Shown: piece after piece, positions 1-64,000 of the stretch
Numbering within the stretch: position 1 is the stretch's first letter
How the letters are laid out: every line of letters starts with the position of its first letter
Source: Parcubacteria group bacterium
GTDB lineage: Bacteria; Patescibacteriota; Minisyncoccia; SW-4-49-11
Direction: 5' to 3'
Assembly: GCA_943354045.1 (NCBI GenBank)
Contig: CALRBF010000001.1
Coordinates: 68,046-132,045 of the forward strand
DNA length: 64,000 nucleotides
The notes under the pieces: generated by a model
Seen by the model: only the letters and a program-made list of their open reading frames with translations
Databases searched by the model: none
What the model was told of the DNA's origin: nothing
Position numbers and translations under genes: made by a program

Positions 1-2
1 GG

Positions 3-215
3 GCTATTCCCTTAGTTATTGGGGACACTGGCTATATTGTGGCTGAAAAAGATATTTTTTCTATTCGAGAAGCTCTCAATGATGCATATATTAATAAATC
101 TAAATATATAAAATTATCTAAATTAGCTCAAAATAGAGCAAACACAGAGTTTTCATATACAGCTATTGCCAAGAAAACTTATGATTTTATTCAAGAGATA
201 AAAAAGTCAAGCTAA
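3..215 (+). CDS. C-terminal fragment of a glycosyltransferase (GT4-like); the gene begins upstream of the window
   Basis: Frame 3 is open from the window edge to a TAA stop at 213-215. The translation AIPLVIGDTGYIVAEKDIFSIREALNDAYINKSKYIKLSKLAQNRANTEF resembles the C-terminal end of GT4 family glycosyltransferases. Confidence 0.4.
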   Translation, partial: AIPLVIGDTGYIVAEKDIFSIREALNDAYINKSKYIKLSKLAQNRANTEFSYTAIAKKTYDFIQEIKKSS

Positions 216-760
216 TTAGCCCGATAAATAACTTTATTATCTTGATAGATTTCTAATAATTTAGGCTCTCCACTTGAATTTAACTCTACTTTAGCTACCG
301 CTCCAACTAAGGATATAGGCTCAAAATTTAAATCTTCTATCCCATATTGTATATTATAAGTTGTGATTTCACCGGACTCTGGCTTCCCTTTTTTAATACT
401 AATTACCTTCCCCTTTATGATTGGGTCTTTACCATCTCCAAGATACTCTTTATCTACTTGTCTTACTCCACTTACCTTCCCCCTATATTGATCTAATATA
501 ATATATACAATATCATCTACATCTACATTTATATTATTTATATTTGCCTTATACTCTTCTAACATATAACCATATCCAAATACAGATTCTTGAATAGTAT
601 TAATATCAAAATATAATGTATCTTTTTGATATTCGGTATTAATAGTTGGCAGATAAACTATTGAGTTAATATCCCTCTTTTGAGTATAGAAATAAGCAAA
701 AAGACCTAAGATAATAATCAGTTGTAGGATAAATACTATAATCAAATTTTTAGTTTTCAT
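212..760 (-). CDS. Hypothetical membrane-anchored protein with an N-terminal transmembrane helix
   Basis: 182-aa ORF with a hydrophobic N-terminus (LIIVFILQLIIILGLFAYFY). No recognisable motif. Confidence 0.4.
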   Translation of the reverse strand: MKTKNLIIVFILQLIIILGLFAYFYTQKRDINSIVYLPTINTEYQKDTLYFDINTIQESVFGYGYMLEEYKANINNINVDVDDIVYIILDQYRGKVSGVRQVDKEYLGDGKDPIIKGKVISIKKGKPESGEITTYNIQYGIEDLNFEPISLVGAVAKVELNSSGEPKLLEIYQDNKVIYRAN

Positions 761-761
761 A

Positions 762-1850
762 CTAATTATCTATACTAGCTAATATATTTCGTCTTACTCT
801 CTCCAAAACCCAACCTGTAATCAAAAATATTAATCCTAAACTCAAGAAAAATAAACTCCTATCTAACTCTGTTCTCTCAACCCAATCAAAATACCTGACT
901 AATACGAATATAAATAAGGCTAAAATACTCAAATTTAATCTCCAAATTTCTTTTAATTTATAAGCACTAAATAAAAGCCATAATACCCCTATGAGGAAAA
1001 TACTATTGAATGATATAATATGTGGTAATATTTCTCTATTTTTATTAGCTAAAATAGTAGTATCATACATATATGTTTGATTGGATTCGTATAGTGATGC
1101 GACTTTTGGTAAAAATATTACAAACAAAGAACCAGCAAGCCCAATCAAAATCCCAATACCCTGATACAAATCAGATTTGATTTTTTTCCAAGCACTTATA
1201 CTACTTACACCAAATATTGCTATTGCCCCCAGCAATATACTAAGCGTTTTAGGATTATTCCAAATAGCAGTAGTAGTATTATTAGTAATAGTCGCCCAAA
1301 TATCCCTAGAGCTAAATGCTCCCAACACAAAACTGAGAATGCCTAATCCCAAGACACCAATCAAAGTAAGTACGGTATAATAGCGTTTATTACGAGATTG
1401 GTCAAAGAAAGTAAATGCTATAGTATAAAGACTTGTTGATAATAAAAAAGTAGCAATAAAAGATATGTTTGTATCTACTCCATTTTGAAAAGCAACCTGA
1501 TAACTTCCAATAATAATACCTAATAAGAATTCTATTATTCCAACAGCAAATACAGCAGGACTATGTTTACGGTGTCCTAAAATAGCTGTTATAACACCTC
1601 CTATACTAACAAAATAATACCAGCCAATAGGAAGACTTAATACTTGACTCATTGCATAAATACCTGCAAGGCCTAATATAAGAGATATACTCAAAAGTAA
1701 TTGTCTTAATAAATCATCCCATGAAACAGCAATAAAAAATGTAGCCTCGGCAAATGATCTTTGTAGACTAATTAAGCGAACTAATATAATAATACCCCCT
1801 ATAATAAGTATGAATATAATAAATGGGATAAGTATACTAAATATTTCCAT
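762..1850 (-). CDS. Polytopic integral membrane protein, function unknown
   Basis: 362-aa ORF with at least 8 hydrophobic segments. It is tightly packed with its neighbours on the same strand. Confidence 0.45.
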   Translation of the reverse strand: MEIFSILIPFIIFILIIGGIIILVRLISLQRSFAEATFFIAVSWDDLLRQLLLSISLILGLAGIYAMSQVLSLPIGWYYFVSIGGVITAILGHRKHSPAVFAVGIIEFLLGIIIGSYQVAFQNGVDTNISFIATFLLSTSLYTIAFTFFDQSRNKRYYTVLTLIGVLGLGILSFVLGAFSSRDIWATITNNTTTAIWNNPKTLSILLGAIAIFGVSSISAWKKIKSDLYQGIGILIGLAGSLFVIFLPKVASLYESNQTYMYDTTILANKNREILPHIISFNSIFLIGVLWLLFSAYKLKEIWRLNLSILALFIFVLVRYFDWVERTELDRSLFFLSLGLIFLITGWVLERVRRNILASIDN

Positions 1851-1855
1851 AGTAT

Positions 1856-2530
1856 TTAATCAAATGAATAGCGAGAAAAATCATCTTGTTTTAATTTTTT
1901 AGCTATATACCAATATAATTTAATTGAGACTATAAGAGCTAATATTGCATATACCAAATATTCTTGACGATACCAATCATAATTATCAAAAAAATCTGGA
2001 ATTCCTAATACTGAAATAATTCCTAATAATGCAAGTCCCAAAGACAATATTCGAGACTGCAACCAATATACTGCGACAAATACTCCCATACTCCATATCA
2101 AAAAACTTATTTGCCATGCAATATCAATATGTACAATTTCTCCTATCAAAAACACCCCCGCACCAAAAATTAACTGAGCTAATATAATAAGCCCATTGTA
2201 TACGCGTATAAGCTTTGCTTTACTTGCAAAATAAGCTCCTAAATATGATAGAGCCAATCCCATACTAATAATAGAAACTTTCCCAATATCCTCAAATATA
2301 CTCCAATTGGAAGCAATAAAACTGATTGCCGCAAGTCCTATAGATATAGCTCCAAATAATATAATTACTGTAATCCCTTGAGATTGTATATCAAAGTGAG
2401 GCTTTTCAATATCTTTGAGTGCCTGTTGTATTTCTTTAACAGTAATATTTTTCTGTAATAATTCAAGGTAAATCTCCTCGGTAGTTGCCCGCTTCTCTAC
2501 AAGTTCTTTGACTTGCTGCTGGGTGGTCAT
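1856..2530 (-). CDS. Integral membrane protein, function unknown
   Basis: 224-aa ORF with a soluble, charged N-terminus followed by 5-6 transmembrane helices. Confidence 0.4.
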   Translation of the reverse strand: MTTQQQVKELVEKRATTEEIYLELLQKNITVKEIQQALKDIEKPHFDIQSQGITVIILFGAISIGLAAISFIASNWSIFEDIGKVSIISMGLALSYLGAYFASKAKLIRVYNGLIILAQLIFGAGVFLIGEIVHIDIAWQISFLIWSMGVFVAVYWLQSRILSLGLALLGIISVLGIPDFFDNYDWYRQEYLVYAILALIVSIKLYWYIAKKLKQDDFSRYSFD

Positions 2531-2531
2531 A

Positions 2532-2693
2532 TTATTTTTTTATAATATTATCTAGAGGAATTTTAATCGCATTTGAGCGTTGTGGGATCATTTCAGCTTC
2601 AGGCTTTTGGCTAATTGAAACTGTTTCTGTTTGATGTGCACCAATATCTTCTATAGATATTTTTGTGATTATGTCTGTATCTTGAGTGCTCAT
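2532..2693 (-). CDS. Small acidic ORF of 53 aa, below the ORF-track cutoff, whose stop overlaps the start of the downstream membrane-protein gene
   Basis: The ATG is at 2691-2693 on the minus strand and translates as MSTQDTDIITKISIEDIGAHQTETVSISQKPEAEMIPQRSNAIKIPLDNIIKK. Its TAA stop overlaps the ATG of the 1856..2530 gene in a TAATATG arrangement. Confidence 0.25.
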   Translation of the reverse strand: MSTQDTDIITKISIEDIGAHQTETVSISQKPEAEMIPQRSNAIKIPLDNIIKK

Positions 2694-2860
2694 ATATAGT
2701 ATGTATTTAAAGTTACATTTAGTATATCACATTATATGTATTCGTCAAAATTATATATTTATTTTGATTTAATTATATATAGAGAGAATCATAATTACCT
2801 CTATAATATAAGAATATACCTAATTCATATATTGGGTATATTCTTATATTAATTTTTCAT

Positions 2861-2936
2861 TGGTCGGGAAGACAGGACTCGAACCTGCAGCCCCCTGGTC
2901 CCAAACCAGGTGCGCTAGCCATTGCGCCACTTCCCG
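2861..2936 (-). tRNA. tRNA-Pro with anticodon UGG
   Basis: The minus-strand read is CGGGAAGTGGCGCAATGGCTAGCGCACCTGGTTTGGGACCAGGGGGCTGCAGGTTCGAGTCCTGTCTTCCCGACCA. It has a 7-bp acceptor stem, an anticodon stem CCTGG/CCAGG with loop TTTGGGA (anticodon TGG, G37), a T-loop TTCGAGT and an encoded CCA. Confidence 0.85.
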
Positions 2937-3004
2937 TATATAACCATATTATTCTATCAATAATATGATATATAGTCAACTTAATCCGTATATATATTAT
3001 ATTT

Positions 3005-4396
3005 TTACTTTTTCTGAAGCCCAAGTCCTAATTCTAAAAGCTGATCGATTTGAATTGGGTTTGGAGATTGCATCATAGGATCTCTCCCATCTCCAGTTTT
3101 TGGAAAAGCAATAACTTCACGAATACTCGATTCATTTTGAAGTACTGTTAATAATCTATCTAACCCCCAAGCAATGCCTCCATGAGGTGGGGTTCCAGAA
3201 GCAAGAGCTGTCAACATATGCCCAAAAGCTTGATCAACTATTTCTCCTTTATAGCCTAAAATTTCTAATACTATTCTCAAGGCTTCTGGATTATGATTTC
3301 GAATACTTCCCCCTCCTATTTCGAATCCATTTAAGACAATATCATATTGCGTTGAGATAATATTCCCAATATCTTTTTTCTCTAATAATTGCTCTCTATA
3401 TTCAGGCTTTGGTGCTGAAAAAGGATTATGAGAAAATGTCCAATTTCCTTGCTCAGTTTTCTCGAATTGTGGAAAATCTATAATCCAACAAAATGCTAAT
3501 ATATTTGTGTCTTCTTTGTCCTCTCTAATATCTGGTCTATCATTACCATATTTTTCCATTGCCTCAGCATAGCTAATACGAGGAAAAGGTATAGTCTGAA
3601 TTTTCTTTTCTGGGTATAATTGTGTCACCAAATCAATCAAAAGCTTTTCATTTAAAGCAATAACATCTTCTGCTTCTACAAAACTAATCTCTAAATCTAA
3701 TTGAGTAAATTCAGGCTGTCTATCTTTACGAGTATCTTCATCTCGAAAACAACGGGCAATTTGAAAATACTTTTCTATACCACTTGCCATCAATAATTGC
3801 TTATATTGTTGTGGTGATTGAGGAAGAGCATAAAAACTTCCAGGCTGATGCCGAGATGGCACTACAAAATCTCGAGCACCTTCTGGAGTAGATTTGGTCA
3901 AGATAGGAGTTTCAATTTCAAGAAATCCCTCTTTATCAAGAAAATTACGAATAAATTGAGTCACTTTATGCCGATTAGCAAGATTTTTATACATTGATGA
4001 TCGGCGTAAGTCAAGATACCGATATTGTAATCTCAATTCCTCACTAATTTCATTTTTATCCTGATCTAGGGGAAATACAGGAGTAATAGCAGTATTCAAT
4101 ACTTCTATACTCAAAGCTTCAATTTCAACAGTACCCGTAGCCAAATCAGTATTAATAAGTCTTTCTGGACGAGCTTTTACTAGCCCACGAATACGAATCA
4201 CCCATTCTGGACGAATCTCTACAATCAGGGACTGTGAGGCCTCATCTAAACTTGCAGGGACCAATACCACTTGAACTTTTGCCGTGCGGTCTCTAAGGTC
4301 AATAAATGAAATTTTCCCATGATCTCTTTTGGTATCAATCCACCCCTCAATAGTAATTTCTTCTCCAATATGATTAATAGTATCTAGAATGCTCAT
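3005..4396 (-). CDS. aspS: Aspartate--tRNA ligase, short form lacking the bacterial GAD insertion (archaeal/eukaryal-type, possibly non-discriminating)
   Basis: Class II aaRS motifs are present: QSPQQYKQLLMASGIEKYFQIARCFRDEDTRKDRQPEFTQLDLE (the AspRS motif 2 signature FRDED..RQPEFTQ) and GLDRLL (motif 3). There is an N-terminal OB-fold. At 463 aa it is too short to carry the GAD domain of canonical bacterial AspRS. Confidence 0.8.
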   Translation of the reverse strand: MSILDTINHIGEEITIEGWIDTKRDHGKISFIDLRDRTAKVQVVLVPASLDEASQSLIVEIRPEWVIRIRGLVKARPERLINTDLATGTVEIEALSIEVLNTAITPVFPLDQDKNEISEELRLQYRYLDLRRSSMYKNLANRHKVTQFIRNFLDKEGFLEIETPILTKSTPEGARDFVVPSRHQPGSFYALPQSPQQYKQLLMASGIEKYFQIARCFRDEDTRKDRQPEFTQLDLEISFVEAEDVIALNEKLLIDLVTQLYPEKKIQTIPFPRISYAEAMEKYGNDRPDIREDKEDTNILAFCWIIDFPQFEKTEQGNWTFSHNPFSAPKPEYREQLLEKKDIGNIISTQYDIVLNGFEIGGGSIRNHNPEALRIVLEILGYKGEIVDQAFGHMLTALASGTPPHGGIAWGLDRLLTVLQNESSIREVIAFPKTGDGRDPMMQSPNPIQIDQLLELGLGLQKK

Positions 4397-4454
4397 GATT
4401 TATATACTTATATTAGTTTTTATTATAGCATTAAAAGCTTATTTTGAGAAATTC

Positions 4455-5207
4455 TTATTGATTTACTTTGAATCTCACCTTACCAAATTCAGCTTTTGTA
4501 AAATTATCTTCAATAATCAATACATATTCTCCATTTTGAATATTGCGTCCATTAATATCTACAAAATTCCAATCAAATTTCCCTGTATTAATACGATTTT
4601 GAGCTAATACAAAACGCTCATTATCACTTTCAAGATATATATTTACAAAAAATATATCAGGAGTAAAGCTCCAAGAAATACTGTTATTCTCTTGATTGAA
4701 AATTTGTTTTTCCACTGGACTCGTAATAGTAAGATTTTGTTTTTCACGAATCAGAGCAAATATAGGAGATTGTCCTATATTTTGACTATTTTGTACTAAT
4801 ATAATTTGATATTGACCTGGCTCATAAGCTTTACTATTTATCTCAATAAAACCCCTATTAAACTTTTGCTGTCCTAAAGAATATTCTTTAAGCTGTGGCT
4901 TATCTGACAGAGAAGAATCAAGAGATACCAAAAAAACTTCAATTGGCTCTAAATAAACTTGACTTAATTCTAATTTGATTATATCCCCAATTTCAATATT
5001 CTGATATTGTCTAGGACTATTCACAGTTACTATTTTTTTAGGAGAAATAGTATTATTTTGATTAGATATGGGATTTTGTATATTTTCTTTATTAGTATAA
5101 ACAACAAAGATACGAGCTCCTATTATCAATACTAAAAATAAAACAATACCTATACTATAAAGTATATTATTTTTTATCCAATTTATAAATTGATTCCAAA
5201 ACATCAT
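4455..5207 (-). CDS. Hypothetical protein with an N-terminal transmembrane anchor
   Basis: 250-aa ORF with a single N-terminal hydrophobic helix. Its start overlaps the end of the upstream plsC-like gene. Confidence 0.35.
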   Translation of the reverse strand: MMFWNQFINWIKNNILYSIGIVLFLVLIIGARIFVVYTNKENIQNPISNQNNTISPKKIVTVNSPRQYQNIEIGDIIKLELSQVYLEPIEVFLVSLDSSLSDKPQLKEYSLGQQKFNRGFIEINSKAYEPGQYQIILVQNSQNIGQSPIFALIREKQNLTITSPVEKQIFNQENNSISWSFTPDIFFVNIYLESDNERFVLAQNRINTGKFDWNFVDINGRNIQNGEYVLIIEDNFTKAEFGKVRFKVNQ

Positions 5208-5787
5208 CTGCTACTTTTTGTATTTCATCTTCTGACTTTATTGTATCATATGATTTGATTTTGCCTATATGTAGTGTTAAATACCATATTGGAATATATT
5301 TCCAAGGCTTTCGATAATTAATATATACAGGTAATACTGGAGCTTGTGATTTCCAAATGAGATACCCTACACCCCTTTTTGCATCCCCTTTATGATCAGG
5401 GTGTTTTTGCATTTTTCCTTCTGGAAAAATGCCAACCATCTCACAATTCTTTAAGGCAGTAACCATGGGATCAAGAACTTGAATACCCATTCCACGATCA
5501 ACTGGGAAACATTTCATTTGACGTAAATACCATCCAACAATAGGTTGCTTAAAAAATCGTGCCCCTGTAACAAAGTAAATTGATATAACCTTAGTTCGAT
5601 TCATCAAAGCTAAATAATACCAAATCCAAATACCATCATATGGCCCTCGATGATTAGATGCAATAATTAATGGTCCCTTTATATTTTGCAAATTTTCCAC
5701 TCCACTAATATGGACTTGTTTGCAAAACAAACGCATAATTATATGAAAAAACCAGAAGGTAATCCAGTACAATACATTATGTACCAT
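5167..5787 (-). CDS. Lysophospholipid (1-acyl-sn-glycerol-3-phosphate) acyltransferase family protein
   Basis: It carries the H(X)4D acyltransferase motif (ASNHRGPYDG) and the FPEGK motif typical of PlsC-type acyltransferases. Confidence 0.6.
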   Translation of the reverse strand: MVHNVLYWITFWFFHIIMRLFCKQVHISGVENLQNIKGPLIIASNHRGPYDGIWIWYYLALMNRTKVISIYFVTGARFFKQPIVGWYLRQMKCFPVDRGMGIQVLDPMVTALKNCEMVGIFPEGKMQKHPDHKGDAKRGVGYLIWKSQAPVLPVYINYRKPWKYIPIWYLTLHIGKIKSYDTIKSEDEIQKVADDVLESIYKLDKK

Positions 5788-5855
5788 AACAAAAAGATTA
5801 ATTATATTCCAACTATAATATAACTAATCTTTTTTGTCAATTATGGACAACTGAT

Positions 5856-6188
5856 TTATTTAGCTTTCTTAGTGACTTTAGATTGAGTCTCAGCAACTTC
5901 ATTCCATTTTTCTTGTAAAGTAGTCTTTAATGTCTCAATTTGTTCTTGGGTAATAGGATCTAATTTTTGATATTCATTGACAACTGCATCAACAATTTGA
6001 TCATATTTTGATTGACTCATATCCTCCAAGTCATTAATTCTTTTTGCAATATCTTTGCTCGTAGCTCTATATGCTTTTTTTAAATCTTGTCTTGTCTGAC
6101 GGCCTGATTTAGGGGCAAATAATACGCCAAGAGCTCCTCCAATTGCAAGTCCAGCCATAATTCCTTTGAATAGATTTTTATTACTCAT
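5856..6188 (-). CDS. YtxH-like protein (DUF948-related general stress-type small protein)
   Basis: The N-terminus MSNKNLFKGIMAGLAIGGALGVLFAPKSGRQTRQDLKK is characteristic of the YtxH family, and the rest of the protein is a charged helical segment. Confidence 0.55.
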   Translation of the reverse strand: MSNKNLFKGIMAGLAIGGALGVLFAPKSGRQTRQDLKKAYRATSKDIAKRINDLEDMSQSKYDQIVDAVVNEYQKLDPITQEQIETLKTTLQEKWNEVAETQSKVTKKAK

Positions 6189-6203
6189 AGTAGTGTTTTT
6201 TAA

Positions 6204-6551
6204 TTATATAATACGTTTTTTCTTTTTAGGTATAACTTTACTTAAAGCTTCCCCCAAATCATCCCCTTCATCTGTAACTGTAGATTTAGATGAATGATTC
6301 CAAGAGGCCACAATTTCTGAAATATTCCCAATAACCGAGGTAATACCAGAAATTGAAGTAAGATTGGATTTTAATTCAGTAGCAGTATCTACTGCTACAT
6401 CACCTAAATGCAAAGCTTTGTCAATAAGATTACGTATTGCATCAATACTTTTCTTTACATCGAGTAACATAATTAATAACACCAATAGTAATAGGCCTAT
6501 TTCTATCAATATAATTGCATATAGGCTTAAAATAACTTGTTCCGTAATCAT
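6204..6551 (-). CDS. DUF948-like small membrane protein
   Basis: An N-terminal transmembrane helix is followed by a helical region (AIRNLIDKALHLGDVAVDTATELKSNLTSISGI). It is paired with the YtxH-like gene, as is common in Firmicutes-type loci. Confidence 0.4.
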   Translation of the reverse strand: MITEQVILSLYAIILIEIGLLLLVLLIMLLDVKKSIDAIRNLIDKALHLGDVAVDTATELKSNLTSISGITSVIGNISEIVASWNHSSKSTVTDEGDDLGEALSKVIPKKKKRII

Positions 6552-6685
6552 AATTTTTTATTTTATACTATATTAATATATTATCATATCATATCATATT
6601 GTCAATTAACATTATGAATATACATATACCCCTTCATATGTTATACTTATTATATTGATAAAATAGATCTCAAATACGAATTTCC

Positions 6686-7423
6686 ATGATTAAATCTCTA
6701 TTCACAAAGAAAAATATTATCATATCTAGTATTGTTCTTGTATTAGGTTTGGGAATAGCCTATATCCTATTAAAGCCCGATTCTAAACCTAAGCTCACGC
6801 CTATAGATGAAGGGCTTGCTCCCATTAGAATTATTCAGATCAAGGACGGCAAAGAACAAGAAGTTAATTTTACTGAGTCAGGAGCTGAAATTATTGCAAG
6901 TGCCCTTTTTTCTGCCAATCCTTTTGATGAACAAATTAAACAAGATATACAAGATCTTGGTATTAATCGTATAGATTTCCCCCCCCTCCCAGAAAATCAA
7001 ATAAAAGTTATCCCCAATCCAGAAAATCCACAAGCAGCAATTGAAAAATATTTAAAAGAGGTATATACTATATTCAAGGATAATACTATCCAGCTCAATA
7101 TCAATCAGCTCTCTGAAGAGGCTTTGGATGGAAAAACACAAAATATTCAATCCCTACTTCGCATTAATACTGATTTATATCGTTCATTATTCACAATAGA
7201 AGTACCCCAAGATGCATTAAAGCTTCATAAAGGATATATTCGAATCACCCAAATACAAAATAACTTTTTATTGGGACTATTAAATGCAAGCTCTGATCCA
7301 TTAAGACTTGATATCAATAGTAAAATCAGTCTATCTTTACTCCAAAAGATTGATATACCAATAAAAGAGGAACTACAAAGTATCAGAAAAAAATACAATA
7401 TCATATACCAAAAACAATCATAA
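6686..7423 (+). CDS. Hypothetical protein with an N-terminal transmembrane anchor
   Basis: 245-aa ORF with an N-terminal transmembrane helix. It is the first gene of a plus-strand block that ends at 12505. Confidence 0.35.
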   Translation: MIKSLFTKKNIIISSIVLVLGLGIAYILLKPDSKPKLTPIDEGLAPIRIIQIKDGKEQEVNFTESGAEIIASALFSANPFDEQIKQDIQDLGINRIDFPPLPENQIKVIPNPENPQAAIEKYLKEVYTIFKDNTIQLNINQLSEEALDGKTQNIQSLLRINTDLYRSLFTIEVPQDALKLHKGYIRITQIQNNFLLGLLNASSDPLRLDINSKISLSLLQKIDIPIKEELQSIRKKYNIIYQKQS

Positions 7424-7424
7424 T

Positions 7425-9134
7425 ATGTCTTCTCTATTTTCTCAGAAAATAATAACAATAATCGGAATATTTTTATTCGGATTTCTATTTATAGCACCTC
7501 ATATTACCTATGCTGACAACTTGTATGGGCAATCTTGTGGTACAAAAAAATGTAGTGGAGCTGAAGTGTGTCAAAAGCAATATAGAGGGGTATTACCTAT
7601 TGGAGCACAAAATGATGGAAATGCTACCTATACCTGTGTTAAGCCACAGAATATAGCGGCTCCAGATAGTCCCTATAAGGGAGTTCAGGCATCTTGTAGT
7701 GATGTATTTCAAAAAGCATTTGGGCTTGATTTAAGCTCACTTACTGGTTCAGTATTAACAGATACTCTCCAGGTTGGATTGGGACAAATAAAAAATAGTT
7801 TAGGCCTAGATGGAGTCGCATTTGGATATGATTCAAGGGGTCCTCAAGCTTTAAACCTTAATAATGTAGGATTAAACTGGAGTATAGATCCTACTAATCT
7901 TATTAATACCGATGCATCATTTTTCAAAGACTTTGTCCCAAAATGTGATAGTGCTTATAATAATATAAAAGGTATAATTAATACTAATTTCCTCGTAGCT
8001 CCCCTTCCTGTTGATATTTTTAATCCCCTACCTCTTCCAGTTAATGTTACCTCTCCCACTCCACTTCCAGTAATAGTAGTGGATGATTTAGCTCTTTATC
8101 AGCAAAAAGAATTAATTGATGCCCCTCTAGCCGCTCAACAAAAAGCAAAGACAATAGCGACCGTAAGCGATACTCTGAGATATCAAATTAGTGTGGACAC
8201 TTTAATTGTCAATAATTATTTTGCTATTAATCAGTTAGGAATACAATTTGGAGCATTAGATCCTAATACTGGAGTAGTATCTAAAGAAGCTATAGATAAA
8301 TATGGATCTTATCAGAATTTCTCATTAGATAAAAATAAAGAAATAGAACAATATTTTAAAGGTTTACAAGATCAAAAAAGTCAATTACCTGAGGAGGATT
8401 TTACCCAAAGTTGTGGAAATGTAAAGACGGAAGATGCAGCGAAAGTGAGTTTTGAATGTGGTATTTTAGCGACAAAAACCATAAATAATCCCAATGGTAT
8501 TGCCTTTAATATAGCACAAGTAGCTGCAGAAAAATCACAAAATGCCACCGAACTCCTTGATCAAGAAGTTCGTGATGGAAGTGGATATTTTGCAAAGACA
8601 GCAGATGGAGATAAGAACCCATTCACCAAAACTATTCAGACCCCAGGATCAAACATAGAATCTCTTACCAATAAAGTATTAGAGTCTACTGTGGATCAAG
8701 CTATTACTGCATCTGGAGACAATTGTTTTGAGGCAATTCCTAATAATATCCTCGAGGGGTCACTCAAACCCGTACTGACTCAAGGATTATTTGGAGTTAA
8801 TAATACTCTAGCATCAGTACAAAAAAATGTAACCTCTAATCCTGTTAACTCATTACAGAATCCTAGTGGTTTTGCTAATCAATTAACTTCTGGATTACAA
8901 GGTGCTATACCTGACCCTAATAAATTCTTCAAGTCTCTACAAAATTCATTATTACAAAATGTAACCAATGGATTATCTTGTGAGCTTAATAAGCAAGTTT
9001 CAGGGCTACTCAATGGAGCTCTCGGGAATATTAATATCCCAGGTATTGGTAATGTAAGTGGGGCATTAACGAATCAAGCCACAGGGGCTATAAATGGAGC
9101 TCTCAATAATGCTGTTAATGGACTTATACCATAA
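7425..9134 (+). CDS. Secreted protein with a signal peptide; Cys-containing N-terminal domain and an S/T/N/G-rich low-complexity C-terminus
   Basis: Signal peptide IITIIGIFLFGFLFIAPHITYA. The mature protein has a Cys cluster (CGTKKCSGAEVCQK...YTC) and a long polar region. It lies immediately upstream of the TrbL/VirB6-like gene. Confidence 0.4.
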   Translation: MSSLFSQKIITIIGIFLFGFLFIAPHITYADNLYGQSCGTKKCSGAEVCQKQYRGVLPIGAQNDGNATYTCVKPQNIAAPDSPYKGVQASCSDVFQKAFGLDLSSLTGSVLTDTLQVGLGQIKNSLGLDGVAFGYDSRGPQALNLNNVGLNWSIDPTNLINTDASFFKDFVPKCDSAYNNIKGIINTNFLVAPLPVDIFNPLPLPVNVTSPTPLPVIVVDDLALYQQKELIDAPLAAQQKAKTIATVSDTLRYQISVDTLIVNNYFAINQLGIQFGALDPNTGVVSKEAIDKYGSYQNFSLDKNKEIEQYFKGLQDQKSQLPEEDFTQSCGNVKTEDAAKVSFECGILATKTINNPNGIAFNIAQVAAEKSQNATELLDQEVRDGSGYFAKTADGDKNPFTKTIQTPGSNIESLTNKVLESTVDQAITASGDNCFEAIPNNILEGSLKPVLTQGLFGVNNTLASVQKNVTSNPVNSLQNPSGFANQLTSGLQGAIPDPNKFFKSLQNSLLQNVTNGLSCELNKQVSGLLNGALGNINIPGIGNVSGALTNQATGAINGALNNAVNGLIP

Positions 9135-9135
9135 T

Positions 9136-11175
9136 ATGAAAATTAAAACAAAACATATACAATATATAGCTCCTATATGTATTATAACTATCTTATTTTT
9201 CCCCTCTATTACTCATGCACAGAATGTTGTAGACCTTTTTACAGACCCATTGGGGTTTTTTGGAGATGCATTAGGAGCTATTCTAAGTGGAGTTGTAAAA
9301 CCTCTGTTAGATAGCGTAATGTCTTTTCAGAACTTCTTTCCAGCAGGAGTAAACGCAGGTTGGACAGCTACCAGAGATTTTGCCAATTTATTCTTTGCGC
9401 TTATATTACTCTTTATTGCAATAGCAACCGTACTCAATACCGGAGGCTTAGATAATTATACTGCCAAGAGAATGTTACCAAAATTCATATTTGCGGCTTT
9501 ATTTATTAATTTTAGTAAGGCTATTGTGGGATTCCTCATTGATATTAGCCAAATTATTATGATATCCCTATATAATACTTTTGGCACCAATTTAGCAAAA
9601 GATATATTAGATGCATCAGATTATGCACAAACAGCCTCCGAAAGTGGTTTAGATAGCAATATTATTAAATTATTTACTATAATACTTTTAGTTGTCCTAA
9701 TATTTGTATTATTATGGACATCAGCTATTTTTGCTATACGCATAGTAACTCTTTGGTTTGTTATTATGTTGTCTCCCCTAGCCTTTGTATCTGGGCTCAT
9801 TCCCCCATTGAGTTCTCTATCAAAAAGTTGGCAAAATATGTTACAGCAAGCTCTTGTAACAGGTCCAGTATTAATGTTCCTCTTATACTTAGCTGTTACG
9901 GTAATGAATTCAGGCATAGGTCCTGATATTGGAGGGAATCTTTTAGAGAATGGAAACATAATAAAATTTGTATTGGTAATTGGACTATTATTCCTCGCTA
10001 ATATAGAAGCAATGAAAGCAGGACAATCCGCTCCCCCAATGATCAAAAATGCCGTTGGTGTAGCAGGAACTGTAGCTACTTTTGGACTAGGAGCTTATGT
10101 CGGAGCTGGAGGAGTTGGTACTGGAAAAATGTTTGGTAAGGGAGGAGAATTAGTGCAAGGTGGAGTTAAAAATACTGATAAGTTAGCTGGAGGTGCTACG
10201 AGAGGTGTACAGGTTTTGAGTGGAGGGAAATTTAACCCTAATGATAGATATGAGATGTGGAAAGAACAAAATAAGACGAATGTTGAGAAAGGAAAAGCAT
10301 TTGGTGGTGGCTATTTTGGAGCGTTAGCACAACAAACCCTTGGAGGTCAAGCTGGTCAAAAAGCAAATTATCAAAAAACTCAATTAAGGTTAGCTGAAGA
10401 AGCAAGAAAAGCAAATAAATTAGATGATAATCCTATATTAGCCAGGGCTTTAGCAAGTGCTGAATCAGAAATAATAGAAAAGAATAAGTTTGAAGAACGT
10501 CCAGATAAAATAATTGCAGATATTAAAGACGCTATTAAAAAAGCTGATTTAGTTACTGCTAGAGCACTTACAACTCATCTTAATTCTCTAGGGAAAATAA
10601 ATGAATTATTTAACGGAAATGGTCCTTTTAAGGATATTGCTGAAGATTATGCTACAGAGGCTGATCAATTTGCTGCATTTAATCAAAAACATCTTCAGGC
10701 AAATGATTCCCAATATGATAAATCTTTCTTACAAAGGAATAAAAATATTGCTAAAAACAAATCAGGTATGGAAGGGTTTGGAGTTAATGCCGCTACAACA
10801 ATTCCTAATATTAATAGTGTTGCAGGGCAACCAAATGTTCCCCAAAATTCTCCATTATTTCAAAAATACAAAAAAGGATCTTTATCAAGTAATGCAAAAA
10901 CTTTCTCTGATAATCTCTTTAGTACCCGTAAAATTGATCCGAATACCAATAAATTTGCTTTTGATGCAAGTGGTAATGCTACTTATGAATTTGACAGTCG
11001 GGCATTTGATGATTTTGTATCAAATAGGAGTATGAATGAATTAGAAAACCCTGATACCTGGAAATCTATGAATCAATCTTTAAAAACAACTATTATTGAT
11101 GGATTAAGACAATCTGGATTACAAAAAAATGACCCAGGGAATGCTGCTGCTGCTTGGAGGGGAATAGAACCTTAA
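9136..11175 (+). CDS. TrbL/VirB6-like polytopic membrane protein, a putative type IV secretion channel component
   Basis: There is a signal-like N-terminus (start chosen at the ATG at 9136, just after the upstream stop). About 6 transmembrane helices span roughly aa 90-300. The long C-terminal tail is Gly-rich (GLGAYVGAGGVGTGKMFGKGGELVQGG...), an architecture typical of the TrbL/VirB6 family. The family assignment is inference. Confidence 0.4.
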   Translation: MKIKTKHIQYIAPICIITILFFPSITHAQNVVDLFTDPLGFFGDALGAILSGVVKPLLDSVMSFQNFFPAGVNAGWTATRDFANLFFALILLFIAIATVLNTGGLDNYTAKRMLPKFIFAALFINFSKAIVGFLIDISQIIMISLYNTFGTNLAKDILDASDYAQTASESGLDSNIIKLFTIILLVVLIFVLLWTSAIFAIRIVTLWFVIMLSPLAFVSGLIPPLSSLSKSWQNMLQQALVTGPVLMFLLYLAVTVMNSGIGPDIGGNLLENGNIIKFVLVIGLLFLANIEAMKAGQSAPPMIKNAVGVAGTVATFGLGAYVGAGGVGTGKMFGKGGELVQGGVKNTDKLAGGATRGVQVLSGGKFNPNDRYEMWKEQNKTNVEKGKAFGGGYFGALAQQTLGGQAGQKANYQKTQLRLAEEARKANKLDDNPILARALASAESEIIEKNKFEERPDKIIADIKDAIKKADLVTARALTTHLNSLGKINELFNGNGPFKDIAEDYATEADQFAAFNQKHLQANDSQYDKSFLQRNKNIAKNKSGMEGFGVNAATTIPNINSVAGQPNVPQNSPLFQKYKKGSLSSNAKTFSDNLFSTRKIDPNTNKFAFDASGNATYEFDSRAFDDFVSNRSMNELENPDTWKSMNQSLKTTIIDGLRQSGLQKNDPGNAAAAWRGIEP

Positions 11176-11186
11176 GATAATTCACT

Positions 11187-12059
11187 ATGACACTCGCAGA
11201 TATCAAAAGTGAAGCTCAATCCCTTATCACCACAGATAATGTGCCGGGATCTCTTGAATTTGCGGAGAAATTAGAGAAATCTCTTAATGAGAATAATATC
11301 AAAGATTCGAATCCAGAGGCTTATCGAGAATTATCTAAGATTATATTCCAACTTTATGTTACTGCTATTCCCAATATATCAACCGAATTATTCCATAAAA
11401 TTATTTCCCTCAATATTATAGAGGCTTTGAATCCTCTATGGCCTTCTGAGCGTGATTTTGCCGCCCGAATTGAGAGTAGATATTCTATTTACCCTGTAGA
11501 ACTCATCAAAGAAGAAATGCGCAAGGATTTACTCCCTCTTATCAAACAAAATAATCAACTTATTGGCTCTGTAGTATTACGATTATCTCAAGAAAATCCT
11601 CAGGCCAAGCCAAGTATTAGTAATTGGATTGAGTATTATGATAGAACAACTGGTTTAGGGTCAGCTAACAGCTTTGAGCGTTCTCGTTTTATTAGTGGCG
11701 ACCCCATTGTACAAACCTTAAATCCTGAGGAAAAAGAGTCTCTGAGGAAAGTAGTTCAATTCTACGATTATCTTCAAACTGATGAGACAATCCTCTATCA
11801 GGATATTTATAATACTGCTCCTCAATCAACTCTCAATACAATAACTCCTAATATTGACCCTAAGCCAAAACAGACTACTCCCCTCCCCACACCTAAACCA
11901 ATTACTACGGTGAAAACTCCTGTCTCTACTCCCAATAATATTCCCCAAAATACAATTCCCCGAGCTCCAATACCTCGCCGTACTTCTGCTCCTGTAGTAT
12001 TGACAGCTAAGCCAACTCCTATTCCACAAAATCTTGTTAATCTCAAAAAACCAGAATAA
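11187..12059 (+). CDS. Hypothetical protein with a Pro/Thr-rich C-terminal tail
   Basis: 290-aa ORF whose C-terminus is PKPKQTTPLPTPKPITTVKTPVSTPNNIPQNTIPRAPIPRR. No catalytic motif is recognisable. Confidence 0.35.
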   Translation: MTLADIKSEAQSLITTDNVPGSLEFAEKLEKSLNENNIKDSNPEAYRELSKIIFQLYVTAIPNISTELFHKIISLNIIEALNPLWPSERDFAARIESRYSIYPVELIKEEMRKDLLPLIKQNNQLIGSVVLRLSQENPQAKPSISNWIEYYDRTTGLGSANSFERSRFISGDPIVQTLNPEEKESLRKVVQFYDYLQTDETILYQDIYNTAPQSTLNTITPNIDPKPKQTTPLPTPKPITTVKTPVSTPNNIPQNTIPRAPIPRRTSAPVVLTAKPTPIPQNLVNLKKPE

Positions 12060-12061
12060 CT

Positions 12062-12505
12062 ATGCAGCAATATAATATTCCACAATTTATTGACTCTGAA
12101 GATAAAATCATTGGTCCTCTGACCATAAGGCAATTTGCATTTTTGGCAATTGGTGTGGTAATTGGGGGATTTTTATGGTATTTTAAACCCAATTTGGGAG
12201 TTTTTGTGATTAGTATATTACCTGTTGCTATTGCAACTTTTGCTTTTGCTTTTATCAAGATAAATGGGCAGAATTTTGATATATTCCTGGTAAATGTTGT
12301 GGTTTATATCCTGAAGCCAACTTTATTCCTTTGGTCTCGAGATATAGATCCAACCCAATCAGTTATTAAAGTATCTATTGAAAAGCGTAAAGCTTCATTT
12401 AGGCGAGAGACTCATGATTATAATCAATCTCGTGTAGAAGAAGTAGCTTGGACTCTGGATAGTTATGGTGAGAAAACGGTAATTCCAGATATTGCGACAG
12501 AATAG
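12062..12505 (+). CDS. PrgI/VirB3-like small membrane protein (Gram-positive conjugation-type type IV secretion component)
   Basis: The N-terminus MQQYNIPQFIDSEDKIIGPLTIRQFAFLAIGVVIGGFLWYF matches the PrgI-family pattern, followed by two transmembrane helices. The assignment is inference from memory of the family. Confidence 0.4.
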   Translation: MQQYNIPQFIDSEDKIIGPLTIRQFAFLAIGVVIGGFLWYFKPNLGVFVISILPVAIATFAFAFIKINGQNFDIFLVNVVVYILKPTLFLWSRDIDPTQSVIKVSIEKRKASFRRETHDYNQSRVEEVAWTLDSYGEKTVIPDIATE

Positions 12506-12757
12506 CTATTTTGTATTATTGGTATCTTTTACAGTTTCCGTATTAGCTTTATTATTTTCTTCTACACTATTTTTTATTTCCTCAGCTTGATTTTTTGTCT
12601 CATTCGCACTTGGTATTTCTGGTACTTTTATATCGGGTTTTGTAAAAGACAAGCCTGAAAAATTAAGAATCATAGACCAAATAAATACTCCTACTATCAT
12701 AATACTCCCTATTACAAATAGTATTATCAATTGTTTTTTCTTTTTATCGCTGTCCAT
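12506..12757 (-). CDS. Small membrane protein with a charged C-terminal tail
   Basis: 83-aa ORF with one transmembrane helix (LIILFVIGSIMIVGVFIWSMIL) and a Lys/Glu/Asn-rich tail. Confidence 0.3.
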   Translation of the reverse strand: MDSDKKKKQLIILFVIGSIMIVGVFIWSMILNFSGLSFTKPDIKVPEIPSANETKNQAEEIKNSVEENNKANTETVKDTNNTK

Positions 12758-12768
12758 TAATCCCCCTC

Positions 12769-13968
12769 TTAATCTTTGTTTATAAGCTTACTATGTCTTG
12801 ACATTACCAGAATCATAAGTCCTGCCAAACCTAATACTGCTAATCCCATATATCTATCATTACGCAGAAATCCAAATTTAGATGCACTTTGTATATTTGC
12901 ATCAAGTGGTATCCTATCTTTATTAATAGTAAAAGATTTAGTCGCATTGGCATCTCCATTAATATCCTTTACCACTATATCTATTTTATAGGCTTGATTA
13001 GGATCAATATCGAGAGATAAAGAATTACCACTGCCATCCTGTACTTCATCATTAACTCTATAGGTATAAGATAATTTTGCATTTTGCCCAATATTATCCA
13101 CATCACTTGATATCAACAGCTGTATTGCCTCATCAATTTTTAAATCATCAGCATAATCAATAGGGGTATTATTCTTATTATTGACGAGTGAAACCCGAAT
13201 TGCAGGCTGTTTAATCGCAATAGTATTTATTCCATAATACCTGGTATATCCTGTTATTCTATCTCTTGCAATAGCTTGTATGAGATAACTTTTATCATAT
13301 CCTTTATTCTCCGTAAAGGTAATTTTATTATTATTTTGCTCTACTGTCTCCCCATCAATTTTCCACTCAATTGCATATTGTGATATGGGTAACTCTGTCG
13401 CAACAGAAATGGTATCCCCTTTTGCAGGATTAAGTGGTCTATAATCGAGGGAGATTTTATCAAAAATATCCAAACTAATACTCCCCGTCTTAATTATTCC
13501 TTGAGAATTGACAGTAATTTCTATTTGATAAGTACCTGATTCTGTAAATGTATAAAAGAATCCCGTTTTATCAATTCCATTTGCTTCAAATACAATCTTT
13601 TCTCCCCTCTTTATTCTCCAATTATATTGAGCTCCATCAAATACAAACCCTTTATCTATATGATAATTAATAGTTGCAAAATTAATTTGTTGTTTGGTAA
13701 AAAGATATTTATTTTTTACTACAAGTTTAATCTCCCCTGTTGATGATTTCTCGGTATAATAACTATCTGCAAAACTTTGCTTAATATAATTGTCAATCAG
13801 GGTATTGGCCTCATCCTGAGTTTTGGGATCATTATTGGAAAGAGTTGATTGGGGAATAATCGTTGAATCAGTATTGGTAGTACTAGTATCCTGTGCCAAT
13901 ACTACTGATGAGCTCAATACTATTGAACCTATCAGCAATGCTACTATTATATATTGTGTATATTTCAT
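12769..13968 (-). CDS. Secreted, C-terminally membrane-anchored protein with Ig/PKD-like beta-rich repeats
   Basis: Signal peptide IIVALLIGSIVLSSSVVLA. The body is a Thr/Asn-rich beta-type region with repeated internal motifs, and the C-terminus has a transmembrane segment (YMGLAVLGLAGLMILVMS). Confidence 0.4.
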   Translation of the reverse strand: MKYTQYIIVALLIGSIVLSSSVVLAQDTSTTNTDSTIIPQSTLSNNDPKTQDEANTLIDNYIKQSFADSYYTEKSSTGEIKLVVKNKYLFTKQQINFATINYHIDKGFVFDGAQYNWRIKRGEKIVFEANGIDKTGFFYTFTESGTYQIEITVNSQGIIKTGSISLDIFDKISLDYRPLNPAKGDTISVATELPISQYAIEWKIDGETVEQNNNKITFTENKGYDKSYLIQAIARDRITGYTRYYGINTIAIKQPAIRVSLVNNKNNTPIDYADDLKIDEAIQLLISSDVDNIGQNAKLSYTYRVNDEVQDGSGNSLSLDIDPNQAYKIDIVVKDINGDANATKSFTINKDRIPLDANIQSASKFGFLRNDRYMGLAVLGLAGLMILVMSRHSKLINKD

Positions 13969-14022
13969 TGATATTAATTAAATTTGTATTTAGTATATCA
14001 TATTATTCTTGATATTGGGAAT

Positions 14023-14667
14023 TTATCTTTTTGCTGCCACTGGCTGAGGTTTTACACTACGATTAAATCCCCGAATATTATTCACGGCTCCTGATACACT
14101 GAGCGATTGTCTCCATTTATTAATAGAATCTTCAAATTTCTCATTATCTTCTTTGATTTGTTTTGCTCGGGATCGATGAGCTTTTATATGAAGCCAAGCT
14201 CCAATAGTCCAAGTTGGAGAAAAATCTCCAATAAATGGAATGGCCTCTACAACACCTTTAATTATACTACTCACTATTCTTTTCCAACCAAATGCCATAA
14301 TATATTCCCCTGTCTTATCAAGTATATACTTACTCGCCTCTTGAGTTCTACGAGCCAAAGCCTGTTGAACTTTACTTTGTGCAGGACTGGTATTACGGGA
14401 ATTACGAGATAAGCGCATTAATTGTCTAATGGTATTGACTTGATACAATTTTAGATTAGCATGATATATCGTAAGATAACTATAATATATAGCACAAAAT
14501 GCAAAATCAGTCATAATAGCTACAATATCTACCACAAAAGATCCAACAATAGAAACAACTTGAATAACTGGTACGAAATTAATAATAAATAATATGAATC
14601 CTAAAAAATCCCACATTATGGCAAATCCGAGATTGATATATAACCACATTCCACTTAATGGTTTCAT
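14023..14667 (-). CDS. Hypothetical membrane protein
   Basis: 214-aa ORF with 3 N-terminal transmembrane helices and a basic C-terminal region. Confidence 0.35.
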   Translation of the reverse strand: MKPLSGMWLYINLGFAIMWDFLGFILFIINFVPVIQVVSIVGSFVVDIVAIMTDFAFCAIYYSYLTIYHANLKLYQVNTIRQLMRLSRNSRNTSPAQSKVQQALARRTQEASKYILDKTGEYIMAFGWKRIVSSIIKGVVEAIPFIGDFSPTWTIGAWLHIKAHRSRAKQIKEDNEKFEDSINKWRQSLSVSGAVNNIRGFNRSVKPQPVAAKR

Positions 14668-14761
14668 TTTTTAATTTCTTATATAATATAAGTATATCAT
14701 ATTTATTGGCATATTGTGATAGATTTTGCTATAATATTAGTATATACATAATATCGATATA

Positions 14762-15973
14762 ATGAGTACTATATTAGAATTAATTAAAAAAGAAACTCTA
14801 CGACAAGCTCAGTCTATACGATTAATAGCCTCCGAGAATTATGTCTCTCAGGATATATTGATAGCTCTTGGATCTAGTCTCACCAATAAATATAGTGAAG
14901 GTTATCCCTATCACAGATATTATGAAGGGCAAGAATATATAGATGAAATTGAAACTTTAGCAATTGAATCCGCTAAAAAATTATTTGGAGCTGAGTTTGC
15001 TAATGTGCAGGCTTATTCTGGAAGTCCCGCTAATTTGGCAGTATATTTTGCTTTACTTGAGCCACATGATACTATTTTGGGGCTTTCACTCCCAGCAGGA
15101 GGACATCTTACTCATGGGCATAAGGTTAGTATATCAGGAAAATGGCTGAACTCTATTAGTTATGGTCTCACCCCTGAGGGGCATATTAATTATGAAGAAA
15201 TAGAACAACTGGCTCAGGCACATAAACCTAAACTTATTATTTCAGGACATTCCGCCTATACAAGGCAAGTTGATTTTAAGCGTATTGGAGATATTGCAAA
15301 ATCTATAGGAGCTTATCATTTAGCCGATATTTCTCATATATCCGGACTTGTTGCAACAGGAGTACATCCACATCCATTCCCAGATGCTGATATTATTACA
15401 ACCACCACTCATAAAGTATTAAGAGGCCCCAGAGGAGCTCTTATACTCACCAATAATCCAGAACTTGCGACAAAAATTGACAAAGCCGTATTCCCAGGAT
15501 TACAAGGTGGCCCTCATAATAATAATATAGCGGGTATTGCTATTGCTCTAGAAGAAGCGTTAGCGCCAGAATATACTCAATATTGTGAGCAAGTTATCGC
15601 TAATGCTAAAGCTCTCGGAGAAGCCCTCAAGTCAAAAGGATTTACGCTCGTGTCTGGAGGAACTGAAAATCATCTTTTATTAGTTGATCTTAGAAATAAA
15701 AATATTGATGGAGATACTTTATCTAAAGCCCTCAACTCAGTACATATAGAGACAAATAAGAATAGTATACCTTTTGATACCGCCTCTCCCTTTAAACCAA
15801 ATGGAATTCGTCTCGGAACTCCTGCCATCACCACACTCGGATTAAAAGAAGCAGATATGGAGACAATTGCCGACTTTATCAATCAAGTAGTTGAGTCTAT
15901 TGACAATACCGATACTTTAGCACATATTAAAGAACAAGTTATTGCATTTATCACTCAATTCAAACAATATTAA
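14762..15973 (+). CDS. glyA: Serine hydroxymethyltransferase
   Basis: Hallmark SHMT motifs are present: SGSPANLAVYFALLEPHDTILGLSLPAGGHLTHG and the PLP-lysine region TTTTHKVLRGPRGALIL. Confidence 0.95.
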   Translation: MSTILELIKKETLRQAQSIRLIASENYVSQDILIALGSSLTNKYSEGYPYHRYYEGQEYIDEIETLAIESAKKLFGAEFANVQAYSGSPANLAVYFALLEPHDTILGLSLPAGGHLTHGHKVSISGKWLNSISYGLTPEGHINYEEIEQLAQAHKPKLIISGHSAYTRQVDFKRIGDIAKSIGAYHLADISHISGLVATGVHPHPFPDADIITTTTHKVLRGPRGALILTNNPELATKIDKAVFPGLQGGPHNNNIAGIAIALEEALAPEYTQYCEQVIANAKALGEALKSKGFTLVSGGTENHLLLVDLRNKNIDGDTLSKALNSVHIETNKNSIPFDTASPFKPNGIRLGTPAITTLGLKEADMETIADFINQVVESIDNTDTLAHIKEQVIAFITQFKQY

Positions 15974-15976
15974 TCA

Positions 15977-16822
15977 ATGATTTCCCTTATAGCACAACCC
16001 ATTATTGATACTATTATCCCCAAAATACCCGAAGGATTACATTTGGCAGTGATTTTGGTTGGGGATGATATTGCCTCCCAGATTTATGTAGACAAAAAAT
16101 CCAAAGCTCTCGAAGAAGTAGGGGGGAAATTACATTTATTCAAATATGAAAAGAATATATCCCAAGAAGAATTAATAGCTGAAATACACAACCTTAATCG
16201 AGACAATAGTATTGATGGAATTATTATACAATTACCTCTCCCCCCATTTATTGAGGAACAGGTCGTATTAAATAGCATACATCCCACTAAAGATGCCGAT
16301 GGCCTCACTGATTTTTGGCTAGGTAAATTATTCCAAAGTCGTATTAGTGCAACTCTGTCCCCTATTATTCCTGCCACTCCTCGTGGAATTATTCTTTTAT
16401 TTGAGCATTATGATATTTCGTTAATTGGCAAAACCGTATTGATACTCAATGACAGTGTATTGGTAGGGAAACCTCTCGCAGCTTTACTCCCAGCCTATGG
16501 AGCTACCCCCATATTAGCTCATCGCGAAACCCATAATCTTGAGGATTTAATACAATTATCAGATATTATTGTATCAGCAACGGGAAACCCAGATATACTC
16601 AAAAATATACCCTTTAGAGAAAATCAAATACTAATTGATGTTGGTATAGCAAGAGACGAGAACAATCATATCAGGGGAGATATATATCATAAAGATTTTG
16701 TATTTGAAGGAGCAATAACTCCCGTACCAGGAGGAATAGGCCCTCTCACTGTTTGGGCACTTATACACAATTTAGCTATTTTGAAAAACTTAAAAGAGCA
16801 GCATATTCAAAACACTTTATAA
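15977..16822 (+). CDS. folD: Bifunctional methylenetetrahydrofolate dehydrogenase/cyclohydrolase
   Basis: FolD motifs IIQLPLP, GKTVLILNDSVLVGKPLAALL and PVPGGIGPLTVWALIHN are present. It sits immediately downstream of glyA in a one-carbon metabolism pair. Confidence 0.9.
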   Translation: MISLIAQPIIDTIIPKIPEGLHLAVILVGDDIASQIYVDKKSKALEEVGGKLHLFKYEKNISQEELIAEIHNLNRDNSIDGIIIQLPLPPFIEEQVVLNSIHPTKDADGLTDFWLGKLFQSRISATLSPIIPATPRGIILLFEHYDISLIGKTVLILNDSVLVGKPLAALLPAYGATPILAHRETHNLEDLIQLSDIIVSATGNPDILKNIPFRENQILIDVGIARDENNHIRGDIYHKDFVFEGAITPVPGGIGPLTVWALIHNLAILKNLKEQHIQNTL

Positions 16823-16826
16823 CACA

Positions 16827-16850
16827 AAAGCCCCTTATGGGGCTTTATTT
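16827..16850 (+). terminator. Rho-independent terminator of the glyA-folD unit
   Basis: AAAGCCCC-TTAT-GGGGCTTT hairpin followed by ATTT, located directly after the folD stop. Confidence 0.6.
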
Positions 16851-16926
16851 GGTGCGCATGCCATGACTTGAACATGGGACCTCTACATTATCAGTGTAGC
16901 GCTCTAACCAGCTGAGCTACACGCGC
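16850..16926 (-). tRNA. tRNA-Ile with anticodon GAU
   Basis: The minus-strand read is GCGCGTGTAGCTCAGCTGGTTAGAGCGCTACACTGATAATGTAGAGGTCCCATGTTCAAGTCATGGCATGCGCACCA. The anticodon stem is CTACA/TGTAG with loop CTGATAA (anticodon GAT). CCA is encoded. Confidence 0.85.
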
Positions 16927-16971
16927 ATTTAAATATAATTATATCATAAACCCAACCTTTTTGCAAGATAT

Positions 16972-18573
16972 CTATAACATACTGTCACTAATAGGAATTC
17001 CTGTTGGCACACTATCAAGTCCCTCCGGAGATACAACAATAATATTATTCCATTTATACCCTAATCCTTCAAATACCCCTGGAGAGGTCACATAGCGTTT
17101 TTTTCCATCAGACATGATATACACTTCCCCTCTGTTTGAAGCTCTCAAAATCACTCCATCACGAAAATATACCGCAGGTCCCTGCTGATAAGAATTCCAT
17201 TCAGACCCCGATACATATACTAAATCCTTATAATTATATTGGGTATCGAATACTTCTGGACTTGGTATTGGTCGCCTTTTACCCGCTTCCAAAACCTCTA
17301 TCCCAGTTGGATTATCGCGATTAACCAATAATGTCCCATCTGGATAAGGGCGAGACTGCATAATAGGTCCAATTGGATGAGATATTGCAAGAGTCCCATC
17401 AGCAATAATAGTAATATTACTCCATTTATAGCCTAAAGCCTCAAAAGTAACTGGGGATGGAATATGTCTTCTTTGCTGATTACTAATCACATATACATCT
17501 GGATTATTTCTCTCCCTTACTAGCATCCCCTCTCGAAAAGTCAAAGCCGAGGCCAAAGGATAAGAATCCCACTCGGCACGTGTGACATCTAATACATCTT
17601 TCCATTTAAAACGAGAATTAAAAACATCAGGATTTACGAGAGGCCTAATACTCCCATTCTCGAGATATCCAACTCCCGTATCTGTTCTTAACAATGAACC
17701 ATTGGGAAAAGTTCGAATATTACTATTATCAGGAAATAAGGCTAATTCAGTTGCATTAATACTAATCACATTTTTCCCTCCAATATTACCCGTAGGAGTT
17801 TTTATCCCATTTTGAATAGTATAAACACGACCATTATCATCTCGATACAGCGAATTATCATAATATTGCTTCCATTCTTGAGCTCGATTCCGAAGCCAGC
17901 TCATATCAACCATATTAGTGTCTCCATTACCAGCTTCTACAGCTCCATGATCAGTAAGCCGAAAGCCGGTATAATTAGAACTATATGCCTTAGTATAAAA
18001 ATTCCAAATAGGTTCAGTCACATAATCAGTTGGGGCAATACTATTAGTTGAACTAAGCCATCCAGATAATTTGGCTAAAGATTGTTTCATAGCTTCCGGT
18101 ACTATTGCATAGCCACTTCCATAGCGACCAATCAGAGAAACTCCAATACTTTGATAATTAAAATTATCTCCCGTACTATTCACATAAAGATGAGCTCCTC
18201 TCACCCCATTTTGTCCCATTCTCCCCTGATAAATACTGCCATCGCGAGCAATGAGATAATTATACCCTATATCCCCCCAACCATTATTACGGGCATGTGT
18301 AGTGAATATTGAACGAATTATTTGTCTAGAATCAAGAGAATCACTATTAAAATCAGCTAAAGCTGTATCGTGTAATAGTATTCTCTTTATCTGAAAAGTA
18401 TTATTAGAATTTGGTGCCCAATTATTGAGGGTATAGGTATTATCATCCGCTGTTGCCCAAGTATTACGAGATTGTATATTGGGAGTACTCGCAAAAGTGG
18501 ATATTGGGAATATAAATACAATCAACATTATCATTGACAATAATATTGATCGCAAATATAATAGCCCCCTCAT
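16972..18573 (-). CDS. Secreted N-acetylmuramoyl-L-alanine amidase (Amidase_2/PGRP domain) with four C-terminal repeats of about 60 aa
   Basis: Signal peptide at the N-terminus. The amidase_2-like core is NNGWGDIGYNYLIARDGSIYQGRMG...GAHLYVNSTGDNFNYQSIGVSLIGRY. The C-terminus has four repeats of the pattern DG.LL......YVI..G.RR.IPSP.VF...GY.W..V..VS. Confidence 0.7.
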   Translation of the reverse strand: MRGLLYLRSILLSMIMLIVFIFPISTFASTPNIQSRNTWATADDNTYTLNNWAPNSNNTFQIKRILLHDTALADFNSDSLDSRQIIRSIFTTHARNNGWGDIGYNYLIARDGSIYQGRMGQNGVRGAHLYVNSTGDNFNYQSIGVSLIGRYGSGYAIVPEAMKQSLAKLSGWLSSTNSIAPTDYVTEPIWNFYTKAYSSNYTGFRLTDHGAVEAGNGDTNMVDMSWLRNRAQEWKQYYDNSLYRDDNGRVYTIQNGIKTPTGNIGGKNVISINATELALFPDNSNIRTFPNGSLLRTDTGVGYLENGSIRPLVNPDVFNSRFKWKDVLDVTRAEWDSYPLASALTFREGMLVRERNNPDVYVISNQQRRHIPSPVTFEALGYKWSNITIIADGTLAISHPIGPIMQSRPYPDGTLLVNRDNPTGIEVLEAGKRRPIPSPEVFDTQYNYKDLVYVSGSEWNSYQQGPAVYFRDGVILRASNRGEVYIMSDGKKRYVTSPGVFEGLGYKWNNIIVVSPEGLDSVPTGIPISDSML

Positions 18574-18575
18574 AA

Positions 18576-20513
18576 TTATTGTAAAGGTCCTACTGGAATA
18601 GATTGATCAATTAAGAATCCATATTGTAATGTATCATCAGTAACTACTCCTAGAGCCAACATAGCCTCAGGAGAAAGCCCAGATACACGATTAGTAAATA
18701 TAGCAGGCCCCGATTCCATAATAGAGGCTACTAATCTCTTACCATTAGCAGGATTGGTAACTAATACCTTGCGTCCTCTATGCCAATTTTTAGCAGTATT
18801 ACTAAAGTCTGCACTACGAGTCCTTCCTCTCCAGATATCGGTTCTAAACTCATATACTTCTTGTACTGTACTTCCTGAATTATGAGATTTAGGAGAAGCT
18901 GCTATAGATGGACTATCTACACCTCGCTGAGATACAATCAAACTATTTCCATCTCTACCACTATATGCAATAATTTCTCCATTAATAATAACCCAACCAG
19001 TACTTGGATAATCTGCCACATTAGCAAGTGGTATTCTATTAGCAGCAGCAGCAATATTCTGAGTTAATGTACTTGTAGCTTCATACCATCGTACATAATT
19101 CCAACGCATAGTAATATAATACTTCTCATCTTCAACGCCAAATGGAGCATAGCTCGAATTAAGACTTCCTCCAGGACATGATAATGCAAATGCTCCTCCC
19201 GTAGTTAATAGGCCATTTTGTGCTGAGGCTGGAGTACCTGCTCTTCCATAATGATCACCGCTGGTTTCATTACAATCTCGAGAGAGATGCTGTTCACGAG
19301 CTGTTCTACCACTTGTAGCAGGGATAGCATACCCATCTATACTAGCGGCTTGAATATCAGAAAGGTTAGTCCCCATAGCATTAGAGTCAAATTCCTCTTG
19401 TGATACTGCAATTACATTAGCCCAATTATATCCCCGGGCGCCAAATATTGCGGGACTTGGAATACCTCTCTTTAATCCTCCTTCAATCACATATACTCCG
19501 CCACCAAAAGATATCAAAGCACCATTACTAAAGCCAACTCTTCCTGCCTTTGTATATTGATTTACAACATTGTCTGGTAATCTCAGTACGGAATCCCAAC
19601 TATATCCTTGGCTTGCAAAAATTTTAGGACTGGGAATATATTGTAAACTTCCATCATTAGCTACGCGATATATAGGTCCAGCAGTACCGATGAGAGATCC
19701 TTCTGCATATCGTTTCACTGTATTAAAAGCTCCAGATTCAGGAATAATAGATAATTCAAAATCTGTAGCTCGCTTTACTTGTCCCCAATTAAGTCCATAA
19801 CTCTCAAAAACTGCTGGAGAAGTAATAGGCTGCCGTACATTATTCTGCATCATAAATACTCCCGTAGCACTAGATATCAATAATCCATCTGGATAGAATT
19901 CATTGGCCCCTTGGGGATAGGTATTCAGATATGCCTCTGAGACATCAATCAGAGCTTCCCAACGATATCTTGCTTGAAATATAAGAGGACTAGGAATATA
20001 TCTTCTCTGCCCATTTTTAATCACATACACTTCCCCTCCTGGTTTTACCAATAAACTTCCATTGGGATGTTTGGAAGCTGTAGTTAAGCCAGGCCCCTGA
20101 GGCTGAGGAGCAAGTTCCGCATCACTTACCGCAATGACATTAGACCATTTGTACCCCTTTTGAAGAAAAGTACTCGGAGAATCAATAGGCAATCTCTGCC
20201 CATCAGATATTACAAAGACTCCGCCTCTATTAGATAATAATGATCCATCTCTATATGTCATTTGTGGACCATTAGGCAGTGCATCAATTTCAGTTTGTGT
20301 AGTAACTACCAAATCCTCCCATCTAAATTGAGATCGTAGCATATTAGGGGACTCAATAGGACGCTTTTGTCCATTATCAATATAATAGACTTTGGGATTA
20401 TTAGTAGATTTTAATAATATTCCATTAGGAAAGCTTGGGCTACTCGCATAACTCATTAATGGGAATGCCCATATCAAAGCAACCGTAATTAAAATTTTAT
20501 TTGATATTTTCAT
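18576..20513 (-). CDS. Secreted cell-wall protein with six copies of the same 60-aa repeat followed by a C-terminal RlpA/3D-like (double-psi beta-barrel) domain
   Basis: Signal peptide MKISNKILITVALIWAFPLMSYA. Six tandem repeats (for example GSLLSNRGGVFVISDGQRLPIDSPSTFLQKGYKWSNVIAVSDAEL) are homologous to the repeats in the adjacent amidase. The C-terminal segment GRKVLVTNPANGKRLVASIMESGPAIFTNRVSGLSPEAMLALG resembles the RlpA/3D lytic-transglycosylase-like fold. Confidence 0.5.
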   Translation of the reverse strand: MKISNKILITVALIWAFPLMSYASSPSFPNGILLKSTNNPKVYYIDNGQKRPIESPNMLRSQFRWEDLVVTTQTEIDALPNGPQMTYRDGSLLSNRGGVFVISDGQRLPIDSPSTFLQKGYKWSNVIAVSDAELAPQPQGPGLTTASKHPNGSLLVKPGGEVYVIKNGQRRYIPSPLIFQARYRWEALIDVSEAYLNTYPQGANEFYPDGLLISSATGVFMMQNNVRQPITSPAVFESYGLNWGQVKRATDFELSIIPESGAFNTVKRYAEGSLIGTAGPIYRVANDGSLQYIPSPKIFASQGYSWDSVLRLPDNVVNQYTKAGRVGFSNGALISFGGGVYVIEGGLKRGIPSPAIFGARGYNWANVIAVSQEEFDSNAMGTNLSDIQAASIDGYAIPATSGRTAREQHLSRDCNETSGDHYGRAGTPASAQNGLLTTGGAFALSCPGGSLNSSYAPFGVEDEKYYITMRWNYVRWYEATSTLTQNIAAAANRIPLANVADYPSTGWVIINGEIIAYSGRDGNSLIVSQRGVDSPSIAASPKSHNSGSTVQEVYEFRTDIWRGRTRSADFSNTAKNWHRGRKVLVTNPANGKRLVASIMESGPAIFTNRVSGLSPEAMLALGVVTDDTLQYGFLIDQSIPVGPLQ

Positions 20514-20610
20514 ATTTTGTATATACTTTATATTATTAAGTATATCATAAAATTATATATTTTGATATACTATACCTGTAATCAAATAATCATAAAACTA
20601 TAAAACCATA

Positions 20611-21231
20611 ATGAAATCTATATTAGAAGCCCTCAATTGGCGCTATGCTACCGACAAATTCCTAAATACTGCCATCCCTGAGGATATATTATATACCATC
20701 ATAGAGGCGGCGCGTCTCGCCCCTTCATCTATGAATTTTCAACCATGGAAATATATCTCTATACAGTCTCCAGAAATTCGTAATCAAATATTCGAAGCTG
20801 GAGGAAAACAAGAAGCCATCAATGCTCCTACCCTACTAGTACTCACCATACCCAATATTCTCACTGCGGAAAGCGTAAATAATGTTGTTCTGGCTGCTGC
20901 TAAAGCTCGGAATGCCGATCCAGCTACTCTTGATGGATATCGTAATATGCTACAAGGCTTTATAGATACAACTGAACCTAATAAATTCTTTGATTGGAGT
21001 CGTAGACAAGCCTATATTTCACTAGGGATGCTATTACTTGCTGCCGCTCAACTCGAAGTGGATGCCGCCCCTATGGAAGGTTTTGATGCCACGAAAGTAA
21101 CCGAGATATTAGGGCTCAAAGATTATACCGCCGTAACTCTGATTGGACTTGGATACCGCAGCCCTGAAGATGATCATCAAAGCTGGCCAAAAGTCCGATT
21201 TGATATAGAGGAAATTTTGGAGGTGAGATAG
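20611..21231 (+). CDS. Nitroreductase family protein
   Basis: The N-terminal pattern LNWRYATDKF...IIEAARLAPSSMNFQPW is the classic nitroreductase/NAD(P)H-flavin oxidoreductase fold signature. Confidence 0.8.
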   Translation: MKSILEALNWRYATDKFLNTAIPEDILYTIIEAARLAPSSMNFQPWKYISIQSPEIRNQIFEAGGKQEAINAPTLLVLTIPNILTAESVNNVVLAAAKARNADPATLDGYRNMLQGFIDTTEPNKFFDWSRRQAYISLGMLLLAAAQLEVDAAPMEGFDATKVTEILGLKDYTAVTLIGLGYRSPEDDHQSWPKVRFDIEEILEVR

Positions 21232-21235
21232 AACC

Positions 21236-21277
21236 TAAAAAAGAAAGAGCTTGATAAGCTCTTTCTTTTTTTATTTT
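21236..21277. terminator. Strong bidirectional intrinsic terminator
   Basis: AAAAAA-GAAAGAGCTT-GAT-AAGCTCTTTC-TTTTTTTATTTT. It is a 10-bp perfect stem flanked by an A-run and a T-run, lying between the nitroreductase gene (plus strand) and the tRNA-Ser-like segment (minus strand). Confidence 0.65.
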
Positions 21278-21298
21278 GGCGGAGAGAAAGGGATTCGG
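21273..21298 (-). repeat. 26-nt direct repeat duplicating the 3' end of tRNA-Ser (acceptor 3' strand plus part of the T-arm); the second copy is at 21477-21502 inside or next to the intact tRNA gene
   Basis: TATTTTGGCGGAGAGAAAGGGATTCG occurs at both sites. The first copy continues into a non-tRNA GC-rich segment. Confidence 0.6.
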
Positions 21299-21449
21299 TC
21301 ACAGATAATTTCCCTGGCGGGAAATTTCCGCGACCCCGTCTCGCCGTGTTCGCCTTGTACTCTGTACAAACTCACACCAGGCTCCGACTTTCTCTTCCCT
21401 ACGCCAGCAACACTGTTGCTAGCTTTCTCTCATCCAATCTAGAATATAT

Positions 21450-21473
21450 AAAATAGGGCTATAGCCCTATTTT
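21450..21473. terminator. Perfect hairpin immediately downstream of tRNA-Ser (minus-strand terminator)
   Basis: AAAATAGGGCT-ATA-GCCCTATTTT. This is a perfect 11-bp inverted repeat flanked by A and T runs. Confidence 0.55.
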
Positions 21474-21481
21474 ATATATTT

Positions 21482-21572
21482 TGGCGGAGAGAAAGGGATT
21501 CGAACCCTTGATAAGTTTTACCCTATGCCACGTTAGCAGTGTGGTGCTTTCGACCAGCTCAGCCATCTCTCC
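21482..21572 (-). tRNA. tRNA-Ser with anticodon GCU and a long variable arm
   Basis: The minus-strand read is GGAGAGATGGCTGAGCTGGTCGAAAGCACCACACTGCTAACGTGGCATAGGGTAAAACTTATCAAGGGTTCGAATCCCTTTCTCTCCGCCA. The anticodon loop is CTGCTAA (GCT). It has a long variable arm, a T-arm AAGGG/CCCTT and an encoded CCA. Confidence 0.85.
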
Positions 21573-21753
21573 ATAATTAAATTAACTATTATAGTTTACC
21601 TAAATTTTGATAATTTTGCAACTTATTCCTATTGAAAAATTATAGAATTATTATAAACTTGTAATTATTGATAGTTTACATTAAATCATAAGACAGGCAT
21701 ATTATTCCGCATTTTTATTCACCTATGCTATAATATAGATAAAATAATAGTAT

Positions 21754-22197
21754 ATGCATATCTTCCCAAAATACATAAATAATACCTATACGGGACATCC
21801 TATTGCTCTCTATACTTTTTATATCATTATCTTTATCACTATAGTCCGAAGTCTCATTCATATATTAGCCCCTGATGGTGGAGCACAAAGTATAGCCACT
21901 ATTCCACTCGATACCTATTCTGTAGAAAGTGCTAATGCGGTTATTTTTATGTTTGGATTATGGGGAATTTCTCAACTACTGCTTGGAATACTGTTTCTCA
22001 TCATCACAATTCGTTACAAAGCTCTTATACCCCTTATGTACCTATTTATCTTTACCGAATATACTCTCAGACTTATACTTGGATTTTTCAAACCCATTAC
22101 CCTCACAGGTGTCGCCCCAGGAGGTATAGGGAATTATGTGTTTATTATTTTATCTATTCTTTTATTTATGTTATCTATGAAAACGAAAAAAACTTAA
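21754..22197 (+). CDS. Hypothetical integral membrane protein
   Basis: 147-aa ORF with 4 transmembrane helices. It is separated from the tRNA by an AT-rich region. Confidence 0.35.
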   Translation: MHIFPKYINNTYTGHPIALYTFYIIIFITIVRSLIHILAPDGGAQSIATIPLDTYSVESANAVIFMFGLWGISQLLLGILFLIITIRYKALIPLMYLFIFTEYTLRLILGFFKPITLTGVAPGGIGNYVFIILSILLFMLSMKTKKT

Positions 22198-22233
22198 TAT
22201 AGTTCAACCATTAACTTTAACAAAATATCAACC

Positions 22234-22878
22234 CTAATATCTAATCTCAGCATCTATTCTACTCATATACATCTCCCAAAACATATTAGCCAATATAGAC
22301 GGGGAATAGAGATCACTCTCTTCCTGAATATGCCCATTAATAGTGAGTGTCCCTACATAAATATCATCCTCTTTTAATGCTTCATTCAATTGAAGTGCCA
22401 AATTCCTCAGTCCAGCCTTCCCGAGAGACAATGACCCAAATTCATGATTAGGATTGAGCGAAAATCCTCCCCCCGTCAATAATACCGCCCCCTTTGTTTG
22501 TCTCAAATCATCCAAAAGATATTGTACCGAATGAAATACATGTGCAACATTTAACCTAAAATCATTCACGAGATCATCAGTCTCTTCAGATAATAAGTTT
22601 TTCCTTTTCATACCGGCAGCATTATAAAATAAAACATCTATAATACCCATCTTTTTCTTCAAAGCAGAGATGGCAGCTTCGAGTTCATCTTTATAATATG
22701 CATCAGCTGTATGATAAAAAACATTAATACCCTGCCCTTGCAACAGAGTAGCCCGCTCCTTTAAAGCACTTTCATTACGACTAATAAGCCCTACTGCAAA
22801 CCCATTCTCCCCAAACTTTTTTGCCATAGCAAATCCTAATTTAGGACCCAATCCAATGATGATAATATTTTTATTCAT
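22234..22878 (-). CDS. Short-chain dehydrogenase/reductase (SDR)-like Rossmann-fold protein
   Basis: The N-terminal dinucleotide-binding pattern is NIIIIGLGPKLGFAMAKKFGENGFAVGLISRNESAL. The length fits an atypical short SDR. Confidence 0.45.
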   Translation of the reverse strand: MNKNIIIIGLGPKLGFAMAKKFGENGFAVGLISRNESALKERATLLQGQGINVFYHTADAYYKDELEAAISALKKKMGIIDVLFYNAAGMKRKNLLSEETDDLVNDFRLNVAHVFHSVQYLLDDLRQTKGAVLLTGGGFSLNPNHEFGSLSLGKAGLRNLALQLNEALKEDDIYVGTLTINGHIQEESDLYSPSILANMFWEMYMSRIDAEIRY

Positions 22879-22910
22879 AACTTATATAATATATACACAT
22901 TATACTAATT

Positions 22911-23318
22911 TTACTTATTCCTACTACATTTTAATGCAATTTCACGACTAACTTTCTTAACTTGAATTGTTTTATGTCCGAGCATAACGGCTTTTGTAAA
23001 TCTGTGTACCCCATCTAATATTATCCACTTATCTTTATGTAGATATATATGAATAGGGAAACTTAAATCACATTGATTTACTCTTTTTGCATGAGGAATT
23101 TCAATCTCAAAATTAGCAATAAGTTCGCGAGGGCTAAGATTCCAATCATCAGTCCCCTTTTTTTCCAAATAGGGAATATCTAAATTATATTCAATTTCAC
23201 TAATTGATATTTCTTCAACAGGAAAATCTTCCCTCCATAATTCGGACTCATCAATTTTAAAGCCAGTATTGATAATTTCTGGAATAATACTCATACGAAT
23301 TAATTTTATTAATCTCAA
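22911..23318 (-). CDS. ParB/sulfiredoxin-fold (ParB-like nuclease domain) protein
   Basis: The motif WIILDGVHRFTKAVMLGHKTIQV matches the DGxHR core of the ParB N-terminal/Srx fold. Confidence 0.4.
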   Translation of the reverse strand: MRLIKLIRMSIIPEIINTGFKIDESELWREDFPVEEISISEIEYNLDIPYLEKKGTDDWNLSPRELIANFEIEIPHAKRVNQCDLSFPIHIYLHKDKWIILDGVHRFTKAVMLGHKTIQVKKVSREIALKCSRNK

Positions 23319-23365
23319 TTTAATCCCCCTTATTCTACCCTATTTCCCCTATCTCTACAATAACA

Positions 23366-23851
23366 TTACCCCTTATACTGATAAGATAAGAGATTATATT
23401 CATCTGTATCATATACACAGATTCCATCTTCATGCCAGAGTACAAATTCTTGTATACCGACATCGAGGGACATTTTACTACATATAGTACAATAGGGATT
23501 TCCCGCTCGGGTGGCATTATCCTCTTCATCTAATCGCATAAAATATAATCTTGAGCCTATTATCTTGTCTGAGTTATGTGCCAGAGCATCCATAATAGCT
23601 CTCTGCTCGGCATGAATACAGCAGGTTTTGTCAGTTATTTTGCGGTGATAGGAATCTTTATTATAATTACATCGTCTTTGATTCTCTTGATTATCTACTG
23701 GACTATTGATACCCTTGCCAATAATGACATCATTAGCGACTATTATAGAGCCACATTTACTCCGCTCACAACTTGCTGATTTTGCAAGTTCAGTAGTGTA
23801 CTCCAAATATTTCTTTGCTTCTTCCTCTTCCTTGCCTGATAGATATCTCAT
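23366..23851 (-). CDS. Cytidine/deoxycytidylate (dCMP) deaminase family protein
   Basis: Zinc-binding deaminase motifs C-IHAEQRAIMDA and PYCTICSKM (the H-A-E ... P-C-x-x-C arrangement) are present. Confidence 0.7.
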   Translation of the reverse strand: MRYLSGKEEEEAKKYLEYTTELAKSASCERSKCGSIIVANDVIIGKGINSPVDNQENQRRCNYNKDSYHRKITDKTCCIHAEQRAIMDALAHNSDKIIGSRLYFMRLDEEDNATRAGNPYCTICSKMSLDVGIQEFVLWHEDGICVYDTDEYNLLSYQYKG

Positions 23852-23862
23852 ACTTTCTTTAC

Positions 23863-25374
23863 TTATTCTTTTATACTATCTAGATGAGCTTGAGCTAATT
23901 GTGTATAATTATCTTTCTTCTCTGCTGTCATTTTGCTATATTGTACTCCAATAAATCCTAATCTGCCTTCTTTTTGTAATTGTTCAAAATGTATCCCTAC
24001 AAAATTCCAAAAAAGTGTATCAAAAGTATCGCACCATTCCCCCGCTTTGAAATCACTCATTTTCCGAATATAATTGGATGAGGCAATATAGGGTTTAGTG
24101 GTCAGTAATCCCCCATCGGCATATAAAGTCATACTATATACATTGGGTACCATCACCCAATCATAGGCATCAATATACATTTCCATAAACCATTCATAGA
24201 CTGCATTGGGTTCAATATGGCATAAATTCATATAATTCCCCAGAATCATAAGTCGCGGAATATGATGAGTATAGGCATATTTCCTTAGCACTTTTATATG
24301 ATAATCCACTGGTTCTATACCTGTTGTTGCGGTCCATAATGAGGCGGGCATAGATGTATGCGCTTCAAAATAATTACGATTTCGAATAGTACTTCCTTCC
24401 AATATATACAAAGCTCGGATATATTCTCTCCAACCAATAATTTGGCGGATAAAGCCTTCTGCTGATTCGAGGGGTATACTTTGTTGTTCCGCGAGAGCCA
24501 ATGTCTCTTGAAGTACAAAATCTGGAGTTAATAGTCCATTATTGAGAAGTGGTGATATAGTACTGTGAAAAACTGAAGCTGATTGTTGGGTAACAGCATC
24601 TTCATAAGGTCCAAAAAGAGTAAATCTCTGATTGAGAAAATCTCTCAGATGTTTTTTGGCTTGCTTATGATCAATAGGGCTCCAAAAAGCATCCGTATCA
24701 CCAAAATTATTGGGGAAATATTGCTCTATATATGCTCTTGCTTCCTCTACATATGAGGAATTATTGGGGGTAAATGTCTCTGGTATATCTATGTCTTTGG
24801 GGAGCTTTTTTCTATTTTCGGTATCAAAACTCCATCTCCCGCCTTGTGGTTTATTATCTTCAATCAGAATATTGAGCCGTTTTCTCTGCCATATATAGAA
24901 GTCATTCATATGGTATTTGCGGGCTCCTATGCGTGATTGGAAAAATTCCGTAAATTCTGATATAGAGGTGAGGAACATAGGACTTTCGTATACAGTATAT
25001 GCAATGACTGCCTTATCGAGAGCCTTGATAAGGCGACTACTCAGCCAATCATCAGTAACATCATAGAATTCTACGGTATCGATATGATTCTGTTGTAATA
25101 GAGATACAATACTGTCAGTGGTCTCAAGCTTATGATACTCGATATATTCAACAGCAATATTTTGAGTGATAAGATATTGCTGATAGCTTTTCATACTCGC
25201 TCGATGTAATATGAGCTTTTGTTTATGAAAAGCAAATTCACTAAAATAAAGTGGCTCTTCTATCAAATACACAATATCACTATCTTTTAGATATTGTATA
25301 TCTTCAAATAGTTGATGAGGGTATATGAGAAATGCTTTTTTCTTAACTTTCAATTCCTTTTGGATTAGGTCCAT
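23863..25374 (-). CDS. Cryptochrome/photolyase-related protein (COG3046-like, FeS-BCP/(6-4) photolyase-type)
   Basis: It is about 500 aa. The N-terminus FLIYPHQLFEDIQYLKDSDIVYLIEEPLYFSEFAFHKQKLILHRASMKSY is typical of the photolyase-related family. C-terminal motifs WVMVPNVYSM and YIASSNYIRKMSDF are present. The start was set at the internal MDLIQ (ATG at 25374) because the longer ORF overlaps the upstream gene by 90 nt. Confidence 0.6.
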   Translation of the reverse strand: MDLIQKELKVKKKAFLIYPHQLFEDIQYLKDSDIVYLIEEPLYFSEFAFHKQKLILHRASMKSYQQYLITQNIAVEYIEYHKLETTDSIVSLLQQNHIDTVEFYDVTDDWLSSRLIKALDKAVIAYTVYESPMFLTSISEFTEFFQSRIGARKYHMNDFYIWQRKRLNILIEDNKPQGGRWSFDTENRKKLPKDIDIPETFTPNNSSYVEEARAYIEQYFPNNFGDTDAFWSPIDHKQAKKHLRDFLNQRFTLFGPYEDAVTQQSASVFHSTISPLLNNGLLTPDFVLQETLALAEQQSIPLESAEGFIRQIIGWREYIRALYILEGSTIRNRNYFEAHTSMPASLWTATTGIEPVDYHIKVLRKYAYTHHIPRLMILGNYMNLCHIEPNAVYEWFMEMYIDAYDWVMVPNVYSMTLYADGGLLTTKPYIASSNYIRKMSDFKAGEWCDTFDTLFWNFVGIHFEQLQKEGRLGFIGVQYSKMTAEKKDNYTQLAQAHLDSIKE

Positions 25375-25861
25375 ATTTATTTGCTCCAGGAGTACTATCC
25401 GTAAACTGTAATATAAATAGCCATAAAGCTCCAATAATAGGAATAATACCTATAAGTAAAAACCATCCACTTTTCCCAACATCATGAAGTCTTCTTACCA
25501 ATACAGCGAATCCAGGGATAAATGATATTAATGTATATATCCCACCAAGACCTTCTCCAATATTTAATGATTTAGAGATAAAGCTTAATAGTATAAAAAC
25601 AATAACATTAAGTAAAGTAAAATACCAATATTCACTTCTCCTTGCACGTCCACTAAAGTCAGCATATTTACGAAAAGCTCCTATATAATAATCAATAGGT
25701 GATCTCTCAAGAATGGGCTCTGCTGTTGCTTCATTCGTCGTCGCTTTCTTCTCTTGATAAAACTCAGATATCTCTTGGATTTTATCTGCATTAGGTGTAG
25801 ATGCTACTGGGCTTTGTTCTACAGGTTGTTCAGGGTTTTGATTGGTATTTTGATCATCCAT
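25343..25861 (-). CDS. DUF805-family inner-membrane protein with an acidic N-terminal extension
   Basis: DUF805 signatures RRSEYWYF, VRRLHDVGKSGWF and NKYGPNP are present, with 3 transmembrane helices. Confidence 0.6.
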   Translation of the reverse strand: MDDQNTNQNPEQPVEQSPVASTPNADKIQEISEFYQEKKATTNEATAEPILERSPIDYYIGAFRKYADFSGRARRSEYWYFTLLNVIVFILLSFISKSLNIGEGLGGIYTLISFIPGFAVLVRRLHDVGKSGWFLLIGIIPIIGALWLFILQFTDSTPGANKYGPNPKGIES

Positions 25862-25873
25862 ATTTTTTATTAT

Positions 25874-26242
25874 TTAATTATAAAATGCTGGGGGAAATGA
25901 ACTTATTGTAAAAAACATAAAAATCCAAAAAGGAATAGTTAATATAAACCACACCAACCAATATATTAGCTGGGCTTTTGCCCAACTCTTCTTAGTTTTA
26001 TTAGATTCATCCCCAAATGCCCATATAAGTAAAAATATAAATCCTAAAATTGGAATAGATGAAATTAATATTATTACTAGCCATTGTTTTGTACTGATTA
26101 CAGAATTTGATTCAGTAGTATTATTTTTACTTTCATAGATTTCAGATATCTCTTGGATTTTATCTGTATTAGGTGTAGATTCTACTGAACTTTGTTCTAC
26201 AGGTTGTTCAGGACTTTGATTGGTATTTATTTCGTCAGACAT
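25874..26242 (-). CDS. Small membrane protein whose N-terminal 40 aa are a near-copy of the N-terminus of the adjacent DUF805 protein
   Basis: Its N-terminus MSDEINTNQSPEQPVEQSSVESTPNTDKIQEISEIYESK matches MDDQNTNQNPEQPVEQSPVASTPNADKIQEISEFYQEK in the neighbour. About 110 bp of DNA are roughly 90% identical (26120-26242 against 25740-25861). Confidence 0.4.
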   Translation of the reverse strand: MSDEINTNQSPEQPVEQSSVESTPNTDKIQEISEIYESKNNTTESNSVISTKQWLVIILISSIPILGFIFLLIWAFGDESNKTKKSWAKAQLIYWLVWFILTIPFWIFMFFTISSFPPAFYN

Positions 26243-26352
26243 AGTATTTATTATTAATTAATATTATCTATATAAATAATATCACTTTTTTCATTTTTTA
26301 CCAATATATATGTTATAATGAAGTAAAATATATATCTTAATAAACTCTATAT

Positions 26353-26841
26353 ATGGAAATATTAAAACAAGCTACTCTAATATTCCTTATTCAGAAATTT
26401 GATAATAATATACAAAATATTGTCCTTGCGATGAAAAAGCGTGGATTTGGTATGAATAAATGGAATGGGGTTGGGGGTAAGGTAGAGCCAGGAGAAACCA
26501 TTGAGCAGTCTGCCATACGAGAAACCGAAGAGGAAATATCTGTTATTATAAAAGATATTGTTAAAGTTGCTGAATTAACATTTTATTTTAGTGAAAATCC
26601 TGATTGGGATAAAGTTGTATATGTATATTTTGCTGAGAACTGGGAGGGGGAACCTATTGAAAGTGAAGAGATGAAACCTCAATGGTATACTGTTGATTCT
26701 ATTCCTTATGAGAATATGTGGCCAGATGATATATTTTGGCTACCAGAAGTCATAAAGGGACAGAAGCTCAAAGCAAGCTTTACCCTAGATTCTCATGATA
26801 CAATTTTAGAGCAACATATAGATATTGTTGATGAACTCTAA
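26353..26841 (+). CDS. NUDIX hydrolase (MutT-like)
   Basis: The Nudix box is GGKVEPGETIEQSAIRETEEEISV. Confidence 0.75.
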   Translation: MEILKQATLIFLIQKFDNNIQNIVLAMKKRGFGMNKWNGVGGKVEPGETIEQSAIRETEEEISVIIKDIVKVAELTFYFSENPDWDKVVYVYFAENWEGEPIESEEMKPQWYTVDSIPYENMWPDDIFWLPEVIKGQKLKASFTLDSHDTILEQHIDIVDEL

Positions 26842-26872
26842 ATCACAGAATATATCATCGGTAAAAAAGATA

Positions 26873-27526
26873 TTAATCTTTATGTCTTGGTGGATGCCAT
26901 TTATGTAATGGTTTATAATCTCCTCCAAATATTCCAATATCCATAGTCGCAGTTAATACTGCTCGCATACATTGATATTCTGCATTAAAATCATGAGTAC
27001 CTGCTACCCATTGAGCAGTATTATCATTAGTAATATCTTCTGCATCTAATAAATCCATAATTTCTTCTGGTTGATACCATTGTATTTGTTCTATCTCTTC
27101 TTTTTGTAAAGTAAGTGCTGAGATATCTCCATCAAATACGGTAAGAAAATCTCTTACCCAAACATGAGCTGATTTAATTTTACTGGTTCTCCAAGGAATT
27201 AATTGAAATGGATTTACGCTTAGTCCAATTTCTTCTCCTAGTTCTTTGAGGGCACTAATTTTAAATGATTCCCCCTCAGTTACATGTCCTCCAAAATGAG
27301 TAGACCACGCTCCTGGAGCAAATTCTTTATCAAATGATCTCTGATGACAAAGTATTTGTCCTAAACTGTTGAGTACAAATATATTGGTAGTACGACACCA
27401 TAACCCTTTTTCATAGAGTTCTTTGCGTGAAACATGCTCCCCTGTGGGTTCACCTGTTTCAGGATTAATAACTTGTAGCATTTCTTGTTGTGACATATTA
27501 AGAATAATTATATCATATATTGACAA
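26873..27526 (-). CDS. NUDIX hydrolase family protein (IDI/Nudix-like)
   Basis: The Nudix box is GGHVTEGESFKISALKELGEEIGL. It is convergent with the other Nudix gene. Confidence 0.6.
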   Translation of the reverse strand: MSIYDIIILNMSQQEMLQVINPETGEPTGEHVSRKELYEKGLWCRTTNIFVLNSLGQILCHQRSFDKEFAPGAWSTHFGGHVTEGESFKISALKELGEEIGLSVNPFQLIPWRTSKIKSAHVWVRDFLTVFDGDISALTLQKEEIEQIQWYQPEEIMDLLDAEDITNDNTAQWVAGTHDFNAEYQCMRAVLTATMDIGIFGGDYKPLHKWHPPRHKD

Positions 27527-28013
27527 TTATTGCAAAGATTTATATTCTTTTCCACCCCAACAAGCAAGCTTGTCACCCCTCTCTCCCTACGGGAGATAAA
27601 TTGAGGGGTGTGCCCATAGGGCGGGGTAGAGCACATAATTTGACCCTATAATAAGTATATGTTAGTGTATAAGTGACCACTTGCTGTGTTAATTTGTATC
27701 ACTCAGTTCAAGTCCGACCTCTTGTGCTCATGACTATTCCACCCTGATTAGGAGTTGACTAGCTATGAAACATTTTCCTTGTCCAGCAGAAGAGAATGCT
27801 ATCATTAACTTGATGGCTAGTAGCTCTTCTATCTCAGAATGGAAACGCAATGCTGAGACTATTCGGCATTGGTATAATGGAGCTTTTCCCCCATTCTGGA
27901 CCACCCTACTGTACGAAAAACCCAACAGTGAAAGTCAATCCGTATTTGAAAGAGCCCAATCCAAATGGCGATTGCGTCTATCCGGAAGAAAAGCTGGGCA
28001 TATTTGATTTGAG

Positions 28014-28049
28014 TGTCCCTCATATCATTTCATGAGGGACTTTTTTATT
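28014..28049 (+). terminator. Intrinsic terminator ending the GC-elevated intergenic block
   Basis: CCTCAT-atcatttc-ATGAGG followed by GACTTTTTTATT. Confidence 0.5.
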
Positions 28050-28599
28050 CTAGATACTTCCAATTAATATGCTTTTGCTCTCGAATTTGACAAGTTTTTT
28101 GTACAAATCCTTCTCTTCCCGAACCTACACGATATCGTTGATAATGTTGTGGATTTTTTTCTGAATATTGTTGATGATAATCTTCAGCTGGGTAAAATTC
28201 TGTTCTTGGTAATATATCTACTTGTATTGCTTCTGTATATAGACCGGAATCATCTAATTCTTGCAATGTATCTTGCGCAATATTTTGCTCTAATTGATCT
28301 GAATAATATATTGCTGTTTTATAATTCTCTCCCCTATCTCCAAATTGTCCGCCATCATCAGTGGGGTCAATATGGTCCAGGAAAAATTGCGTTAATAGTC
28401 TAAAATTTGTCTTATTCTCATCATATATTACCTGTACAACTTCGCGATGTTCAGTATTATGACTACTGACATCTTCATAATTAGCAGTCTCAGCCCTACC
28501 TCCCATATAGCCTGATATGACATCCTCTACTCCTGAAGCTTGCCGCAAATCATGCTCTACGCACCAAAAACATCCTCCTGCAAAAACTATTTCTTTCAT
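28045..28599 (-). CDS. msrA: Peptide methionine sulfoxide reductase A
   Basis: The N-terminal active-site motif MKEIVFAGGCFWCVEH is present, and the length and remaining pattern fit MsrA. Confidence 0.9.
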   Translation of the reverse strand: MKEIVFAGGCFWCVEHDLRQASGVEDVISGYMGGRAETANYEDVSSHNTEHREVVQVIYDENKTNFRLLTQFFLDHIDPTDDGGQFGDRGENYKTAIYYSDQLEQNIAQDTLQELDDSGLYTEAIQVDILPRTEFYPAEDYHQQYSEKNPQHYQRYRVGSGREGFVQKTCQIREQKHINWKYLE

Positions 28600-28610
28600 A
28601 TTATTGTTAT

Positions 28611-29627
28611 TTATACCACCAAATTCCCATTTACTTTATTTGGTCTATTGTCAATAGTATGAATAATATCTAAACAAGCGACTACGCCTATCATAATTGC
28701 ATTATCTGTGGATAAGATTTTATTAGGGACTAATAATTCTATTCCATTTTGCTGAGCATAATGTTCAAAAGCCTGCCGTAATTTTGTATTAGCGGTTACC
28801 CCACCTCCAATTACTACTTGATTGACATTATATTCATTGACAGCCCAATTCAATTTTGCTATTAGTACATCGATAACAGCTTGCTCAAAGCTGGCACAAA
28901 TATTGGCAATATCAGTATCATTTTGCGGTGGATTATCGCGAATATAATATAATACTGCAGTTTTTAGCCCAGAAAATGACATATTTCCATTACCAGAACT
29001 CATCATTGGTCTTGGGAAAGCTATTGCATCTGCATCTCCACTTTGAGCTAACTTAGAGATTTTGGGCCCTCCTGGATATCCTAAATTAAGCATTTTTGCC
29101 ACCTTATCAAAAGCCTCTCCCGCGGCATCATCTTGAGTAATACCTACAATTTCATACTCATTATACGCTTTGACTAAAACCAGCTCAGTATGCCCACCTG
29201 ATATGGTATAGGCGATAAATGGATAGCTTAGGGGTATAGAACCCTCTAATGCCTCATTTAATAATCCAGAGAACATATGTCCATGCATATGATTAACAGG
29301 TATCAAGGGCACTCCTAATACTTCTGCCAATAAACTTGCCATATTTACTCCTACGAATAATGATGGCTCAAGCCCTGGACCTACGGTAACTGCAATAGCA
29401 TCAATATTTCTCCCATTTTGATGAATAAATTCTTGTAACATTCCCGGTAATTTTTTATTATGTAGCCGAGAAGCAAGTGCTGGCACTACTCCCCCATATT
29501 GACTATGCTCTTCTATTTGAGAATATACAATATGATCAAGTACTTTAAAACTCTGAGTCTCTTTATCAAGACTCAATAAAGCAAGTGCTGTTTCATCACA
29601 GGATGTTTCAATAGCAAGTATTTTCAT
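28611..29627 (-). CDS. tsaD: tRNA N6-adenosine threonylcarbamoyltransferase (Kae1/Gcp family)
   Basis: Motifs MKILAIETSCDETALAL, the metal-binding HMHGHMFSG and GGVTANTKLR are present. Confidence 0.9.
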   Translation of the reverse strand: MKILAIETSCDETALALLSLDKETQSFKVLDHIVYSQIEEHSQYGGVVPALASRLHNKKLPGMLQEFIHQNGRNIDAIAVTVGPGLEPSLFVGVNMASLLAEVLGVPLIPVNHMHGHMFSGLLNEALEGSIPLSYPFIAYTISGGHTELVLVKAYNEYEIVGITQDDAAGEAFDKVAKMLNLGYPGGPKISKLAQSGDADAIAFPRPMMSSGNGNMSFSGLKTAVLYYIRDNPPQNDTDIANICASFEQAVIDVLIAKLNWAVNEYNVNQVVIGGGVTANTKLRQAFEHYAQQNGIELLVPNKILSTDNAIMIGVVACLDIIHTIDNRPNKVNGNLVV

Positions 29628-29668
29628 ATATGTATAGTTTGCCAGATTTAATCCCTTGAGTCAAATAC

Positions 29669-30670
29669 TTATACTTTGGCTAATAATTGAGCCCAAAATT
29701 GAGCGATTGCTTGATAACTATATTTCCTTTGAAATTGTGCTGAAGCATAATCTCGAATCTCTCGTTTTTTTGATTCATTTCTTTGTAAAACATCAATACA
29801 AGCGGTAAGCTGACTCGTAGATGATTGATTATAATATAATGCTCCCCTCCCTAATAATGTCTGATATATTTCTTCTCTTGGAGCAATTACAATGGTTCCA
29901 GAAGCTAATGCATTCAATATATGATAACTAATAATCTCATCAATAGGCCCACTCACTATCAGACAATCTAATAATTCATATATGATTGGTAATTCATTTT
30001 GAATTCCTTGTGGTAATACAAAACTGCCTTTTTGATACTGTACATCATACCATTCACAATTATTATACTCGAGATAAGAAATTAACTCACTACTCATAGA
30101 GCCCACATGGCCACATACAAATGCTTTCTGAATAACTTGATTTTCATATTGTACCAATCCAGTATTCTGTTTAATATCTAATACCAATTGGGTATCAAGA
30201 TCAAGAAAATGTTGATAATTAATACGGGGAAATGGGCTATAGGCTATTCTTTTTTGAAAATTTACCCGAGCAGTATATTCAGAATAGATATTCATTACAT
30301 ATCCTGCTATTTCTTTTTCAAGTAAAGAATTATAAACTCGAACTCGCTGAATAGTAGGATTTTGTCTCAAATTCCAGGTAATGAATTGTGGTATATTCCC
30401 TATCTCTATACAAATATCTATAGTATAATTTTGTATCAATTCTCTCATTGATTGATAATCATTGAGCTTAAATATTGAGCGAGATAATAGATGAACAGTA
30501 TCAATATCTACAATTGAGCGAGCTATATCAGCTAAATCTGAATCCCACATCACAAATTGAATTGTTGATCTCAGATTTTGCTTGATTTGATGAAACAGTT
30601 GAAACCAATGAATTGCTTGCTCTCTTTCACAATCTATCAGTACGGCTATGTGGTGAACTTTTCGAATCAT
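29669..30670 (-). CDS. Putative glycosyltransferase (GT-B fold; GT4-like C-terminal region)
   Basis: The C-terminal region ISYHILNALASGTIVIAPREEIYQTLLGRGALYY resembles the EX7E-type region of retaining GT-B glycosyltransferases. The N-terminus is divergent. Confidence 0.35.
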   Translation of the reverse strand: MIRKVHHIAVLIDCEREQAIHWFQLFHQIKQNLRSTIQFVMWDSDLADIARSIVDIDTVHLLSRSIFKLNDYQSMRELIQNYTIDICIEIGNIPQFITWNLRQNPTIQRVRVYNSLLEKEIAGYVMNIYSEYTARVNFQKRIAYSPFPRINYQHFLDLDTQLVLDIKQNTGLVQYENQVIQKAFVCGHVGSMSSELISYLEYNNCEWYDVQYQKGSFVLPQGIQNELPIIYELLDCLIVSGPIDEIISYHILNALASGTIVIAPREEIYQTLLGRGALYYNQSSTSQLTACIDVLQRNESKKREIRDYASAQFQRKYSYQAIAQFWAQLLAKV

Positions 30671-30675
30671 ATACT

Positions 30676-31671
30676 TTATGGAAGATATTGTTGTTTAGCC
30701 TTGATATGCTCCTCAAAGGTTTTAGAAAATACTGTCTTGGGGGGATTATCTCGAGTTGTGAGGAAAAAATAATAATCACTTGAAGTAGGATTAATAACTG
30801 CTTTTATAGCCTCAACACTTGGATTAGTAATAGGTCCTGGAGGAAGTCCAGTAATTTGATACGTATTATAGGGAGAATCAATTTTTAAGTCATCTAAGGT
30901 AGATTGTGATCTCCCTGATTGCGTAATAAAATTAATTGTCGCATCACTTTGTAATTTCATTCCATCTTTCAATCTATTCAAGAATATCCCCGCTACAATT
31001 TGCCTATCCTTTGGAATAGAAACCTCTTTTTCTACAATGGAAGCTAATATTAAGACTTGATAACTTGATAAAGTATCTGTAGCCTTAAGATTAGGTAATG
31101 CTTTTTTTTGAAAATTATTTACCATTTTGATAATCACATCTTCAGCACTCGCATCATCAAAAAATCGATAGGTATCAGGATACAAATATCCTTGTAATGA
31201 TTTATTTTCTATAAAGTCATATTGAGTTGTATCAAATTTCTCAGTTGCTTTTACAAAATTTGCTCTATTAAAACTAAGACCTGATTCTAAAATATCTCCT
31301 ATTTCATAAATATCTGAACCCTCTGGAATAGTTATAGTGACTTCGGGCCTTGTCAATAAACCTCGAGCTATCATTTTGATAACCTGATCGGTATTCATTG
31401 TTTTGGGAATGGTATAAGTTGCTGGCTTGGGACTTAATCTCCTAAATGCAATATAAAAATTCAAACCATCTGTTTTAGAAATAATATTGTTTTTTTGTAA
31501 ATTAACAATAATAGTATCCCAAGATTCATTTTCCTTTACCTGAAAGGTCACTGACTCCTGTATGGTAACAGGAGCACCCAAAGTATTGACTACATTTACA
31601 ATATAAACAGCTCCTGCAATACCTATAATAAATATTATTAATAATACCCAATATATGATTTTCTTAATCAT
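30676..31671 (-). CDS. mltG: Endolytic murein transglycosylase MltG (YceG-like)
   Basis: An N-terminal transmembrane helix is followed by YceG motifs GYLYPDTYRF, LILASIVEKE and GLPPGPI. Confidence 0.85.
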   Translation of the reverse strand: MIKKIIYWVLLIIFIIGIAGAVYIVNVVNTLGAPVTIQESVTFQVKENESWDTIIVNLQKNNIISKTDGLNFYIAFRRLSPKPATYTIPKTMNTDQVIKMIARGLLTRPEVTITIPEGSDIYEIGDILESGLSFNRANFVKATEKFDTTQYDFIENKSLQGYLYPDTYRFFDDASAEDVIIKMVNNFQKKALPNLKATDTLSSYQVLILASIVEKEVSIPKDRQIVAGIFLNRLKDGMKLQSDATINFITQSGRSQSTLDDLKIDSPYNTYQITGLPPGPITNPSVEAIKAVINPTSSDYYFFLTTRDNPPKTVFSKTFEEHIKAKQQYLP

Positions 31672-31675
31672 ATGT

Positions 31676-32746
31676 TTATACTTTATCTTCTAGATCAGCT
31701 GACTTCAATAAAGCATTGATTTGCTTTACATCTTGAACCTTATCAATATGAGATACTAATAAAGCATCTTCAGTCTCTACTATAACTATATCACGAATTC
31801 CAATTGTGGCAATAATTTTATCCTTATTATGAGAATGTACCAATATATGTTCTGAATCAATATCAAAATGTTTAGAGCTTCCTTTATGAGTTACTGTAAT
31901 ATCATCTACTTGCAACATATCTTTAAGCGCCGACCAAGAACCAATATCACTCCAGCCAATATCAGCAGGGATTACTGCAATATGATTAGCTTTTTCCATA
32001 ATTCCATAGTCAAAACTAATAGCATCTGTTTGATGATATAACTCTTCTATATTTGCTTCTTTATGTAATTCTATATCGACTAAAATTTTTGCAGTATCTG
32101 GTAAATATTCTTGATACATTGATGCTAATGTCTGTTTTTGTACCACAAACATACCCGAATTCCAAACATAATGCCCATCAGCAAGATATTCTGTTGCTGT
32201 TTTGAAATCTGGTTTTTCTACAAAGGCATCAACCGCATATACTGATATATCCTGATTCTCCACCAGAGAATCTTGACTATATTTGATATATCCATATCCT
32301 GTCTCTGGAGCAGTTGGGGTTATACCTAGAGTAATAATATATTCTGGAGATTGTTGCAAAAATTCATCTGCAATTTGTAATATATGACATAATTCTTGAG
32401 GCTTATGAATATAATGATCCGCCGCCAAAAAGGCAATAGCTTCATCAGACCTTGCCTCAACCGATATGCTCGCAAGCCCAATTGCAGGTGCTGTATCTCT
32501 TTTTTCTGGTTCTAAAATAATATGATTAGCTGCAAGATCTGGTAATTCTTGTAATACTTCCTCTCTATATTGCTGATTTGTTGCAATATAAATATCCTCT
32601 AAACTAAAATGACTTAATAATCGCTTTACTGTCATTTGCAACATTGTCTCCTCACCGAATAATGGTTGAAATTGTTTGGGCTTAGATATACGGCTCAGAG
32701 GCCATAATCGTGTTCCGGTCCCCCCTGCCATAATAATAATTTTCAT
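31676..32746 (-). CDS. manC: Mannose-1-phosphate guanylyltransferase (GDP-mannose pyrophosphorylase)
   Basis: The nucleotidyltransferase N-terminus is MKIIIMAGGTGTRLWPLSRISKPKQF. The remainder is consistent with ManC/CpsB-type enzymes. Confidence 0.75.
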   Translation of the reverse strand: MKIIIMAGGTGTRLWPLSRISKPKQFQPLFGEETMLQMTVKRLLSHFSLEDIYIATNQQYREEVLQELPDLAANHIILEPEKRDTAPAIGLASISVEARSDEAIAFLAADHYIHKPQELCHILQIADEFLQQSPEYIITLGITPTAPETGYGYIKYSQDSLVENQDISVYAVDAFVEKPDFKTATEYLADGHYVWNSGMFVVQKQTLASMYQEYLPDTAKILVDIELHKEANIEELYHQTDAISFDYGIMEKANHIAVIPADIGWSDIGSWSALKDMLQVDDITVTHKGSSKHFDIDSEHILVHSHNKDKIIATIGIRDIVIVETEDALLVSHIDKVQDVKQINALLKSADLEDKV

Positions 32747-32757
32747 ATCTATACCGT

Positions 32758-33456
32758 TTATTTGCCTCTTCTTTGTCCTCTTGTTTTATACTCTGCAATA
32801 GCTGCATCAAATTCAGTCATTCCAAAATCTGGATAATTCATATCGGTAAAATAATACTGAGAATTAGCGGTATCCCACATCATAAACCCTACACTATTAT
32901 GAGGCTCGCCTCCTGTACGAATTAATAAATCTACTGGGGGTAAATCTTTCGTATATAATGATTGCTTAATAAGTTCTGGGGTGACTATTAAGTCTGGGTT
33001 TTGTAATTTTTGTTCACTAATAGATTGAATTGCTTTTAACATTTCCTCATCTCCATTATATCCTAGGAGAAAATTAAGAGTGTAATTAGAGTATCCTTGC
33101 GTTGTATCAATGACTTTTTGAATAATTTTTTGTAGTGATTCTGGGAATAATTCTTGCCAGCGGCCTAAAATGTTTACTCTTATCCCTTGCTTGTGAATTT
33201 CTTTATAAGTCAGTAAATTTTGAAGATGTTTTTGAAATCCTCCATATAAATGCTTAACTTCATCTTCTGGTCTTTTTACCAAATTATCTAATGAAGCACC
33301 CCAAAGTGTTAGGTTTCGAACTCTTCCAATAAAAGCTTTTTCTATAATTTCACGAGTTCTCTCAAACCCCTCCAAATGTCCTTTTTCTGGGGCCTTTCCA
33401 TTAGCACGAGCCCAACGACGATTCCCATCAGGAATAATTGCAATATGATCTATCAT
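32758..33456 (-). CDS. uppS: Undecaprenyl diphosphate synthase (isoprenyl transferase)
   Basis: Motifs HIAIIPDGNRRWA, LTLWGASLDN and LLIRTGGE are present. Confidence 0.9.
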   Translation of the reverse strand: MIDHIAIIPDGNRRWARANGKAPEKGHLEGFERTREIIEKAFIGRVRNLTLWGASLDNLVKRPEDEVKHLYGGFQKHLQNLLTYKEIHKQGIRVNILGRWQELFPESLQKIIQKVIDTTQGYSNYTLNFLLGYNGDEEMLKAIQSISEQKLQNPDLIVTPELIKQSLYTKDLPPVDLLIRTGGEPHNSVGFMMWDTANSQYYFTDMNYPDFGMTEFDAAIAEYKTRGQRRGK

Positions 33457-33489
33457 AGTATCAGACTTTTATTCATATATTAAAATATA

Positions 33490-34842
33490 TTATACCATAT
33501 TTTGCGTAATTTTCCAGACATCTCCAGCCCCCATAGTTACAATAATAGTTTCTGGACCTTGTATTTGCTTTAAATCAGATATAAGGACTGATTCAGTCTC
33601 ATATATTGTGATATTTTTATTATGAATAAATGGTAATATATCAGTACTAGTAATTATACCCTTTTGTTCTCGGGCTGAAGCATATATTGGGAGAAGATAA
33701 ATATAATCAGCTTCAGATAAAGCTTTACCAAATTCTTGCAATAAAGCTTGTGTACGACTAAAAGTATGTGGCTGAAATACACAATGAATACTATGATGAG
33801 GATATTTTTCTCTCAAAGCCTGTAATCCCGCCATAATTTCAGTTGGATGATGAGCATAATCATCAATAATAATAACGCCATCCTGTGTTATACCTTTATA
33901 TTCAAGTCGTCTTTGCGTTCCATGAAATCCAACTAATGCTTTGATACTCTCATTAATATCAAATCCTCTTGAGTATAATAAGGCAATACAAGACAAAGCA
34001 TTCAGGCGATTATGCTCTCCTGCAATAGCTAGTGTTAATTGATTATATTTTATTTTCTCAATAATAACATTATTATTTTCATCTAAAGTAATATCATTAT
34101 CTCTATTAAACCCAAATTTGATCATTTTTCTATTTTTATCTTTAATATTAGGGAGAATATATTGTGCTATATTTTTATCGTCTCCATTGATAATTAAAGG
34201 CTTATCTGAGGGCAAATTATCAATTACATTAACAAAGGCTTGATAATAGATATCTGGGGTTTTAAAAAAATCGGGATGATCATAATCGACATTAAGTATA
34301 ATTAATCCTCCAATATCAAGATCCAAAAAATGATTCTGATATTCATCCGCCTCTACCACTAAATATTTTGAATTTTCATCTCCTATACGAGCATTACCCC
34401 CAAATTGAGGGACTACACTCCCAATAACTCCGAAAGGATTTTGATTTAATTCTTGTAAAGCAAAGGTTAATAAAGCTGAGGTTGTTGTTTTTCCATGAGA
34501 GCCTGCTACTGCAATAGTATAATCAAATTGTTTACTAATATTTCCTAAAGCCTGACTATAGGTATAAAGAGGAATATTGCGAGATAATACTTCAATTACT
34601 TCAGGATTAGTTGGTTCTTTCTCTTCAAGATAATAAGCTCCTGAGACAACCGCATATTCAATTTCAGATGGTATATTGTCAATATGAAAGGGAGATTTAA
34701 CTGGGATACGGGCTCTATCTAATACCACATCTGTCATAAAAACCTCAGCCACATCACTACCCATTACCTGTATTCCTTTTGCTTGCAAAACCTGAGCCAA
34801 AGCTGTCATACCAACTCCTTTAATCCCGACCAAATATACCAT
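33490..34842 (-). CDS. murC: UDP-N-acetylmuramate--L-alanine ligase
   Basis: The N-terminus is a Mur ligase Rossmann domain (VYLVGIKGVGMTALAQVLQAKGIQVMGSD). The P-loop GSHGKTTTSALL and the DDYAHHP motif are present. Confidence 0.9.
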   Translation of the reverse strand: MVYLVGIKGVGMTALAQVLQAKGIQVMGSDVAEVFMTDVVLDRARIPVKSPFHIDNIPSEIEYAVVSGAYYLEEKEPTNPEVIEVLSRNIPLYTYSQALGNISKQFDYTIAVAGSHGKTTTSALLTFALQELNQNPFGVIGSVVPQFGGNARIGDENSKYLVVEADEYQNHFLDLDIGGLIILNVDYDHPDFFKTPDIYYQAFVNVIDNLPSDKPLIINGDDKNIAQYILPNIKDKNRKMIKFGFNRDNDITLDENNNVIIEKIKYNQLTLAIAGEHNRLNALSCIALLYSRGFDINESIKALVGFHGTQRRLEYKGITQDGVIIIDDYAHHPTEIMAGLQALREKYPHHSIHCVFQPHTFSRTQALLQEFGKALSEADYIYLLPIYASAREQKGIITSTDILPFIHNKNITIYETESVLISDLKQIQGPETIIVTMGAGDVWKITQNMV

Positions 34843-34846
34843 ATAC

Positions 34847-35953
34847 TTATTGATTTAATGAGAATAATTGTTCAGCAATATGGGTAGCAGCATCTGGAGT
34901 TGCAAATTGGACAGTCTGAGCAGACATAGATTCTAAAATATTAGGTTGCCTTAATAATTCATCTATTTTCCCGAGTACAATATGAGGAGTAAAATTAGGT
35001 TCTTCCAATACAATACTTGCCCCTATTTTTGCCATTTCATAGGCATTAGAACGTTGCTGTCCTGCATCAACCGTAATAGGTACCAAAATACTCGGCTTAT
35101 GAGTAAGACAAATATCAGTAATGCTTGATGCTCCCGCTCTTGATATTACTAAATCAGCAGCCGCATAAGCATGTTTCATATCATTGTCAAGAAATCCCGC
35201 ATAATGATATAATCTTTCCTGACTTGGAGGAAGTGATTTCTTAACTTTAGATGCGGCAAGTATATTATTATTCCCTACAATATGAATAATTTCTACACTA
35301 TTAGTTAAATTGGGTAAAATACTCCAAATCACTTCATTAATAATTCTAGCACCCTGACTACCACCCACCACTAATAATACAGGCTTTTCAAAAGTTAATT
35401 CAAAAACCCTCCCCGCATCTTCACGACTACCCTCAGCAATATCTGGATGAGTCATATTCCCCACAATACTGGTTTTCTTTTCTCCAAAAACAGAAGCCAC
35501 ATTAGGAAATCCAACCGCTACTACACTCGCAAAACGCCCCAAAAATTTATTGGCTAGTCCCGGCACAGAATCTGATTCATGAATTAATGTGGGTACTTGA
35601 TATATCCATGATATTAATACTCCTGGAACACTGGCATAGCCACCTTTTCCAAATGTAATATCTGGCATAAATTTCCAAATATACCATTGTGCTTTGAATA
35701 GACCTGCAATTGCTCGGAATATATCAAAGAAATTATCAAAAGAAAAATAGCGCCTAATTTTACCTGCATATACTGATTTATACGGGATATTATGCGCTTC
35801 CAATAATGATTTACCCACCTCATCAAGATGCCCAACTAATAAAAATTCTATAGGGATTTGTTTTTCTTGAGCTAATCGTTCTAATTCCTGTTTAACTGCA
35901 ATAATAGGTAAAATATGACCTCCAGTTCCCCCACTCGCGAATAATACTCTCAT
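34847..35953 (-). CDS. murG: Undecaprenyldiphospho-muramoylpentapeptide beta-N-acetylglucosaminyltransferase
   Basis: The N-terminus is RVLFASGGTGGHILP and the C-terminal GT28 domain is present. It lies next to murC. Confidence 0.9.
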   Translation of the reverse strand: MRVLFASGGTGGHILPIIAVKQELERLAQEKQIPIEFLLVGHLDEVGKSLLEAHNIPYKSVYAGKIRRYFSFDNFFDIFRAIAGLFKAQWYIWKFMPDITFGKGGYASVPGVLISWIYQVPTLIHESDSVPGLANKFLGRFASVVAVGFPNVASVFGEKKTSIVGNMTHPDIAEGSREDAGRVFELTFEKPVLLVVGGSQGARIINEVIWSILPNLTNSVEIIHIVGNNNILAASKVKKSLPPSQERLYHYAGFLDNDMKHAYAAADLVISRAGASSITDICLTHKPSILVPITVDAGQQRSNAYEMAKIGASIVLEEPNFTPHIVLGKIDELLRQPNILESMSAQTVQFATPDAATHIAEQLFSLNQ

Positions 35954-36001
35954 ATATGTTTTGTCTATATAGTATTATTGTATACAAGATTATAGCTTTG
36001 G

Positions 36002-38062
36002 TCAAATAATATCATTATCTTGTAATTCTTTTTCTGTAATAATCGCAATACCTAATTTTTTTGCTTTTGCAAGTTTACTCCCAGCATCGAGCCCCACTAT
36101 TAATATATCAGTTTTTGAACTTATCTGAGAACCTACAATACCTCCCTGTTCTTCAATAATTGCCTGCAATTCTTTACGAGAAATACTAGTAAATGTTCCG
36201 GTAATACAAATAATTTTATTATTCCATTTCCCTTGTTTTACTGTTTCATATTCAATATGAATACCAGATTCAATAAGACGAGATATGATATCGATATTAT
36301 GAGTATTATGAAAGAACTCAATAATAGACTGCGATACTTTATCCCCAATATCTGGAATATTTTGTAATTCTTCAATTGTAGTTATCAGTAAATCATCTAA
36401 TGATTTGAAAGTACGAGATAATTGTAGCGCTGTTTGACTACCAACCATTGGGATACCAAGAGCCTGAATAAATCGCCTAAAAGAAATATGCTTAGCATTC
36501 TGAATACTGGTAAACAAATTATGGGCAGATTTTTCGCCAAAACCAGCAGTGATACGAATATCATCTAAAGTTAATGTAAATATATCATTAATATGTTGTA
36601 ATAATCCTGCCTCTTGCAGGCGAATTAATAATTTTTCACTAAGTCCCACAATATGAAACCCCTCTGCTGATACTGCATAAGACAAATATCCAATATTGCG
36701 CGCAGGACATTTGGTATTTGGACAATATCTATTCACTTGATTCTCTTGTTGCATAAGAGGGGTATCACATTCAGGGCAATTTTCTGGATATTGATATTCA
36801 GTCTCTACCCCTATTCTAAGCTCTGGTAATACTTTTACAATTTCAGGTATTACATCTCCTGCTCGCCTAATAATAACGGTATCTCCAATTTTTAAATCTA
36901 ATCTTGCAATTTCATCTTGATTATGAAGAGTTGCCCTCGTCACAATAACACCATATACATTAACTGGCTTCATAATTGCAACAGGAGTTACCTTCCCCGA
37001 TCTTCCCACCTGAGAAATAATATCAACTACTTGAGTTGTCACCTCCTCAGCGGGGAATTTGTAGGCAATCATAAATCGAGGTCCCTTACCCGTAAATCCT
37101 AATTGATCTTGTATATTCTTATCATTCACTTTGACCACCATTCCATCATAAGCAAAATCAATCCCCTCTCTGAGAGAATATACCTGTTTATAATATGCTT
37201 GTACCTCTTGTATATTGGATACTAATATATTTTCTTTAACCACCGGGAAACCTAAAGTCTTCAAAATCCAGTATTCCTCTTGTTGTGTTTGTTGTCCTAA
37301 ATCAGTAATAAGCCCCCAAGCAAAAAAACTAAGCCCCCTACTCGCCGCAATACTACTATCTAATTGCCTGATTGACCCTGCGGCTAAATTTCGGGTATTA
37401 GCATATTCAGACTGACCATTTGTTTTTAATTCTCTATTCAATTTCTGTAATTGAGAGTCCCTCATATAGACTTCCCCCCTCACCTCACAACTGCCCTGCC
37501 ATTTTGATTGAAATCTCTCTGCTAAATCTGCATTATGAGATTTTAATTGTTGTATATTATCCTCTGTAATTGATAGGTCAAGAGGAATATCTTGAATAGT
37601 ACGAATATTATGACTAATATTCTCCCCCTCTCTCCCATTACCTCTGGTTAATCCCTGTACAAATTCTAAATTTTTATAAGTAAGGCTTACCGCAAGTCCA
37701 TCTAATTTTAATTCTACAAAATATTGCCAATTATCATTATGAGATATAATACCCTTATTTCTGTGCTCCCATTGATATAATTCCTCTTCATCAAATACAT
37801 CATTGAGGGATATCATCGGGACTTGATGAGTAATTTTCTCAAATTGACTTAATACTTCCCCACCCACTCTTTGTGTTGGGGAATCAGGAGTAATAAGTTC
37901 TGGATATTCTGTCTCTAATTTTGATAATTCATGCATCAAACTATCCAATACCCCTCCCGAAATAGTAGATTTATCATTAATATGATAGTTAGACCGATGA
38001 TATTGAATTTCTTTTCTTAGTTTCTCTACTCTCTTTCTTGCCTCTGCTATCATATATATCAA
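36002..38062 (-). CDS. ligA: NAD-dependent DNA ligase
   Basis: The adenylation KxDG motif is KLDGLAVSL. Also present are EYPELITPDSPTQRVGG, a Zn-finger cysteine cluster (CPECDTP...CPNTKC), HhH motifs and a C-terminal BRCT domain. Confidence 0.95.
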   Translation of the reverse strand: MIYMIAEARKRVEKLRKEIQYHRSNYHINDKSTISGGVLDSLMHELSKLETEYPELITPDSPTQRVGGEVLSQFEKITHQVPMISLNDVFDEEELYQWEHRNKGIISHNDNWQYFVELKLDGLAVSLTYKNLEFVQGLTRGNGREGENISHNIRTIQDIPLDLSITEDNIQQLKSHNADLAERFQSKWQGSCEVRGEVYMRDSQLQKLNRELKTNGQSEYANTRNLAAGSIRQLDSSIAASRGLSFFAWGLITDLGQQTQQEEYWILKTLGFPVVKENILVSNIQEVQAYYKQVYSLREGIDFAYDGMVVKVNDKNIQDQLGFTGKGPRFMIAYKFPAEEVTTQVVDIISQVGRSGKVTPVAIMKPVNVYGVIVTRATLHNQDEIARLDLKIGDTVIIRRAGDVIPEIVKVLPELRIGVETEYQYPENCPECDTPLMQQENQVNRYCPNTKCPARNIGYLSYAVSAEGFHIVGLSEKLLIRLQEAGLLQHINDIFTLTLDDIRITAGFGEKSAHNLFTSIQNAKHISFRRFIQALGIPMVGSQTALQLSRTFKSLDDLLITTIEELQNIPDIGDKVSQSIIEFFHNTHNIDIISRLIESGIHIEYETVKQGKWNNKIICITGTFTSISRKELQAIIEEQGGIVGSQISSKTDILIVGLDAGSKLAKAKKLGIAIITEKELQDNDII

Positions 38063-38544
38063 TCCGTAAATTGCTGTTCTAATGTCCTCTCTATAATAGT
38101 ATTATCCCTAACTACTCTTCCTTTAGAAATAATAAGAGGTTTTGTTGGAGGAATTGCTGCAGGATTACCTACTTGGAATTCTACTCTATATTGAATAGAT
38201 GAGCCACCTATACTAGATAATACAATCCATTTCCCTGTACTATCGACTTCTGCAATCGGTGCTTTACCATTAGGCCAATTTTGCCAAGATCCATTAATTA
38301 TACTTCCAGTAGGGGATGTAGTAAGAGCAACATCCCCTGTTTGTGCCAGTCGATATTCCCACGCATCAATACCAGTATTAGCTGCCTGTATTGCCTGTTG
38401 TGAATACAGATTTTCTCGAGAGATGCGAGATTCAACTGTGATTTTTTGTGATAAGGCAAGTAATAATATCAACATAACTGCTGATACAATAATAGTAACA
38501 AATAGGGTAATATCTCCTCTATATTGTTTTAGAATAGATTTCAT
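38059..38544 (-). CDS. PilX-like minor pilus assembly protein
   Basis: An N-terminal transmembrane helix is followed by the PilX_N-like pattern QQAIQAANTGIDAW. It is the last gene of the pilus block, and its stop overlaps the ligA start. Confidence 0.4.
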   Translation of the reverse strand: MKSILKQYRGDITLFVTIIVSAVMLILLLALSQKITVESRISRENLYSQQAIQAANTGIDAWEYRLAQTGDVALTTSPTGSIINGSWQNWPNGKAPIAEVDSTGKWIVLSSIGGSSIQYRVEFQVGNPAAIPPTKPLIISKGRVVRDNTIIERTLEQQFTD

Positions 38545-38550
38545 AGTATA

Positions 38551-39045
38551 TTAATTATTTCGTGGCATTGTGGTTGATTGCATAGTAACGATATCTTTAT
38601 CATCTACAGATTTAGCGGTAATCACTACAGTCACTATAGTTCCTGGGCTATTATTATTTACTGAACCACCATCCCCAGCCTTAATAAAAAAGCTAAGGTC
38701 CTCAACGGTAAATACACTGGAGTCAGTATATGCGATATAGAACACACCATTATCTACTGACTTCCTAATAATATTGCCATCTTTTTTATATACTACACCT
38801 GCCCCCTCCTGATCTATAAATGTAAGAGTACCTGTTGATGCATCTATCCTAAGATCAGATGAAGTTCTCAACTCTTTATCTATCACATTCAAAATAAATT
38901 GCAAATTATCTCTTACATTATCACTTTGCTGAGACTCTCTTTGATATTTAATAATATTAGTTATAGGCTGTGCTACTACAAGTATAATAATAGATAATAT
39001 CCCTATTACCACCGTAAGTTCTGCTATCGTAAATCCTTTTTTCAT
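38551..39045 (-). CDS. Type IV pilin-like (pseudopilin/minor pilin) protein
   Basis: The class III prepilin signal is MKKGFTIAELTVVIGILSIII (a G/FTxxE cleavage-methylation motif). Confidence 0.6.
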   Translation of the reverse strand: MKKGFTIAELTVVIGILSIIILVVAQPITNIIKYQRESQQSDNVRDNLQFILNVIDKELRTSSDLRIDASTGTLTFIDQEGAGVVYKKDGNIIRKSVDNGVFYIAYTDSSVFTVEDLSFFIKAGDGGSVNNNSPGTIVTVVITAKSVDDKDIVTMQSTTMPRNN

Positions 39046-39219
39046 ATTTATATTTTATATATAATAATTATACTGTATATTCATAATTATAGCAACTTCA
39101 GATTAATTGATTCAAGGACATATATTGAAATATGAGTATTATAAAAAATTTATTATATTATTATATCTTGCACCTGAGTCGCTACAACCACTTCTATTAA
39201 CAGATTTTATAAAAACATA

Positions 39220-39741
39220 TTAAGGAGCGCTATTCAAAAATGTATTAAACAATTCCATATTTGCTGAATATATTTTTGTTTTATTATTGAGTCTTGGGTT
39301 ATTCACTATAACGGTACTTGTTACGGTAATTTTATCAGTAGCATTAAGAACCGTAATATATCGATATAATATATTTGATGCTGGGTCTAATTGATAGCCT
39401 CCAGATACTGTGGGTGTTAATGCATAACTTGAATCAGGGACAAAATTAGATACTATAGAAGCTGGATTACTTAATCCAGCTTCTATATCAGCTTTATAAT
39501 CTACTCGATATATACCATCTGCCAGTCCCGCATTCCATGTCCCTGTATCATTAAGATTACTTTCATATATTGCCCTTACTATTTCTAAGCCCTCTGACAT
39601 TAATAAATTAGCAGTATTGTCATATTGGCTATTATATTTAGCTTTAATAATACCTGCCTGTAAATCTAAAAGTGCTATAAAGGAAATTGACAATATCATT
39701 GTTGCTACTATTGCTCCTACTAATGTTGCTCCTCTTTTCAT
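39220..39741 (-). CDS. Pilin-like protein with a degenerate prepilin signal
   Basis: The N-terminus MKRGATLVGAIVATMILSISFIALL is pilin-like but lacks the Glu at position +5. Confidence 0.35.
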   Translation of the reverse strand: MKRGATLVGAIVATMILSISFIALLDLQAGIIKAKYNSQYDNTANLLMSEGLEIVRAIYESNLNDTGTWNAGLADGIYRVDYKADIEAGLSNPASIVSNFVPDSSYALTPTVSGGYQLDPASNILYRYITVLNATDKITVTSTVIVNNPRLNNKTKIYSANMELFNTFLNSAP

Positions 39742-39971
39742 ATTTATATTTTATATATCTTTTAGTATATCATGTGTTACTATCTATTACTATCCTCTAT
39801 GTCTACGATGTATTTCATCTTATTCATTGTATTTCAATATAATAACGGATACCATTCCTATTGTTAATAAAACTACAGCCCTCCCATACTATATAAAAAC
39901 GAATTTATCCTCGATAATATTAATGCCTAAATCCTATCCTTAGTGTTGCTGGTAAAATAGGGATGACAGTT

Positions 39972-40856
39972 TTAATTGATAACACACCCAGCTGCATTCG
40001 CCATATTATAGACATCAGCACTACTTACATATTTTGTTTCTCCCACCCCAGCTGTACCACCCGATCCAGCTGCACCACCAGTTGCATAAAGGATCCCCTC
40101 ATATGTTGCGTACACATCCGGTTTAACGGGACCATCAACAATGCCTGCATTACTTCCGCACATATTTCCGCTGGAAAGAAAAGTATTGTTAATCCTACCA
40201 GTTCCTGTGTCAGCCTGTAAAGTTATAGATGTATTACCATCTTTGGTGATTTTCAATGCCGCCGCACCATCTCGATAACAATCCCCACCCGAACAATACC
40301 AAGTTACTCCCCATGGTGTCTCATACCTAAAATCAATGGAAAGTGGTGATAATGGGGTTGATTCTACTTGAATTAATCCAGAATCTTTTGTAACAGTGAT
40401 TGTTTTTTCCACCACTCCTGATCCTGTCAATTCTAATTGTATTGATTGTGCTGTGGATCTATTATTAGCAAAAGGTAATCCGAATTCAAATTTCCCTCCC
40501 GACTTAAATGTAGCACTTTGTAATACTATGTCTGCACCATAATAAGAGAGAGGAGTAGTAGTAGTACATGCCCCTGACTGCTCCACAACATAATAACTTC
40601 TAATTGTCTTTGGTGCAGTTACCTCCACCCCCATAGCACAAAGCTTATCATCAATTCCTATTCCAGTTAAATCACTTCGAGAAGGAGATAAAGCTCTATT
40701 CTGAGCTTGTCTAATAGCAGAAGTCACTGTTATTACATCTGACTTTAATTGTGCGCTACGCTGAGCAGTAACATAAGTCTGTATACCAATAACAGATAAT
40801 ATGGTGATAATGGAGATGGATACGATTAATTCTGCTAATGTAAATCCTTTTTTCAT
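39972..40856 (-). CDS. Type IV pilin (large, 294 aa) with an N-terminal prepilin signal
   Basis: Signal MKKGFTLAELIVSISIITILSVIG. The C-terminal globular region contains Cys pairs. Confidence 0.6.
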   Translation of the reverse strand: MKKGFTLAELIVSISIITILSVIGIQTYVTAQRSAQLKSDVITVTSAIRQAQNRALSPSRSDLTGIGIDDKLCAMGVEVTAPKTIRSYYVVEQSGACTTTTPLSYYGADIVLQSATFKSGGKFEFGLPFANNRSTAQSIQLELTGSGVVEKTITVTKDSGLIQVESTPLSPLSIDFRYETPWGVTWYCSGGDCYRDGAAALKITKDGNTSITLQADTGTGRINNTFLSSGNMCGSNAGIVDGPVKPDVYATYEGILYATGGAAGSGGTAGVGETKYVSSADVYNMANAAGCVIN

Positions 40857-41689
40857 TTTGATATATTATATATAATCCAATAATACCATATATTAGTACT
40901 TGGAACAAGCTGTACTTGAATTAAGGTATATATTATTACAAATGAAAGTATAATACTTGGTCCAAAAGCAATTTTTTGCTTGAGAGAAGAATTCCGATTC
41001 ATAAGCATTACAATTATGCCCCATATCATTCCTATCAAGAATGACCCAAAGAAAAATGGGACAAACCACATTAAGGGGATAAATAATCCCAATCCCGCAA
41101 ATAATTCCACATCCCCCCAACCTATACCTTGCTTTTTGGTAATAATATACAAGAATAATACAATACCAGCACTTAATAAAGCGGTAATAAGAGAATCTGG
41201 CATAATACGAGTTTGATAATACTCTAGACAGAAATATATTAGTCCCAATATTTGTATAGCACGTAGCTGAATTACGGAAATTAATTGATACTGCAAATCA
41301 TATACAAAGACAATAATAAGTTGAGTTATAAGAATATATATAATAAGCCCTCGTATATATTGTATTGGAGTAAATGTATACAGAGATATTAAATCCGGAA
41401 TATACAAATAAGCAAATCCTGTAAACAGTATCGCTGTTAATAATTCAACCAGAGGATATTGAAGAGATAGCTTCACTTCACATTCTCTACATCTACCTCT
41501 CTGTATAATATAAGAGAATAATGGTATCAGCTCATACCATTCAAGAGTATGATGACAACTCATACATTCTGATCTACCATTCCAGAATTTTTTCTCGGTA
41601 GTCATCCTGAATAATACCACATTCAAAAAACTCCCAATCCCAAGACCTAAAATAAATATTATTCCTAATATATAATATATTGCATCCAT
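40853..41689 (-). CDS. pilD: Prepilin peptidase (A24 family)
   Basis: Eight transmembrane helices are predicted. A cytoplasmic tetra-Cys zinc motif (CMSCHH...CRECEVK) is present. The catalytic region is GIGWGDVELFAGLGLF. Confidence 0.85.
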   Translation of the reverse strand: MDAIYYILGIIFILGLGIGSFLNVVLFRMTTEKKFWNGRSECMSCHHTLEWYELIPLFSYIIQRGRCRECEVKLSLQYPLVELLTAILFTGFAYLYIPDLISLYTFTPIQYIRGLIIYILITQLIIVFVYDLQYQLISVIQLRAIQILGLIYFCLEYYQTRIMPDSLITALLSAGIVLFLYIITKKQGIGWGDVELFAGLGLFIPLMWFVPFFFGSFLIGMIWGIIVMLMNRNSSLKQKIAFGPSIILSFVIIYTLIQVQLVPSTNIWYYWIIYNISK

Positions 41690-41780
41690 ATTATTCTATT
41701 TATCTGTATACACAATATATTCCAATTATTTTGATAGATAAAAGATTAAACAATCTTTTATCTATACAAAGTAATTTGAA

Positions 41781-42191
41781 TTATGGACACTGAGTTGCTG
41801 TATCAAGTACTATAAATGCAGCCGTATATGTTCTTGATTGTCCAGAACTATCTACACACCAACCTGCATAATCTGTTCCTGTTCTTCCATTATTTGCACC
41901 TACTACATAAGTATCATTAGTTGTTGTATCTGCTTGGGCGGTACCTCCATTACTGGAGATACTGGTTCTAATACTATCGAAGGCTTTATTACCAAATACA
42001 GGATAGTTAAGACCAGTTGCTGACAACTCCATTTGACTTTTAACTTGTGAAACAGCAGCTTGAATAGCTACGTTTCTAGCTCGTTGTCGAGCTGTGCTAA
42101 CATTTACCAATACCACTGCTGCTAAGATACCAATAATAGCAATAACAACCAAAAGCTCAATGAGTGTAAATCCTTTTTGTAACTGTTTCAT
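41781..42191 (-). CDS. pilA: Type IVa major pilin
   Basis: The N-terminus MKQLQKGFTLIELLVVIAIIGILAAVVLV is canonical. The C-terminal disulfide pair is C...C. Confidence 0.8.
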   Translation of the reverse strand: MKQLQKGFTLIELLVVIAIIGILAAVVLVNVSTARQRARNVAIQAAVSQVKSQMELSATGLNYPVFGNKAFDSIRTSISSNGGTAQADTTTNDTYVVGANNGRTGTDYAGWCVDSSGQSRTYTAAFIVLDTATQCP

Positions 42192-42232
42192 TTGTTTACA
42201 CCCCCTTTCTGTATATATTTCATATATATATA

Positions 42233-43450
42233 TTAAATTGAACCTGCTATATTGTAAACAGGAAGCAATATAGATACTACAAATATTGCAACACCAATTC
42301 CGAGAGTCACTATCATAACCGGTTCTACTAATATGGTTAAATTATTTACTACATTATCTACTTCTTTTTTATAAAATCGTGATAATGTATCTAATACAGA
42401 GGTAATTTTACCTGTTTTCTCCCCCACAGATATGATTTGAGATGCAACATAAGGAAATTCCTTATGCCGCAAAAGAGCTGTAGATAATTGTCCCCCACCT
42501 TTTATAGAATTAATTGCATCCTGAATAATATTCCTAAATACAAGATTCCCCACTACTACGGAACTAATTTCAAGAGCCGTAATAATAGGAACTCCTCCTT
42601 GCAATAAAGTTTTCATATTAGATGCAAAACGGGTTACATATAATTTGGTAAATAAAGACCCAAAAATTGGTAATCTTAATTTCCATTTATCTGACCATCT
42701 TACACCCCCCTCTGTACGAATAAATAATATAAATCCTCCTATTAGGAGTATAAATCCTCCTAATATAAACCATACATATTGTTGTAATATTTCAGATCCA
42801 AGAATAATGAGTTGTGTTGTCCAAGGTAATTGCACATCTGTCCCTAAATCATTAAGAACTTGTACTAATTGTGGTAGGACAAAATATGCGATACCAAGTC
42901 CAATAACAAAAAACACTAATAATACAAATACCGGATAAGCTAAAGCCCCTTTAATTTTATTATTTAAGTCATATTGTCCTTCTAGATAATTTGCCATATA
43001 TAAAAAAGATTCCTGTAATCCCCCCGCAGCCTCTCCAGACCTTGCCATAGAAACATATAATTGACTAAATACTTTTGGATGCTTCGCCATTGCCTCAGAT
43101 AGCAAATTACCATCCTGTACATCAGCTATTAGCTGATCTAATACTACCGTAAAATATTTATTTTTCTTATTCTGTTCCCGTATTAACGATAAAGCCTCCA
43201 CAAGAGGAATTTGCACCTCCAAAAATGTAGCTAATATACGAGAGAATACTACTAATTCTCTATCTGATACTCTATTGAATATTTCTAAATCTTGTTTAAA
43301 AACAGATTGTTGATTTGTATTTTTAAGAGAAATAATAATGAGACCTTTTGACTGTAAATCTGTAATAGCAATATCTTCATTAGGAGCTGTTATAAAACCT
43401 TGTATAGTACTCCCACTTTGTGATTTTGCTAAGTAACTAAATTTTAACAT
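42233..43450 (-). CDS. pilC: Type IV pilus inner-membrane platform protein (GspF family)
   Basis: Two GspF repeats with 3 transmembrane helices are present. The length and N-terminus are typical of PilC. Confidence 0.85.
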   Translation of the reverse strand: MLKFSYLAKSQSGSTIQGFITAPNEDIAITDLQSKGLIIISLKNTNQQSVFKQDLEIFNRVSDRELVVFSRILATFLEVQIPLVEALSLIREQNKKNKYFTVVLDQLIADVQDGNLLSEAMAKHPKVFSQLYVSMARSGEAAGGLQESFLYMANYLEGQYDLNNKIKGALAYPVFVLLVFFVIGLGIAYFVLPQLVQVLNDLGTDVQLPWTTQLIILGSEILQQYVWFILGGFILLIGGFILFIRTEGGVRWSDKWKLRLPIFGSLFTKLYVTRFASNMKTLLQGGVPIITALEISSVVVGNLVFRNIIQDAINSIKGGGQLSTALLRHKEFPYVASQIISVGEKTGKITSVLDTLSRFYKKEVDNVVNNLTILVEPVMIVTLGIGVAIFVVSILLPVYNIAGSI

Positions 43451-43462
43451 ATATATAATCTA

Positions 43463-44536
43463 TTATGATGTTGACCTTTTTAACATATTTCTAAGATTTA
43501 TTGGGTCTGGAGAGTATAATAATGCTGTTTCAAAAGAAACAATTCCTGTTCTTATGAGATCAAATAATGATAAATTCATAGACACCATACCCTCTTTACG
43601 ATGAGTTTCTATCACAGTATCTAATTGATATATTCGATTTTCTCGAATAAGACTTTTTACCGCATTATTGGCTAGTAAAATTTCAAGAGCTGGAGTAAGA
43701 TCTCCATTTACGGTCGGAATCAGTCTCTGAGAAATTACAGCCTGTAATGAATTAGATATTTGAGATCTTACTTGTCCTTGTTGATGAGTAGGAAATGTAT
43801 CAATAACTCTATCTATAGATTGAGAAGCGCTATTAGTATGCAAAGTTGAAAACACTAAATGCCCTGTCTCAGCAGCAGTAACTGCAACTTGCACGGTATT
43901 TAAATCTCTCATTTCCCCAAGGAGAATGACATCTATATCCTGACGAAATGATGATTCAAGAGCATTCGTAAAGCTATTGGTATCATATCCAACCTCTCTT
44001 TGAGTAATAATACTTTTATCAGAACTATATATAAACTCAATTGGATCTTCAATGGTAACAATTTTTACATCTCTTGTATGATTGATCTCATTGATAATAG
44101 AGGCTAATGTAGTAGATTTTCCTGAACCTGTAGGACCTGTAACTAGTACTAATCCTTGCATTAGTTGAGAAAATTGATGCATTATGGATGGCAACCCTAA
44201 TTGTTCAAATGTTAAAATTGCTGGTGGCAAATATCTCATTACCAAATTAGGATTAGCTTGAGCTATAAAGGCATTTACACGAAATCGAGCATTAAGCTCA
44301 AGAAATGTATATGCAAAATCTTGCTCTTCTCCCTGATACAATGCCATTAACTGATCTTCTCTTAGAATATATTTTAACAATTCATCAAGAGATTCTTTTG
44401 TTAAAACAGGCTGATCCTCTAGAGTAACTAATCTATTCTTAACTCTTAATACAGGCTTAATTCCTGTACTAAGATGTATATCAGATCCTTTTGCATTTAC
44501 TATTTGTGTTATTATTGTACTAAGGTTTATCAACAT
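43463..44536 (-). CDS. pilT: Type IV pilus retraction ATPase
   Basis: The Walker A is LVTGPTGSGKSTT, the Asp box is VKIVTIEDPIEF and the His box is HLVFSTLHTN. The 357-aa size is typical of PilT. Confidence 0.85.
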   Translation of the reverse strand: MLINLSTIITQIVNAKGSDIHLSTGIKPVLRVKNRLVTLEDQPVLTKESLDELLKYILREDQLMALYQGEEQDFAYTFLELNARFRVNAFIAQANPNLVMRYLPPAILTFEQLGLPSIMHQFSQLMQGLVLVTGPTGSGKSTTLASIINEINHTRDVKIVTIEDPIEFIYSSDKSIITQREVGYDTNSFTNALESSFRQDIDVILLGEMRDLNTVQVAVTAAETGHLVFSTLHTNSASQSIDRVIDTFPTHQQGQVRSQISNSLQAVISQRLIPTVNGDLTPALEILLANNAVKSLIRENRIYQLDTVIETHRKEGMVSMNLSLFDLIRTGIVSFETALLYSPDPINLRNMLKRSTS

Positions 44537-44541
44537 ATTTT

Positions 44542-44928
44542 TTATATTTTAGATATTGATAAATACTTTTGCACTATACGCATTACCTCAGTAGGAGTAT
44601 AGTTTGACTTCACAATACAATCAACCGCACCTAATTCGAAAGCTTGATTAATATCAGCTTGTGAAGACAAATTACTTAATACTACAACTGGAATATTTTT
44701 TAGATCAGATTCTTTTTTCACCCATTTCAACACATCAAATCCACTCACATCGGGAAGTATAAGATCAAGAAGAATTAAACTAATTTGTTTGCTATTTTTA
44801 CTAAGAATATCTTTAACCTCCGCATGATTAGCAGCAGTAAAGACACCGTAGCCTAATTCATCAATTTTCATAGCATACATCTGTGTAATAAAACTATCAT
44901 CCTCAATCAATAATATTTGATTTTTCAT
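44542..44928 (-). CDS. Single-domain response regulator (CheY-like receiver)
   Basis: Receiver-domain signatures are ILLIEDD...LILLDLILPDVSGFDVLKWV...VVVLSN...K. It sits between pilB and pilT. Confidence 0.75.
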   Translation of the reverse strand: MKNQILLIEDDSFITQMYAMKIDELGYGVFTAANHAEVKDILSKNSKQISLILLDLILPDVSGFDVLKWVKKESDLKNIPVVVLSNLSSQADINQAFELGAVDCIVKSNYTPTEVMRIVQKYLSISKI

Positions 44929-44983
44929 ATATATTTATTTACTCTTATTCTATATTGATAATATCATATGTTTATTATTTTGC

Positions 44984-46699
44984 CTATACCTCTATGGTTG
45001 TTAATAACTCAGGCAAAGAAAGATATCCTTGCAATACCTTGAATATTCCATCTTGTTTTAAGGTAATATAATTATTGGCTCGAAGATATTCAAAAACTTC
45101 TTTTTCATTGAATTTTTTTTCTACAATCGCCTGTAACTCTGGAGTCATGACTACTACTTCAAAAATAGACATTCTCCCCTTGAACCCATTACTACATTTA
45201 GGACATCCAACTGGAGTATATATTGAGTCATAGCCACCAGTATATATTTCCTGTATACAATCATTACTCAATGAAGCAATAGCTTCTTGAATATATTCTT
45301 TTTCTTTTCCTTCCAAAGGCACTTCTTTTTTACAATATTGACATAGTTTTCTTACTAATCGCTGAGCAATAACTATTTGAAGCGATGCAGAAAGTAAAAA
45401 TGGTTCAACTCCCATATCAATAAGACGAGGTAATGCTCCTGGAGCATCATTAGTATGCAATGTTGAGAATACAATATGTCCTGTCAAAGCTGACTGTACC
45501 GCTAGCCCCGCTGTTTCACCATCTCGGATTTCTCCTACCATAATAACATCTGGATCCTGCCTCAAAATTGATCTAAGTCCAGAAGCAAAAGTATAATTTA
45601 TTTCTGGCTTTACCTGAGACTGATTAACTCCAGATAAATAGTATTCTATTGGATCCTCTAATGTCACAATATTAATATCATCCGTATTAATTTGTGATAA
45701 CAGAGTATAAACTGTTGTTGATTTACCCGATCCCGTTGGTCCTGTTAATAGAATCATACCAAATGGTTTTTTGATTGCTTCTTGAATCAAGTCTACTCGA
45801 GGACCAATAAATCCTAATTGCTCTAATGATCTAACACCGCCCGAAGTATCTAAAATTCTCAATACTACCTTTTCTCCATATTGGGTAGGGAAAGTCGATA
45901 CACGAAAATCTACTTTTTTATCTTTATCTAAAATAGAAAATCTTCCATCCTGGGGCTTTCTTTGCTCATCAATTTTGAGATTTGATAAAATTTTAATACG
46001 AGCAACAATGGGAGAATAGGCTTCTTTTGGTAAAATCAAACTAGTATGTAATACTCCATCTACACGAAATCTTACCCGTACTGATTCATCAGTTCCTTCA
46101 ATATGTATATCTGATGCTCCCCCTTCTACGGCATTTTTAATAATAACAGATACAATTTTGATAATAGGAGCACTTTCTAAATTTTTTGTTGTAATACCTG
46201 TGGTATCTGGGAGTATTTGTTCTGCTTTATTTTTTTGATGAAATTCCTCAAGATTTTCTGTAACTGCATTTTTTAAATTCTCTGCCTTTTTAAGAGCCTT
46301 TTTAATATCTGATTCTATTGCAACAAATAACTCAAAGGATAATTTTTTTTCTTGAAAAATAAACTTAATAGCTTGTACAGCAGTATAATTTTGTGGGTCA
46401 GCAATAGCGATAGAAATAGTATTATTTTCTTGTGCAAAAGGAATTAAGGTATATCTTTTCATAATATTAATCGAAAAAATATCATACAATTCTTTTGGTA
46501 TACTAATATTCTCTAAATCTATAAATTCTAATCCCAAAATCTGAGCATTTACTGTTATTAATTCTTTTTCCGTAAAATTTTTCTCGAGAAAGGCTTTAAT
46601 TTCTGATTCTGGGATAGTATCAAAAGAAGATATAGCCTTAAACTTATCAGGGAACTCATTTTTTAATAGTTCAAATGTTTTTTTTAAATCTAACTGCAT
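44984..46699 (-). CDS. pilB: Type IV pilus assembly ATPase (GspE family)
   Basis: An N-terminal GSPII_E_N domain is present. The Walker A is ILLTGPTGSGKSTT, and a tetracysteine motif (CQYCKK...CPKC) is present. The start was set at MQLDL (ATG at 46699) so that it does not overlap the upstream small ORF. Confidence 0.9.
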   Translation of the reverse strand: MQLDLKKTFELLKNEFPDKFKAISSFDTIPESEIKAFLEKNFTEKELITVNAQILGLEFIDLENISIPKELYDIFSINIMKRYTLIPFAQENNTISIAIADPQNYTAVQAIKFIFQEKKLSFELFVAIESDIKKALKKAENLKNAVTENLEEFHQKNKAEQILPDTTGITTKNLESAPIIKIVSVIIKNAVEGGASDIHIEGTDESVRVRFRVDGVLHTSLILPKEAYSPIVARIKILSNLKIDEQRKPQDGRFSILDKDKKVDFRVSTFPTQYGEKVVLRILDTSGGVRSLEQLGFIGPRVDLIQEAIKKPFGMILLTGPTGSGKSTTVYTLLSQINTDDINIVTLEDPIEYYLSGVNQSQVKPEINYTFASGLRSILRQDPDVIMVGEIRDGETAGLAVQSALTGHIVFSTLHTNDAPGALPRLIDMGVEPFLLSASLQIVIAQRLVRKLCQYCKKEVPLEGKEKEYIQEAIASLSNDCIQEIYTGGYDSIYTPVGCPKCSNGFKGRMSIFEVVVMTPELQAIVEKKFNEKEVFEYLRANNYITLKQDGIFKVLQGYLSLPELLTTIEV

Positions 46700-46700
46700 A

Positions 46701-46883
46701 TTATAACTTAAAATAACTACTAATAGTATCAAAGCTAGGTGCTACTATATCGGTATCCCCAACAGATATATGATTTAATATAATAGCAAATATTTGATAT
46801 CCAAAATAGCCTACAGCTATAATACTAACTGATACTATAATGAATTTGTGATACCTTTCAATAATTTGAGATATATTTTTCAT
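46701..46883 (-). CDS. Small membrane protein within the pilus operon
   Basis: 60-aa ORF with one transmembrane helix (FIIVSVSIIAVGYFGYQIFAIIL). Confidence 0.3.
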   Translation of the reverse strand: MKNISQIIERYHKFIIVSVSIIAVGYFGYQIFAIILNHISVGDTDIVAPSFDTISSYFKL

Positions 46884-46885
46884 AT

Positions 46886-47416
46886 TTATTTATAATATGT
46901 TATTGCATTAATAGTTCCCTCTATATTATCTAGGCCTTTATCAAAAGATAAGCTAACGGTATTCACCCCTATATATCGCTTTGATTGTGTTAATTTCTGT
47001 AAAAAAGTATATATTTCTCTTTTACCTCCAGTTATTTTTAATGAAATATTCACTGGTCTTAATGTATTAATAGAAGTATTATTGGTATCTAAGTTATTAG
47101 TATCTTTTATTAGTGAACCTTGCTCATCTACAGAGATGGAAGCTATTTCAATATTAGATTCTCTTTCAAATTGTGTAAATTCTGTTGTAATCGCGGTCTT
47201 ATCCAGTGAATCTGGTGTGAATTCATTCATTCTTTTTGCCAATTCTGAGGGCGATTTTTGATCAGCAAATGATTGGGTAATTTGTGTTTTTTTCTGTAAT
47301 TCTTTTACTCCAGAAAATTTACTTGTCAAAAAATCAGTATAAAAATTAGTTATTGTCCAAATCAAAGCAATAAATATAATACAGAATGAAATGGATAAAA
47401 GGGTTTTTTGATTCAT
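46886..47416 (-). CDS. PilO-like pilus assembly protein
   Basis: A bitopic architecture (N-terminal transmembrane helix, coiled coil, C-terminal domain) together with its position between pilN-like and pilB genes. Confidence 0.5.
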   Translation of the reverse strand: MNQKTLLSISFCIIFIALIWTITNFYTDFLTSKFSGVKELQKKTQITQSFADQKSPSELAKRMNEFTPDSLDKTAITTEFTQFERESNIEIASISVDEQGSLIKDTNNLDTNNTSINTLRPVNISLKITGGKREIYTFLQKLTQSKRYIGVNTVSLSFDKGLDNIEGTINAITYYK

Positions 47417-47421
47417 ATCAT

Positions 47422-48003
47422 CTACTTTAACTTAATCAATATATCAAGATTAACTCCACTACCCTCAGAATTCTTCCTAATATCTGAGTAAGAAGCATCT
47501 ATAACACCTTTAACCTCCTTTATCTTAGATATTTGAGAATTAGCATCATCAAAAGAAAGCGCTTGTGCTGAAAGAATAATAGTCTTTTTTTGTCTATTAT
47601 ATACCCAAGAACTTGTTTTAAACCCAGTAGTATATGTTGCTTCAATTTCTTTCATAATTTCAACTGGATTATATGTTTGAGAAATCAATGTATTCACATT
47701 ATACACTGTTTTTTCTAAATCATCTTTTGGATAATATACACTATTTCTTACATTTAAATCTGATAAAATTTGATTATATTCATTCGTAGGCTTTATAATA
47801 TAAACCCAATAAACAGCACCTAATACTCCTATATATGTAATTAATGTCAATATAAATCCAATAATATACCCCCGATACGGATGTTCTTTTTGCGTCATTA
47901 CATATCCCTCTAAACCCTTTTGTCTATTAGGAATAAAGCTAATATTTTCCATATTATTCGACATAATCTTTAAGTGAAATACCAATTGACAATACCAAAT
48001 CAT
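47422..48003 (-). CDS. PilN-like pilus assembly protein
   Basis: A short cytoplasmic N-terminus, a transmembrane helix (YIIGFILTLITYIGVLGAVYWVYII) and a periplasmic domain. The true start is probably an internal ATG at 47952 or 47964, since the longest ORF overlaps pilM. Confidence 0.5.
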   Translation of the reverse strand: MIWYCQLVFHLKIMSNNMENISFIPNRQKGLEGYVMTQKEHPYRGYIIGFILTLITYIGVLGAVYWVYIIKPTNEYNQILSDLNVRNSVYYPKDDLEKTVYNVNTLISQTYNPVEIMKEIEATYTTGFKTSSWVYNRQKKTIILSAQALSFDDANSQISKIKEVKGVIDASYSDIRKNSEGSGVNLDILIKLK

Positions 48004-49024
48004 GCCAAATTGTATGCAGAACTTCCTTATCCTTCACCCCTTTAATAGTCAAATTAGAATAGGGTTCTGCAACAGTAATGGTAATTTTTTGACTTACTCC
48101 TAATTGATTATTAATAACTAAATCAACAAATTCGCGAATACCCTCCATTTTAGCAAATCCACCAAGTAATACAATATCTTGTATTTTTTCTTCATTATTA
48201 TCCTGAAACTGTCTTATAATAGGCAATACTTCATTCTCAAAAAAGCTTTTGATGCCCGATTGTATTAGGGCTGATATATCTGAGTTAGAGCCAGACATCC
48301 CATTATCTTTCTTTATTTTTTCTGCTTCTATACTGGATATATTATGAGAAGATGCAATTTTATCAGTAATATGATTCCCCCCAAAATCAAATGATTGTAT
48401 TAATTGTAATTGTTTGTCAGCACTTACAATACTTACTGTACTAGTTCTGGCACCAATATCTACAATACATACTTGAGTATTGGGTAAATCAATAGAACGA
48501 ATAATGGAGAAGGTATCTAATTCAAATCCTTTAATAGTAATACCCAGAGCTCTACTTACTTCAATATACGTATTTACCACACTATTAGGAATGGCAATAA
48601 GGAGTACATTTAATTTATCTTTTTCCTTATTGGGTCCCAAATTCATCCAATCTAATTGCACACTGCTTAAAGAAATAGGAATATGTTGTTTTGCCTCAAA
48701 CGGTACAGCTGTTGCTAATTCCTCATAGGAAAGAATTGGGAAAGGGACAACTGCTGAAAAAGCTAAATAGGATGGAATAGCAATATATGCCTCCTTTATT
48801 TCCATTTTAGCAGCATTAAGCATAGCTTGTATAATGGTAGTAATCTGAGATACAGAAATAGTATGCTCCCCGTTTTTCTCTTGAATAATATTATCTAAGT
48901 CATCATCCCAAATACTATAATTAATCACGGATATTTTACTTCCTCGCTTTTGAACTTCAGAAATTTTAATAGTTTGAGTACCAATATCAATACCAAACGA
49001 ATTTTTTGCTCCTAATCCTAACAT
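47954..49024 (-). CDS. pilM: Type IV pilus assembly ATPase-like protein PilM (actin/HSP70 fold)
   Basis: The N-terminus SFGIDIGTQTIKISEV is typical of PilM. The size and its pairing with pilN are also typical. Confidence 0.8.
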   Translation of the reverse strand: MLGLGAKNSFGIDIGTQTIKISEVQKRGSKISVINYSIWDDDLDNIIQEKNGEHTISVSQITTIIQAMLNAAKMEIKEAYIAIPSYLAFSAVVPFPILSYEELATAVPFEAKQHIPISLSSVQLDWMNLGPNKEKDKLNVLLIAIPNSVVNTYIEVSRALGITIKGFELDTFSIIRSIDLPNTQVCIVDIGARTSTVSIVSADKQLQLIQSFDFGGNHITDKIASSHNISSIEAEKIKKDNGMSGSNSDISALIQSGIKSFFENEVLPIIRQFQDNNEEKIQDIVLLGGFAKMEGIREFVDLVINNQLGVSQKITITVAEPYSNLTIKGVKDKEVLHTIWHDLVLSIGISLKDYVE

Positions 49025-49080
49025 TGTTTTTATTTATTGATATTATTCTATAGTATAATATTATCATATGGTATATAAAT

Positions 49081-49788
49081 ATGCAAGATTCACTATTCAC
49101 ATTATTACAAAATAGCATAATACCAAATCAATGCATTATTTGCCATAAACTTCATGCTTCAAATTTATGCTCTGATTGCCTATCCAAAATTCCTCATAAG
49201 CCTAATATCTGGATACACAAATATACACAACAAAAATCATTATTTGCCCCCAAAATACATACAAATATTCAACCTAATCTTGTAGAGGGTAAACTTATGA
49301 GTATACTTACCTGTACCCCATTTAATGACCCTATTATACGTAAAAGTATTCATTATCTCAAGTATAAAAATATTCCCCAAATCGCCGAGCCTTTGGGAGC
49401 CATAATGCTTCGTACTCTTACCCAACATATACGACTAAAATCAAATATTATTTTATGCCCCATTCCCCTACACCCTAAACGATTACAATTTCGAAAATAT
49501 AATCAATCTTTATTATTAGCTCAATATTTATCTGATAAGCTCAAATTACCTCTTTATCTTGATTTACAGCGTATACGTAATACCCCACAACAAATGCGTA
49601 TTAAAGACAGGCGAGACAGAATAGAGAATGTAATTGCTTCTTTTGAGGCCTATTCTCGAGCTCCAAAAAACTCTACCATAATTATTATTGATGATGTTAC
49701 TACGACTTTATCCACAATTCAGGAAGCTGCAAAAGCCTTATCAAAACAGGGTTTTAATGATATACATGCTCTTATTTTGGCGCATTAG
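49081..49788 (+). CDS. comFC: ComF family protein (competence; double zinc ribbon plus a phosphoribosyltransferase domain)
   Basis: The N-terminus has the Cys pattern CIICHKL...CSDC. The C-terminal PRTase motif is IIIIDDVTTTLSTIQEAAKAL. Confidence 0.7.
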   Translation: MQDSLFTLLQNSIIPNQCIICHKLHASNLCSDCLSKIPHKPNIWIHKYTQQKSLFAPKIHTNIQPNLVEGKLMSILTCTPFNDPIIRKSIHYLKYKNIPQIAEPLGAIMLRTLTQHIRLKSNIILCPIPLHPKRLQFRKYNQSLLLAQYLSDKLKLPLYLDLQRIRNTPQQMRIKDRRDRIENVIASFEAYSRAPKNSTIIIIDDVTTTLSTIQEAAKALSKQGFNDIHALILAH

Positions 49789-49875
49789 CTCAGTATCTAT
49801 TATCAGGAGTACAAAAGATATGATATAATGACATCAAAGTTTATATAACTTTGATTAATAGATAAAAACACAGAA

Positions 49876-50172
49876 ATGGAAAGTACAGTAGATAAAGAAT
49901 TTGTTTCATATATTGTTAAGTCAATTGTAGACAATCCTAATGATGTTCTGATTGAAAGAACCGTAGATGAAATGGGAGTATTAATAACCTTACAAGTGAA
50001 TCCCCGTGATATGGGTTATGTAATTGGAAAATCAGGGTCCACTGCTAAAGCTATTCGTTCCCTCCTTCGCATTGTGGGAGCTCGCAATAATGCTCGAGTA
50101 AATCTCAAAATCCTTGAGCCAGAGCAAGGTGTGAGAGATATTAATAAAGCCGTAGATGATTTGGATCTCTAA
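49876..50172 (+). CDS. KH-domain RNA-binding protein (UPF0109/YlqC-like)
   Basis: The KH GxxG loop is VIGKSGSTAKAIRSLL. It has the conserved position upstream of trmD. Confidence 0.7.
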   Translation: MESTVDKEFVSYIVKSIVDNPNDVLIERTVDEMGVLITLQVNPRDMGYVIGKSGSTAKAIRSLLRIVGARNNARVNLKILEPEQGVRDINKAVDDLDL

Positions 50173-50175
50173 AAT

Positions 50176-50868
50176 ATGCGTTTCGATATATTAACTCTTT
50201 TTCCAGAAATTGTAACTCCTTATGTCAATAATGGAGTAATTGGAAGAGCCCAAAACCTCAAACAAAGTATTGAGATTGGTATTCATAATATACGAGATTA
50301 CACAAATAACCCCCATAACAAAGTTGATGATACTCCCTTTGGAGGTGGAGCTGGTATGATATTACAAATAGAGCCTATTTATCAAACTCTTACATTTATT
50401 ATCAACAAATATCCAACCACAAAAAAACATATTATTTTAACTAAAGCAGGAGCTCCCATATTTAATCAACAAAAAGCTATCTTGCTCAGTGATACCTATA
50501 ATCATATTATTTTTATCTGTGGTAGATATGAGGGAGTTGATTCAAGAGTAGAACAATATTTGACGAATGAATCTCTCTCTATTGGTCAATTTGTATTAAC
50601 AGGAGGAGAATTACCTGCCCTTGTTATGCTTGATGCTATTTCTCGACATATTCCTGATGTACTGGGAAATAAAGAATCTTTAGCTGAAGAATCCTGGACA
50701 AATACTGACACAAAAGAGTATCCTCATTATTCCCGTCCAGCTGTATTTACCCCCCCTAATCCCCAATTAGTTAATCCCGACGCTCCAGATAATTGGGAAG
50801 TTCCTGAAATATTATTGTCAGGCAATCATCAAGCCATAGAATCGTGGAGAAAGGAACAAAGAGTATAA
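50176..50868 (+). CDS. trmD: tRNA (guanine37-N1)-methyltransferase
   Basis: Motifs MRFDILTLFPE and DDTPFGGGAGMIL, plus a SPOUT-fold C-terminal region, are present. Confidence 0.9.
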   Translation: MRFDILTLFPEIVTPYVNNGVIGRAQNLKQSIEIGIHNIRDYTNNPHNKVDDTPFGGGAGMILQIEPIYQTLTFIINKYPTTKKHIILTKAGAPIFNQQKAILLSDTYNHIIFICGRYEGVDSRVEQYLTNESLSIGQFVLTGGELPALVMLDAISRHIPDVLGNKESLAEESWTNTDTKEYPHYSRPAVFTPPNPQLVNPDAPDNWEVPEILLSGNHQAIESWRKEQRV

Positions 50869-50924
50869 TATCTTTTCTAATCAAAAGATTTATGCTACAA
50901 TTAATTTGAAATACCAATATATTT

Positions 50925-51401
50925 ATGGCTAAACAAAAAAAATCATCTCTTTACAACTATCAAGCTTTAGAGTTTGATAAGTATCAAAAAACTCCTACTT
51001 GGTATGTCCTTTTTGGTATTATAGGTATTCTTCTTTTAGTATATGCAATATTCACGCGATCCCCAATGATGTTTGTGGTATTTGTTTTAACCTTTATTGT
51101 CACTCTATTAATATCCAGTAAAGATCCTAAATATATTACTGTTGAAATCACAGAAACTGGTATTAATTTAGACTCTAAAAGAACATTTCAATATCAAGAC
51201 ATTGAATCATTTGGGATTTTTATAAGACAAGATGTCAGATTTATATCTTTGCATATGGCAACAGGAGTAATAACCAATGCTCGTATTCCTCTTGGAAAAG
51301 AAAATCCTGATGATATTGCTGATATACTGGAGCAATTCATCCCCAGAGAAGATGGGAAAGAATCATTTTTTGATACTATAGATCACTTCCTTAAAATTTA
51401 A
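50925..51401 (+). CDS. Hypothetical membrane protein
   Basis: 158-aa ORF with two transmembrane helices near the N-terminus. Confidence 0.35.
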   Translation: MAKQKKSSLYNYQALEFDKYQKTPTWYVLFGIIGILLLVYAIFTRSPMMFVVFVLTFIVTLLISSKDPKYITVEITETGINLDSKRTFQYQDIESFGIFIRQDVRFISLHMATGVITNARIPLGKENPDDIADILEQFIPREDGKESFFDTIDHFLKI

Positions 51402-51402
51402 T

Positions 51403-51479
51403 GTACCTATAGCTCAGTTGGATAGAGCGCAGGTTTGCGGAACCTGAGGTCAGAGGTTCGAACCCTCTTAGGTACACCA
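51403..51479 (+). tRNA. tRNA-Arg with anticodon GCG by my reading of the anticodon loop
   Basis: The sequence is GTACCTATAGCTCAGTTGGATAGAGCGCAGGTTTGCGGAACCTGAGGTCAGAGGTTCGAACCCTCTTAGGTACACCA. The acceptor stem is 7 bp. The anticodon stem is CAGGT/ACCTG with loop TTGCGGA. The T-arm is AGAGG-TTCGAAC-CCTCT and CCA is encoded. Confidence 0.75.
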
Positions 51480-51490
51480 ATATTATATAT

Positions 51491-53617
51491 ATGAATGTTC
51501 TCTATACCCCCATTGAAAACCTAAAACCAAAACCAACTCCAAGACTTATTAGTAGTTTTCATAAATTAGGAATTTTTACTCTTTCTCAGCTTCTCCTTTA
51601 CCCACCTAAAAAATTTATTAATTATACACATTTTCAAACATTAGACAATATTAATAATATTCCTCCAGGAACTCCTGCTGTATTTGAAGTAACTATTATT
51701 CATAAAAAATCAACTCGCCTAAGAGGGCGCAATCTTATTTTAGGAGAAATCATTATACAAGATAAAACTGATCAATATACTATTACTCTCTTTAATCAAA
51801 AATTACTACTTGAGTCTTTGCAAATAGGTTCGCAATATGCCCTATCAGCCATTATAAAGCCTGGGACTAAATCCCCTCTTAGTAATATTAGTTTTGAGCG
51901 AATATTACCTCAAAAAATCCTATTACATTCTCATCGCCTAGTACCTATTTATCCGGAAACCTTTGGCATCACGTCAAAAATGCTCAGATATCGTATTGAT
52001 CTTGCCATTAAACAATTTGGACAATTACCTGAAACCTTACCCAAATGGGTTTTACAAAAAGCTCATATTCCTGATATTAATACAACTATTCAGTATTTAC
52101 ATTATCCAAAGAATACTGATAATATTCATCAAGCAAAACAAAGACTAATATTTGAAGAAGCTTTGATTATGCAATTATATATTGCTAAACAAAAACTTAT
52201 TTTTCAATCTAAATACGCTCCTATATTGACATCTCAAATGGATAAAATTCAAGAATTTATTCATAAACTCCCTTTTGATTTAACCAAGGCTCAACAAAAA
52301 TCTGTACAAGAAATTCTTGATGATATCGCTAAACCATCACCTATGAATAGATTATTGGAAGGAGATGTGGGTACAGGAAAAACTATTGTTGCCACAATAT
52401 CCATGCTTAATTCTTATTATAATAAAGCGCAATCGGTATTAATGGCACCAACCGAAATACTAGCAACTCAACATTTTGAAGGAATTACCAAATTAACACA
52501 AAATATAAGTACTCCTCCCATTATGGCATTAATTACCTCAAAAGAATCTCGTATATCTACTGATATCGAGCTTGGTTCCTGGATTACTATTCCCAAAAAA
52601 GAATTATTACGTAAAATTGCACGAGGAAATATTGATATTATTATTGGGACTCATAGTGTTATTACTGAGCAATTACACTATCACAATTTAGCTCTGGTTA
52701 TAGTAGATGAGCAACATAGATTTGGCGTCAAGCAAAGAGCAGAATTACAGACAATGATTAGTAAAACCAAAGATAAAAGCCCAGAGACAATTTCTCATCT
52801 CTTGAGTATGACAGCAACTCCAATTCCTCGAACTTTAGCCCTCAGTATATATGGTGACTTAGATATATCCCTATTAGATGAATATCCAGCCGGTAGAAAA
52901 CTTATCAAAACTAAATTAGTACCTCCATCCAAAAGATCAGAGGCCTATACCTTTATACGCAAACATATACAATCAGGTAGACAAGCTTTTGTTGTGTGCC
53001 CTAAAATTGAAGCTGATGAAGAATCTGATATCAAATCAGTAGAAGAGACTTTTATTGATTTATCTCAGAATATATTTCCTGATCTTAAAATCAATATGAT
53101 GCATGGAAAGATGAAAACCGCTGAAAAAGATAGTATTATTCAAGATTTTAAAAATAAAAAGTTTGATATACTAGTTGCCACCTCAGTCATAGAAGTTGGT
53201 ATTGATATACCCAATGCGAGTATTATGGTAATAGAAGGAGCAGAACGCTTTGGACTAGCTCAATTACATCAATTCCGAGGAAGAGTTGGTCGTGGAGAAT
53301 ATCAATCATTTTGCTTTTTGTTTGAAACAGGTGAACAAGAAGTCTCTATGAATCAAAGATTAAAGGCAATTGAAAAAGCTAATAATGGATTCGAGCTGGC
53401 AGAAAAGGATTTAGCGATTAGAGGCCCAGGTCAATTCATTGGATCCAATCAAAGTGGAATATCAGATATTAGTATGGAGGCACTCCTTAATAAAGATATT
53501 ATTGTACAAACTCGTAATATCTCACAAGAAATCCTAAGACAAGATACTACACTTAATACCTATCCTGAATTAAAATCTCGCCTATCCCATTTTGAAGATA
53601 CCGTACATTTTGAATAA
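51491..53617 (+). CDS. recG: ATP-dependent DNA helicase RecG
   Basis: A wedge/OB N-terminus is present. Helicase motifs are LEGDVGTGKTIVA (motif I), VIVDEQHRFGV (motif II), MTATPIPRTLA and QFRGRVGRG. Confidence 0.9.
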   Translation: MNVLYTPIENLKPKPTPRLISSFHKLGIFTLSQLLLYPPKKFINYTHFQTLDNINNIPPGTPAVFEVTIIHKKSTRLRGRNLILGEIIIQDKTDQYTITLFNQKLLLESLQIGSQYALSAIIKPGTKSPLSNISFERILPQKILLHSHRLVPIYPETFGITSKMLRYRIDLAIKQFGQLPETLPKWVLQKAHIPDINTTIQYLHYPKNTDNIHQAKQRLIFEEALIMQLYIAKQKLIFQSKYAPILTSQMDKIQEFIHKLPFDLTKAQQKSVQEILDDIAKPSPMNRLLEGDVGTGKTIVATISMLNSYYNKAQSVLMAPTEILATQHFEGITKLTQNISTPPIMALITSKESRISTDIELGSWITIPKKELLRKIARGNIDIIIGTHSVITEQLHYHNLALVIVDEQHRFGVKQRAELQTMISKTKDKSPETISHLLSMTATPIPRTLALSIYGDLDISLLDEYPAGRKLIKTKLVPPSKRSEAYTFIRKHIQSGRQAFVVCPKIEADEESDIKSVEETFIDLSQNIFPDLKINMMHGKMKTAEKDSIIQDFKNKKFDILVATSVIEVGIDIPNASIMVIEGAERFGLAQLHQFRGRVGRGEYQSFCFLFETGEQEVSMNQRLKAIEKANNGFELAEKDLAIRGPGQFIGSNQSGISDISMEALLNKDIIVQTRNISQEILRQDTTLNTYPELKSRLSHFEDTVHFE

Positions 53618-54904
53618 TTATTCTTTCCAATTCCAATCAGTATGAATATACTCGGATACTTGTTTTGATTTTGGTTTATAATCTAAATTAAATTCAAATC
53701 CTGCAATACCCGGCTGTTTTTGAATTTGTAAACTATATTGTTGAGGCTTGGGAATACTATAATCAATCACAATATTCTTAGTACTATTAAAGGGAATATA
53801 TATTTGAAATCCTCCAATCTTTTTATCATATTCACTACTATAATCAATTTTATCTTTGTCTATACCGGTAATATTTGTAATAAAGGCATTTTTTGGTAAA
53901 ATTACTCTTGTATACGACTTATAGTCATTATTGAGAGGAGAAGCAGTTTTTGCGGTATTATTATACTGTATAGTAATTTTAGAACATAATTTATCCCCAC
54001 AGCTATCAACTATTTTATTAATATTTCTCTTCATATAATAATCTGTCTTGAGAGCTCCTAAATTAGCGTCAACCAACATAAAATAATCACTATCTCCATT
54101 ATTCTCAATCATCCCATCCCAATTCAAAGACTCTACCCTATCTTGTACTTTTTGATCTGAACTCCATAGCAATAATTGTTTTTGATTAGCCTGTTCTATC
54201 AGTATATTTGCAAGGGTATATAATGTTTGAGGAGAAGATTTGCGAATTTTCTTTTCTACTTCAGCTGCTAAATTTTTAATAGGCTCTTTACGATCAGCAC
54301 GACTAATTCCCTTATCAATAAATCCAAAATTTAACTCATATTGTACTGCTAATAATACATTATCAGCATTTAATTCTCCATCTATGCCCTCAACATTAAC
54401 TGGGCCAATAATCTTTAATATCTCTGGTAAAATAGAAGCATTAAATCCAATAATTCCAGCTATATCTTGAGTCCCCCCCTCCAATTTGTATAAATCAATC
54501 ATTTGTTTTGCCGTAGTTGGAAAATCAGGTGACCAATTACCATCTCTCATTTGCAATGTATTTACCCCTAACATCGTTTTAATAGGCTGAGGCGCATTAA
54601 TACCAGGTTTTCCATAATCAAAAGCATTCGTATTATAAATAGTATACTTTTTCACTTTTCCTTTACTCAAAGTAACTTCTGCAAAATTACCTACAAATCC
54701 CCCCGTTGGTCTTAGCTCTAAAGTATTTTGGAATAATACTAAATAGGTGACATCTCCCTGCTTTTGTATAGCTTGAGCCAAACTAATCTCTTGTCTATAT
54801 TGAGCCCAAATAATGCCCCCAAGAATAAATCCTATACTGATTAGTATCAATACTATAATACCTAATATGGTAAAAATTCTCTTTTTGGGAGAAACTTTTT
54901 TCAT
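53618..54904 (-). CDS. Hypothetical N-terminally membrane-anchored extracytoplasmic protein
   Basis: 428-aa ORF with one N-terminal transmembrane helix. It lies next to polysaccharide genes. The domain is not confidently identifiable. Confidence 0.35.
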   Translation of the reverse strand: MKKVSPKKRIFTILGIIVLILISIGFILGGIIWAQYRQEISLAQAIQKQGDVTYLVLFQNTLELRPTGGFVGNFAEVTLSKGKVKKYTIYNTNAFDYGKPGINAPQPIKTMLGVNTLQMRDGNWSPDFPTTAKQMIDLYKLEGGTQDIAGIIGFNASILPEILKIIGPVNVEGIDGELNADNVLLAVQYELNFGFIDKGISRADRKEPIKNLAAEVEKKIRKSSPQTLYTLANILIEQANQKQLLLWSSDQKVQDRVESLNWDGMIENNGDSDYFMLVDANLGALKTDYYMKRNINKIVDSCGDKLCSKITIQYNNTAKTASPLNNDYKSYTRVILPKNAFITNITGIDKDKIDYSSEYDKKIGGFQIYIPFNSTKNIVIDYSIPKPQQYSLQIQKQPGIAGFEFNLDYKPKSKQVSEYIHTDWNWKE

Positions 54905-54907
54905 ATA

Positions 54908-56089
54908 TTAATATTTCAAAGCTTCCGTAACCTGAATACCCGCCCCACGATATATACGAGAATTTCTATGATATACATTCTCAAGTGCTTTTACAATATG
55001 ATTCCAAGAATAATAATAGCGTATTTCTTCTTGTAATATATCAGCCATTTCTAAAGCACCTCTATAATCTCCCAATACATTCTCTAATTGATGCTTGAGA
55101 GATGAGATACTATTAACTCGAGCAATATGCCCAAGATCCCCTACAATTTCAAGATTTTCTCGAATATCAGAGACAATTACAGGAACCCCATAACTACCCG
55201 CCTCCAAAAGAGAAATAGATAATCCTTCTGAAGATGATGGCAACACATAAACTGCCGCATTCGCAAATAATTGTTTTAATGTTCTCCCTAATTGATGTCC
55301 AGTAAATATAATATTCTTATCCCCTTTTGCTAATACATGAAGATACTTCTCATATTCTCTTGTATAAGAAGGTCCCCCTACAATAACTAATTTTTTCCCG
55401 TATTTGTGCGCCATTTGCTGATAAGCTTGTATCAAAATATGTGCATTTTTATGCTTTACTAATCTTGCAATAAATACAATATATTCTTGCTTCTTGAGAC
55501 CAAATTGAGCTATCTCTGAATCCGAACTGATATGATTAAATACCGTACCATTTGGTATATAAGTAGCCTTAATATCAAATTCCCGAGATATAAAATACCG
55601 TAAACTTTTAGAAACTGTCACTACTTCATCAGCAAAATGACATCCCATCCAAGCCCCTAATTTTAACATTGACTTAGCAAAAAGATTCCATTTTCCATGA
55701 TACCAATCAGCACTATGAAAAGTGAATACCACCTTGGTATATTTATATCCAAAAAGATATTTTATACCGAATCCAAGCCTTGCAAATGGAGTTAATAAAG
55801 CAGGTCCCACCGAATTAATATGAATTACATCCAAATTGGGAATAAAAAAGCTATTCCAGATAGAAGTAAATGTATGAGTAATAGCATCTAGACTTTTGGT
55901 TGCAATAGAGGGAGTTTCAATAACCTGAACTCCTTTATAAATACCCTCTGGAGCATAAGCTTTACGGGTATATACAATAATATGATGCCCCCGCCGAGCA
56001 AGTCTTACTGCAATATGGTCAACATAATTCTCTACCCCACCACCAGCTGAGGCAGGAATACCTTTTTGACCTATAAAAGCAATTTTCAT
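54908..56089 (-). CDS. Glycosyltransferase family 4
   Basis: The N-terminus is MKIAFIGQKGIPASAGGGVENYV. The C-terminal EX7E-type region is LPSSSEGLSISLLEAGSYGVPVIVSDIRENLEIVGD. Confidence 0.8.
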   Translation of the reverse strand: MKIAFIGQKGIPASAGGGVENYVDHIAVRLARRGHHIIVYTRKAYAPEGIYKGVQVIETPSIATKSLDAITHTFTSIWNSFFIPNLDVIHINSVGPALLTPFARLGFGIKYLFGYKYTKVVFTFHSADWYHGKWNLFAKSMLKLGAWMGCHFADEVVTVSKSLRYFISREFDIKATYIPNGTVFNHISSDSEIAQFGLKKQEYIVFIARLVKHKNAHILIQAYQQMAHKYGKKLVIVGGPSYTREYEKYLHVLAKGDKNIIFTGHQLGRTLKQLFANAAVYVLPSSSEGLSISLLEAGSYGVPVIVSDIRENLEIVGDLGHIARVNSISSLKHQLENVLGDYRGALEMADILQEEIRYYYSWNHIVKALENVYHRNSRIYRGAGIQVTEALKY

Positions 56090-56159
56090 AATAATATGAA
56101 TAGTAAGATAATCACTTTATATAATAGCATATTTCATCCTAAATGTCAAAAGTTTTCAA

Positions 56160-56201
56160 CAGGTGAAATAAAAGAAAAACTCACCCCAAGCTAGAGGTGA
56201 G
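56160..56201 (-). terminator. Intrinsic terminator at the left edge of the GC-rich island
   Basis: On the minus strand the sequence is CTCACC-tctagcttgg-GGTGAG followed by TTTTTCTTTTATTT. Confidence 0.5.
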
Positions 56202-56418
56202 TATATATGATTAAAGCAATATCTCCTACCAAAAATAGTCCTATCAATGCCCCCAAGAGTCTAACTAAGAAGCGGGCTTGTACTTCTTGATCAGCTCTAC
56301 TTAGTAGGATATTTTCATCAAGAGTATCATTCTTTATTTCCCGAGCTATTAACACAGCTACAAGGAAAAGAACGGGTTTGAGATTGCGTCGCATGAGTTC
56401 AAAGAGCGGGAATAACAT
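56191..56418 (-). CDS. Small membrane protein at the island edge
   Basis: 75-aa ORF with two hydrophobic segments. Its composition is intermediate between the island and the background. Confidence 0.3.
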   Translation of the reverse strand: MLFPLFELMRRNLKPVLFLVAVLIAREIKNDTLDENILLSRADQEVQARFLVRLLGALIGLFLVGDIALIIYTHL

Positions 56419-56548
56419 GTATTATACCCTATCTTCATGTAAAATGAAAATCCCCAGTTGCAAAGCAACCGGGGACATAGAGTAAAACCAGAAATGGTCA
56501 AGGCGACTGCTCCCCGTGAGGGGTTAGTTGCTATCATTTTAGGTTTTC

Positions 56549-57769
56549 TTAGAAACGGAGGCCAGCGCGAAGCGTGGCGGCAAGACCATCACCGGAGGTG
56601 CCCGAGTTGTACCCGAGAACACCTTCAGCATAGGCGTTCTTGCTGATGCCGACCTGGAGACCACCGCCCACTTGGACATTGTGGTAGCCATCGCCGACCT
56701 CTCCTCGGACCTCTCCGAAGGGACGCCACTGACCACTCTTGGTCAGATAATAACGGCCATAGCCATTGGCATAGGCTCCGGTATTGTTCACACCGACCTC
56801 AGCAAAAACTTCAGTCTGCTGAGTGCGAGACCAGAGACCAGTTTTAGCGTTGAACGCCAAGCCGGACTCGCCAGCCACCGTAGCAGCACCCTCACCCTCA
56901 ACAAAGACAGTAAATTGCTGATACTTGTTCTGAACGAGATCTCGCTCGAGTCGAGCCCTAACACCCAATTGGGTGATCGGCTTGGCCGGGTTTTTCCAGG
57001 TATAGACATAGGGATACTCCATACCCGGACGGCTCTTGCCCTCACCAGAATCGGTATGAGTCAACTGACGGCCGAAGCCGACAACAGACCACCGAGTACG
57101 GGCATCTTGGGAGCGTCCATGAATACCTGCCCAGAATTCCAGACGGGAATCCGTATAGGACCCCTTCCAGATTTCTTTCAGGTTATCACCTGTGAAGCTA
57201 CCCGACTGAGTGACATATTGCACACCACTCATGAAGCCCTTGGCGGTAACAAACTCAGCTTTCACATCGAAGGCCGTATCCCGCGGACGGGAACGGAATT
57301 CTGTATGAAGACGGAATGGGTTCCACTTCCCTTCTCCCTGTTGCGGAATGGAATCCCGAGGAGGGACCACAATTCCAGTATTGGGAGTGGTGGAAGCGGG
57401 AGCAACGGCAACTGGGGCAGCAACCTGAATTACCGGGATAACCGGCGGAGGGCCAGGCTGTTGCTGTGATGAAACACCATTACGCTCAGCTTCCAGACGC
57501 ATGCGAATAGCACGGATCTGAGCTGCTTCCTCTCGAGTCGAGAGACGCCGAACTGAAGCGGTGGCGAGAGTATTGGTGACGACCGTGGAGGTCGCCGATT
57601 GAGGAACTGTAGCGTTCAACTCCTCCGCCTTGACACCCATGGGGGCACCAAGGAGAGGAAGAGCAAAGGCCAACAGTCCCAAGATGGTACGCTTTTTCAC
57701 AGCGACCTCCTGGTAAAGAACCCCCTTACAGTAGCATAAAAACACCATTTTGTCAATAGTTAACAACAT
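56549..57769 (-). CDS. Putative outer-membrane beta-barrel protein with an N-terminal coiled-coil and Pro-rich linker (GC-rich island gene)
   Basis: The signal peptide is KKRTILGLLAFALPLLGAPMGVKA (the true start is probably downstream of the ORF-track ATG). A helical segment (EEAAQIRAIRMRLEAERN) and a PGPPPVIPVIQVAAPVAVAP linker follow. The C-terminal 280 aa show alternating-hydrophobic beta-strands and end in GLRF. A C-terminal Phe is the OMP beta-barrel signature. Confidence 0.5.
   Translation of the reverse strand: MLLTIDKMVFLCYCKGVLYQEVAVKKRTILGLLAFALPLLGAPMGVKAEELNATVPQSATSTVVTNTLATASVRRLSTREEAAQIRAIRMRLEAERNGVSSQQQPGPPPVIPVIQVAAPVAVAPASTTPNTGIVVPPRDSIPQQGEGKWNPFRLHTEFRSRPRDTAFDVKAEFVTAKGFMSGVQYVTQSGSFTGDNLKEIWKGSYTDSRLEFWAGIHGRSQDARTRWSVVGFGRQLTHTDSGEGKSRPGMEYPYVYTWKNPAKPITQLGVRARLERDLVQNKYQQFTVFVEGEGAATVAGESGLAFNAKTGLWSRTQQTEVFAEVGVNNTGAYANGYGRYYLTKSGQWRPFGEVRGEVGDGYHNVQVGGGLQVGISKNAYAEGVLGYNSGTSGDGLAATLRAGLRF
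57730..57760 (-). promoter_or_regulatory. Promoter-like conserved motif upstream of the OMP-like gene
   Basis: In the minus sense the sequence is TTGACAAAATGGTGTTTTTATGCTAC. A near-identical 26-mer lies upstream of the 58908..59717 gene, and a variant (TTGACAAAATTGATAAAATATGCTAG) lies upstream of 57842..58294. Confidence 0.45.
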
Positions 57770-57841
57770 CTCAAATAGTGTCGGAAGAGAATAAAAAAAG
57801 CCCCCACGAGATGTGGGGGTAATTGGTGTTCAGGACTGGCC

Positions 57842-58243
57842 TCAGGGGGCAATGACGGCGTAAGTGTCAGGACTGATCGGTACTGACGGACAGGAGCTTT
57901 GCTGGCACTTGCCGGCCATGATGGTTCCTGCCCAGCCCTGAGGGGGGGCGATACCAACACTGTACCAGGTTTTGCCGTCGGGGAAACGGAAGTTCCCAAA
58001 GGCTCCTGAAGGAGGGCTGGCAACCCGCCCATCGATGACGGTTGCCGTCATCCCCCAATGACGAGGACCAAAGAGAAGCAGGGTGCTCCCATTGGGTACT
58101 CCCGGGGGCACCGAAATGCTTGCCCCCACCTGCTGAGCCGTGCCGGAAGACCCGGAGGGCTGGCTCAGCGGCCTTGCCATGACGGAGGCCATGGGAAGGA
58201 GGATGATGCCGGCCAGGAGGGCCTTGAAAAGAGCTTTCATGGA
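57842..58243 (-). CDS. Secreted protein that is a paralog of the N-terminal domain of the 58908..59717 product
   Basis: The signal peptide is MKALFKALLAGIILLPMASVMA (start set at the internal ATG at 58243). Motifs PGVPNGSTLLLFG, FGNFRFPDGKTWY, PQGWAGTIMAGKC and DTYAVIAP are shared with the larger paralog. Confidence 0.45.
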   Translation of the reverse strand, partial: SMKALFKALLAGIILLPMASVMARPLSQPSGSSGTAQQVGASISVPPGVPNGSTLLLFGPRHWGMTATVIDGRVASPPSGAFGNFRFPDGKTWYSVGIAPPQGWAGTIMAGKCQQSSCPSVPISPDTYAVIAP

Positions 58244-58299
58244 TTTACCACGAAACGACTTAGGGACTCTAGCATATTTTATCAATTTTGTCAAGAGTA

Positions 58300-58345
58300 A
58301 ACAGCATAAAAAAATACCGGCAGCTATTGCTACCGGCTTGAGAAT
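58300..58345 (-). terminator. Intrinsic terminator downstream of the N/Q-rich protein gene
   Basis: In the minus sense the sequence is GCCGGTAGC-aata-GCTGCCGGT (9 bp including 2 G-U pairs) followed by ATTTTTTT. Confidence 0.45.
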
Positions 58346-58363
58346 ATAGTTTTTACCTAGTTC

Positions 58364-58819
58364 CTAGTTACACAATATCCTTACATGATTATTTTGATAT
58401 ACACATCCTCTATTATTCCAAGAAGGAGTATGTTGCAAGTGATAATTATTATTCCAACCTGGATTTTGCTGGTGCAAGGGATAGTTCTGTCTACCCCATC
58501 TTGAACGTGGACGACCCACATAATGAGTAGTATATCCAGTGGAGTTACGTTGCTCATAAAAATACTCACAGGGAAGTCTTGTAGCCTTACGGACCCAATC
58601 ACATGTATCCATATTGGGAATGAGATTATTAGTCAAAATCTGACCCTCATAGTCAACTGTATCCCCACCGCCCTGATTTTGCCAGTAATTATTTTGCTGA
58701 TAGTATCCTCCTCCAAATTGATGTTGAGCCTGAACAGTGGTCGGAATACTCAAAAACAAAGCTGTTGCCAAAGAAGAAATGAGCCTTTGCATGAGAGGTA
58801 AACCTCTAATGTTTGCCAC
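58364..58819 (-). CDS. Small secreted N/Q/Y/W/G-rich protein with 4 Cys
   Basis: The signal peptide is LISSLATALFLSIPTTVQA. The mature part is low-complexity (QHQFGGGYYQQNNYWQNQGGG...WNNNYHLQHTPSWNNRGC). The DNA is noticeably less GC-rich than the flanking island genes. Confidence 0.4.
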   Translation of the reverse strand: MANIRGLPLMQRLISSLATALFLSIPTTVQAQHQFGGGYYQQNNYWQNQGGGDTVDYEGQILTNNLIPNMDTCDWVRKATRLPCEYFYEQRNSTGYTTHYVGRPRSRWGRQNYPLHQQNPGWNNNYHLQHTPSWNNRGCVYQNNHVRILCN

Positions 58820-58907
58820 TTCACCATAACATATATTATTATAAATATCAAGTCAAAAGGAAAAACCGCCAGCACTAGGTGCTGGCGGCGAGTTTTTGGA
58901 ATGGGGG

Positions 58908-59717
58908 TCACTGCGCCTGATAGGCATAGGGTCCGACCGGAGCCGGAGCATTGCCATCAAGCTTGATGACAGAGCCACGAAGCCTTGCGGCTCCGACGGT
59001 GCTCCAAGCTTGGAGTTGACCTCCATTCGCCCGATAGGCAAATTGGAAGACCTGTCCCCGTTGGACTGGGAGGCACCAGGTATTACCACTCACCTTGGTG
59101 AGTGCAACGACTTGTGCCGATCCCCTGCCATTATCTACCACCCCGACGGGAGTGGTGGATGAGAGAAGCCTTCTTACATTGACGAGCCCCTTGGGACCGC
59201 CCGTGAGGAGGCCAACTCCTGGGCGACTGGACCCGGCCCCGGAGAAGGAGATGGAGTTCAACCTCGAGGGAAGTTGAAGGCAGGCTTGCCCGCCTTGCAC
59301 CAACACCGTAAAAGAGCTATTGACTCCATTTGTAGTAATCGGGGCTACCAGGGCGAAAGTATCTCGGTCAAGAAAGGCCTCCACGCCATCACAGGCGAGA
59401 GCGTCCCCTTTGCAATCACCTGCAATGATACGAGCTGCCCAACCCTTGGGAACTCCAGAGAGCTTTTCCACCTGAAACCAGCTTGTGTCTGGTAGAATAA
59501 AGTTACCAAATATCGAGGCGGCCCCGACATCACCAGGAATGGTTACTTTTCCACTCCGAACGGGGTAGACTTTCTCCCATCCTTGTCCAAAAAGGACAAG
59601 ACGGGAACCGTCAGGGACTCCCGAAGGTGCCGGGAGGGTATAAGACTTCCCTTGTGCCACCGCAGGAATGGCGGTGAAGATGAGGGCAAGCGCCCCCACA
59701 AATCTGAAAATGTTCAT
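58908..59717 (-). CDS. Secreted two-domain protein; its N-terminal domain is paralogous to the 57842..58243 product
   Basis: The signal peptide is MNIFRFVGALALIFTAIPAVAQG. Motifs PSGVPDGSRLVLFG, FGNFILPDTSWF, PKGWAARIIAGDC and DRDTFALVAP are shared with the smaller paralog. Confidence 0.45.
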   Translation of the reverse strand: MNIFRFVGALALIFTAIPAVAQGKSYTLPAPSGVPDGSRLVLFGQGWEKVYPVRSGKVTIPGDVGAASIFGNFILPDTSWFQVEKLSGVPKGWAARIIAGDCKGDALACDGVEAFLDRDTFALVAPITTNGVNSSFTVLVQGGQACLQLPSRLNSISFSGAGSSRPGVGLLTGGPKGLVNVRRLLSSTTPVGVVDNGRGSAQVVALTKVSGNTWCLPVQRGQVFQFAYRANGGQLQAWSTVGAARLRGSVIKLDGNAPAPVGPYAYQAQ

Positions 59718-59760
59718 TTCAATCTCTCATCGCTGAGGGGTGAAGGTTCAATGTGATGGT

Positions 59761-59790
59761 AGCATAAAACAGCCATTTTGTCAAAAATAT
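59761..59790 (-). promoter_or_regulatory. Second copy of the island promoter-like motif
   Basis: In the minus sense the sequence is TTGACAAAATGGCTGTTTTATGCTAC, located about 45 nt upstream of the ATG of the 58908..59717 gene. Confidence 0.45.
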
Positions 59791-59855
59791 ACACCAATAT
59801 AATTACTCTATAACCCTATCGTCAATATCCTAAAAATAAGCTATACTATACCTAT

Positions 59856-61118
59856 ATGAAACAATCTGTTGCTATCTTAATTACCAATTTTGAAGGAGGT
59901 GGAGCTCAAAAGATTGCTCTTACTCAAGCTCAACTTTTCCAAGATTTAGGATATAAGGTACATATTATTGCTCTTGAGCAACAAGAATCCTATACTATAC
60001 CCAATAATCTTTCTATTCATTTTCTCTCTCACAATAAGGGACAAGACTCTAAACTCAAAAAACTCTTTCAATTCCCTCTACTTCCCTTCAGACTTGCTCA
60101 ATATCTCAAAGAGAATAGTATATCTCTTTGTATTAGCCATCTTGAGCGAGCTGATTTTGTGAATATCTTAGCAAAACCTATTGCCCATCATAAAACCATA
60201 TCCATTATACATAGTCATCTTACTGCTAATTATACTAAAGAAGGTATATCATTTCGAAGTACGATATACTTGGGACTCGTCAAAATATTAGAACAATTTA
60301 ATAATCGTATTATTGGAGTATCGCGAGGTATTGCGGCTAATTTGATTCATGAATTACATTTACCTCAAGATAAAATTCAAGTCATACTAAATCCCTTTGA
60401 TATTATAGATATACGAGATAAAGCTCAAATCCCCCTCCAAAAATATCAGGATATTTTTGAGACTAATACCATTATTTCTATTGGACGTCTTTCTCGTCAA
60501 AAAGGATTATGGCATAGTATATTAGCCTTTCATACGGTATTACAAAATAATCCCAAACTTAAATATATTATATTAGGTGATGGTCCATTGAGAGATTATC
60601 ATATACAATTAGCACGCGAATTGGGGCTAAAAGTATATTCACTATGGGATAATCAGGAGTTCTCAACCGATTATGATATATATTTTCTTGGATTTCAGGA
60701 TAATCCCTTTCAATATATTGCCAAGGCAAAAGCACTTATATTACCATCACATTATGAGGGACTTCCTAATGTATTGGTAGAAAGTCTTATTATTGGAACT
60801 CCCGTCATCGCCTCTGATTCTGACTCAGGTCCTCGTGAATTATTAGCTCCAAATACTAATATTACCTATAAAACAAAAACTTTAGACCAAGCTGAATATG
60901 GCATTATTATCCCTCTTGATAACAATATATTGACTCAAGCCCCCTATAATCTTAGCCCTTCTGAACAATACCTCTCTGAGGCTATCAATCTCATAATAAA
61001 CAATACTGATTTACAAAAATCATATAGTGAGAGGGCGAATACTCGTATACAGGACTTTAATATCAATACTATTGCCCCTCAATGGGAAGATCTTTTGGAG
61101 ACTGTTTTGGCCGAATAG
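59856..61118 (+). CDS. Glycosyltransferase family 4
   Basis: The N-terminus is ILITNFEGGGAQKIAL. The C-terminal EX7E-type region is ILPSHYEGLPNVLVESLIIGTPVIASDSDSGPRELL. Confidence 0.8.
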   Translation: MKQSVAILITNFEGGGAQKIALTQAQLFQDLGYKVHIIALEQQESYTIPNNLSIHFLSHNKGQDSKLKKLFQFPLLPFRLAQYLKENSISLCISHLERADFVNILAKPIAHHKTISIIHSHLTANYTKEGISFRSTIYLGLVKILEQFNNRIIGVSRGIAANLIHELHLPQDKIQVILNPFDIIDIRDKAQIPLQKYQDIFETNTIISIGRLSRQKGLWHSILAFHTVLQNNPKLKYIILGDGPLRDYHIQLARELGLKVYSLWDNQEFSTDYDIYFLGFQDNPFQYIAKAKALILPSHYEGLPNVLVESLIIGTPVIASDSDSGPRELLAPNTNITYKTKTLDQAEYGIIIPLDNNILTQAPYNLSPSEQYLSEAINLIINNTDLQKSYSERANTRIQDFNINTIAPQWEDLLETVLAE

Positions 61119-62481
61119 TAGTATATTTTATCACCATTCCCAATAGTCCAAAAAATATCCACATCACTGCTGTTTGACGCAGTAAATTATCCCAAATACT
61201 GGATAAATATATAGCAAAAACTAAAAAAGTCATAATAAGTAGTAATGTATCTTTACGAGATTGTATACGAATAAGTAAACTATACACTATACCAATAATG
61301 AATAATACATAGGCTGCAAGTCCAATAATACCCATCTCAACAAAAATTTTAATATAATCATTATGAGCTTCAAGAGCTCCCAAAGATACCCCCCTTACCT
61401 CTTCTACAATAATTTCTATTGTTCCTGTACCAAATCCCGTCCATGGCCGAGATAATCCCTTATTATACATATCCGCCCACATGACTTGTCGCCATATAAT
61501 AGAATCACTAGGATCTCCATTAAATAGTCCCACTACTCGAGCAATCACTGGGATATCTTCTAATGGAGTTAAATTATACCAAATATTTTGTTCTACCCAA
61601 ATATATCCAGCCACTCCTATCACAATAATTGGGGTAATAATTGATCCTATAATAAGAGTTTTTTTGGTATAGCGAATTAAACTCACTCCAACTAATAGTA
61701 AAGCAAGTCCAATCCAAGCTCCTCGAGTATAGGTTGCAATTAATAATATTGCTAATAATATTCCATAGCCTACAAAAGCAACCTTATATAATGGTTTTTT
61801 TATACTATTTTCAAAAAACATATATACCATTAATGCAATAATAATCAGGAGAAAATACCCCAAAACATTAGGATGTCCAAATGTACCTGCGATACGATTT
61901 TCAAAACCAGGATTAGTATATAAACCTGCTCCATTAAATAATTGTATATACCCAACAATAGCAGGGATAATAGAGGAACTAATAAATAATGTAATAATAT
62001 ATAATAAATCCTTTTGAGATTGTATAATCACATATCCAGTAATATACATTAATAAGAATGAAAGTACTCTGACTAATTCATTAATAGAGGCTAATGGATA
62101 TATAGATATACTCGCAAATATAATATAAACTCCAAATAATCCCATAAATAATCCACTTAAAGGAATAGAAAATATTGACAATTGCGACCTATATATAATA
62201 AGTATACTAATAATAATCGATATAATTGCAACTAAACCAGCTATATTAATTGCCGGTAAATCAGTCGTTAACACAAAAGAATAAGTCCCAAATATATCAA
62301 GCGAGGGGCGAATAAATAATAATACCGATAATATTGATAATAATGAAACACTAAAAAGTGCTATTAATATACTGATACTTGCAAATATAATAAACGGAAT
62401 TATTCCATTATCAATGAATAATGCGATAATCCCTAATATAGCTCCAATGATAAGAATTAACCTAGAATTTCTCTGAGTCAT
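61069..62481 (-). CDS. O-antigen ligase/polymerase family (Wzy_C-like) polytopic membrane protein
   Basis: There are at least 10 transmembrane helices, with a large external loop containing WTGFGTGTIE...ALEAHNDYIKIFVEMGIIGL, typical of O-antigen ligase-domain proteins. Confidence 0.6.
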   Translation of the reverse strand: MTQRNSRLILIIGAILGIIALFIDNGIIPFIIFASISILIALFSVSLLSILSVLLFIRPSLDIFGTYSFVLTTDLPAINIAGLVAIISIIISILIIYRSQLSIFSIPLSGLFMGLFGVYIIFASISIYPLASINELVRVLSFLLMYITGYVIIQSQKDLLYIITLFISSSIIPAIVGYIQLFNGAGLYTNPGFENRIAGTFGHPNVLGYFLLIIIALMVYMFFENSIKKPLYKVAFVGYGILLAILLIATYTRGAWIGLALLLVGVSLIRYTKKTLIIGSIITPIIVIGVAGYIWVEQNIWYNLTPLEDIPVIARVVGLFNGDPSDSIIWRQVMWADMYNKGLSRPWTGFGTGTIEIIVEEVRGVSLGALEAHNDYIKIFVEMGIIGLAAYVLFIIGIVYSLLIRIQSRKDTLLLIMTFLVFAIYLSSIWDNLLRQTAVMWIFFGLLGMVIKYTTIRPKQSPKDLPIEGQ

Positions 62482-63214
62482 ATTCTGTGTCTGGGCTTAT
62501 AGTTGGAGTATGGGTAAAGTTTAAAATGGGATTTTGTGCTAATTCTGTGTCATCTGGTAATTGTGGAGATACAAAATTATCAACACCAAAATCATAGGAT
62601 AGATTTTTATCTCGCCTAGCAATCACATAGCCAATAGCAATAGCAAATCCTAATAAGGCTGATCCCAAGAGATTTACGAGAATATCTGGTCTTCCAACAC
62701 CATCATACAGAGATGATTGATTTACAACTTGAATATTACCCGTTTCTCCGAGCAATGTCTTTGCTTGTTCTATTAATTTATCTACTACTACTTTATTCAT
62801 AGTAAGTGCAAGCTCAGATGAGGCATCATAGGTCTCAACGGTAATAAAGCCAGTCCCCTTGGATTTGATAATAATATTACGTGCAAATGTAGTTCTTCTA
62901 TCTTTGAGATTTTCAGGGAATGCATTTTTGATATCGACATTATCAGCGGTAACACTTGCAAAAAAGGTGTCAGTATATACTAGATTAACTAATAAATCTA
63001 CTTTGGAATCAATAGATCTTTGCGCAGTATAGGAGTCAATTTCTGGATTTGCCGTCTGAATAACAACAAGTTGAGATTCTCCCCTATATTGTTTTGGTAT
63101 AATAAGAGTAATACCTACTCCCACTAATACAAAAACAAGAGTTATGATAATGACGGTATTAAATTTTCTTTGTATTTTGGATATAATATCACCCAAAGTG
63201 AGATTGGACTCCAT
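62462..63214 (-). CDS. Wzz/CpsC-like polysaccharide chain-length determinant protein
   Basis: It has an N-terminal transmembrane helix (TVIIITLVFVLVGVGITLII), a periplasmic domain and a C-terminal transmembrane helix (LLGSALLGFAIAIGYVIA). It lies next to the ligase/polymerase gene. Confidence 0.5.
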   Translation of the reverse strand: MESNLTLGDIISKIQRKFNTVIIITLVFVLVGVGITLIIPKQYRGESQLVVIQTANPEIDSYTAQRSIDSKVDLLVNLVYTDTFFASVTADNVDIKNAFPENLKDRRTTFARNIIIKSKGTGFITVETYDASSELALTMNKVVVDKLIEQAKTLLGETGNIQVVNQSSLYDGVGRPDILVNLLGSALLGFAIAIGYVIARRDKNLSYDFGVDNFVSPQLPDDTELAQNPILNFTHTPTISPDTEYDSEKF

Positions 63215-63325
63215 ATTATGATATTAAATTATACTATATATCAGACTTAGTATATCATAGATTGACTTTTATCTCAATATATGATATTATTATAGACAAT
63301 TATGTAATGCTTAATATATCCATTT

Positions 63326-63547
63326 ATGAAATCTGGTATTCACCCAACCTATTATCATACTACTGTCAAATGTATTTCTTGTAAGACAGAATTTGAAATT
63401 GGAGCTACAAGAGAAAAAATTTCTATTGAAGTATGTTCAAAATGTCATCCTTTTTACACAGGAAAAAGAACTTTGGTAGATACCGCAGGAAGAGTTGAGA
63501 AATTCCGAGCTAAATTAGAGAAGAAAGATAAACTTTCTAATAAATAA
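63326..63547 (+). CDS. rpmE: 50S ribosomal protein L31
   Basis: The N-terminus MKSGIHPTYY is present with the zinc-ribbon C..C...C..H pattern. The 73-aa size fits L31. Confidence 0.9.
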   Translation: MKSGIHPTYYHTTVKCISCKTEFEIGATREKISIEVCSKCHPFYTGKRTLVDTAGRVEKFRAKLEKKDKLSNK

Positions 63548-63577
63548 CTCCCTCAACTTATATTTAGGGACAATACT

Positions 63578-64000
63578 ATGATTGCCTCTCTACCTGATAT
63601 TCAAGCAGAATATGAATTATTATCTACTCAAATGTCTGATCCTCAGATATTTGGTAGTCCTGATTTTATTACTATTTCAAAAAGACATACTGAACTTGGC
63701 AATCTCATTACCTTATTACAATCTATTGAGAGTATCAAATCTCAATTAGCAGAGGCAAAAATTCTTCTTACTGATCCTGAGATGAAAGAAATTGCGGAAG
63801 AGGAAATTACTCAATTAGAATTAGAATTAATTGAAAAAGAAAATATTTGGAATGATATTATATCTCCCAAAGAAACTTTTGCGGATGAAATTATTATAGA
63901 AATTCGAGCGGGTGCTGGAGGAGATGAAGCTGGTTTATTTGCTTTAGAATTATTCAAAGCTTATATTAATTTTTTACAAAAAAATGGAGCTAAGACAGAA
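63578..64000 (+). CDS. prfA: Peptide chain release factor 1 (N-terminal part; continues beyond the window)
   Basis: The translation MIASLPDIQAEYELL...EIRAGAGGDEAGLFALELFKAY matches the RF1 N-terminal domain. It has the conserved position after rpmE. Confidence 0.85.
   Translation, partial: MIASLPDIQAEYELLSTQMSDPQIFGSPDFITISKRHTELGNLITLLQSIESIKSQLAEAKILLTDPEMKEIAEEEITQLELELIEKENIWNDIISPKETFADEIIIEIRAGAGGDEAGLFALELFKAYINFLQKNGAKTE

Follow-up and report, generated by a model that had tools for sequence, protein, structure and literature searches.

Replacement flexible genomic islands ('glycotype' or O-chain islands) are known in free-living aquatic bacteria from the work of López-Pérez and Rodriguez-Valera (PMC4898812, PMC11898729). 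They occupy a fixed site between conserved genes, encode exposed envelope structures, are of atypical composition and are exchanged by homologous recombination; near relatives differ, even to the point of carrying unrelated versions, whereas divergent backgrounds share near-identical ones. These features recur in a GC-rich segment of the 64-kb window (the whole stretch of DNA analyzed), whose behavior is best described as that of such an island, of the replacement type and concerned with exposed structures of the cell surface. We regard it as probably an ancestral array, fixed in position, whose swappable genes encode exported proteins of the envelope or surface; it is lodged in the Wzz/Wzy/GT4 glycan locus of a freshwater clade of Paceibacteria, which are ultra-small (CPR) bacteria. 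The genes of the array would be monocistronic, with the GC-rich payloads (barrel, i1 and i3) separated by a conserved AT-rich scaffold, each module of which would supply a 5'UTR together with an intrinsic terminator and a promoter that lies close to consensus and has an extended -10 element. The AT-rich i2 would be a resident gene, and homologous recombination with breakpoints in the scaffold modules would swap the payloads wholesale.

The slot has the order Wzz-Wzy-GT4a, array, GT4b-DUF4012-RecG (Table 1), and Type IV pilus genes lie near the locus. Pfam matches bear out the original prediction that both flanks are GT4 glycosyltransferases of a glycan locus. The predicted product types also agree with it (a small membrane protein, an OMP-like barrel, two paralogous exported proteins and an N/Q-rich exported protein), and each unit does have its own terminator and promoter-like motif, with the i2 sites matching less well. 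The GT4a position holds a different glycosyltransferase in loci L024 and L109. The 75-aa ORF has no homolog in the other loci, and L111 has a 63-aa ORF at the same position.

Table 1. Features of the array and its flanks, in window positions
Feature	Position	Strand	Details
GT4a glycosyltransferase, conserved or variable upstream flank	59856..61118	+	Pfam Glycos_transf_1 + Glyco_transf_4; GC3 0.23
i1 promoter	59756..59784	-	TTGACA, 17-nt spacer, extended -10 TGcTACCAT; strict motif match; conserved in relatives
i1, GC-rich payload	58908..59717	-	269 aa; predicted exported two-domain β protein; GC3 0.54
i1 intrinsic terminator	58865..58889	-	11-bp stem with 8 GC pairs, T-run
i2 promoter-like sites	58823..58856	-	weaker consensus match, 9/12 positions agree
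i2, AT-rich	58364..58792	-	142 aa; predicted exported N/Q/Y/G-rich protein, four conserved Cys; GC3 0.33
AT-rich conserved module, recombination breakpoint	58223..58343	-	i2 terminator 58316-58337, i3 promoter 58266-58294, 5'UTR
i3, GC-rich payload	57842..58240	-	132 aa; predicted exported paralog of i1 N-terminal domain; GC3 0.68
Conserved module	57617..57819	-	i3 terminator 57801-57819, barrel promoter 57728-57756, barrel signal-peptide region
Barrel-gene RBS and start	inside module 57617..57819	-	AGGAGG 57706-57711; GTG 57698-57700
Barrel gene, GC-rich payload	56549..57700	-	383 aa; predicted exported protein; GC3 0.54
Barrel-gene intrinsic terminator	56450..56476	-	within conserved 3' module 56384-56562
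Small membrane ORF, AT-rich, species-specific	56191..56418	-	75 aa; promoter-like site 56421-56450; terminator 56179-56202
GT4b promoter	56121..56149	-	strict motif family of payload promoters
GT4b glycosyltransferase, conserved downstream flank	54908..56089	-	Pfam; 76-92% identity across clade
DUF4012 gene, next after GT4b	53618-54904

The compositional contrast is real, and stands out in scans of both GC and tetranucleotides. GC is 0.519 over 56421-59800 versus 0.333 across the remaining window, each other 1-kb bin of which is at or below 0.402; the ratio is about 1.6, not the doubling first estimated by eye. GC-normalized tetranucleotide usage likewise marks this segment as the most deviant part of the window (correlation to background 0.65-0.66 versus 0.73-0.93 elsewhere). 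The predicted shift in codon usage is equally clear, with GC3 of 0.54-0.68 in the three payload genes versus 0.216±0.037 in 58 background ORFs (maximum 0.33). The notion of a single island spanning 56.2-59.8 kb holds for its GC-richness but not for its uniformity: the GC-rich DNA falls into two stretches, at about 56450-58250 and 58870-59740, and both i2 and the 75-aa ORF (GC3 0.34) are AT-rich. Recoding the payloads with background codons gives a GC of 0.44, against 0.57 observed and 0.33 in the background, and about half of the excess is due to amino-acid composition and about half to synonymous choice.

The payloads have histories of their own. The i1 gene is 93% identical to that of L018 with a dS of 0.38, while the flanks of L018 have a dS of 1.2-3, and just 33% identical to that of L022. 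The sister species L024 (RecG 93%) carries unrelated payloads, its barrel being only 33% identical, and in the same-species variant L013 both i3 and the barrel gene are replaced; L013 is identical up to a point about 10 nt ahead of the i3 ATG, beyond which it diverges, its i3 being 46% identical. From one species to another, the slot shows similarity only in three AT-rich modules. That at 58223-58343 is 76-85% identical to its counterparts in L024, L108 and L109 although the payloads on either side are unrelated, and that at 57617-57819 is 78-92% identical in the same loci. Judged from these alignments, the locus appears to be a cassette array, the GC-rich ORFs of which are exchanged as whole units, both among members of one species and from species to species; breakpoints in the scaffold modules would explain why near strains and species differ in payload while distant species share near-identical ones. 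The strict promoter motif has 4 matches in 64 kb versus 0.04 expected, all within the locus. In relatives it is seen only upstream of payload genes, GT4b and, in one locus (L110), i2, and the GT4b copy is kept in most of them (e.g. L018, L021, L024-L028), including the array-less L028. The motif thus points to a promoter type shared between the payloads and the native GT4b. Copies of the promoter element also form a direct repeat at the borders (59759-59796 and 56124-56161), with two further copies inside, so that the reported lack of integrase, transposase, tRNA and border repeat is upheld at this locus for mobility genes and tRNA but not for the repeat.

Whether the payloads are decaying towards host composition is addressed by the synonymous changes, which, pooled, run GC→AT:AT→GC at 80:54 versus about 5:1 expected for decay (P=8e-11), implying an equilibrium GC3 of about 0.47 for the payloads versus 0.21 for the genome; parsimony polarization of this kind is biased with saturated outgroups, as AT-rich controls show, and i3 by itself has a GC→AT excess of 10:1 on small numbers. 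High payload GC is a stationary property and not the fading trace of a recent transfer. Our best guess is that GC is kept high by selection specific to these exported-protein genes, acting on their coding sequence or mRNA, and exchange inside a shared payload pool may contribute. Ribosomal protein genes have a GC3 of 0.14-0.16, which means that ordinary translational selection acts in the opposite direction, and homologs in GC-moderate relatives show no raised GC3 (L033 i1 0.37, L104 barrel 0.36, L105 barrel 0.29), which argues against any one GC3 value that these families approach everywhere. A survey of other CPR lineages, based on crude signal-peptide heuristics and on MAGs that are not phylogenetically independent, finds signal peptides overrepresented among GC3-outlier ORFs (27/38 versus 24%, p=4e-9); relative to the GT4b homolog, such ORFs are on the upstream side in 13 loci and on the downstream side in 2 (p=0.002).

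The same array might instead owe its GC to payloads re-imported repeatedly from an unsampled GC-rich reservoir, and never resident long enough to decay; candidate reservoirs would be Paceibacteria of high GC or the bacterium that hosts the episymbiont. The discordance between payload and flank histories, the nearby Type IV pilus genes, the tendency of Patescibacteria to exchange genes mainly among themselves (PMC12455944), and the host-like composition of the GC-moderate homologs, which shows these families tracking genomic background elsewhere, all fit such a process. We nevertheless consider it unlikely: each of the at least 14 distinct contexts found is an AT-rich Paceibacteria slot, neither the barrel nor the i1 family has matches in diderm bacteria, phages, plasmids or any GC-rich background, and the known GC-moderate relatives reach a GC3 of 0.36-0.37, below the 0.54-0.69 of the payloads. 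GC-biased gene conversion at a recombination hotspot, acting on the same array, is slightly less likely again. It would accommodate frequent recombination, a high and stationary GC3, and the slightly raised values of i2 and the 75-aa ORF (0.33-0.34 versus 0.21), but GC3 steps sharply between adjoining genes (0.54, 0.33, 0.68), ORF plus terminator match the limits of the GC-rich stretches to within about 30 nt, and Wzy and GT4a are swapped equally, yet are AT-rich. Moreover, gene conversion is not known to have an effect of this size in bacteria.

The original prediction was of a foreign insertion into a glycan locus, with assembly chimera to be weighed alongside horizontal transfer. A GC-rich array is present at the same slot in L018-L022, L024-L027, L029, L030 and L108-L114, and an array of the same composition occupies it in all examined related species but one (L028), the flanks being synonymously saturated. 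In the flank-gene tree L028, which retains i2 as its only slot gene, is nested in a clade of array-bearers with 100% bootstrap, and its lack of an array therefore represents a loss. An exhaustive profile search recovered just 5 representative clusters of the barrel family; every member with its context read sits in this slot, the i1 family shows the same restriction, and no donor lineage was found among about 15 billion proteins. Comparison of sister genomes thus marks the array as apparently ancestral rather than recently acquired, and of the proposed horizontal transfer what survives is exchange at a fixed locus, in which payload genes are repeatedly replaced among related Paceibacteria, not one foreign insertion event. 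Recent transfer of 3.6 kb from a diderm of high GC into the space between the two GT4 genes, suggested by the atypical composition and codon usage, the 'Gram-negative' look of an outer-membrane-type barrel with a C-terminal Phe, and a close relative without GC-rich genes, is highly improbable given the synteny of GC-rich arrays in species with flank dS >1, the nested position of L028, the confinement of both families, the absence of mobility genes and tRNA, the nearly balanced synonymous flux and the promoters common to payloads and GT4b.

The alternative of a metagenomic chimera, joining AT-rich CPR DNA to another organism's GC-rich DNA, draws on the abrupt GC switches and the several contigs that stop inside the island, but has next to no chance of being right: both junctions are crossed in at least 5 independent sample assemblies of one project at 99.5-99.8% identity, the same junction types occur in unrelated JGI, NCBI and ENA assemblies and MAGs, host-type AT-rich promoters alternate with the GC-rich ORFs, and contig ends coincide with the modules, i.e. 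with allele-replacement breakpoints (e.g. at 58252). RNA genes often form GC-rich islands in AT-rich genomes, and long antisense ORFs do occur here, but a structured non-coding RNA or other non-protein element with artefactual ORFs is refuted to the point of being barely conceivable by the coding signatures: ORFs with signal peptides and a dN/dS of 0.13-0.63, homologs at 33-93% protein identity, a confident protein fold and zero Rfam matches even at E≤0.1.

The barrel protein is predicted to contain a signal peptide, a helix (55-74), a Pro-rich linker and a C-terminal β-barrel of about 14 strands ending in GLRF, and the model suggests an outer-membrane-type pore. The i1 and i3 products are predicted to be paralogous β-sandwich exported proteins, the i1 model being of moderate confidence only (pLDDT 68). 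A surface location is proposed from the signal peptides, the folds predicted and the setting in a glycan locus. A probable role of the array is to diversify surfaces for phage or host recognition, and strong, co-ordinate transcription of its genes is also probable. CPR bacteria are generally regarded as monoderm (10.1101/2021.05.31.446380), and a predicted outer-membrane-type barrel thus occurs in a lineage regarded as single-membraned.

Unlike diderm outer-membrane β-barrels such as OmpG, FadL/TodX, KdgM and autotransporter barrels, the barrel protein belongs to no Pfam or NCBIfam OMP family, and its family is restricted to one CPR clade of this supposedly monoderm lineage. It shares with the OmpM/SlpA-type tethered porins of diderm Terrabacteria (PMC10628300) the sequence of domains, from a signal peptide through a helix-bearing N-terminal non-barrel region and an extended linker to a C-terminal porin-like barrel, and by this analogy could work as a tethered channel; it differs in having no detected SLH domain, in carrying a single 20-residue helix and a Pro-rich linker where those porins have a long coiled-coil, and in its about 14 strands versus 16. 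Classical acquired islands resemble the array in atypical GC and codon usage and in sharp boundaries, but the array has no integrase, transposase, tRNA target or att repeats, is syntenic across the clade rather than sporadic, and shows neither donor nor compositional decay. Integron gene-cassette arrays likewise hold co-oriented small swappable genes, uncharacterized in function and often with exported products, at a fixed site, whereas here there is no IntI, each gene has its own promoter, and the inter-gene hairpins are GC-stem and T-run terminators rather than attC sites. From the replacement flexible islands, finally, the array differs in that the units swapped are single protein genes and not whole glycan-synthesis clusters, that a conserved internal promoter/terminator scaffold would provide the crossover sites, and that GC3 deviates upwards, by about 0.35, and is stationary, in a host that is a CPR bacterium.

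The genes of the GC-rich region between the glycosyltransferase genes GT4b and GT4a are all on the minus strand, and a promoter-like site and an intrinsic terminator accompany each of them. The original prediction had described this arrangement, the GT4 genes on both flanks, and an inventory of a 75-aa membrane ORF, a barrel protein, two paralogs and an N/Q-rich protein, all of which is correct. The paralogs, i1 and i3, share 37% identity over 109 residues (E 4e-15). The product of i2, small and exported, conserves four cysteines but varies in its N/Q/Y/G-rich centre. Scans of all the island proteins against Pfam, NCBIfam and PHROGs recovered no significant family, and Rfam gave zero RNA matches over the island at the gathering threshold and at E≤0.1. 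As the ORFs moreover carry signal peptides and show dN/dS values of 0.13-0.63, we reject an RNA reading of the island. A small ORF with its own promoter-like site and terminator is also found between the barrel gene and GT4b in a second locus (L111, 63 aa), and it is not conserved across the clade.

Features of the locus and of the related loci discussed in the text
Feature	Locus	Position	Strand	Remark
T2SSE/PilB ATPase	window	~44984-46699	minus	order: PilM, three small ORFs, ATPase, then response regulator
PilM/FtsA-like	window	~47954-49024	minus	
tRNA-Arg(GCG)	window	51403-51479		directly upstream of recG
GT4b	window	54908-56089	minus	
Border repeat, first copy	window	56124-56161		promoter element
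75-aa membrane ORF	window	56191-56418	minus	
AT-rich module	window	56384-56562		
Barrel protein gene	window	56549-57700	minus	true start GTG, AGGAGG ahead
AT-rich module	window	57617-57819		
i3	window	57842-58240	minus	paralog of i1
AT-rich module	window	58223-58343		
i2	window	58364-58792	minus	N/Q-rich, Cys-containing
i1	window	58908-59717	minus	paralog of i3
Border repeat, second copy	window	59759-59796		promoter element
GT4a	window	59856-61118	plus	
Wzy	window	61069-62481	minus	overlap with GT4a 61069-61118
Split GT4b	L011	11708-12879		= window 54908-56089
Small ORF	L111	2509-2700		63 aa
tRNA-Arg	L032	7240-7316		downstream of GT4b
Differing glycan genes	L024	1-8000		
Differing glycan genes	L109	164-2625		
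Barrel gene, mosaic	L024	6359-7522		
i1 homolog	L033	2895-3764		
Co-oriented GC3-outlier ORFs	L036	1746-3988		
Co-oriented GC3-outlier ORFs	L045	7339-7836		
Co-oriented GC3-outlier ORFs	L048	473-3638		
Co-oriented GC3-outlier ORFs	L051	2525-3118		
Co-oriented GC3-outlier ORFs	L053	104-1180		
Co-oriented GC3-outlier ORFs	L058	187-1697		
Co-oriented GC3-outlier ORFs	L066	2150-4038		
Co-oriented GC3-outlier ORFs	L071	683-3191		
Co-oriented GC3-outlier ORFs	L101	24-1627		ORF 24-1019 ends …VLARF

The predicted abrupt switch in base composition is borne out by a sliding-window calculation, with GC 0.519 in 56421-59800 versus 0.333 in the remaining window, a ratio of about 1.6 rather than the roughly twofold difference first suggested. 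All other 1-kb bins have a GC of at most 0.402, and in GC-normalised tetranucleotide usage the island is the most deviant part of the window (correlation with the background of 0.65-0.66 versus 0.73-0.93 elsewhere). The shift in codon usage is equally real: the GC3 of the three GC-rich genes (i1, i3 and the barrel gene, henceforth payloads) is 0.54, 0.68 and 0.54, as against 0.216±0.037 (maximum 0.33) in 58 background ORFs, their third-position C is 0.32 versus 0.08, and the codons TTA, ATA and AGA are nearly missing. If the codon usage of the background is applied to the three proteins, their GC comes to 0.44, as against 0.57 observed and about 0.33 in the background; hence, roughly half of the excess is due to amino-acid composition and half to synonymous choice. 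Two of the genes, i2 and the one for the 75-aa protein, are AT-rich, with a GC3 of 0.33-0.34; the GC-rich DNA therefore forms two blocks with edges matching ORF plus terminator, and what had been read as one GC-rich island is GC-rich without being continuous. The array thus displays the atypical base composition and codon usage by which horizontally acquired islands are recognized.

The genomic setting is a Wzy-dependent surface-glycan locus, with Pfam matches to Wzz and Wzy_C and two GT4 genes. Wzy and GT4a are convergent, with 3' ends overlapping by 50 nt, likewise in relatives. By the Pfam annotation that identical contigs carry, genes of type IV pilus/competence type are found on the minus strand at 44984-49024, at a distance of a few kb. 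In one same-species strain (L011) GT4b is split into 230- and 168-aa ORFs, which may reflect a frameshift/pseudogene or an assembly error, and RecG has 706 rather than 708 residues.

The order Wzz-Wzy-GT, array, GT4b-DUF4012-RecG is common to relatives with flanks only 50-81% identical and dS of 1.2-3 (saturated), and their slots hold 3-4 genes for unnamed exported proteins, with a GC of 0.55-0.60 versus backgrounds of 0.30-0.37. In every array-bearing locus that reaches the downstream flank, the array is directly upstream of GT4b-DUF4012-RecG and downstream of Wzz/Wzy/GT. It occupies the same slot in all examined relatives but one, L028, where the AT-rich i2 gene stands alone. In a tree of GT4b, DUF4012 and RecG (1513 columns), L028 falls inside a clade with 100% bootstrap support, the other six members of which all have GC-rich genes, and yet more array carriers, namely the window paired with its sister species (L024) and the L022 locus, branch outside this clade. 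Since L028 is nested among array carriers, the array must be older than the clade and was lost in L028. Acquisition from a foreign source, one of the explanations offered in the original prediction, is refuted by the very observation it had proposed as decisive: the same array with the same composition is present in relatives with saturated flanks. The other explanation it had offered, an assembly chimera, is rejected because at least five independent assemblies cross both junctions at 99.5-99.8% identity. The exact GT4b and i1 proteins are each found on many contigs from different samples, and the same architecture recurs in contigs and MAGs of unrelated studies. The source organism is a freshwater member of the Paceibacteria (CPR/Patescibacteria), and the nearest among the species representatives is a 'Candidatus Paceibacteria' MAG from Lake Mendota, in which GT4b is 92% identical.

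Genomic islands are also diagnosed by a sporadic distribution with an identifiable foreign source, and by mobility genes, a tRNA or att target and att-type repeats; none of these was found for this locus. No Pfam hit to an integrase or transposase occurs within about 10 kb, and the nearest tRNA, a tRNA-Arg, is the one located ahead of recG; its anticodon recurs in a tRNA-Arg downstream of GT4b in a distant relative (L032). The predicted lack of mobility genes and tRNAs therefore stands, whereas the predicted lack of border repeats does not: a direct repeat is present, the only one at the borders, and its units are copies of one promoter element.

Searches for a donor led back to the same lineage. 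At 90% identity the barrel family falls into 43 clusters, all unnamed, and five clusters in total were recovered when its HMM was run exhaustively against 1.84 billion representative proteins; the i1 family, including a broadened profile, comprises about 34. The word-indexed search, the exhaustive HMM search and the broadened i1 profile recovered only proteins from within the clade, and each of the at least 14 distinct genomic contexts that we read is the same slot in an AT-rich Paceibacteria background. A metagenome DNA-pattern scan with the barrel profile detected 2 loci only, both in the slot. With respect to vectors, the profiles of both families, run over IMG/VR, and tblastn searches against PLSDB and INPHARED yielded zero phage or plasmid matches. 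Homologs in two GC-moderate relatives match their own genomes (GC3 of 0.37 for i1 in L033 and 0.36 for the barrel gene in L104), and in the very AT-rich L105 the barrel gene, with a GC3 of 0.29, is slightly above its AT-rich surroundings. Because the homologs follow the composition of their own genome, the families are native to the wider lineage and GC-richness is not intrinsic to them. The L033 i1 homolog begins with a twin-arginine-like signal (MKRRTFLQIAGLG…), whereas that of the window's i1 is of the Sec type.

While the slot is ancestral, its contents are variable. The window's i1 is 92-93% identical (dS 0.38) to that of L018 (RecG 81%), but only 33% identical to that of L022, a locus at the same distance. 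The sister species L024 (RecG 93%) lacks i1 and i3, and has a barrel of 33% identity and other GC-rich genes for exported proteins; its Wzy and GT genes differ from those of the window too. In a same-species variant with 99.5% identical flanks (L013), identity extends past the i2 terminator and the i3 promoter into the 5'UTR, divergence begins about 10 nt ahead of the i3 start codon, and the sequences re-converge near the 3' end of the barrel gene; within this stretch i3 is 46% identical and the barrel is of the other type, with the alternative signal peptide. Many contig ends coincide exactly with these places of divergence and re-convergence. An elevated density of SNPs was considered and rejected, as the dominant strain has few SNPs in the island and the variation takes the form of segment replacement.

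Between species, nucleotide similarity in the slot is limited to three AT-rich modules (76-94% identity), which hold terminator and promoter segments. Their promoters form a family with TTGACA, a 17-nt spacer and an extended -10; its consensus is TTGACAAAAT…TATGCTAnnnT. Against 0.04 expected, the 64 kb contain 4 copies of the strict motif, one each ahead of i1, i3 and the barrel gene and one ahead of GT4b, which is native and AT-rich. In about 230 kb of related loci the motif is seen only upstream of GC-rich genes, GT4b and, in one locus (L110), i2, irrespective of the identity of the payload. Both breakpoints and residual similarity fall on the conserved promoter/terminator modules, and we infer from these sequence comparisons that payloads are probably exchanged by recombination through them. 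The modules would supply strong co-ordinated transcription as well as the homology for payload replacement, and the turnover would be driven by selection on phage- or host-facing surfaces. A horizontal origin, as originally envisaged, fails as a foreign insertion and survives only as exchange of payloads among relatives.

In L024 and in L109, a co-occurring contig from the same sampling project, the adjacent glycan genes differ, with a Wzy of 42% identity and a Gtf3_C-type glycosyltransferase in place of GT4a, so the variable region reaches past the GC-rich genes. The barrel family is itself mosaic: two unrelated types of signal peptide plus linker are paired with similar barrels (alignment A1 columns 1-200; P0040-P0043 and the L024 gene), and an N-terminal type near-identical to the first ~100 residues of the window's barrel is also fused to a barrel of 33-40% identity, which indicates recombination within the gene too.

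If the payloads were moving towards the host equilibrium GC3 of 0.21, about 5 GC→AT changes per AT→GC change would be expected among polarised synonymous changes. Four independent comparisons gave 17:12, 22:23, 31:18 and 10:1, pooled 80:54, so decay is rejected (P=8e-11) and the implied equilibrium GC3 lies close to 0.47, with the qualification that parsimony counts are biased under saturated outgroups, as AT-rich control genes show. Our best guess is that gene-specific selection on the coding sequence or mRNA maintains the GC of the payloads, though homologs in the GC-moderate relatives have an ordinary GC3, which weakens the case. Biased gene conversion would fit the frequent recombination, but sits poorly with the sharp steps of 0.54/0.33/0.68 between neighboring genes and with the AT-richness of the equally swapped Wzy and GT4a. 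An unsampled GC-rich reservoir might supply the payloads, although nothing indicates one. Ordinary translational selection is excluded as the source of GC by the GC3 of 0.14-0.16 in L31, L25 and RF-1. DGR-type mutagenesis was considered in view of the depletion of A on the coding strand, and no reverse transcriptase or template repeat was seen.

The barrel protein has an N-terminal signal peptide and a predicted closed antiparallel β-barrel fold. The difference between the faces of its strands is 3.05, versus 1.24±0.25 in shuffles (maximum 2.37 in 2000), consistent with a lipid-facing hydrophobic face, and it ends in a C-terminal aromatic β-signal, …G[FL]RF, and F is the last residue in almost every one of the 34 aligned members. 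The protein lacks any match in Pfam, NCBIfam or PHROG that would place it in a curated OMP family. It is predicted to work like an outer-membrane channel, perhaps tethered by analogy to OmpM (PMC10628300). OmpM-type porins combine an N-terminal SLH domain, a trimeric coiled-coil stalk and a 16-strand barrel, whereas the window's protein has no SLH domain (Pfam), a single helix (55-74) with a Pro-rich linker, and about 14 strands. CPR bacteria are treated as monoderm (10.1101/2021.05.31.446380). The confident prediction of an outer-membrane-type β-barrel in such a lineage, believed to have no outer membrane, makes the question of envelope and host contact directly testable. The signal peptides, the predicted barrel and β-sandwich folds and the glycan-locus setting are consistent with an exposed role at the cell surface.

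GC3-outlier ORFs are often present in distant loci of Moraniibacteriota, Falkowbacteria, Buchananbacteria and other CPR that were fetched solely for a GT4b homolog (≤46% identical), and no tRNA is found among these ORFs. The outliers are located upstream of the GT4b homolog in 13 loci and downstream in 2 (p=0.002). With close relatives and distant CPR pooled, a crude heuristic marks 27 of 38 outliers as signal-peptide-like, compared with 24% of the remaining ORFs (p=4e-9). In the distant loci the GC-rich proteins are of several kinds (Ig-like, LysM or unknown). Those upstream of and co-oriented with the GT4b homolog in unrelated CPR lineages mostly have a signal peptide or lipobox, some with Ig-like or LysM domains, and the C-terminus of one L101 protein resembles a β-signal. 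Distant homology of the barrel to the GC-rich first gene of Moraniibacteriota-type loci was rejected (hhalign probability 28%, short helix only). GC-elevated genes for exported proteins beside this glycosyltransferase module may thus be a general CPR feature, of which the literature searched holds no account.

These observations indicate that even an island of conspicuously deviant composition can be of ancestral origin and under active maintenance, and that GC and codon deviation alone, the usual criterion for horizontal transfer (e.g. in island predictors applied to Patescibacteria MAGs), would misclassify this array. Within a single small genome, GC3 equilibria of ~0.5 and ~0.2 are separated by a few dozen bases, and the pattern recurs beside the same glycosyltransferase in other CPR classes; this is relevant to the choice between selection and biased conversion as forces on synonymous sites. 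The locus also points to rapidly swapped, probably highly expressed exported proteins as a candidate surface met by phages and hosts. A more speculative synthesis, which we regard as improbable, would have CPR bacteria keep a dedicated class of exported-protein genes at a private GC3 of ~0.5-0.7 (genomes ~0.2) through a gene-specific force; in the window's clade one of these genes would encode an outer-membrane-type porin, which a single-membraned episymbiont would place either in an unrecognized outer layer of its own or in the outer membrane of its host, there to act as a tethered pore for feeding or attachment, and the scaffold of modules would be a purpose-built system for swapping host- or phage-facing proteins.

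Among known systems, integron cassette arrays possess IntI, attC sites and promoterless cassettes; the window's array has no IntI nearby and no attC, its hairpins are terminators with T-runs, and each gene has a promoter, and we reject this reading. Gene exchange mainly among Patescibacteria has been reported (PMC12455944). The array is probably a replacement-type island with a predicted surface role, and among kinds already described it comes nearest to the replacement flexible genomic island for exposed structures, a type in which exchange proceeds by homologous recombination via conserved neighbors (PMC4898812). Like such islands, it has a fixed place between conserved flanks, with divergent versions in close genomes (L013, L024) and similar ones in divergent genomes (L018). 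Its unusual traits are the internal promoter/terminator scaffold, the stationary GC3 ~0.35 above that of the genome, and the presence of a predicted outer-membrane-type barrel in CPR.

Follow-up and report, generated by a model that had tools for sequence, protein, structure and literature searches.

A predicted outer-membrane-type beta-barrel on a flexible stalk, encoded in a recombining cassette locus of freshwater Paceibacteria

Introduction

OmpG of E. coli is a monomeric 14-stranded porin that resides in a BAM-equipped diderm, and FadL and TodX are 14-stranded channels for hydrophobic substrates. The OmpM/SlpA tethers are composed of an SLH domain, a coiled coil, and a porin barrel, and FapF, which belongs to the amyloid secretion system of Pseudomonas, has a coiled coil, a linker, a plug helix, and a 12-strand barrel. 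Neisserial porins and Opa proteins, the mosaic antigens of diderm pathogens, are intragenic recombination mosaics whose allele phylogeny is decoupled from that of the genome. Tethers of the OmpM/SlpA type occur in Terrabacteria, the superclade that includes the CPR (10.1101/2021.05.31.446380).

CPR (Patescibacteria) have been described as monoderm (PMC12857230, PMC12102498, 10.1101/2021.05.31.446380, PMC12329446), lack an outer membrane (PMC12102498, PMC12857230), and are placed within a clade that lost it (10.1101/2021.05.31.446380, PMC12329446). They are treated as monoderm descendants of a diderm ancestor, and an outer-membrane-protein (OMP)-type barrel in such a genome touches on how CPR breach or tap their hosts. 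For one patescibacterial parasite, Mycosynbacter, infection depends on the outer (mycolic acid) layer of the host (PMC11880426). A barrel in a monoderm has precedents, since some monoderm Actinomycetia and Firmicutes are reported to have predicted barrels (PMC10629564).

Here, we describe a barrel gene and its surroundings in a 64-kb stretch of CPR DNA (the whole analysed stretch is hereafter the window). We are highly confident in the descriptive account: a Sec-exported OMP-type barrel that is under selection, sits on a flexible stalk, and comes from an accessory cassette locus, subject to recombination, in a CPR clade.

Results

The barrel gene and the architecture of its product

The barrel gene (gene D) occupies positions 56549 to 57700 on the minus strand and encodes 383 aa plus a stop. 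As first called, the ORF runs from 56549 to 57769 (minus strand), and the gene's promoter falls within the first 23 codons of this call. Because promoter and RBS both fall inside the 5' end of the called ORF, we place the true start at the GTG at 57698-57700, which gives the 383-aa protein. The expression signals (57706-57756, minus strand; within the 38-nt repeat family D1) were read from the sequence and comprise a -35 box TTGACA (57751-57756), a 17-nt spacer, an extended -10 box TGC-TACTGT (-10 at 57728-57733), and an RBS graded as strong (AGGAGG, 57706-57711), with the GTG start 5 nt further on. Downstream of the gene is a terminator hairpin with a T-run (56450-56476, minus strand), the 12-pair stem of which has 7 GC pairs.

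The protein begins with a predicted Sec-type signal peptide (residues 1-25, MKKRTILGLLAFALPLLGAPMGVKA, followed by EE; 57626-57700, minus strand), in which n-, h-, and c-regions and a VKA cleavage motif are recognizable. A Ser/Thr-rich stretch leads to a short amphipathic helix (residues 55-74, TREEAAQIRAIRMRLEAERN; 57479-57538, minus strand), followed by a Pro/Val/Ala-rich stalk that is predicted to be disordered (residues 75-128; 57317-57478, minus strand; pLDDT <50) and a barrel domain of 255 residues that ends in GLRF (residues 129-383; 56552-57316, minus strand). All elements listed in the sequence-only reading are therefore present, namely the signal peptide, the amphipathic helix, the Pro/Val-rich linker, and a strand-rich C-terminus ending in Leu-Arg-Phe. 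The signal peptide is kept among homologues and matches at 100% identity in allele P0040, which is otherwise divergent and has a barrel only ~40% identical. Gene D is under purifying selection, with a dN/dS of 0.27-0.30 in the barrel. Database homologues of 227-242 aa are gene-caller truncations of an intact ORF, and we rejected them as a separate short form of the barrel.

A predicted 14-stranded barrel with outer-membrane-protein hallmarks

AlphaFold modeling from the single sequence was unusable (pLDDT 33), and the informative run used an alignment of 34 sequences (A1). It predicted residues 129-383 (pLDDT ~90) as 14 long antiparallel strands connected by very short turns, and residues 1-128 as disordered except for the helix at residues 55-74, the sole structured element N-terminal to the barrel. 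A structure prediction had been proposed as the check on the barrel, with a non-barrel fold as the outcome that would speak against it; the fold obtained was a barrel. Foldseek against the PDB was concordant with the model, and a search of BFVD retrieved generic barrels only. The protein lies nearest to OmpG and FadL in fold. FapF was not a preferred fold match and has no sequence similarity to the barrel.

In 12 of 15 strand elements, mean hydropathy clearly separates the two faces, one side being rich in L/V/A/F/I and the other polar or charged; this polarity is sequence hydropathy per strand element, as distinct from a belt analysis on model coordinates. Of the 34 family sequences in alignment A1, 32 end in Phi-[R/K]-F. 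The gene D product thus combines a predicted Sec signal peptide, a closed, even-stranded antiparallel barrel, hydrophobic and polar strand faces, and an aromatic C-terminal beta-signal, which are four intrinsic hallmarks of the OMP class.

Sequence variation peaks N-terminal to the barrel, in the S/T-rich, helix, and stalk segments (entropy 1.4-1.6), and is lower in the barrel (0.74). Within the barrel, a test for hypervariability on the loop side showed no significant bias towards one end (entropy 0.79 versus 0.70, p = 0.38). Searches with the barrel protein against Pfam, NCBIfam, PDB sequences and profiles, PHROGs, and PADLOC all returned no match. By these searches, the family is new in sequence. 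Its fold is known, and it is restricted to one clade and found in an unexpected cellular context.

A GC-rich island of secreted proteins

Gene D is part of a GC-rich cassette island (56440-59790), which interrupts a surface-glycan locus (Wzz/Wzy/DUF4012) between two of its GT4 glycosyltransferase genes. The GC-rich sequence forms two blocks (about 56440-58300 and 58850-59790), one on each side of the native gene B. The other genes of the island, all on the minus strand, encode secreted proteins of 269 aa (gene A, 58908-59717; GC3 0.54; promoter 59756-59784, terminator 58865-58889), 142 aa (gene B, 58364-58792; Q/N/G/Y-rich with four Cys; host-like GC3 of 0.33; terminator 58316-58337), and 132 aa (gene C, 57842-58240; GC3 0.68; promoter 58266-58294, terminator 57801-57819). 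All four proteins, the barrel protein included, have predicted signal peptides, and neither a lipobox nor an LPXTG sortase signal was read from any of their sequences.

Genes A to D are separate transcription units, each equipped with a promoter and ending in a hairpin terminator. A 38-nt promoter motif (TTGACAAAAT...ATGCTA, comprising the -35 box, a 17-nt spacer, and the extended -10 box) occurs in four copies in the window, three upstream of island genes (57731-57768, 58269-58306, and 59759-59796) and one upstream of the native downstream GT4 gene (56124-56161). The motif is common to island genes and native GT4, which indicates that the cassettes are wired into host expression signals. Between gene D and this GT4 gene lies a gene for a 75-aa membrane protein with two predicted helices (56191-56418, minus strand), with its own promoter and terminator. 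The protein (C-terminal GDIALIIYTHL) is conserved directly downstream of the barrel gene in the related loci L008, L009, and L022; whether it is part of the island module is uncertain.

The N-terminal half of the gene A protein and the gene C protein are paralogues (37% identity, E 4e-15), and both have a conserved Cys-x(2-6)-Cys loop and an FGNF motif. Neither protein has a family or structural match by sequence. Gene A has 29 homologue clusters (60-100% identity), all hypothetical proteins, and the one entry with a named source is from Candidatus Parcubacteria.

Gene B is a native resident of the slot and is kept where the barrel is absent (L027 and L028). Copies are found in the window and at 2237-2716 in L026, 2744-3022 in L027, and about 1660-2052 in L028. 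They are Q/N/G/Y/W-rich and low in GC, and share the conserved motif DTCDWVR..C as well as GC.Y.D.N.R(I/V)LCN at the C-terminus. In L009, the gene B position is taken by a 129-aa protein with 'NQGWRN' repeats. A Q/N-rich protein beside a barrel could recall a Fap- or curli-like amyloid secretion module, which we rejected because gene B is native and present without the barrel.

The composition of the island breaks sharply with its surroundings. GC3 is 0.54 in gene A, 0.68 in gene C, and 0.54 in gene D, compared with 0.15-0.33 in the other 58 ORFs of the window, and GC outside the island is 28-39%. High expression was rejected as a general explanation, as the major pilin has a GC3 of only 0.18. 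In the slots of L001, L007, L008, L009, L026, and L027, cassette genes hold a GC3 of about 0.5-0.7 where other genes have ~0.2, and this spans lineages with no more than 60-80% identity between their housekeeping proteins. Such a composition could come from GC-biased conversion at a recombination hot spot, but this is only a guess.

A clade-restricted family in a constant slot

A word-seeded search of 5.8 billion proteins yielded 43 homologue clusters of the barrel, and an exhaustive profile search of 1.84 billion representative proteins yielded five barrel clusters, all from this clade. The latter search found no homologue outside the clade and hence no donor. Of these five, every cluster with visible context occupies the same slot, except for one singleton on contigs of 1.6-1.8 kb. 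The slot has constant neighbours, with Wzz/Wzy/GT4 on one side and GT4/DUF4012/RecG/TrmD on the other, and the same island was found in it on 18-24 contigs (from many lake metagenomes and several assemblers) as well as in related species. Among the carriers of the island are the NCBI genome with P0047 on a 425-kb contig, CALMJI01, JBIKVS01, and the 290-kb JGI contig Ga0492759_0000001.

Lineages that share the barrel family at this slot have diverged to only 56% identity in the neighbouring GT4 protein and 44% in the DUF4012 protein. One of these relatives, L021, has a genome of ~43% GC and a GT4 that is 56% identical, and carries the barrel in the same slot with a host-like GC3 of 0.36. The lack of an outside homologue in the 1.84 billion proteins, the same slot in distant lineages, and the host-like GC3 in L021 together indicate that the family is old in the clade and not recent foreign cargo. 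No barrel was found in IMG/VR viral contigs, phage or plasmid collections, PHROGs, or PADLOC, and a phage, plasmid, or defence origin was rejected on these grounds. The island borders have neither an integrase nor a tRNA.

A single out-group relative of the barrel was detectable, P0046 (L010-L012), a 301-aa protein that lacks a stalk, ends in FIFRF, and has an AT-rich-type amino acid composition. It is found on contigs of 1.6-1.8 kb with about 20-39% GC, one of which shares its sample with L033, a relative with 27% GC and an empty slot. A search seeded from P0046 as the most distant relative returned nothing new.

Allele exchange and variable slot content

The history of the island alleles is decoupled from that of the genome, as judged from paired comparisons of island and flanks. 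In L008, the flanking proteins are 92-98% identical to those of the window (flank dS 0.1-0.4), whereas the island proteins are 45-79% identical (barrel 64%, with a dS of about 1). The reverse holds for L001, in which the flanking proteins are 60-81% identical (flank dS 1.2-3.0), whereas identity is 93% for gene A (dS 0.38) and 75% for the barrel (dS 0.66). The barrel is also internally mosaic: the closest homologue switches five or six times along the protein, each with 90-100% local identity, and the overall identities are 39-77%. These patterns indicate that alleles are swapped between lineages and recombine inside the gene.

The content of the slot is also variable. L026 and L009 have other GC-rich secreted genes and a divergent type of barrel, L028 has gene B alone, and in L032 and L033 the slot is empty. 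L027 has no barrel but a 277-aa protein with a similar signal peptide and helix, a long Ala/Pro repeat stalk, and a different C-terminal domain. In this protein (4665-5498; 265 aa from the likely start), a signal peptide and the helix STRQDVEEIQGMIR precede APVSAPAPE-type repeats spanning about 110 aa, and the C-terminal domain, of about 90 aa with two Cys, is unrelated to the barrel. The similarity between its N-terminal module and that of the barrel protein is weak (E 6e-4), and the module looks like a reusable stalk. As the barrel is missing from some relatives, it is accessory. The locus is a hypervariable cassette site, a long-lived compositional island maintained by allele exchange in a reduced genome.

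Host lineage and envelope type

The host belongs to a freshwater Paceibacteria (CPR) clade. Of the two genome matches, one is an uncultured MAG and the other a MAG of 'Candidatus Paceibacteria' recovered from Lake Mendota, and a gene A homologue is named 'Candidatus Parcubacteria'. The window encodes peptidoglycan synthesis proteins (MurC, MurG, UppS, and YceG) and a type IV pilus set (PilM, PilB, PilT, PilC, PilD, and pilins), and has no secretin gene anywhere in its 64 kb. It also carries a PrgI-family gene adjoining large membrane proteins, an arrangement typical of monoderm T4SS. The region at 6686-12505 has large membrane or secreted ORFs of 245, 569, 693, and 290 aa without a Pfam match, followed by the PrgI-family gene, and a near-identical contig has a 672-aa call equivalent to the 693-aa ORF with a weak match to TrbL_3 (VirB6-like). 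The region is probably a patescibacterial T4SS of the monoderm type. Elsewhere in the window, two adjacent ORFs (25343-25861 and 25874-26242) have nearly the same acidic, Pro-rich start (NTNQxPEQPVEQS...), and the first carries DUF805.

Outer-membrane biogenesis genes (Omp, Bam, Lpt) are absent from about 84 kb, comprising the 64-kb window and about 20 kb of flank, and from the literature on CPR we infer that BamA is absent from the genome. An OMP-type barrel in a setting that otherwise looks monoderm, as claimed from the sequence alone, is thus supported on both counts: structure prediction, fold search, and sequence pattern support the barrel, and CPR taxonomy, PrgI, the type IV pilus genes without a secretin, and the lack of Omp, Bam, and Lpt genes are in keeping with a monoderm.

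Discussion

Our favoured reading, held tentatively, is that gene D encodes a stalk-mounted barrel for host interaction that inserts into the outer membrane of a diderm host. Cultured CPR cells live attached to hosts. Because CPR cells are described as one-membraned and host-attached, and the stalk module is also found on a non-barrel head (L027), we read the N-terminal part as a stalk, which would hold a variable head away from the cell. In the gene D allele, the head would be a barrel that enters a second bilayer, for which the most plausible candidate is a diderm host's or prey cell's outer membrane. Once inserted, the barrel may serve as a pore, an anchor, or both, and the stalk would link it back to the CPR cell; the fast turnover of alleles would reflect an arms race or host-range specificity. 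The host outer membrane is favoured as the putative target because a barrel belted with hydrophobic residues must sit in a bilayer, an open barrel is unlikely to reside in the cell's own energised membrane, and no second membrane is apparent. Life on a host, and the dependence of one cultured CPR on the host's outer lipid layer (PMC11880426), point the same way. A fuller version seems doubtful to us, in which the tethered monomeric barrel of a CPR epibiont enters the diderm host's outer membrane from outside, possibly by mimicking the host beta-signal, and serves as a feeding pore and anchor, with the GC-rich cassettes setting host range.

Several observations weigh against insertion into a host outer membrane. 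BAM acts from the periplasmic side, and entry from outside would need a spontaneous or other route; the variability of the barrel is not concentrated at one end, as is usual for exposed loops (p = 0.38); the likeness of the stalk module to the L027 protein is weak (E 6e-4); and predicted barrels are known in some monoderm phyla (PMC10629564). The barrel might instead stay on the CPR cell, in the wall, the S-layer, or the outer face of the single membrane, as an adhesin, uptake channel, or phage receptor with phage-driven turnover. Phage receptors and surface antigens typically show mosaic, frequency-dependent-looking variation of this kind, the island lies within a surface-glycan locus, and the stalk architecture fits surface display. 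We nevertheless consider this unlikely: 14 strands with a hydrophobic outer belt require a bilayer, an open barrel would be harmful in the sole energised membrane, and we know of no wall-embedded transmembrane-type barrel in monoderms. It is distinctly improbable that the clade has an outer lipid layer or relict outer membrane in which the barrel would be a porin or tether, held by stalk and helix like OmpM/OmpA. The order of helix, Pro-rich linker, and barrel does resemble outer-membrane tethers, the C-terminal Phi-[R/K]-F is like the BAM beta-signal, and the family is old within the clade. Yet the window has the monoderm-type T4SS gene PrgI and a pilus set without a secretin gene, about 84 kb contain no outer-membrane biogenesis gene, the close relatives L028 and L027 lack the barrel, and in published work the clade that includes CPR is one that lost its outer membrane (10.1101/2021.05.31.446380, PMC12329446).

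Release of the barrel as a free pore-forming toxin against competitors or hosts, with the N-terminal region as a pro-region or chaperone segment rather than a tether, would fit a Sec-exported protein without LPXTG or lipobox in its sequence and an accessory, hypervariable gene like those of toxin cassettes. We give this little credence, as there is no evident immunity-gene-like partner and no match to toxin or defence families, and known beta-pore-forming toxins are soluble, oligomerising monomers, not pre-formed 14-strand monomeric barrels. The composition of the island, with a GC3 of 0.54-0.68 against 0.15-0.33 elsewhere in the window, invites the idea of recent, neutral or decaying cargo from a GC-rich diderm. 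Foreign cargo was among the explanations offered by the sequence-only reading, and its compositional half stands; the donor half fails, with no homologue beyond the clade in 1.84 billion representative proteins or in phage, plasmid, and viral collections, a family long in the slot, and the same slot occupied in the 43% GC relative L021 by a barrel with a host-like GC3 of 0.36. Nor is the cargo non-functional, as had also been suggested, given intact ORFs, purifying selection, and native-type promoters, RBS, and terminators. A recent import is thus very improbable and largely refuted. The sharp composition break could likewise mark an assembly chimera or the contaminant fragment raised at the outset, which is refuted because 18-24 contigs of independent origin (sample and assembler) share the junctions and the syntenic slot, as do related species.

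The barrel could accordingly mean a tool aimed at the outer membrane of a host, as we favour, a barrel that is independent of BAM, or a hint of an outer lipid layer in some CPR. Each of these meanings would be informative on envelope evolution and on the mechanism of epibiosis, and the barrel locus offers a compact, one-gene system for testing them.

Comparison with known systems

OmpG is among the closest folds to the barrel, at a sequence identity of 7-11% and with no Pfam or PDB sequence match. It has neither the N-terminal helix nor the Pro-rich stalk of the gene D protein, and its diderm host provides BAM. FadL/TodX channels are also among the closest folds (9% identity), but gene D has no match to Toluene_X in Pfam or NCBIfam and no hatch domain, and its residues 1-128 are modelled as disordered outside the barrel. 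A classical autotransporter beta-domain was rejected, as the barrel has 14 and not 12 strands, the helix is separated from it by ~55 disordered residues, and there is no Pfam match.

In architecture, the gene D protein recalls FapF, with the difference that it has 14 strands and no plug; the two share no sequence similarity, and the logic of a Fap-like operon does not apply, gene B being independent of the barrel. The OmpM/SlpA tethers resemble it in domain order, in that an anchoring element at the N-terminus is joined through an extended spacer to a barrel at the C-terminus, although gene D has no SLH match and a helix of only 20 residues instead of a long coiled coil. In its evolution, the barrel is reminiscent of neisserial porins and Opa. 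The families are unrelated, the variation of the barrel shows no concentration in loops, and cassettes are exchanged or missing in their entirety, yet like these antigens it is an intragenic recombination mosaic with an allele phylogeny decoupled from the genome. The basic residue that precedes its terminal Phe is likewise one that we take to resemble the neisserial type of beta-signal.
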